A DNA stretch of 31,471 nucleotides from Vitrella brassicaformis CCMP3155. Lineage: Eukaryota > Protista > Chromerida. Where the stretch lies: contig CDMY01000680.1 of NCBI GenBank assembly GCA_001179505.1, positions 1-31,471 of the forward strand, in the 5' to 3' direction. Of the stretch, positions 1 through 31,471 are shown piece after piece. The notes below the pieces were generated by a model that ran no database searches, was not told where the DNA came from, and saw only the letters and a program-made list of their open reading frames with translations. The position numbers and the translations under genes are program-made. How positions within the stretch are numbered: the first letter of the stretch is position 1; each line of letters begins with the position of its first letter.

Positions 1-114
1 CGACGTGCCGAACGGGCAGCCCAGCACCAGCAGCCCCTCGTCGCGCACGCACACACCGCTGGGCATGTTTGCCGGCCGGTCCATGCCCTTGGCGCCGGCA
101 ATCTCGATGCGAGA
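1..114 (-). mobile_element. Probable fragment of a non-LTR retrotransposon reverse transcriptase, running off the left edge
   Basis: The minus frame reads SRIEIAGAKGMDRPANMPSGVCVRDEGLLVLGCPFGTS. G-x-x-VLG-x-P-x-G is typical of the end of the RT core in non-LTR elements. An in-frame TGA lies directly upstream (115-117) and no upstream RT motifs are present, consistent with 5' truncation. Only 38 codons are visible. Confidence 0.5.
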
Positions 115-480
115 TCAAAAGGGGAACCGCTCCCCAGCCGTCTCAGAGAGATTCTGGTTTTGAATGTGGGTGTAGGGTGGTGATTGAGAGGCTCTGAAGT
201 CGCCCTTATCGCTCCCGACGCTCTGCGAGGGAGTGCCTTCTATTTCGGTCGTGCCGTTGTGTTGGTGGACTGAGATAGACGAGGAGGGCTCGGCACCCGC
301 GCAGCGTGACCCCTGCAGCCGTCCACAAGGCCCTACGTAGACAGAGGCGAAGATCCACCCCCCGCACCTCATCAGCTGACGATGCAGCGTGTCATCTCCC
401 TGACAGCTGGTCACTGAGTGAGTGGTGCTTTTGACTCTTCCCCCCTCTCGTCTATCGGCCAGCGCTGCGTTGACGTCATC

Positions 481-3400
481 ATGGAGCCGCGCTGCATCGG
501 CGAGCGGATGTTTCGGCCACACCGCGCCCAGCAGCTGGGCGCTCGCATGGACAACGCTGTTGCAGCGGGTGGTGCTTGTGGTGGTGGTGGTGGAGGTGGA
601 GGTGTTGCTGCCCTGCCGCCGCTGGATCATCATAATAATCACCAGGGCGGCAACTGCTGGGACCACCGGGCCCTCTCGGACAGCGCCTGCTCGCCCGACA
701 CCCACAGAGGCCACCCAACCTTCACCCCGGGGGCGGCATCAGCATCGGACCAGAACGGCTTCGCTCTGCCGTTCTTCCCCGGGGCACCCCTAGACGGCCA
801 CGGCCACGCTCATCATGGTCATGGCCGCCATAATCACCAGCAGCAGCAGCAGCAGCACACACCATCGCACCAGTACCAGCACGCACAGCATGTGCAGCAG
901 CAGCAGCAGCAGCAGCCTCAGCAGCCTCAGCTCCCGACGATAGTGGTCAAGAGTGAGAGTGAGGTGCCTGACGCTGCCACTGCAACACACCAGCAGCAGC
1001 AGCAGCCGCACAAAGGGCAGTGGGATGGGCTGGTAGAGGGCGGAGGGGAGTCGACGAGTGCCAGTGGGGCGGAGTGGACGCCCACCCCTGGTGCTGAGGG
1101 AGAGGGGGAGGGAGAGGGAGCGGGGGAGCGTGAGGGTGTCCAGGGGAATGTTGGCGAGTCTGAGGTGGAGAAGGTGGAGATCACACGGCCTGCAGACCTG
1201 CCACGAGACTGCAGTAAGCCAAGCCACAGAGAGACGATGAAGTGAAGCGCCGTTCCGAAGTCCATTCTTCATTCGCCATTTGTGTGTGTGTCTGTTGGTC
1301 TTGCCTTGCAGGTCTGCATGTCCGAGCGCGTGAAGACTCCGACTTCCCCTTTGAGCTGGTGCTAGAGTACCCCCTGCCCGAGGGCGTTCCCCACATCCCC
1401 ATCGCCGCCCCCCTCGAGCCACTGCCACCCAATCGCACCTCGTGGGAGCCAGGGTACATCCAGATCGTCGCGGAGACCCTGTTCGTGCAGCTGCGGCAGG
1501 CCGTCCCCGCCGCAGTGGCACCCCACCGAGTGCATGTCAAGACGGAGCCGACGGACGATGGGATGGGGGACGGGGGTATGGTGGATGAGGACCTGCATGC
1601 GGGGTCCAACAACACCGACGAGGAGCCGGCACTGGCGGCGGCACCGCTGTCCCCTCAGCTGCCGATGCCTGGCCACGGTGGCCACGGTGGGCACGGTCAG
1701 GCCCACGTCCATGGCAATGGTAACGCCCCCGCACGGACTGCGTCGGGGTCGTACGATGGCGCTTTCGACCATCACCGCCACCATCAGGACAGGGAGGCGC
1801 CCCCTGCTGCTGCAGGTGGGGGTGCTGGGGGTGGTGGTAGTGATGGTGCAGGTCCGCCAGTGGAGCCGGGTGTGTATTGGGGCCGGTATCTGCGAGGGCC
1901 GCCGATGCCCGTGCGTGTGGTGGACCTGCGGTATGCGACGGTGGGTTTGGGTGGTGAGTATGGCGATTGTATGCCAGAGGTTTTGCCGAGCCAGGATGCC
2001 GTCAGGAGAGGCCGATGCGTCTACTGCTACATTAGCGAAGACTAGTAAGCCACCGGACAGACAGACAGACGGACAAGCAAGAACAAAACCCACCACTGTG
2101 TGTGTCTCCGCAGCTACAAGCCCTTCGTCTTCACCTTTGAGAGCTTCATAGAGCATTACGCCGAGCACCAGCGGACATTCCTCCACGAAGCCTCCTTCCC
2201 CCCCGATGTCTTTGTCGAGGCCGCGCCGTCGCGCATGGCGTGTCTGCAGGAGGCCCTGAGGCACTTCTGGCGCGGCGGGCAGGGGGCCTGCCTCAAGTGC
2301 GGCCAGGCGGAGATGGTGAAGGGGCTCAGGGGGGAGGCCTTCTGCGGAATGTGCGATGGGTAACTTACTAAGGAGGAAGGAATGGCATACACAGAGCGTT
2401 CGTGGCATGGAGGGGTGGTGGGGCAGGAGAGATGTTTCGTTGTTGCGCTTTTGTTGCCTCCCTTCATCAGGGAGGCCCCCAACGACAGCATAGACGCCGC
2501 CCCACACCCACACTCTCACCCCCAGCCGCCTTCCATGCTCATGCGGCAGCCCCCGCGGCGCAGGTCCCGCCCCACCCACAACGCGCCCCATCTCCCTTCA
2601 CCACCCAACGCCCACACGCCCGGCAGCGGGATCGCCAAGCGCATCGGCACCTCCAAGCGAGGGCGGGATGTCGGCGGCGAGGATGGCGCGGGCAGCGGTC
2701 TGCAGATCTTGGCGTGGCGGCCCTGGAGCGAGAGCGAGATGGAGTACTATGTCAAGAGAGAGGACGAGTGCTACCGGTGAGGCCGACCATGAGAGGAACG
2801 AACAGAGAGAGGGAGAAGAGAGGAGAGAAATGCATTCATTGTGTCAATCGATCATTTGTGTGGTCTGTGTGTGGTGTGGTGTGGTGTAGGGATGTGCGCT
2901 GGTGTCGTGAGAGCTGGCTGTGCCACCACCCCGGCGCCCACGACCAGATCGCCGCCTTCCGTCGCAAGATGGAGAGCATGGCCATGCACACACACTCCCA
3001 GAACACATTCGGACCCACAGGTAAGGAATCCTTCCCCCTCTCCCCCTCCCCTCCAGGGCCCCTCCATCCATCCATCCATCTGTCTGTCTGTCTGTCTTTG
3101 TCTGTCTGTCTCTGCAGCCAAGACGGAGGCCACATTCACTCTGTACAAGCGTGTGGATCGTGTCCTTGCCAGCCGGCAGGTGGGCAGCTGTTTCGGCCAC
3201 CACCAGCACCACCACCAGCACCAGCAGCACCAGGGGCAGAACGTGCAGTACCTGGTCAAGTGGCGCCACCTGCCCTACTCCGAATGCACGTGGCATCACG
3301 CCGCGTCGCTCAACCATCCTGACGACCAAGCCGCCATCTCACGGTGGGTGAACAATCCTTGAAATCCTCCCCCCCTCTCTCTCTCTCGGTTCACATCCGT

Positions 3401-6400
3401 CCCCCTCCCTCCCCATGTGTATGTGTGTTGGCAGGCACGAGCACTTCAACTCTCGTCGTTCGGTGTGGTCGTTCCACGAGTTTGCGCAGGAGGTGGTGGG
3501 CGAGGACCGGTGGCAGGAGACGTGGCTGGCCGTCAAGGCCAAGTCCGAGCAGCACGCGCCCCTCTCACTCGTGCGCAGCCCAGAGCAGGCCGACAACTGC
3601 CCGCTGTGGCTGGAGGCCACGGCGCAGAAACTCTTCCGCGACGGCACGTACTTCCCTGCCATGGTAACTCTCACAGATACACACACGTATACGCACAGAG
3701 AGAAAGAAAGAAAGAAAGAAAGAAAGAGAGATGGGTGGGAGGAGAGGGACGAGGGTGGGATGTCCGTCGTGTGTTTTCCTGCAGTTTGACCCCTCTGTGG
3801 GCGATTTCCACGCTGCGATTCGGGAGGACGGCTTAACGCATGGCATCGTCGAGTACGACCGGCTGCACCGCCACCAGGTGGAGGGACTCCGGTCGATGCT
3901 GCACCAGGCCACCCAGCACAAAGGCACACTCGTGCAGTTCGACCAGCCCGGGATGGGCCGCAAAGCTATGGTCAGTGAGCAGGGGAGTGGTCGAGGGCGA
4001 GGGAGAGAGAGACAAGGCGCATCGTGGTGTGTGTATGTCTGGACCGCCCTCCCTCCCTCCCTCCCTCTCTGCGTGTGTGTTGTGTGTGTGTCTCGGTGTA
4101 GGTGGTTGTGACGATGGAGCATCTTCTGGAGCATCGGCGCCGCAGCGACGGGCGTGCTGCACATGGGCTGGTGGTGGCCCCGCACACCTCCCTCGACGGA
4201 TGGTGCCGCGAGTTCCAGAAATGGACGCCACACCTTAACGCCGTCACATTTGCCGGTAGATAAACACACCACCACACACCTTTCCCACAGCCCAATTCCC
4301 CTCCCACACGCACTCTCCCTCTCCCTCTGTGTCTGTGGGGGTGTCCATAGGCACATCGGCTGACCTGTCGGCGATCGCCAGGTACGAGCTGCAGTGGACG
4401 CACCCCTTCCTTGGCCCCTCCAAACGCGCCAGGACGTCCCATGCCCGGGCCGGCCTGGAGGGTCTGCAGAAGGCGGTCAAGGCTGACGTGGTGGTGTGTT
4501 CCCCGGAGAGTCTGGACAGCGACGAGTTTGCGATGCACCTGGGGGGCGGCAGGGTGGACTTCGCCGTGTGTGTGGTCGATGGACATGGGGCATGGAAGGT
4601 AGACATGGAGAGAGAGACGTATATGCTATGGAGAGAGACAGAGAGTCTGCAATGAGAATGTGTGTGTGGGGTTTCTGTCTGTCTGTCTGTCTGTCTGCAG
4701 GAGGGTGAGCGACTGGACGTCCTGTGTCGGCCGCTCCAGCAGGTCGTCCCGACGGCAAGCAGCACCAACATCCTCATCGCCCACCCCCAACACGACCCCC
4801 TCAACACCATCACCACCGCCACGCCTGAGGAGGTCTTCGCGACACTCGCCTTCATCGACCCCCACACATACACCTACCAGAGCAACCACAGCAGCAGCGG
4901 CAGCACCGGCTGGAGCGGCCCGGGGGGGCAGCCGCTGCTGGACCCCCACACACATGAGGGGTTCATGCAGCAGTATGGCGAGTTCCACCAGTATCCGTAA
5001 GCAGCTGAGCACTGAGGACGGATGGATGAATGGATGGATGGATGGATGGCGCGTGTGTGCGTGCGTGTCTGAAGGGACTTAGCGAGCCGCGTGCAGGAGG
5101 CCTTGCTGTCCTACGCGTTCAAACGGTCGGTACCCTCACAATCCCACACAATCGGTGCTTCATGTGTGTGTGTGTGTGTGTGTGTGCCTGTGTGGGTGAT
5201 GTGGTGTGTGGCAGTGAGCTGTCGCGTGTTTCGCGCCACCTGCCGGCCCAGCGTGTGCACGAAATGGTGGTGCCCATGACCGTGGCACAGAAGAGGGCCT
5301 ACGCAGCAGTCTACCAGATGTATGCAGCACACATACAGCACACGCAGCACTTACCAAGGGGCGCGCAAGAGGAGCTAGCTCTTCTCCGTGCTTCGTGTGC
5401 AGGTATGGCCATGAGTCGACTCAGCCCAACTGGCAGAACCATCTCGCCACCAAGGTGAAGTGTGTCAGCAAGGCCAGAGCAGCAACACACGGCGGGAGCT
5501 TTATCCCACTCTCTCTCTCTGTGTGTGTGTGTGTGTGTATGGGCAGCTGCGCGAGTGCTGCAACCACCCGCTGCAGATGGGCATCGAGAGCATCAGCTCG
5601 GCCATGAGACAGGGCGACATCCACCCCTCACTCAGACGCAGAGGTCACACACACACACACACACACACACGACACGCGACCGGCCACAATCTGTGTGTGG
5701 TGTGTGGTGCTTTCCTGACTGCAGCTGGCGAGTCCGAGGAGTCTCAGGAGGGCCGAGTGCTGCTGGAGACCTCCGGCAAGCTTGCCTTCCTCGGCAGGCT
5801 GCTGCCCGCGCTCAAACTGCAGAAGCGCAAAGTCATCCTCCTGTCGCAATTTGCCGAGGTCAGCCTGTCTGTCTGTCCTACTCAACGGCTGCACGGTGTG
5901 TGTGGAGTGTGGCGTGGTGTGGTGTGTGCAGACCTTGTCGCTACTCGAGGGTGGTGTGCTCAGCCCCAAAGGCTTTTACTGGGAGCGCCTTGACGTGCTC
6001 ATGGCACCAGAGGAGCGGCAGATGGCCATAAACCGGTGTGTCAGTGGGGAGCATGGCAGCACAGACAGACAGAGAGAGAGAGAGAGAGAGAGGGAGGGGA
6101 GGGGCGTGTGGGCATCCATCCATCCATCCTCCATCCATCCATCCATGTGTGTGCGTGATTGTTGTCCGAAAGGTTCAACGAGACTGACGAGACCTTCCTG
6201 CTGCTGTCGACCTTCGAAGCGGGTGCACACGGGGTGGACATCACCCCCGCCACGACCATCATACATATGGACCCCCCTGACTCCATCATCGGCCGCCCAT
6301 GCGTACGCAGCACAGCACAATGGCTGGCCATTTCCCCTTCACTGCATCCATGTCATGTGTGTGTTGTTGTGTTCGCTCATCGTCCATGTCATTAGGTGGG

Positions 6401-7637
6401 TGTCCGGTGTGAGTGCGTGGCGCAGACCCGCGAAGTTACCGTGTACCAGCTGGTGGCAAAGGGCAGCTACGAGGCCAAGATGCTGCGCATCGCCGCCAAC
6501 GCCGCCAGGGAGGGGCACGAGATGCTCCTGGCAGGGGACATCCGCCAGATGGTCAACGAGGGCATCCTCGTCGCCCTCACAGGTACCCTTTCCCCCGCCC
6601 CTCTCTCTCTCTCTGCGTGTTGTGTGTGCTTGATGTGGTGTGGTGTGGTGTGATGTGGTCTGTGTGCAGATGACCAGACGATAGAGCGGGAGGACAGGGC
6701 GTTCGGGCGGGCCTCTGTGCAGACCATTCTCCAGGGGCGTTTCGGCCAGCAGCAGACGGACGGCAGCAACGAAGACGACTCATGCTGGGAGCTGGGTGCG
6801 CAGGGAGAGAGGGAGGGTGTGTTGTTGGTCGGCAGGTCATGCCGTCTGTCTGTGTGTCTGTCTGTGTCTGCACCTCCAGGCAATAGTCGTGACCCAGCCT
6901 TTCTGCCGCGCGCCACTCTGGCGCTGGAGCAGTTCAACCCATCCCTCTCCATCAGCAGATGTGTGCCGTCCTTCAGGTAGCCCCCACACACCGCTCACTG
7001 CCCTCACACACAGGCCATTCATTCATCACCTCTCTTTCTGCCGTCCTCTGGCTCTCTCTCCACACACAGCCGCGAGGAGCGTCGCAGTCACGTGCCCGGC
7101 CTGCTGCCCCCTCCCCCTCCCCACTCCCACACACCCCACTACCCCTACACAGCCCCGCCACCACCAGCCCCCCACGCCCCTCTCACCCACACACCTCCCC
7201 CTGGGCGCAACTGCCCCCAAGGCGGCCGCAATCGTCGCTCTCGCCGCCAGCAGCATTTGGTCACCGTCAAGACCGAAGTCGGCCTGACAGAGCCGAGTGA
7301 GGCACCTGCGGCCGCACCTGCTGGACCTCCTGCCGCTACTCCTGCTGCGGGTCCGTCTGTGGGTCCGTCTGCACAGCAGCAGCAGTATCAGTACGGTGAG
7401 GTGTGGGAGGAGGTGGACGGGGTGCTCATGCCCAGGTTGGGGCTGGTGCCCGCTGACCCAGAGCCACTCGTGGTCGACGACGATGAGCCACAGCACCACC
7501 AAGAGCACCATGAAAACATGCAGCCGCCGCCGCAGCAGCAGCAGCAGTATCAGCAGCAACATCAGCATGAGATGCAGCAGCAGGTGCCATGTGAGGAGAT
7601 GAACGTGATGTCGGTCAAGCAGGAGGGGGCCGGATGA
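481..7637 (+). CDS. Multi-exon CHD-like protein: low-complexity N-terminus, Cys pairs, tandem chromodomains, SNF2-type two-lobe ATPase fold with degenerate catalytic motifs, Pro/Gln-rich tail
   Basis: Spliced translation gives chromodomain 1 (QILAWR..EYYVKREDECYRDVRW), chromodomain 2 (YKRVDRVLASR..QYLVKWRHLPYSECTW), SNF2 motif Ia (LVVAPHTSLDGWCREFQKW), EVFATLAFIDP, LRECCNHP, SGKLAFLGRLL..RKVILLSQF, FLLLSTFEAGAHGVDITPATTII and VTVYQLVAKGSYE. GT-AG introns checked in phase include 1214-1310 and 3971-4100. First ATG is at 481 and the stop of the last exon at 7637. Confidence 0.88.
5644..5724 (+). repeat. Representative intron with (CA)n at the 5' end and (TG)-rich tract at the 3' end; similar SSRs (CA/TG, GACA/TGTC, GA/TC, GGAT/ATCC, GAAA) fill most introns in the window
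   Basis: The intron reads GT-(CA)n (5646-5670)...ctgtgtgtggtgtgtggtg (5691-5709)...gactgcAG. Confidence 0.9.
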
Positions 7638-8980
7638 GAGCACTGATGTGGGTTTTCTGAAGCGTGGTGGTGCACGTGACGTGTATCTGTAGACGCCCCA
7701 GACAGATGCCGGTCGGTCTGGTCTGGCGGCGGTTTTGCAATTAAAGGGGAGGGAGGGGCCAGGGAAGGGGGGAGGGGGAGGGGCGAGGTGTGCGAGCCGA
7801 CACTGTGTGTGTGTGTCTGGTGGGTCGGTTGGTGCATGCTGTCTGACAGGTTTATATCCACGATATTGGTTGCTTCGTTTTTCTTTGGCCGCTTGTCTGT
7901 CTGTCTGTCTGGCCGATCGGATTGGTCCTCCGGCGGTATGCGTATTCTGCATACACACAACACAACACAACACAACACACACCCGGCGATGTGGTGCTGG
8001 GCTGCCTGGCTGGCTGGCGCGCATTTTTGCTGTCTGCGGATATATATCACTTCTAACTTTTTGGTGCTTTCTGTTAGTTGACGTGTGAAGGGTTATCCAG
8101 ACAGACAGGCAGGCAGGCAGAGGACAGACAGCCCACACAGCTCACAGCTCGATGGATGATGCTGCTGCTTGTCGGGTCCTCACATGCAATTGGTGCCTGC
8201 CTTGCCTCGTGGCTTTGAACACGCGTGTGTGTGCGTGTGCGTGTCTGTCTGTCTGTCGGTCTGTGAGAGACGGTCTTCGCTTCGCCCTTCATGCCATCCA
8301 TCCATCCATCCATCATGTTTCTCGCCTGAAGCTCCATGACTCGCCATCCCATCCGCCATATGATCCATGCCACGTGTGCTTTATCTTCCTGTCTGTCTGC
8401 CTAGCTGTGGGTCCGCACACACGTCGGTGTGGACCTGCCGCACGCACGTGTGTGCCTCCTTTCGGGCGGGGAGCTGTATACAAGAGAGAGGAGAGTGAGA
8501 GAGAGGCTCCCATGGTGCTCCTGCACCTCGACTTTGCTGTCTGCCTCTGTCTCCCCCGTGTGTGTCTCCTTTTCCTCCGATTGTTTGTCAGTCACTTATC
8601 GTAATTAACTCTCATGAAAGAAGGTGGTCGCAGCGCTGATTCGGTGGAGTGCGTGGCATGGGCCGGGTGGACTGCGTGCGGTCACGATCGATGATATGAT
8701 GAGTGTGTGAAGTGAACTTGTGCGTGTGGCAGTTACATTACGTGACATGGATGGGACGCGATGCGTGTGCGCTCTCTGGTGGCTGCACTGCACAGATATC
8801 AGCTGTAAAGGTAGGGAGTGAGTGCATTCGTTCGGTGTGGTGTGCGATCGGACGTCGTTCAAAGCCTAAAACATACACAAGCAGGGAGGGAGGACGGGAT
8901 GTGTCTGACCGCTTAGGCTATCCATCCATCCATCCATCCATCCACACACACAGGCACACGCACGCACATCCATCCATCCA

Positions 8981-11900
8981 TCATCCCTCCGGCTGGCCGC
9001 CGCCGGCCTGCATGCCATTCAGGAAGGCCAGTGCCTGCACACACCCAAGAAAAGCATCGCCTCCAGAAACTCTGTTTTGGCCGTCACATGGTGGACGTGT
9101 ATTCTGTCAGACCTTCTTGAGCCCATCGCTCTCGATCCTTCGGGCCTCCAGGCGCTTGTCGAAATTGTCCAGGATGAAGTCGCAGTGAGGCTTGATTTCC
9201 TCCAAGTACGCCAATACGGCATCCTGCCAGTGGATATTGATGACCACATACACACACACATAGGCTTATCCATGCCACAATTTTTCCTTCCGTGACCGAC
9301 CAGGTCTTCCTGTTCGGCGCTCCGCTCGCCCATCTTGTTGGAAGCATCCAGCTCCAGCTCTCCTGACACATACGCACAAACAACACATGAGGCGGGTTTC
9401 TGTTTATGTCTCCCTCTCTCTCGCTGTCTCATGTGTGTACCGACCCACCCACCGTGTGTGCCCTGTGCAGTGGTCCGCTCGCCATCCAGTGTCTGGATGT
9501 CGGTGTCGCTGTCGGCCATGTACTGCTGGTACTCGCTCTCGGCCGTCGTCTCGTCCTCACGAGCCTTCTCTAAGTCGCTCTCCAGATCCTGAGGAGCAAG
9601 ACACGAAGAGTAGAGAGATACATCTCATCTACGCGAACAATGCTTCGTCTCTTCTCAGGACTTACATACCGTTTTTATCATGTTGAGCACGGCGACGATG
9701 CCGCCGCTTTCGCCCTGTTTGTTGAAGCACACAATACATTGGTGGCCGATTTCCTGTCTGTCTGTCTGTGTGTGTGACTTGTGGCGGGCCCACTTACCGA
9801 GCTGCCCGTGTAGGGCCCTGTCCACAGCACGGGTGGCGGGGAGATGGCCGCGTCACGCTCCAGCTGATTGGGGCTGGCCTTCTGGGTGCCATACTACAAC
9901 GAACACACACACACACACACAAAACAAGCAAACACACAAACAACGACGAGAGGAAGTGACCACAGTACGACCGCATGTCTCTCTCCATCTCCCTCTCCCG
10001 CCCACCAGCTGCAGCCTTCTGCGCTTGTTGGTGCGCATGGTGCCAGTAGTGGCCTTGGAGCGATGCAGCTGCAGCGTCGCCGTGTGTGCATGAGTGCGGA
10101 CGTGGCCCTCCTCGACCAGAGCGAACTCGAGGCTGTTGGCCTCGTAGAAGCCGCGGAGGGTCTCGGCAGCACCCGCCAGCAAGGCAATGGCGTCCAGATC
10201 ATCTGTGTGTGAGAGGAGAGCAGATTTAGCGAGCGGTCTATTTCTCTCTGTGCTACGACGTCTACCGTGTTGGTTCTGTGTAAATTCAGTCCGCTCGGCT
10301 TCGCGTTGGGTGGTGGCCTTCTGTCGGGACTCCTTCACGTCAGCGATCGTCTGCATCAGTGTTCAAGGGACGAGAAGAGAAGGGCATACACAGAGGTTTG
10401 AAGGATGGCAGCGGGTGACCTGGCTGATCGTCTTGATGTGCTGAATGAGGTCCGCCTGCGACTTCCGGATGCGCTCTATCTCGCCAGTCAGGTCGTCGAG
10501 CGTTTGACTGAGGAGACATACACACATTTTCGTCCTTCCAGCTCACTCCTTCCTCGCACCTGCTTTCGCGCGCCTCTGCGTCTTTGTTGGCGATGTCGGC
10601 TTTGCACTGCTCCTTCCAACTGATGTCGTCCTTCTCCTCCTGCCTCATGTGACACACAGCGCACGCCACACAAGGACGGCCGGTGACTCGTTATCTCTCC
10701 TTCTCTCGTACTGTAGGTTGGCGATCTCCTTGTTGATGACGTCTTTGACGAGCACAAAGGGGTCAGTGCCGTTGACCATCAGGGGAGCGTCTCTGTCACC
10801 CTGTCCATGTGTGAGAATGACATAAAAGAGAATGTCATGGTGCAGGCGTCTTTGAATGACCGGAGGCGATTCACACCCGTACCTCGAGTTGGTGCACCAG
10901 CTGGATAAGCTTGGCATTGTGCAGACGGCCTGAATGAACGAGAAAGATACAAAGGCTCTGTATATGCTGGCGCTTCTCCCTTCTCTGTGTGTGTGTGTAT
11001 ACGGGCGATCCGAGTCAGGTTATCGACCACACTCCGTTTCACCTCCTCAGCAAGGCTCACGGGCCGCACCCTCTCCTACATCAACCAGAACACCGACACA
11101 AATGCCCTCCTGTGCATCCAGCATCCGTACCTTCAACTGCAGCAGCACCTGCCCCTCGTGTCTCTTCATGGTCTTGCTAAACAGGTCCCGCGAGTCGTCG
11201 CTGTGCAGCATCTGGATGGCCTTGCGCACTGACTGCAGCTCGGCCTCGCGCAACTCAACACGCTCTGACGCACAAACACATGACAGAGAGGGGAAGAGAG
11301 GGTCAACTGCAGAGCATGCTTGGATAATGCCGAGGTACGGTTGAATTCGGTGTTCTTGGTCTGGCTGTCCCGCCGCACGTCGGCCAGCAGCTGGGTGTCC
11401 GCCTCGATTTGTGCCGAAAGTTCCTCCTTCTCCTTGTTGTACTCCACCAGCTTCTGCTCCAAAGGCACATGATAGGTGTTTGCCTTGCGGGCTTGCTGGG
11501 CACATTCGCTGTCACACCTTAGCTCTGGCTGCCCCCTCTAGCCGCTGTGCATTTTGCTGCTCCTGAAGGGACGAGATCTCCTCCTCTGCAGATGCCCAGA
11601 GAAACGAGTGTGTTCAGCTGCTCTGCGCGGCTGCATTCTCACTGACCCTTAGCAGCTTTCAGTTCGATGAACAGCGTGGTAGCATCCGTCTCTTTCTGCG
11701 CACACATCACATGCAGGCAAAAGGCGCCCGTGTGTAGATCCCATCCCGCTGTGTGTCCTTGCCTGGTTAGTCTCGTCGAGGTTCTTTTGGAATGCATCGA
11801 GCATGCTGGCAAGCGTCTGCTGCACCGTGGTGGAGCCGGCCTCATAGGCCTTCCTGAAGGGGGACGCCCTGAAGAAACACCGTGTACACGCCAATTGATT

Positions 11901-13163
11901 CCCCTCTTGAACTCTGCTCACTTGTTCAATTTCCAGTCGGGCTGTGGAATGTCTTCCAGCTGGGGCTCCGCACGGTTGAGGAAGTTCTCAAACACACGAA
12001 CCTCGTTGGCGCTTGACGTACACCACAACACCATACCGAGAGGGAAGGAACATCCATCGTGCTTTGGGACAAATTCCGCCTCCTCACCGCAGGTATTTTC
12101 TGCCAATGTCAAGCACGTGGCGGAGGTCGAATTTGGACACCATCAGCCTGTGCCTGATAGAAAGCAGTGACACACCGACGGCATCCCAGCCATCTCCTGC
12201 GGCTTGCCAAAGAGATGCGACTCACCGCAGCATGCGCAGCTTGGATGATGCTTCGTGTGTGTGTTGGTCGTTGGCGTGCATGCCAGCTTCCATCGCCAGC
12301 AGCTGCACAGATGGTGTTGTGGCGTTGCTCAAGGTGGCCATAGCAGACTGACAACAACAGCTATAATGACTGGACCGGACCGCATTGAGTGCCAGCACTT
12401 TCCCTGCCATGTGCTCACCTGAAGGGCCTGGATTGCCGCCTCCATCTCGGCCTTATTCTGCAGATACGCCTGCTCTTCCTGTGCAGACGATAACAGACCG
12501 CTCAGCAAGTGCGTCCACGGTATGCTCCAAGCCTACGTCACGACGTGTGGTTGTCATGTTGGTCAACTCCTGCTGCGCCGCCGCCAGCTGTGTGCAAGCA
12601 CACATACACACACACAGCCATCCATCCATCCATCCATCCATCCGGCACCTGTGTGTTTGGCGAGTGCATGTACCTCTTCTTTGAGGTCCTCCCCCTCTGT
12701 GGTGAGGATGGTGCGGCCGGCGGTCAAGTCATCTATCAGACCAGCCAATTCCTCCACACGAGCACTGAGAAAAAAGAGCAGGGAAGGCGAAGCCAAAAGG
12801 GCCGACAGGTTGAAGGCGTTGCAGTGCCCCTGTGGGTGATATGTCAAGTGTGTGTGGATGTGTACGTGTTGTCCTTGATGGCTTCTTCCTTCTTCGCTGT
12901 GACGTCGTCGCACCAACACTCATACTTCTTAAACAACCTCTGCTCGGCCTTCCCTGTAGCAGCCAGGCCAAAGACCAGCAGACAGTTGCCGCGAAACCTG
13001 CAGCTCATTGATGTGCGCCGTCCTCACCATCGTTGTCTATCTTGGTGGCAAGATGTTCCAGCAACTCCACGACTGGAGAAATGGGACTCTTCTTGAAAGC
13101 GTCCTCGGCGAGGGCTGTGCCGATGACGGCCAGCCCGCAGAGAACAAACAGCCACGAAACCAT
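8981..13163 (-). CDS. Secreted coiled-coil protein resembling the dinoflagellate/perkinsid-type trichocyst (extrusome) matrix precursor family; about 19-20 exons
   Basis: Signal peptide MVSWLFVLCGLAVIGTALA, then SPISPVVELL..DGKAEQRLFKKYECWCDD, PDWKLNKASPFRKAYEAGSTTVQQTLASMLDAF, DPFVLVKDVINKEIANL..WKEQC, DDLDAIALL..LRGFY, PPPVLWTGPYTG..GESGGIVAVLNMIK and IKPHCDFILDNFDKRLEARRIESDGLKKALAFLNG. Exons splice in phase from ATG 13163 to TGA 8981, with one GC donor at 11762. The family assignment comes from remembered motif similarity and is not searched. Confidence 0.8.
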
Positions 13164-13296
13164 ATTGGGGTTCGATTTGGGGGGTCCTGTCCTTCGGTAA
13201 ATTAAAAGTAGTAAGTGCATGCGCCGTCTCAAATCAGCGCCCCCACCAGCCCCCTCGCGGATTTGTCTGTGACTGCCCACCAACCCCTCGTGGGAA

Positions 13297-15053
13297 ATGC
13301 CTTTTCTGTTTCTAACGTTCTTTCCCTCTCCGCGTTTGGTTTCGCCCATGCCGGGGCCCTCGAAGGCTTGTCACGGCATTGCTCCACTTCCTCCCTGAAG
13401 GTCCATAATTGCACTGCCGACAGCGACGCACACATCGCCAAGCGCGTGGCACTGCATGGCCGCGAAATGGGCGTGACGGCGGGCGAGTGGGCTATGCGAC
13501 ACCTCAGAGGATGCACCAACCAGGGTCAGAGAACGACAAGCACCCACCCCTCTGCGAGATGACACAACGTCCACTGTTCAAGTGTCTGATGCAGATGTGA
13601 GGAATTTATACATGGAGAAAGACAGGGGTGAGAAGAAGTGGGAAACCGGCAGCCTTACCGAAGCGGCCAGCTGGCCATCGGCATGTCACGCAGTGAACCC
13701 AACTTCAGACAGTACCAAGTCACGTGTACGCGCGCGCAGCAGCATGGACACACACCGCATTCGTCATGTGTTACACTGCGGTCTGGTTTGGTTTGCCGTG
13801 TTTCTTCGGTATGCAGATCACCACATCATCCCCAAGTCGTTGCTCAAGAGGTTCTGGAACAAGGTGGCTTGCTACCACCACGGATACCTCATCGGGCTGG
13901 TGGAGATCCTGGGCGACATGGCTCCATACTACGCATTCTGGCCCGTGCTTTGCTTACACGCATGACACAAGCCCGCCCACCGCACCGCAGCCGCAGCAAT
14001 CAATCGTCTCTGTCTCTGTCGGGGGTGGGGATGTGATGTGTGGGTGCACTGTGCAGGCTCAAGAAGGCCCGTGTGTCGGATACACAGACGTGGCTGCACT
14101 TCATCATCAACCCGGAGTCGCTGGAAGGCGTCAGATCATCCGGGGAGGCACAAGAGTCCTGGGACGCCCTCAAGGCGGCGTATTTGTGGATGCCCGGTGA
14201 GTGAGTCATGCAGCAAACACCACACCTTCGCTCTCTGCATTTGATCGATGCATAAAGGTAACGTCGTCAAGGGGCCGCAGCCGCAGCAGCGTGTCAACGA
14301 CCCGGGCAACCGGCTCGATATCGACGTCTGCTGGTACCACAGCTGCCTCAAAGGCTCATCTATCTGCAACTTCATCGCCTACACCTATCAGGTAGGTGTG
14401 CATGGGAGGGAGGGAAGGCAGAAAAAGAGAGGGAGAGAGAAATGTCTGCATATATGTCCGTCCATGTGTGCAGGCCATCGACCAGTACATGGAGACAAGC
14501 GATGAAGTGGTCCTCGCGGCGCCCTGGAGGGACTGAAAACGCTCTCCCACCACCTTGGTCGGCCACCCATACCCATCCACACACACACACACACAGACAT
14601 AGGGAAAGAGAGAGAGAGACAAGGAGGGCGAGGAGAGATACAAAGGATCCATCCCACTAAGCAGAATGCGACCGGCGCATGCAGGAGACACCGTCAACTG
14701 GGACGTGATGTGGTGGACGGAGAGGCACCCCTTCGTGTGGCAGGACCAGGCCGACTCCCTCAAGTCATTGGCCCAGGATGATCCCCAAAGATACTGCGAG
14801 CTCACCGAGAAGTGGCTGCCCAGGATCCAACGTGAGCCACGAAGGTTTTCATTTACCCACCCTGAGCTAGATTTCATGGGCACGATCGACTGGACGAATC
14901 CCGACGACCCCGACTGGTGAGCAGAATGACCCAGCCCACGCCTGAAACGAAGTGCACACAAACAAATGCAGGACGCCTGCGCGTGACGAGGAGGGCCACC
15001 TGTACGATGAGGATGATGACGAGCCAGGAGAGGACATGATGGATGAGGGCTGA
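13297..15053 (+). pseudogene. Multi-exon gene for a possibly secreted protein with HHIIP and W-x-PGN-x3-GP-x4-R-x-NDPG motifs; carries apparent 1-nt frame disruptions
   Basis: Coding-like exons: ..KSHHHIIPKSLLKRFWNKV.., LKKARVSDTQTWLHF..AAYLWMPG, NVVKGPQPQQRVNDPGNRLDID, AIDQYMETSDEVVL / ALEGLKTLSHHL, GDTVNWDVMWWTERHPFVW, and an acidic tail ending TGA at 15053. The frame breaks near 13318-13322 and 14515-14525, and splice phase does not match at about 13944/14057. The start is uncertain. Confidence 0.55.
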
Positions 15054-16166
15054 CCGGATAAGGCCCGACAGATGGATGGATGCCATTGGATGGATGGATG
15101 GATGGCTGTCTGGATGGCTGGCGGTCGATCGGCGACGGCTGTCTCTCTGTTCGCTTCTTGCATGCCATGTGGTGTGGGTGGGGTGGCTGTGTGAGAAGCA
15201 GGGGAGGGGGACGGCCTGGCTCAGTTTGTTCGTTCCTTTTGACGGGGAAGGGCAAGAGATCATTCATGGGATCGATCAGTGAGTGACACAGATCATACCA
15301 AGTGACTGACAAGTGTCATTCATCAAGTCAGGTGGGACATGCCAGTCGGCACACACGCACACACACACCACACATACACACACTCACACACATCCTAGGT
15401 ACCACACACACACAGACAGACAGCTGGCTTGGCCCGGCACGGGGGCGTCCCGACCGTCAGTTAAACAGCTAACGCTCCACACACGGTGGAGGTCGGTGTC
15501 GCATACAAGGCAGGTGCTAAGGGAGAAAAAAGGCATCAATATTGATAGTGCCGCCGATTTGCAGGCAGGCAGGCAGGCAGGCAGAGAGAGGCATCCATCC
15601 ATCCATCCAGCCAGCCATCCAGCGATGCAGCCATGCAAGTGCGTCTCATGGTCATGAGAACACTCACTCCTCATCCATCCATCCAGCCATCCATCCATCC
15701 ATCCAACCGTATCCCCCCCTCTAAGCATCAGTCAGTCAGTCCATCCTCCTCCGTCCCTTATCAACACCCACTCGCCCGCCCACATCTAGGCAGGAGGTTT
15801 ACTTCCTTGCGCTACGGCTGCCTCGCCGGCACCCCGAACGAGATCATAAAAGAGATTGACACTTATGAATGATGGTGGGACGTGTGTGTGCGTGTGTGTG
15901 TGTGTGTGTGTTGGGTATTGTGGACGTCGCCGCCCTCTCTTGCGTTCATCGAAGCGGGGCTCGTGACGACCCCTCCATCCGGCCGATGCATTCGAACGGA
16001 GGAGTCGTCTCTCCCACCACAACAACGCCCCACAAGGGAAGAGAGGCTCACCACACCACAGCCACACAGGAGAGAGAAAACACACATACAGCAGAGAGTC
16101 GGCCAGGAGTATCGATGCGGACAACACACAGTGAGTGTGAGTGTATCCGTAGATATCGTTAGTTAC

Positions 16167-17833
16167 TTAAAGTGTGGCTGTCCGTCTCCATATCTTCCTG
16201 TCGTCCCGGTCGACCCGGCAGGCAAACGCCCTCTCACGGCCCATGCTCATGGATGAGAGGGTGCTTGGTCCGCGGAAGGATCGGTGCGACAGCAAGAGAC
16301 GAAGAGACGAATACCAGGACCAACGAGCAGCATACAGCCAGCCACACAAAACCGAAACTGCTACGCCATCCATCCCAAAAAGCAAAGCGTCACTGACTGA
16401 TCCGGCCCCCTCCACCCCACCCCACACACGCTACGCCTGACTGACACCACAGCACCCCAGAGACGGGCAGGTCGGAGAAGAGAGTCAGGTAGGTGGGCAG
16501 CCGGCCGCCACACAGCCACACCACACCTTGATTGACATCACTTGGATGGTGGCCGTCGCGAGGAGGATCTGTTGTCTTGTTGTTTTGGCGGAGCTCTCCG
16601 CCCCGGCGGTACCCATCCGCCCTCCGCCGCCCCCGTGCGCTTCTTGGCCCACTGCATGAACACCTGCTTGCCGTCCACACACACCTCCTCCGAATAATAG
16701 GCGTCCAGCACGTCTGATGACACACACACACACAGGGGGGTCAAGTGCCATGCCGCCGTGGATGGAATAATGGGGGTGTCCGTGCCTGCTGGCGGTGAAT
16801 TACCTTTAGCGGCTTCGTAGCTTTTGAATTCGACGAAGCAGAATGGGGTGAGGGCCTTGCTGCTGGACTGGGGCACCAGGATCTTCTCGATGTCGTCGTC
16901 ACCATGGAAGATCTACACACACACACACAGACACAGAGACATCACACCACCTCCAACATGCACCTGTCGACTAGACAGGCCTCTCTCTCGCTTTTCTTTC
17001 TCTCACCCGCTCGAAGACCTGCTCAGCCGTGAAGTTATTGGGCAGTCCCGATATGTAGAGTGAGTTGGCGTCGCCCTGCGGCGGGGCGCCGAACCGCTCA
17101 CGATACCGTGGGCCGCCGCCGATGCCGCGCAGAGGTGGTGAGTCAGGCAGAGGCGGCCTCTCCCGCATGGCTCTCTCCCGATCGATGTCGCGGATGATGG
17201 GGGGCGATCTGGGCGAGTGGTGGTGGTTGATGTAGTCGGGCCGCCGGAGGGGTGGCTCGCGCGGGAGGGGCCGGTCGCTGTCACGGGGGGGAGCGGAGGG
17301 GGACCTGCGCATCACACACAGATAGATACAGACAGAGAGGAGAGCAATCCATCCATCGATCGATTCCAACCATCAGTGCATCGTGTGTGCGTGCTGTGCT
17401 TGTTGTGTGTACCGTACCTGTCGCGTCTTCTATCGCCATTGTGCAGTGGGTTGGGTGTCGGCCTCCTGTCCGACCGGCTGTCGTCGCTGTGGTAGCGCAT
17501 CCTCTCCCTCTCCCTGTCCCTATCACGCTCACGCAGGCCCTCCCGCCCACCGTTCATATGATGATGATAAGGCGGGTACAGCGGCGGGCCATCTCTGTCG
17601 AAGTCCCTGGGCGGTGGCCGGTCCCTCTCGTCAGCGTACCTCCTCCCCTCTGGATGATAAGCGTAGGGGGGAGGCGGCTCCCGCATGAAGTCCCGCTCCC
17701 GGTCTCTATCTCCTCGCATGCCGCGGCCATTCATCATGATCATGTCACGGGAGGGCGGAGGGTTGAATGGCGAGCGGGACCGAGACCGAGAGCGGTGATG
17801 GCGCGAGTCGCCGCGCCGTTCCAGCCGCTCCAT
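16167..17833 (-). CDS. RRM RNA-binding protein with an Arg/Asp/Pro-rich (RS/RD-like) N-terminus
   Basis: MERLERRGDSRHHRSRSRSRSP..; RNP2-like SLYISGLPNNFTAEQVFE; RNP1-like PFCFVEFKSYEAAK..VLDAYYSEEVCVDGKQVFMQWAK. The last exon is ambiguous (stop at 16431 or 16167). Confidence 0.8.
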
Positions 17834-18170
17834 GGACGTCGGGAAGACAAGTGAAGTGGACGCCACGGATGCAGGGTGGGGTCTGGGGATGTGGGAGATG
17901 GGAGGGAGAGGCTGTCTTGTCTTGCCCCTCAGTCGTCAGACGTCGATGCTGACAGTTTTCCAGCTGCTGATTGTTTTCCTTCTTCTTGTGCGAGCTCAAA
18001 AAGAACTGCATGCTAAGCTCGCAGGTTGTGCTCAAAAGTTTTTGGGCTTCTGACAGAGCGAAGGCAACGCAGAGTGAAGGGTCCTCAAGCGGCTCCTTTC
18101 CCTCACTCATCGCCTCCGTCCGACCGGCCCTTCTCGTGGTGAGTTGCCTCGCCCCCTCGGTCAATTCGCG

Positions 18171-20259
18171 ATGCACAAGTACCGGCTTATATCCAAGAAG
18201 GGCGAGGGCACTTTCTCTGAGGTGCTCAAGGCGCAGAGCATCAAGACGGGTCGGTACGTCGCCATCAAGTGCATGAAGAACCAGTTCGAGAACCTCGACC
18301 AGGTCAACAGCCTTCGGGAGATTCAGGCCCTCCGCCGGCTGTCCCCCCACGCGCATATAGTCAAGCTGCACGAGGTGCTCTACGACGAGCCCACGGGGCG
18401 GCTGGCGCTGGTGTTCGAGCTAATGGAGATGAACATGTACGAGGCCATTCGGGGCCGGCGGCACTATCTGCCGGAGAGCAAGGTCAAGTACTACATGTGG
18501 CAGCTCATCAAGGCCATGGACCACATGCACCGCAACGGCATCTTCCACCGAGACATCAAACCTGAGAACATCCTCATACTCGAGGACACGCTCAAACTCG
18601 CCGACTTCGGCTCGTGTCGCGGCATTTGGTCCAAGCAGCCGTACACCGAGTACATCAGCACGAGATGGTACCGCGCGCCGGAGTGTTTGCTGACCGACGG
18701 GTATTACAACTATAAGATGGACATGTGGGGGGTCGGCTGCGTGCTCTTCGAGATCATGGCGCTCTTCCCGCTCTTCCCGGGCACCAACGAGCTCGACCAA
18801 ATACAGAAGATACACAATGTCCTCGGTGCGTCAGCAGCAGGGACAGAAGCACATAGAGAGGGGCCACACAGCATCGTGTCTCATGTGGATGGATCGATGG
18901 ATGCAGGGACTCCGCATCAGGACGTGTTGAACAAGTTCAAGGCCAAGGCGTCTCATCTGGATTTCAACTTCCCGTCAAAGGACGGCACGGGCATCGCCCG
19001 ACATCTGCCGCAGGCCAGCCCGGAGTGCATCGAGATTCTCACCCGGCTGCTGGCGTATAACCCCGATGAGCGCATCAGCGCCAGACAGGCGCTCAAACAC
19101 CCGTATTTCAAAGATCTGCGGTGAGGAGACACAGAAGAGGGAAGGGAGACAGGAACATTGACATGCAATCCATCTGTGTCTCTTGTATTCTCCGTGTTTT
19201 CAGTGATGCAGAGAAGGCTGCTCTCGGGCACATGGATCCCTCCTCTCTCCACCGGTCGTCGCGCACAGACAAGCAATCCTCCCACTCGTCGGCCCACCCT
19301 TCCCCGGGCAAGGCCTCGTCCAAACACACCGCCGAGAGCAAGAACACCGACACCCACCACGAGGACAGCACCAAGAAGGGACACCACGACAGCACATCGA
19401 CAAGCGACTCTCCCTCCCTGCTGCCGGACATCAAGCGCAAACAGGCGGCCGGGGGCGCGTTGCCGCTGCACGAGAACATCCCATCTCCCGTCCCACCACA
19501 CGAGCCGACGCACCACAAGACAGCGTCGTCACGGAGTGGGGGTCAGGAGACTATCAACACGGTGCTGGCGGAGACCCAGAGCAGCGCATTGTCGAGAGCA
19601 GGGGAGAAGGAGGAGGACGGGTCGACCATTCTGCCGCCGATCGGCCATGGCGGCAAGGGACATGTGGTGACAATGCCTGTGGGTCAGGGGGGGCTGGGTG
19701 TGAGTGGCCATGCGGCCACGGTCAAGCTGCCCACTGGTGCGTGGAAAGGGCACAAGGCCATGAGGGGCAAGGGGCATGGAGGACACCAACACGGTGAGCG
19801 AAACCGCACCACAAAACAGATGGATCGACCACGAGGCACATGTCTCCTTGTTGCTTGTGGTCAGGTTCCAATCTGGGCAGCACGGCCACATCCACTTTCT
19901 CTGTCCGCAGTGGTGCAGCGCTCCAATCAACCTCCCCCAACCATCCCTCCAACTACAAAAAAGGCCCCATCCACCAGCAGCATCAACAGCAGCAGCAGCC
20001 GTCCCACCAGCAGCCCACCTACTCACACCAGCAGCTTCAGCTTTCGCCCGAGAGCAGCAAGAAGCAGCAACAGATTCAGCTGTCGCCAGAGGGGGGCAAG
20101 CCGCAGGTTGGCACCAAGAGAGTGCACAAGGACCACCACAGAGACAGAGATAGAGACAGAGAGAGGGATCGGGAGAGGGAAAGGGAGAAGGATTCGTATT
20201 ACCATTCGCCTTATGCGGTGTATGCCACCAAGCCGAAGAGAGAGAGGCTGGTGGAGTGA
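18171..20259 (+). CDS. MOK: MOK/RAGE-like CMGC Ser/Thr kinase with a low-complexity C-terminal tail
   Basis: MHKYRLISKKGEGTFSEV, VAIKCMK, HRDIKPEN, DFG and activation loop KQPYTEYISTRWYRAPECLLTDGYY, typical of MOK. Exons 18171-18825, 18907-19120, 19204-~19793 and ~19864-20259; all catalytic motifs are intact. Confidence 0.92.
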
Positions 20260-20500
20260 CTATGATGGTGGCTGCTTGGTTGTTTGGTGGGGGGTCGATC
20301 GATGGATGGATGGATGGATGTATATGTGTGTGGCGGACACTTTGACTCTAGTGCGTAACCATATATGCATATCAAGGATGACTGTGTGTCAATCATTGAC
20401 CTCCTGGACAGAGTGATCAAGGTCTTTGCATCATCCGTTTGTGGTCTCGCACGCATCAAGAACATGGATGAATCCATGCACACAGCAGGCAGCCCCTCGT

Positions 20501-21772
20501 CTATTTTCGCACCAGCAGGCCTTTCCTTATCTTTTCCCACTGCACATCCGAGCGAAAGTGAGTGTACTTGTTGTGGAACCAGGTGTAGTGCGATGAATGA
20601 GGGTCAAACTCATCCCACTTCATATGTCGGCGCCAACGGCGGCCATGCTCTTTCTTGAGCCGATCGCATTCATAAAGGAAGGAGCACCATAGCTGAAAGT
20701 CCACCAGCTTGCACCCGAAAGGAGGGCAGCGTGATAAGGGAGAAGCGAGCTGCATGCAGTCATCATGACTTGCGACTTTCCACTCGACCAGCTGACCCTT
20801 CCTGTCCCGGTAGACGGCCCCCATTCCAAAGTGGTTCCTCAGCTTTTCGATGAGAACATGATTGCTCGCGTGCTGTGCGAGAGAGAACACGGCATGACAT
20901 TTTGGGGGCTTGTGTCGGACAGAGAAGCTCCCTTCTCCTGTGACAAAGCCCGAGAACCACTGCAATGTCTCTTCCCTCTCGGGCAGAATTCCTCCGTATG
21001 TGCTCTCGATTCCTGTCGGAATTGACGAAGATGCTTTCGAATTCATTTGCTGCCGGAGAGCCTCCGCTCGCTGCAATGCAGCCGCAGATGGCCGCCGAAA
21101 ACGAACCCCGCACTCATCGTAGAGCAATCGATAAGCCTCTATCCACTTCTTGTAGTTATATTGCTTGGTGGTCAAAAGGGGATAGCGCTCACACAACTCA
21201 ATCAGAGGGGCAACTCTTTTGCCAGATAGGACCAACGTCACACCATTATCCGTTCGGTCCATGTAGAGGCTGCCGTCTTCTCCCATCGAAACGCGCACCC
21301 GCTCAAGAAGGTGGAGCTCTCGAAGATTCATTTCGAGGTCGAAGCGAGGATAAAAGTACTGACCGCGATTCCCTGCCATGCGAAAACATCCCTCGCCATC
21401 GATAAGGCCGACAATCTGGCGTGGCAGAAGTGGTCGGCGGTCTTGGTTTGCAAAGACCAGACACCCTGTAGCCTCCTGCCTCGTCCAATTGCCGACGCCG
21501 ACGCCACTGGCAAGAAATCTGCGGCTGCTGAGAAAGCCGACCGGCTGACGAGAAGCCCCAGCTGATGAAGCCGATAGGTAAAGGGGCGGAAAGGCTAGCA
21601 GCGGGCGCACAGGAGAGTCTTGAAGAGACCCGGAGGCGAGGCCCGCGAAGGCGCTTTGCAGATGCCTCGTGGACGTTCCACAGAAGCCATGGGCAGATGA
21701 GCTTGAAACTCGACGGACGGCTGCTCCTAGCAGACGGCTTCCCAACGGAAAGAGCATCGGGACACTGATCAT
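20501..21772 (-). CDS. Intronless double-motif LAGLIDADG homing-endonuclease-family protein with a ~95-aa N-terminal mitochondrial-type presequence
   Basis: Motif 1 QIVGLIDGEGCF (~21380-21418) and motif 2 WFSGFVTGEGSF (~20924-20959). Each domain ends with typical LAGLIDADG elements (YPLLTTKQYNY; PPFGCKLVDFQLW). The N-terminus is rich in Arg/Ser/Ala/Leu with almost no acidic residues and includes SSRRFLAS. ATG is at 21772 or 21757; the ORF track's 21778 start is a GTG. Confidence 0.9.
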   Translation of the reverse strand: MISVPMLFPLGSRLLGAAVRRVSSSSAHGFCGTSTRHLQSAFAGLASGSLQDSPVRPLLAFPPLYLSASSAGASRQPVGFLSSRRFLASGVGVGNWTRQEATGCLVFANQDRRPLLPRQIVGLIDGEGCFRMAGNRGQYFYPRFDLEMNLRELHLLERVRVSMGEDGSLYMDRTDNGVTLVLSGKRVAPLIELCERYPLLTTKQYNYKKWIEAYRLLYDECGVRFRRPSAAALQRAEALRQQMNSKASSSIPTGIESTYGGILPEREETLQWFSGFVTGEGSFSVRHKPPKCHAVFSLAQHASNHVLIEKLRNHFGMGAVYRDRKGQLVEWKVASHDDCMQLASPLSRCPPFGCKLVDFQLWCSFLYECDRLKKEHGRRWRRHMKWDEFDPHSSHYTWFHNKYTHFRSDVQWEKIRKGLLVRK

Positions 21773-21833
21773 GATCACGCAACGGGGGCGAGACTGGGGG
21801 CGACGGTGATTTTAGCTTGCAGCAGACAAAAAA

Positions 21834-22648
21834 ATGGCTTCAACACTCCGTCGTCGCTCTCTGCTGGACCCCGGCAGCCTCCCCCCAGCCGGTCTCTATC
21901 GCAGACATCGCATCCCGCCGGCACAGCACATGGCACGATGCAGCACCTCCACACAGCTGCTCTACAAGGCTGATGAAGAGAAGCTGAGGGAGCTTGCAAT
22001 GAGGAAGGAGGAGGCTGAGAAGACAGAGGAGGAGCGGCCCCATCGTATGAGGGTGTCGGCGTCGTTGCCGGACCTGCGTGTTCCCAAGCCGACAGCGCGT
22101 CCGACCTTGAGGCGAGAAGACAGGTGTCCGTGGCTCTTTCAGCCTCCCGAGACCACAAATGGGCTGACACTGACACGCTCCAGGGGTCAGTATGCGTCAT
22201 CTGCAGTGCTGGTGAGGGAGCCCATCCGCCCAGAAGTCCTTTTGCCGGCCGGGGGTCTGTCAAGCTATCAGTTTGCAAGCACGAGGATGGTCATGAAAGG
22301 GGCTCTGCCAAATGCAGACAGTATCATCGTCACAAACGTGAGAAGACACACGTGCACAATGCTCTTTTCCACAGTGCATGCATTCATCTGTGTGTCTCTG
22401 CTGTGCAGAAGTGGCGCCCGCCCACGTTCACGCCAATTCGTGGCACGTGGAGCTTCCTGCGCTTTGCAGACAAGCCCACGGGGCTGCCGTCATCGCACTA
22501 TCGTCGTTCTACGCGGCTGCCGACAAGACGCAGCTATGACAGCCGCATCCATCCCGCGGCGACCAAGACGATAGCCAAGATGGAGCGGGAGCATGCGGCA
22601 GCGATTGCCAGGACGGCAGAGAGATGTCTCAGTAGAAGAGCCAGATAG
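21834..22648 (+). CDS. Hypothetical protein, 2 exons
   Basis: ATG in an A-rich context (aaaaaaATGG). Exon 1 (to ~22337, ..IIVTN) splices in phase 0 across a GTGAG..CAG intron to KWRPPTFTP..MEREHAAAIARTAERCLSRRAR*. No recognisable domain. Confidence 0.65.
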
Positions 22649-23044
22649 AGAGATAGACAATGGGTCTCTGTGCATATGTGCGCGGAGCGTCGATTGGCAG
22701 GAGAATTCAGGTGTCTTCTTATCGGAATTCCTAATTTCGTATGTCTGCTCACTGTACCACGCAACGAGATACACACACACATGCCAGCTAGCGTATGTAG
22801 CGTCAAAAAGAAGCAGAGGAGGAGCATGATAGCAGCAGATGAGAGGGCCGGTCGTTGGGAAGGCACAAAAGGATGATCAAAAATCAGCACGATTGACTGA
22901 TTGACTGAGCCCTGTCTTCCACCACATCCACACCACAAAGACCACAACAGGACAGGCCATCGCGTGAAGTTTTACTGCAATAAAGCGACACAACCAAAGC
23001 ACCGCATCCGGGGAAAAACTGACTATGCTTGCTCACACTCTGCG

Positions 23045-24328
23045 TCACACACGATAGTCACTACCCTCCCCCTTTGACACGTCAGTCATCTCGGTCTCCC
23101 CTCCGCCAGATGCCGTGCTTGCGGCGCCGTCATCTGTACCGCTTGTTGTGCCCTGGACAGGCCCGACGGTCATGGCCTGCACGGCCATCTGCTGTCGCAT
23201 GCTCGGGTGGTGCAGATTGACGAAAGGGGCCGCGTGCTCCACCAGAGGTGCACTGGCGCCCCACACGTACCCACGGTTGTGGTCCATGAATGCCTGCAGG
23301 CAGACACAGACACACAGACACAGAATGACACGCGAATGATGTGTCATGTGTCATGTTGGTATGGTATCTCGGTATCTCGACCACTGACCACTGTGCCACA
23401 TGCCGGTGAGAAAACGAATGGACGTTTCCAGAAGCTGCCTGTGCGCAGCATCACTCCGCCCCGCGTGTCGGTCACAGTTCCGAATCTTTGCGGTCGGACA
23501 CAAGGCACATTGAAGATGGGAAGGAAGCAGCACAAGAAACAGCTCCACGTGCCTGACATGGATGCAGTGAACACACACACACACACACACGCAGAGACAC
23601 TAACTCATCGCCTGTCATGCCGCTCATGGTGTCTGTGACCCACCCACCTATCGGTTCGATAGCCGTGATGTCCGTGAACTTGAGGGTCTTCCTGAACGCC
23701 ACCGTCTTCAGCTCGAAGGCATCCTCCGTCCGCAGCACCACCAGCGGCGTCTCCAGCACACCAAACACGGCGCGCACGAACATCCCCGCGCCAATCGCTG
23801 CCCAGAGGAAGGTAAGCACAACGTGGCCGGCGATCTGAACGGCGTCCGTAGACTCGAGCACAACATCTCTCGTGTGGACGGCGGCAGCCGACGCGCCCAG
23901 CAGCACCCACGTGCTGAAGATCAGCCACAGGCCGAGATACCAACCTGCACGTGACGTGTGCAAAGGAAATGACGGACAGGTGCTGTTGCTGTCCCTCTAT
24001 ATGCGCTTACCATATGCCAATTTCTCTGAGGTGGACGTCCAGATCGGATACGTCTGTGTGGCGCCACCTGACAAGATGATGGGTAGACGGGCAGGTCCTC
24101 CGTAAGTGTTTCTCCACCTCCACGTGCACCACCAGAGAAGCATGAAGTTGTTCGGGGTAGCGAGTAGGAATGTGACGAGGCCGGAAGAAGCATTCAGTGA
24201 CGACGGAGGTCTCCTGAACACGCAAGCTTGGGTCCACACCCGTCGCAACTCATGTCTCGTAGATCTCGCGCGCGAAACTCGGTCTCCGCTCTAACTCGCA
24301 GTGCTTCCTCACCGCCGCGCGAAGACAT
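23045..24328 (-). CDS. Hypothetical membrane protein: 2 predicted TM helices followed by a beta-rich, possibly PH-like segment
   Basis: GWYLGLWLIFSTWVLLGASAAA and IAGHVVLTFLWAAIGAGMFVRAVFG are hydrophobic. They are followed by PLVVLRTEDAFELKTVAFRKTLKFTDITAIEPI|GTWSCFLCC..GVMLRTGSFWKRPFVFSP|AFMDH.. The 5' exon and start are uncertain. Confidence 0.65.
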
Positions 24329-24426
24329 CTCGCCATCGCTTGTCAGTGTCGCTCTTCTCGTCCCCACGCGCAGCGCAAGCTCAGGTTTTGCGCAGATCCG
24401 CCTTGAAAGCACGTCTGCATAGGGAG

Positions 24427-25191
24427 ATGGGTTCTTTGATTGCGCCACAGCCTCCCGGAGAGATCCTCTGGATGCGTTGGAGTAATGACGCGTCCGCGGT
24501 TTTTGGCTTCACGTACCCGAAAGGGACACTCCTTGAGTTCAAGCAGATGCTCATGACTCACTACTGTCGCCACGCTGTGCGTACGGATCTGTGAGCACAC
24601 AGCACACGGACAGCCACACGGATGAATCTATTGTGCCCGTCTGTCTGTCTGCCTGCCTGCCTGCCTGCCCTCATGGATGGGCGGCCACATGTAGGGCTAT
24701 CGGACGGCGAGTGACATCGTATTGGTGGGGTACGGCTGTGCTGACGATGGAAGACCAGCGGCAGAAGTGTTTGGCGACAGAGGCCTGGTGAAGACGGACC
24801 CCATCGTCATACGAGGGGGACCTCGTCCGCTCCACGCCGCCACAAACAGTGGTGAGGGAGCTTCATGTGCCATAGTGCCATACACACGACTGGCTGCCCT
24901 GCCCACACTTTTGTACACGCGGATTGGATTGGATTGGTTGTGCAGGTGTGTTGCCGGCTCGCCTATCACAGCCAAGTGAACACACGGCGATGCACATGGT
25001 GCCTGAGGACAAGCGACAAACGGCACAAACCCAAGCTCGGGCACCTTGCACTTGCATGGCCATGGGCGCGCCGGTGCCATATGGCCACACGGCAAACACA
25101 GGTGAGGGAGGCTCAGCAGACGGCTGCACTTTTACTTCTCTTTAAGAGTCTCTGGGGGTATGCTTCTGCAGGTCCGGTGCGCGCTGGCTGA
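24427..25191 (+). CDS. Small hypothetical protein, 4 exons, possibly with a ubiquitin-like N-terminal fold
   Basis: In-phase splicing gives MGSLIAPQPPGEILWMRW..TLLEFKQMLMTHYCRHA|GYRTASDIVLVGYG..DDG..TDPIVIRGG.. and ends GPVRAG* at 25191. The fold call is a weak pattern match. Confidence 0.5.
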
Positions 25192-25293
25192 CAGGCTGAC
25201 ATGGATGGACATGCCGACCTTTGCTGCCTGGAGTACTTGCCTCATATGTGCCATATACCTGGCACACCGGTACAGCCTGACTGACACATTCTG

Positions 25294-25403
25294 ACTGTTT
25301 GTCTGTCTGTCGCCACCTTCGATTCACTAATTCTGTTTGTCCGTCTGTCTCTCGGCACAAACAGAATTAGTGAATCAGTCAGTGGTGGCGACAGACTTAC
25401 AGT
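25294..25403. repeat. Nested inverted repeat (foldback hairpin), about 110 nt
   Basis: 25321-25340 gattcactaattctgtttgt is the exact reverse complement of 25357-25376. 25305-25317 gtctgtcgccacc pairs with 25384-25396. actgt (25294-25298) pairs with acagt (25399-25403). Confidence 0.92.
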
Positions 25404-25876
25404 GAGTGCATGGTGTGGTGTGCCTTTGCTGATCTGTTTGTTGTTTATTTGTCATGTTAGTTTAGTTTATGGCGTTGATTGATGCGTGGCGTGATTGATG
25501 GTGCGTGTCCAAAGGCAGGTCGGTGTGTGGGCGATGGATGGATGGATGGATGCTCCGTTTGTGGTCAAGTCAAGAGGATGCGACGACGCAATTCATCCTT
25601 TCGCAACTTGTGTTCGTGCTAGGTGTTTGTTTGTATGAAAAGATGCGGCTAGTGAGTGCATCCATCGTTGTGGGGTGACTGTGCGTGTCGGCTGTATGCC
25701 TGTCTAGTCTAGGTCGATCTGCGTGTGCATGATCGACAGACAGACAAGAAGATTGGACAGAAGATATATGCGAAAGGGTACTAATGCATTCCTTCGGCAA
25801 CGATTGCTCAAGTGTCAGTCAGTCAGCCCCCATTTATCCATGACGAATGCATCTACAGCACGCATCGATGGCTCAA

Positions 25877-27247
25877 TCACAGCTCGGACTCCTCGCTGAG
25901 ATCGGTGGCGCCGTCGACGTGCTCCTCATCCCTACCCCTGCCCTCACCAGACAGCAACACTCCTGCACACACCACGCCACCCCACACAAGCCGCGTGCAA
26001 ACATAAATCATGTTGTGTCGCGAAACACTGACTGACTGACCGTGTGGGTGCTCTTCCGTCTCGTCCCATATGCGTGGCTGCCGCAGGCCCAGCTCCCGCC
26101 GCTGGATAGGCGTCAGGCCATACAGGGACCGATACCGGCGCCCACGACCGCCAGGCGCCAGGCGCCCTCTGCCCCGCCTCTGGATGGCCAGGGCACGCCG
26201 ATCTGCAATCACACAATGCAAGGATGGGATGGCAAAACACACAAATGGTACGGTTCTGTCCGTTCCCTCCCTCCCTCCCTGTGTGTGTCGTCTGTCAACT
26301 GACCTCCCCGCGCTGGCATCATCCGCCGCCTTGCCGGCTTCACGTGCATTCGCTTCCGAGGGGCGGCAGCAGCACCAGTCTTGTCTTCCCCGAGAGCTGC
26401 CGCCACCTCGTCCATCTGGCCTGCCGCATCATCGCCGCCTTGGCCCTCACGCCGCAGCCGGTCGTACTCGAAGAGGGCGGCGATGGTCGTGGCGCCGTCG
26501 ATGTTCTCGACCGTCTTGGGCACGCACCCACGGACAGCCAGCCAGTGATAGCTCTGCAGCCACACGGGCAGGAAGGGAAGCACAGATTGTCTGTTGGGTG
26601 TTCATCTGTGTGTAAGTGTGCAGCTGTGGATGTACCAGGAAGGGGCGTTTCGGGGCAGTGGGTGGACTCGTATCAGTGGTGGCGTCAGTGAGGCTCACAA
26701 GCTGACCCGCCTGACCAGCGAAAGGCGGAAATATGTCACAGCGGGCGGGCACTCTCCAGCTTTTCGCACCTACCTCTTTGGGCCTTGTGGGTGATGCCTT
26801 GGGCCTGTTGCTCGCGTAGCCCAACAATCCCTGCATCACGCCGGCACAGTTGCAATGATGGAGAGCGTGTGTGGTGCTAACAGCCAGTCACCGGTCTTCG
26901 GTGTGTGTGAGTTGCTGACCTCTTGCCCAAGCAGGAGGAGGCTTCTGTCGACATCTGCTGGCCGCAAAGTGTGCGGGTCAGTCAGGCTGCACTCCCGCTG
27001 CTGCCTCGCACACTGCATCTCACCACACAGACACAAAAGACACACACACCTCACACCGCCAGTCAGTGCCGGGAGCGTATGGCGTCAATCTGGTTGACCA
27101 ATCCCATGCTGTTGTACACACCTGTACAATCTGTCTGAGCAGCACCTCCAGATGCAGCGACAGCGCCTGCTTGGCCTCCTCGGTCATAGGCGGGATGTCG
27201 AGCTCATCCACAATCCCATCCACTTGGCGACGGGTGACGCGCCTCAT
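25877..27247 (-). CDS. TAF6: TAF6-like histone-fold protein with no C-terminal HEAT domain evident
   Basis: H4-like fold RQVDGIVDELDIPPMTEEAKQALSLHLEVLLRQIVQ|..LRPADVDRSLLLLGQE|GLLGY, followed by the TAF6 signature SYHWLAVRGCVPKTVEN (26503-26547; cf. AHWLSIEGCQPAIPEN). The gene ends soon after with an Arg/Gly-rich segment and an acidic tail. Confidence 0.75.
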
Positions 27248-27375
27248 TCGAACAGACAGCAGATCTGCAAGGCTGTAGGCGATATCCAATGTTGAAGGTG
27301 ACAGTCCGCTTCTTCCTCCTTCCCCTTTTAAGCTCGCACGAGTGAGGGTCGAATGAATGCTTCACGACAAACGTG

Positions 27376-29299
27376 ATGGCCGCTGACGAGCAGCTGCGGG
27401 AGGAGAACCAATCCCTCCGGCAGCAGGTGCAGCGGCAGGCCGCCAAACTCCAGCGGTATGAGCGTGTCATCGCCCAGCAGGCCGCTACCATCACGAGCTA
27501 CCGTGAGGCCTTCCAGCACCTGCAGACGGCACGGGCCATCCAGCGAAGCGGCCAGAGAGCCATCGCACCGCCGCCGTCCGATGCGCAGCCGGCTCTCGCT
27601 CTCAGCAATGGGCCGCCCAATCCCCGCCCTCACCCCTCGCCAAACGTGACGGCTCAGGAACAACAGCAGGATGGCAATGGCGGCAATGACGACATATCGC
27701 CTGACGGCGTGGCTGCGGCAGCTGTGTGTTCGAAGAGGCACAAGACATCCGACTCTCAGAAGCGCGAGGTCCACTCTGCCCAGCCGCGAGACGACTATGT
27801 TGATGCTCCTGGCAGCGGTGATCGAAATGGCGAGCCGGCAGAGAGGGCGGACCAGCCGGATCAGAGCGGCGATGGTGCTTCTGGCTGCGGCAATGGGATG
27901 ATCAACAGTCTGTCGCAGCCCATTGTCATTGACGAATCGCAGGAGGCCGCTGAGAAGCCAGAGGAGGGAGGGGGAGGGTCCAGTGGGGGCGGCGATAAGG
28001 ATAAGGACCATGGGCGTGAAGAGAGCATGATGGCCGGTGGAGGGAAGCGGCCCGATGAGGAGATGCACGCGACTCCCCCCGAAGGGACCCCTCCAGACGC
28101 CGCGCAGCCGATGGCCGTCGACCGCCACACACCCACACCAGCCACCCCCCAGGACGGCCATGACGGTCCCATCCCCCCTCCAGCGTTCAACATCAATCGC
28201 AGCTCCCATGATCACCGTCGCGACGGGCGGCACCTCATCCTGTCGCCCCGGCGCAGCAACAGCCGCTACCGATACGGCCGGGCACCCGCACTCCTCCCAG
28301 ACCCGGGCGAGCCCACAGACGGCAGACGCAAGCGCAAGGTCATCTACCTCAACCAGCACGGGTCTCTGCGCCAGTCCCCATCCCCTGCTCGTGCTGCAGC
28401 GCTGCCTGATGCCGATCGGGGGGAGGAGGAAGGTGAGGGCCACAGTGGTGGTGATGGTGCCGGTGGTAGGAGTGGGAGTGGGAGTGGGGATGGGGCGGTT
28501 GGGGGTGGTGGAGAGGCGGCGGGGGGTGACGGTGTAGGGGGGAGGTTGCACGTGACCAAGCTGGCTAATGGCGGAATTCAGATTCGAGCAAGGGGTACAG
28601 ACAGACAAAGCCGGCAATTGATCCATCCATCCATCCATCCCATGCGCTGTATGGTATGTCCTTCCCTTCCTGCAGGTCGTGATGCATTGGCGGGTCTGGC
28701 GGCCAAGAGGGCCAATGCTCCCAACTATCGTGCTGTGGTGAGTGAGTAGGCCAGGCCGCCAGAGCAAACAAGCCATCCACCATGCAGACAGACAGACAGC
28801 ATGAACTGTGCTGTCTTGTGTCGTGTGTCTGTGGGGTGTCAGGTTCGTAATCGCGAGGAGCGTGCGGACAACATGGAGGGCTACGAGTGCTCGCAGTGTG
28901 CGGGCTTCTACCGGGCGCTCGGCATGGACCCGCCCGCCGATGTCGTCTGCAACCATTCTCACCATCACCAGCAGCAGCAGCAGGGCAGCGGGGGCAGCGG
29001 CGCCTCCGACCGAGCGGCTTCTCGTGCTGCCAGGGCGGCCAACATGCTGATGCCGCTGCCCGTCCCCGCAGGCCGGGGGCAGCAAATCGCACAGGCTATC
29101 GTCAAGAAGACATCCAAACACAGGTACGTACGTGGGTGGGCAGGTTGGTGCATTCGACCACAGATGGTTGGGAGATGGTGTGGGTGTGTCATGTTGGTGT
29201 GTACGTGTCAGGTTCTACCGTCCCCCGGCAGCCACGCCCGAGGGCTTTTGGGCCATTGACTTCCCGCCCACACCGCCCGAGAGCCCTGCCAGCCAGTGA
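27376..29299 (+). CDS. CtIP: CtIP/Sae2/COM1 DNA end-resection factor homologue
   Basis: N-terminal coiled coil (EQLREENQSLRQQVQRQAAKLQRYE), a long disordered middle, and a C-terminal domain NYRAVVRNREERADNMEGYECSQCAGFY...TSKHRFYRPPAATPEGFWAIDFP matching the CtIP VRK-EER/CxxC/RHR/TPxxFW pattern. Four exons in phase; TGA at 29297-29299. Confidence 0.88.
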
Positions 29300-29533
29300 A
29301 TGAGCGGGACGCCTGTGTGTGTGTTGGGGGTCGGTGGGAGGGGGGGGGGGTAATTCATTGTACAGTCGAGTTGGCGCGTGCGGACCATGGAATTGACAAC
29401 TTTTGCAATGCACCATGTGTTTGCTTCACGCACTTGACGATACAGACTCGTCCAAAAGCCTGTCTGTCTGTCCGATGAATGATCAAGACATACGACAGTG
29501 GCTGGCTGGCTGATGCATCCATCCATGCATCGA

Positions 29534-31072
29534 TCACATGACGATGATGAACATGACCATAAAGCAAAAGACCACCGCACCAATCACCAGCAGCAGCATC
29601 GCCATCAGGAAACTCATGTCGCCCGACCTGATGACATGATCATCGCACCCACACACACACATCTGTGATGCCATGATGCATTTCGTCGGCTGGCTTGCAG
29701 CCGGCGCACCTTCTGAGCTTCCTTGCGCGTTTGTTCTCGCTCTGCACTCTGTCCAGATGACGTTGTTGTGTCGCTGCGGTGTCACGAAGACGCTGCACGC
29801 ACGCATCCAAACAAGAGGGTAGAGTACTCATCATCCGGCCGAAGCAGACTTCTCCCGATCTGTGTGTCTGGTCTGACCAGGTTGTCTTTCTGCAGCACTT
29901 GCCGATACCGGTGGGCTGCACCCTTCATCTCCTGCACACAGCCACCCACCCACCCACACACGCATGAGGTTTCCCTGCCCCTTTCCGCCATTCTCTCACC
30001 TCTGCCAGCCCGACGAGTTCGTCCTTCATCTGCTCCGTGTCGCCCTCTCCCTCCCGGCTCACTCGACCCATCCCCAGCCCACCGCCCTCATCGCGCCGCC
30101 GCCGCAATCTGATCGACGTTGACGATGAGGCATGGTCGTCTTGCGGTGGCGGGCGAAAGGGGGACGGGGGGCCAGGGGGCATCGCTGACGTGGCGCCTGC
30201 TGATGCAGCAGGGTGGGATCTGCAGCCAGTGGAGGGAGCCGGGCCGGAAGTGGTACATTCGTGCAGCAACGCGGGTCTGTTTGTCTATGCTCGCTTACGT
30301 GTGTGCTGGTGTCGGCTCTGCTGCTGCTGCTGCTGCCGGTGGTGGCGATGGTGTGGTTGCCATGCCATCGAGTGGTGGCTGAGGTTGTGGTGGGGAGGAG
30401 GCGGTGGTGCCGAGGCTGTGTGCCTGTGCACGCTGGATGGTCTCCTCGAGGATGGTGGGGTCGACCGCCGCTGGCAGGGCGTGGGACTGGTGCAGACTGC
30501 TTGTCGTCAGAAACGTCTGTGGGCACGATAGGGCTTAAGGAAAACGATGCATCCACTGTCTGTCTGTCTGTGCCTCCCCTTTCTGTCTGCTGTACCTGTT
30601 TGAGCAGCTGCTGCACGGTGGCCACGCGGCCCCTGTACTCATTGACGATGCCCTCAGTCAGCTCACCGGGATACTCCTCACCTACAGGCAGGACCACCAC
30701 CCAAACGCACCGACCAGTCGCTGCGTGAGTGTCATTCATTCGTGCCAGAAGGACCCACCTGCGAGCGCATTGCGCTCCAGCGCCTGCAGCATCTCATTCA
30801 GCTTGTCAACATACTGCAACAAAGGCAGCAAACCAAACAGCACACAGAGCCAAAGCCATACGTCAAGAAAATCAGAGTATCCATCTATGTTTCTCGCTTA
30901 CCGCTTTGGCCTTGTTGATGAGTATCTCCCTCTCCTCCTCCTCCTCCTCGGCGTTGTTGTCGTCAACGCCGCCGTGGCTGGGGGCAAGCGTGTCCTCCGC
31001 CTCGGGGTCGCAGAGCGCCTCCACACACCGCAGGAACGAGTCAAACTCCCACAGCGGCTCCTGCATCACCAT
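29534..31072 (-). CDS. USE1: USE1-like ER Qc-SNARE, tail-anchored
   Basis: N-terminal EFDSFLRCVEALC..., SNARE helix EQMKDELVGLAE|EMKGAAHRYRQVLQKDN..RLRDTAATQQRHLDRVQSENKRARKL, and C-terminal TM FLMAMLLLVIGAVVFCFMVMFIIVM*. Confidence 0.78.
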
Positions 31073-31471
31073 CCTTCCTCCTCCTTTCTTCTTCCCCTCT
31101 CTTCTTTCGGCTCGCCTGCGAGCTTAGCGCGTTTTTTCCCAGCTAGTTTCGAGAAACTTGCATTAATCGTAACACTCGTCTGTGTGTCCGTGATACTCAT
31201 AAACATACAGTCCCATGAGCACGCAGAGTCAAAACGCTCACGGGGAGGAGGGATCGATCCCCGCTCCATCAGCACACCCCAGTCCCGCAAACCCTCCCCT
31301 CCCTCCCCCACGCAGACAGTAGCTAGTCGCACGCGCGAGGGCGATAGACAAGCGAGAGCGAATCCATCCAGACACATGACTGAACCCCCGACCCTTCCAC
31401 CCCTCCTTCTCCAACAGCGCATGAGCTATGTGGGCGATGAACACGTTGGCATCGTGTCCCCACACACCGTC

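What the first reader, a model, noticed from the sequence alone, without database searches (positions are those of the whole stretch)
20501..21772. Free-standing nuclear LAGLIDADG endonuclease that appears addressed to the mitochondrion
Seen in sequence: a ~420-aa ORF with two LAGLIDADG motifs that both keep the acidic metal-binding residue (GLIDGEG, GFVTGEG). It is not inside an intron or intein, and it is preceded by a basic, acid-poor N-terminal extension with an RRFL|AS R-2/R-3-like cleavage motif. Established: such enzymes are normally encoded within organellar group I introns or inteins. Domesticated nuclear examples include yeast HO and plant organelle splicing factors such as OTP51. 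Characterised myzozoan mitochondrial genomes are tiny and often fragmented, with few genes, split rRNAs and no group I introns. Inference: this may be a domesticated nuclease or maturase imported into a mitochondrion that has no homing intron. It could act in mtDNA fragmentation/recombination, NUMT generation, or folding of fragmented rRNA, which would be an undescribed organellar system.
Basis: partly seen in the sequence, partly recalled or inferred. Interest (0 to 1): 0.85.

Follow-up and report, generated by a model that had tools for sequence, protein, structure and literature searches.

The report
Nuclear LAGLIDADG nuclease with mitochondrial-type leader
This alga, most likely Vitrella, has an ordinary nuclear gene for a DNA-cutting enzyme of a type normally encoded inside organelle introns; it carries a mitochondrial-type address tag, belongs to an undescribed gene family shared with colpodellids and dinoflagellates, and is a candidate for the enzyme that breaks and reshuffles their unusual mitochondrial DNA.

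Summary
On the minus strand, 20504-21772 (stop 20501-20503) is an intact, intron-free 423-aa ORF. It matches Pfam LAGLIDADG_1 (E 2e-28, two stretches) and I-OnuI-type meganucleases by sequence (E 2e-16) and by predicted fold.

- **Active site:** both catalytic glutamates (E127, E280) and both flanking lysines (K203, K355) are present.
- **Leader:** residues 1-87 are Arg-rich (9 R, 0 K), acid-poor and predicted disordered. They have no signal-peptide-like hydrophobic core and end in an R-F-L|A motif shared with two paralogues.
- **Nuclear context:** one neighbour is a spliced protein-kinase gene, and GC3 is like nuclear DNA. DNA contigs from three samples span the locus, and RNA contigs cover most of the ORF unspliced.
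- **New here:** the gene belongs to a clade (100/100 support) with Vitrella paralogues, two Alphamonas transcripts, an Amphidinium fragment and four dinoflagellate-like metagenome genes. The tree mirrors the species tree. Catalytic residues are invariant, while the DNA-contacting sheets vary most.
- **Selection:** two Vitrella paralogues give dN/dS of about 0.3, although both carry frame-breaking indels.

Best reading (0.5): a host-retained, mitochondrion-imported site-specific DNA endonuclease. Localisation and activity are untested. Five other first-reader notes in this genome, none followed up, flag LAGLIDADG genes on other DNA. I found no paper describing the family.

The parts
20501..21772 (-). 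Complete intron-free ORF, 423 codons plus TAG stop, for a double-motif LAGLIDADG protein
   Evidence: ORF and sequence; Pfam PF00961, E 2e-28, 2 stretches; I-OnuI family, E 2e-16. RNA-run contigs cover most of it (depth falls to 0.6 over 21560-21743) and no splice joint is seen inside it.
21512..21772 (-). Presequence-like N-terminal extension (aa 1-87) ending in RRFL|AS (aa 84-89), a candidate R-3 processing site
   Evidence: before the conserved G-C there are 9 R, 0 K, 1 D and 1 E. There is an amphipathic stretch at aa 13-23 (hydrophobic moment 0.73), and the highest 12-residue hydropathy is only 1.47; pLDDT is below 50 over aa 1-97; the R-F-L-(A/S) motif aligns with Vitrella paralogues P0001 and P0007. 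Cleavage and import are inferred.
21425..21481 (-). Family-specific segment before domain 1 (aa 98-116) holding the invariant G103-C104
   Evidence: G103, C104 and L115 are invariant in all full-length family members; among the 152 proteins then held, the motif occurs in eight of the nine family members and in one other LAGLIDADG protein (P0150). Its function is unknown, and the model is weak there (pLDDT about 57).
21122..21424 (-). LAGLIDADG domain 1 (aa 117-217). Motif 1 is at 21383-21415 with catalytic E127; the active-site lysine K203 (PLxTxK motif) is at 21164-21166
   Evidence: alignment to I-OnuI variants; alpha-beta-beta-alpha-beta-beta-alpha, pLDDT above 90; D125, E127, G128, F130, T201 and K203 invariant.
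20978..21121 (-). Inter-domain linker (aa 218-265) with the invariant M243-N244
20624..20977 (-). LAGLIDADG domain 2 plus a long C-terminal helix (aa 266-383). Motif 2 is at 20924-20959 with catalytic E280; lysine K355 (GxKxxDF motif) is at 20708-20710
   Evidence: W272, S274, G275, F276, G279, E280, G281, F283, G353, K355, W362 and W380 invariant.
20504..20623 (-). Family-specific C-terminal tail (aa 384-423) with the invariant W398 and N401
   Evidence: The tail is conserved with the Vitrella paralogue tail and with MMETSP transcript P0004 (49% identity). Model confidence is low.
21773..21833 (.). Very short divergent intergenic region. The neighbouring + strand transcript contig starts at 21827 and its ATG is at 21834; an in-frame TAA at 21812-21814 closes the LAGLIDADG frame upstream
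18144..20416 (+). Convergent neighbour: a spliced eukaryotic protein-kinase gene, which shows the nuclear context
   Evidence: Pkinase, E 2e-65, for 18144-19121; GT..AG joints 19119/19203 and 19792/19864 in RNA contigs.

Best explanation
This is a genuine, transcribed, intron-free nuclear gene of a chromerid alga, most likely Vitrella brassicaformis. It encodes a monomeric two-domain LAGLIDADG protein of the I-OnuI type with a complete catalytic centre.

It belongs to a previously undescribed nuclear gene family. The family was inherited vertically from the common ancestor of chrompodellids and dinoflagellates and has duplicated within lineages.

Proposed mechanism:
1. The precursor is imported into the mitochondrion through an Arg-rich, acid-poor presequence of about 87 aa and processed near RRFL|AS (inferred).
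2. The mature protein of about 336 aa folds as a pseudo-dimer. Its two LAGLIDADG helices present E127 and E280 for divalent-metal binding, flanked by K203 and K355 (shown by alignment and a predicted model).
3. Its beta-sheet saddle binds a long asymmetric DNA site and makes a double-strand break (established for the fold, inferred here).
4. Such breaks in mtDNA feed recombination-dependent repair or replication. This would contribute to the fragmented, recombining mitochondrial genomes of these lineages (inferred).

A nuclear-encoded enzyme cannot spread by homing into organelle DNA. Its long retention therefore implies a benefit to the host.
For: **Gene and fold**
- Pfam and PDB sequence matches.
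- AF2 model with pLDDT above 90 across aa 110-385.
- Foldseek top hits are I-PnoMI, I-OnuI and I-SmaMI at E about 1e-17, TM by target 0.70-0.80.

**Nuclear and native**
- Spliced neighbours, one of them a kinase gene.
- GC3 is 0.60, against 0.66 for the neighbouring exon.
- Contigs from runs X1 and X3 (different samples and studies) span 18800-23563, apart from a 70-base simple repeat (20131-20200) that the tool skips.

**Transcribed**
- RNA run X7 covers the ORF at depth 2-8, against 0.04 in the silent bin 18800-18983. Introns are spliced out of the neighbours.

**Family**
- The clade has 99 support among 116 LAGLIDADG representatives and 100/100 in a careful tree.
- The topology is (Vitrella x3 + Alphamonas x2) and (Amphidinium + 4 metagenome genes), matching the species phylogeny.

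**Constraint**
- E127, E280, K203 and K355 are invariant.
- The LAGLIDADG helices are the most conserved parts (0.55-0.59 pairwise identity) and the beta3-beta4 sheets the least (0.15-0.22), as expected for nucleases with different targets.
- dN/dS is 0.32 and 0.30 between two Vitrella paralogues, and 0.17 over their presequence.

**Targeting**
- Leader composition, no signal-peptide-like core, and basic acid-poor N-termini in all relatives.
- Alphamonas keeps two copies, although colpodellids have no known plastid genome (PMC6722601).

**Context**
- The scrambled, recombining state of mtDNA is reported for dinoflagellates, Chromera and Vitrella, and no intron-like elements are known flanking alveolate mitochondrial genes (PMC8554336).
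Against: - No localisation predictor or experiment was available, so the presequence call rests on composition only.
- Dinoflagellate-type members have only 13-20 residues before the conserved G-C motif.
- RNA depth falls to 0.6 over 21560-21743, the presequence region. The contigs carry no strand information, and the convergent kinase gene could contribute reads at the 3' end.
- Keeping the catalytic residues does not discriminate well: 107 of 112 non-family representatives also keep both acids, and maturases such as I-AniI keep them too.
- Two Vitrella paralogues carry frame-breaking indels, so not every copy is needed.
- No target site is known.
- No member was seen from apicomplexans, including coccidians with scrambled mtDNA. 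This weakens a simple link to mtDNA architecture.
- I could not verify from held papers that the Vitrella plastid genome lacks group I introns.
Confidence: 0.5

Rival explanations
1. It is an organelle-imported RNA-binding factor derived from a LAGLIDADG maturase. It would help fold, join or stabilise mitochondrial RNAs, such as fragmented rRNA pieces or fused and trans-spliced transcripts, and would not cut DNA.
For: LAGLIDADG proteins can act as maturases. The best-known nuclear-encoded organellar example, OTP51, is a splicing factor (PMC2758277, PMC8393795). Myzozoan mitochondria depend on many imported RNA-binding proteins to assemble ribosomes from very short rRNAs (PMC11742926). The leader and the Alphamonas argument fit this reading as well as the nuclease one.
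Against: No group I introns or intron-like elements are known in alveolate mtDNA (PMC8554336). OTP51 has lost the endonuclease residues (PMC2758277), whereas here E127, E280, K203 and K355 are invariant. The Toxoplasma mitoribosome paper and the Perkinsus complexome paper do not mention endonuclease, homing or LAGLIDADG proteins. The variable beta-sheets do not fit one conserved RNA target.
Confidence: 0.2
2. It acts outside the mitochondrion. It could be a nuclear site-specific endonuclease used by the host, in the way yeast uses HO, with the basic disordered N-terminus serving as a nuclear or nucleolar signal. Alternatively it is a plastid protein whose signal-peptide exon was missed.
For: HO shows that a domesticated LAGLIDADG enzyme can work in the nucleus (PMC7282813). 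The protein is very basic (pI 9.4-9.7). The ORF start lies only about 55 bp from the neighbouring transcript, so the 5' gene model is not independently verified. The first 12 residues are mildly hydrophobic.
Against: The leader is Arg-rich with no Lys, acid-poor and Ser/Ala/Leu-rich, which is typical of matrix presequences rather than Lys/Arg-cluster nuclear signals. The paralogue presequence is under purifying selection and shares the R-F-L|S/A motif. An in-frame stop lies 13 codons upstream of the ATG, and no minus-strand splice joint is seen there. No Hint or zinc-finger domain of the HO/VDE type is present. Alphamonas keeps the family without a plastid genome (PMC6722601).
Confidence: 0.15
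3. It is a non-functional relic: a former organellar homing-endonuclease gene copied into the nucleus and decaying slowly, with an ORF that is intact by chance.
For: Two paralogues on CDMY01000385 have frame-breaking indels. This exact ORF is absent from public protein sets. Expression is low. A nuclear insertion of a mitochondrial homing endonuclease that is dead and silent is documented in Ustilago (PMC7593156).
Against: The family topology mirrors the chrompodellid/dinoflagellate split, which implies very long vertical retention. There are 35 invariant residues, including the catalytic four. dN/dS is about 0.3, also in the presequence. Codon composition is nuclear-like. The frame is open for 423 codons and is transcribed. 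Unlike the Ustilago case, the start codon and active site are intact.
Confidence: 0.12
4. It is a contaminant or a mis-assembled insert of fungal or algal organelle DNA.
For: The closest characterised relatives are fungal mitochondrial enzymes.
Against: Contigs from runs of different samples and studies cross both junctions into spliced nuclear genes at even depth. GC is 55% and GC3 60%, unlike AT-rich organelle homing-endonuclease genes. All Trp codons read in the standard code. The nearest relatives are other myzozoan nuclear or transcript sequences, not fungal ones.
Confidence: 0.01

Closest known systems
I-OnuI / I-SmaMI / I-PnoMI / I-LtrI-type monomeric LAGLIDADG homing endonucleases of fungal mitochondria
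   Same: Same two-domain fold (Foldseek E about 1e-17, TM by target 0.70-0.80; sequence E 2e-16). Both catalytic acids are present, as are both lysines of the PLxTxK and GxKxxDF motifs. By position these lysines correspond to those mutated in PDB 5e5s and 5e63; I did not check this residue by residue.
   Different: Only about 20% identical. It is encoded in the nucleus, not in an organellar group I intron, so it cannot home. It carries a leader of about 87 aa, a conserved G-C segment before domain 1 and a conserved Trp-rich C-terminal tail. It forms its own clade.
OTP51 (plant nuclear gene; PPR plus two LAGLIDADG motifs; plastid ycf3 intron 2 splicing factor)
   Same: A nuclear-encoded, organelle-targeted protein derived from a LAGLIDADG enzyme and retained for host use (PMC2758277, PMC8393795).
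   Different: OTP51 has PPR repeats and has lost the endonuclease residues, and it acts on group II introns in plastids. This protein has no PPR or other added Pfam domain, keeps the catalytic residues, has a mitochondrial-type leader, and lives in lineages with no known mitochondrial introns.
Yeast HO endonuclease (domesticated from WHO/VDE-like elements)
   Same: A host-domesticated LAGLIDADG nuclease encoded by a free-standing nuclear gene that makes a programmed double-strand break (PMC7282813).
   Different: HO derives from an intein-type element with Hint and zinc-finger parts and acts in the nucleus. This protein is of the intron-ORF (PF00961) type with an organellar-type leader and none of those domains.
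Endo.SceI / ENS2 of yeast mitochondria (from my own knowledge, not checked in a paper here)
   Same: A LAGLIDADG-type endonuclease that works in the mitochondrial matrix on mtDNA and stimulates recombination rather than classical intron homing. It is the closest functional analogue of the proposed mechanism.
   Different: The catalytic subunit ENS2 is encoded in the mitochondrial genome and works with mtHsp70. Here the gene is nuclear and the product would need to be imported.
Nuclear insertion of a mitochondrial homing endonuclease in Ustilago maydis (UMAG_11064)
   Same: An organelle-type homing-endonuclease gene found in a nuclear genome (PMC7593156).
   Different: The Ustilago case is a GIY-YIG gene. 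It is recent, strain-specific, keeps mitochondrial codon usage, has a mutated active site and is not transcribed. This gene is ancient, has nuclear-like composition, is intact and is transcribed.

Membership tests
Double-motif LAGLIDADG (PF00961) endonuclease fold | Two LAGLIDADG motifs in one chain, each starting an alpha-beta-beta-alpha-beta-beta-alpha domain | tested here: met
   Pfam, 2 stretches, E 2e-28. The AF2 model has that element order twice. Foldseek PDB E about 1e-17.
Double-motif LAGLIDADG (PF00961) endonuclease fold | An acidic catalytic residue at the end of each motif; both must be acidic for cleavage (10.1101/2022.12.06.519325) | tested here: met
   E127 and E280 align to the E/D of I-OnuI variants and are invariant in the family.
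Homing endonuclease in the functional sense (mobile element) | Encoded within a group I intron or intein, or free-standing in the genome it cuts, so that cleavage copies the gene | tested here: not met
   A free-standing nuclear gene between spliced nuclear genes, with no intein or intron context. If it is exported to an organelle it cannot home.
Homing endonuclease in the functional sense (mobile element) | Site-specific double-strand cleavage of a target of about 20 bp | not testable with these tools
   Needs recombinant protein and substrate DNA.
OTP51-type organellar splicing factor | PPR repeats fused to LAGLIDADG motifs that have lost the endonuclease residues | tested here: not met
   PF00961 is the only significant Pfam family; PPE-PPW is sub-threshold at E 0.18. 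The catalytic residues are retained.
HO/VDE-type domesticated nuclease | Hint (intein) domain and, for HO, a C-terminal zinc finger | tested here: not met
   No such Pfam match. The fold hits are intron-ORF type enzymes.
Mitochondrial matrix presequence proteins | N-terminal Arg-rich, acid-poor, amphipathic, unstructured leader without an ER signal peptide, and an R-2/R-3 processing motif | tested here: met
   9 R, 0 K, 1 D, 1 E; hydrophobic moment 0.73 at aa 13-23; highest 12-residue hydropathy 1.47; RRFL|AS at aa 84-89. Disordered in the model. This rests on composition only.
Mitochondrial matrix presequence proteins | Demonstrated import or localisation | not testable with these tools
   No TargetP or MitoFates here. 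No organelle proteome of Vitrella was found.
Myzozoan nuclear LAGLIDADG family (defined here) | Clade membership, plus the G-C motif about 18 aa before motif 1, the M-N linker motif, and the C-terminal W...W..N tail | tested here: met
   100/100 clade. G103, C104, M243, N244, W380, W398 and N401 are invariant.

The most novel reading that the evidence does not exclude
Myzozoans (chrompodellids and dinoflagellates) use a family of nuclear-encoded, mitochondrion-imported meganucleases with diversifying DNA-recognition surfaces. These make programmed site-specific breaks in mtDNA. The breaks would drive the recombination-dependent replication, fragmentation and scrambling that set their mitochondrial genomes apart. 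This would be a host-controlled organelle-genome editing system descended from a homing endonuclease.
Probability: 0.3. Interest if true: 0.85.

Novelty: new variant of a known kind. Interest (0 to 1): 0.66.

Why it matters
The mitochondrial genomes of dinoflagellates, chromerids and coccidians are fragmented, scrambled and highly recombinogenic, and no enzyme responsible for this has been identified. A conserved nuclear gene family for catalytically intact LAGLIDADG enzymes with mitochondrial-type leaders gives a concrete, testable candidate.

It would also be a third, independent way of domesticating a LAGLIDADG enzyme, beside HO (a nuclear switch) and OTP51 (a plastid splicing factor). It would be an imported organellar nuclease with no intron to serve.

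If active, these compact monomeric enzymes with naturally diversified recognition sheets could also serve as new meganuclease scaffolds. If the family proves to be absent from apicomplexans, its loss would be informative about how their mtDNA is maintained.

Tried and rejected
- **Word-indexed searches.** With the protein, with a 5-member profile and with P0003, these were swamped by generic LAGLIDADG words. They added only Vitrella P0001 and two metagenome members (P0191, P0192). They say little about absence elsewhere.
- **Exhaustive HMMER search.** It listed only the best 150 of 736 hits. No apicomplexan, Chromera, Perkinsus or Symbiodiniaceae member appeared among the 20 hits whose source I looked up (10 had none on record), and of the other listed hits only P0150 carries the G-C motif. 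This is weak evidence of absence, because this window's own gene is itself unannotated.
- **JGI metagenome scans.** There were no close orthologues, so I could not compute dN/dS for this exact gene. The 80 distant loci are generic organellar genes. L015 looked promising but is an AT-rich mitochondrial-type gene.
- **ESM Atlas and AFDB cluster searches.** Only fungal mitochondrial clusters and Vitrella P0001 came back.
- **Literature.** No paper links LAGLIDADG to nuclear genes of apicomplexans, chromerids, colpodellids or dinoflagellates. The mitoribosome and complexome papers do not mention such proteins. The plastid-genome paper I wanted for intron content is not held.
- **Intron explanation for the paralogue frame breaks.** Rejected, because the alignment to this protein leaves no room for an intron of 60 nt or more.
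- **Mobile-element idea.** Rejected, because paralogue homology stops at the ORF ends.
- **TGA=Trp (mitochondrial code) in the metagenome members.** Rejected. The single TGA lies in a spurious 5' extension, and all conserved Trp codons are TGG.
Full report
**1. The observation**

The minus strand carries an open frame from the ATG at 21772 to the TAG at 20503-20501, 423 codons in all. A GTG lies two codons upstream, and an in-frame TAA at 21814-21812 closes the frame.

Pfam LAGLIDADG_1 matches at E 2e-28 in two stretches. A sequence search of the PDB gives 62 matches, best E 2e-16. Nearly all are I-OnuI, I-SmaMI, I-PnoMI, I-LtrI, I-GzeII or I-AniI-type enzymes, over aa 110-366. The glutamates of GLIDGEG (E127) and GFVTGEG (E280) sit on the catalytic E/D of I-OnuI variants.

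The lysines of the PLxTxK motif (K203) and the GxKxxDF motif (K355) are also present. By position they correspond to the active-site lysines mutated in I-SmaMI entries 5e5s and 5e63 (titles). I did not verify that mapping residue by residue.

An AlphaFold2 model built on a 130-sequence alignment has pLDDT above 90 through aa 110-385. It shows the alpha-beta-beta-alpha-beta-beta-alpha order twice. Residues 1-103 are disordered. Foldseek returns I-PnoMI, I-OnuI and I-SmaMI at E about 1e-17, with TM by target of 0.70-0.80.

**2. Nuclear, native and transcribed**

- **Genome identity.** Earlier notes of this scan name the genome Vitrella. The nearest relatives of the ORF are two genes on Vitrella brassicaformis CCMP3155 contig CDMY01000385.
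- **Neighbours.** The convergent + strand neighbour is a protein-kinase gene (Pkinase, E 2e-65).
- **RNA evidence.** One run behaves as RNA. Its contigs skip GT..AG introns at 19119/19203, 19792/19864 and 22337/22409. It has depth 0.04 in a silent bin and covers the LAGLIDADG ORF at depth 2-8 with no joint inside it.
- **Caveats on the RNA evidence.** The contigs carry no strand. Depth falls to 0.6 over 21560-21743. The 3' end may share reads with the kinase gene.
- **Assembly.** Contigs from runs of different samples cross both flanks at even depth, so this is not a mis-assembly or a contaminant.
- **Composition.** GC3 is 0.60, against 0.66 for the neighbouring exon, so this is not a recent organelle transfer.
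- **Annotation.** The exact protein is absent from a collection of 15 billion sequences. The gene is therefore apparently unannotated.

**3. The leader**

Before the first family-conserved residues (G103, C104) lie 102 residues with 9 Arg, 0 Lys, 1 Asp and 1 Glu. The first acidic residue is D52. There is an amphipathic stretch at aa 13-23, and no 12-residue window exceeds a hydropathy of 1.47, so there is no signal-peptide-like core.

RRFL|AS at aa 84-89 fits an R-3 processing motif. The R-F-L-(A/S) string aligns with the much shorter leaders of Vitrella paralogues P0001 and P0007. Their leader evolves under dN/dS 0.17.

The Alphamonas homologues have classic basic leaders. The dinoflagellate-type members have only 13-20 basic residues before the G-C motif, with stops just upstream.

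In chromerids, plastid import requires a signal peptide plus a transit peptide, whereas a transit peptide alone is read as mitochondrial (method in PMC4501334). This is compositional evidence only.

**4. A family, not a singleton**

An exhaustive HMMER search, with source look-ups and a follow-up search, gave these relatives that share the extras:

| Source | Members |
|---|---|
| Vitrella | P0001, P0007, and MMETSP transcript fragment P0004 |
| Alphamonas edax | two complete transcripts, P0005 and P0006 |
| Amphidinium carterae | fragment P0018 |
| Metagenome contigs | four intron-free genes: P0003 and P0013 (both from sample ERZ25074608), P0191 and P0192 |

The two metagenome loci I read (P0003, P0013) have about 48% GC and use the standard code.

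Among 116 LAGLIDADG representatives these sequences form one clade (SH-aLRT 99). In a careful tree the clade has 100/100 support. It splits into Vitrella plus Alphamonas (91/84) and Amphidinium plus the metagenome genes (99/95). That is the species phylogeny, with duplications inside each lineage. The simplest history is one acquisition before chrompodellids and dinoflagellates diverged, followed by vertical descent.

Thirty-five positions are invariant in seven full-length members. They include D125, E127, K203, E280 and K355, the G-C pair, an M-N pair in the linker, and W380, W398 and N401 in the tail.

Conservation is highest in the LAGLIDADG helices and lysine motifs (0.48-0.59). It is lowest in the beta3-beta4 sheets that contact nucleic acid in this fold (0.15-0.22). 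That is the pattern of enzymes keeping their chemistry while changing their targets.

Retention of the acids is not by itself discriminating, because 107 of 112 outgroup representatives also keep both. It is still notable for a gene that cannot home, given that degenerate intron-encoded copies commonly lose them (10.1101/2022.12.06.519325).

**5. Birth and death of copies**

The two paralogues lie 135 kb apart on CDMY01000385 and are 87% identical in DNA.

- One shifts frame by a single base after the second motif.
- The other has several frame-breaking indels and an in-frame deletion in domain 1.
- The parts before and after the breaks nevertheless give dN/dS of 0.32 and 0.30, and the tail of one is in a transcriptome (P0004).

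So the breaks are either recent or, for the single-base one, possibly an assembly error. The window copy is the intact member.

Five other first-reader notes in this genome flag LAGLIDADG genes on other pieces. Two of them are described as intron-containing and catalytically dead. None had a follow-up that I could see, and I could not map them onto the loci I fetched.

**6. What it most likely does**

A nuclear-encoded enzyme exported to an organelle cannot copy its own gene by cutting. Long vertical retention, purifying selection and an invariant active site therefore point to host use.

Colpodellids have no known plastid genome, yet Alphamonas expresses two copies (PMC6722601). The common substrate should therefore be mitochondrial, or nuclear.

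Alveolate mitochondrial genomes have no known introns or intron-like elements. Those of dinoflagellates, Chromera and Vitrella are expanded, fragmented and scrambled, possibly through extensive recombination (PMC8554336).

I therefore favour an imported site-specific DNA endonuclease whose breaks feed mtDNA recombination or replication (0.5). The alternatives are:

- an RNA-binding, maturase-like role (0.2);
- action in another compartment (0.15);
- a slowly decaying relic (0.12);
- a contaminant (0.01).

Steps shown: gene, fold, active-site residues, family, nuclear context and RNA coverage. Steps inferred: import, processing site, DNA cleavage and biological role.

**7. Comparison and novelty**

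By fold it is a member of the PF00961 double-motif LAGLIDADG enzymes. It fails the genomic-context criterion of a homing endonuclease.

- It differs from OTP51, which has PPR repeats and has lost the endonuclease residues (PMC2758277).
- It differs from HO, which has an intein-type ancestry and acts in the nucleus (PMC7282813).
- It differs from the dead nuclear insertion in Ustilago (PMC7593156).
- Functionally, the nearest analogue I know is yeast Endo.SceI (from my own knowledge). That enzyme is mtDNA-encoded.

I found no paper describing nuclear LAGLIDADG genes in myzozoans. UniProt carries only automatic names for two Vitrella paralogues. I rate this a new variant of a known kind, namely a domesticated LAGLIDADG protein, with interest of about 0.66.

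Noticed in passing
L001:4001-5201 (Vitrella CDMY01000385, 261009-262209): Paralogue P0001. The reading frame shifts by one base about 20 codons after the second LAGLIDADG motif. The annotated 271-aa protein is therefore truncated, and the conserved C-terminal part continues in another frame (ORF 4698-5201). This is either a young pseudogene or an assembly error.
   Followed up: partly
L004:3001-4097 (Vitrella CDMY01000385, about 135 kb from L001): Paralogue P0007. It has in-frame deletions of 9 and 27 nt in domain 1 and several frame-breaking indels after the second motif. Even so, dN/dS against L001 is about 0.3 on both sides of the break, and its C-terminal ORF is identical to MMETSP transcript P0004.
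   Followed up: partly
window 21773-21833: The LAGLIDADG start codon and the start of the divergent neighbour's transcript contig (21827; its ATG is at 21834) are only about 55 bp apart. This is either an extremely compact bidirectional promoter or overlapping 5' ends.
   Followed up: no
window 21827-24209: A single RNA contig (X7, record 26) carries a GT..AG joint (22337/22409) and two CT..AC joints (23551/23647 and 23942/24009). This means two convergent spliced genes with overlapping 3' ends, or a chimeric contig.
   Followed up: no
window 24152-24213: A short element with very high depth (610 against about 43 in run X1) and many loose ends in all DNA runs. It is a high-copy repeat at which contigs break.
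   Followed up: no
window 18144-20416 (+): A spliced protein-kinase gene (Pkinase, E 2e-65) with a long low-complexity, Ser/Pro/His-rich C-terminal region and an Arg/Asp/Glu dipeptide repeat near 20131-20200. The reads tool skipped that stretch as a repeat.
   Followed up: partly
L002:8001-9062 and L003:820-1824 (ENA ERZ25074608): One metagenome assembly holds at least two intron-free family members (P0003, P0013), on low-coverage contigs of about 48% GC whose other called genes have no Pfam hits. Their close relatives P0191 and P0192 are on ENA contigs whose sample I did not look up. This is probably a dinoflagellate nuclear genome. The gene caller read an upstream TGA as Trp in P0003, and the true start is probably the Met 11 codons downstream.
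   Followed up: partly
window 2703-6460: Another first-reader note on this window (s1-205762) proposes a CHD-type remodeller with an inactivated ATPase. I did not examine it.
   Followed up: no
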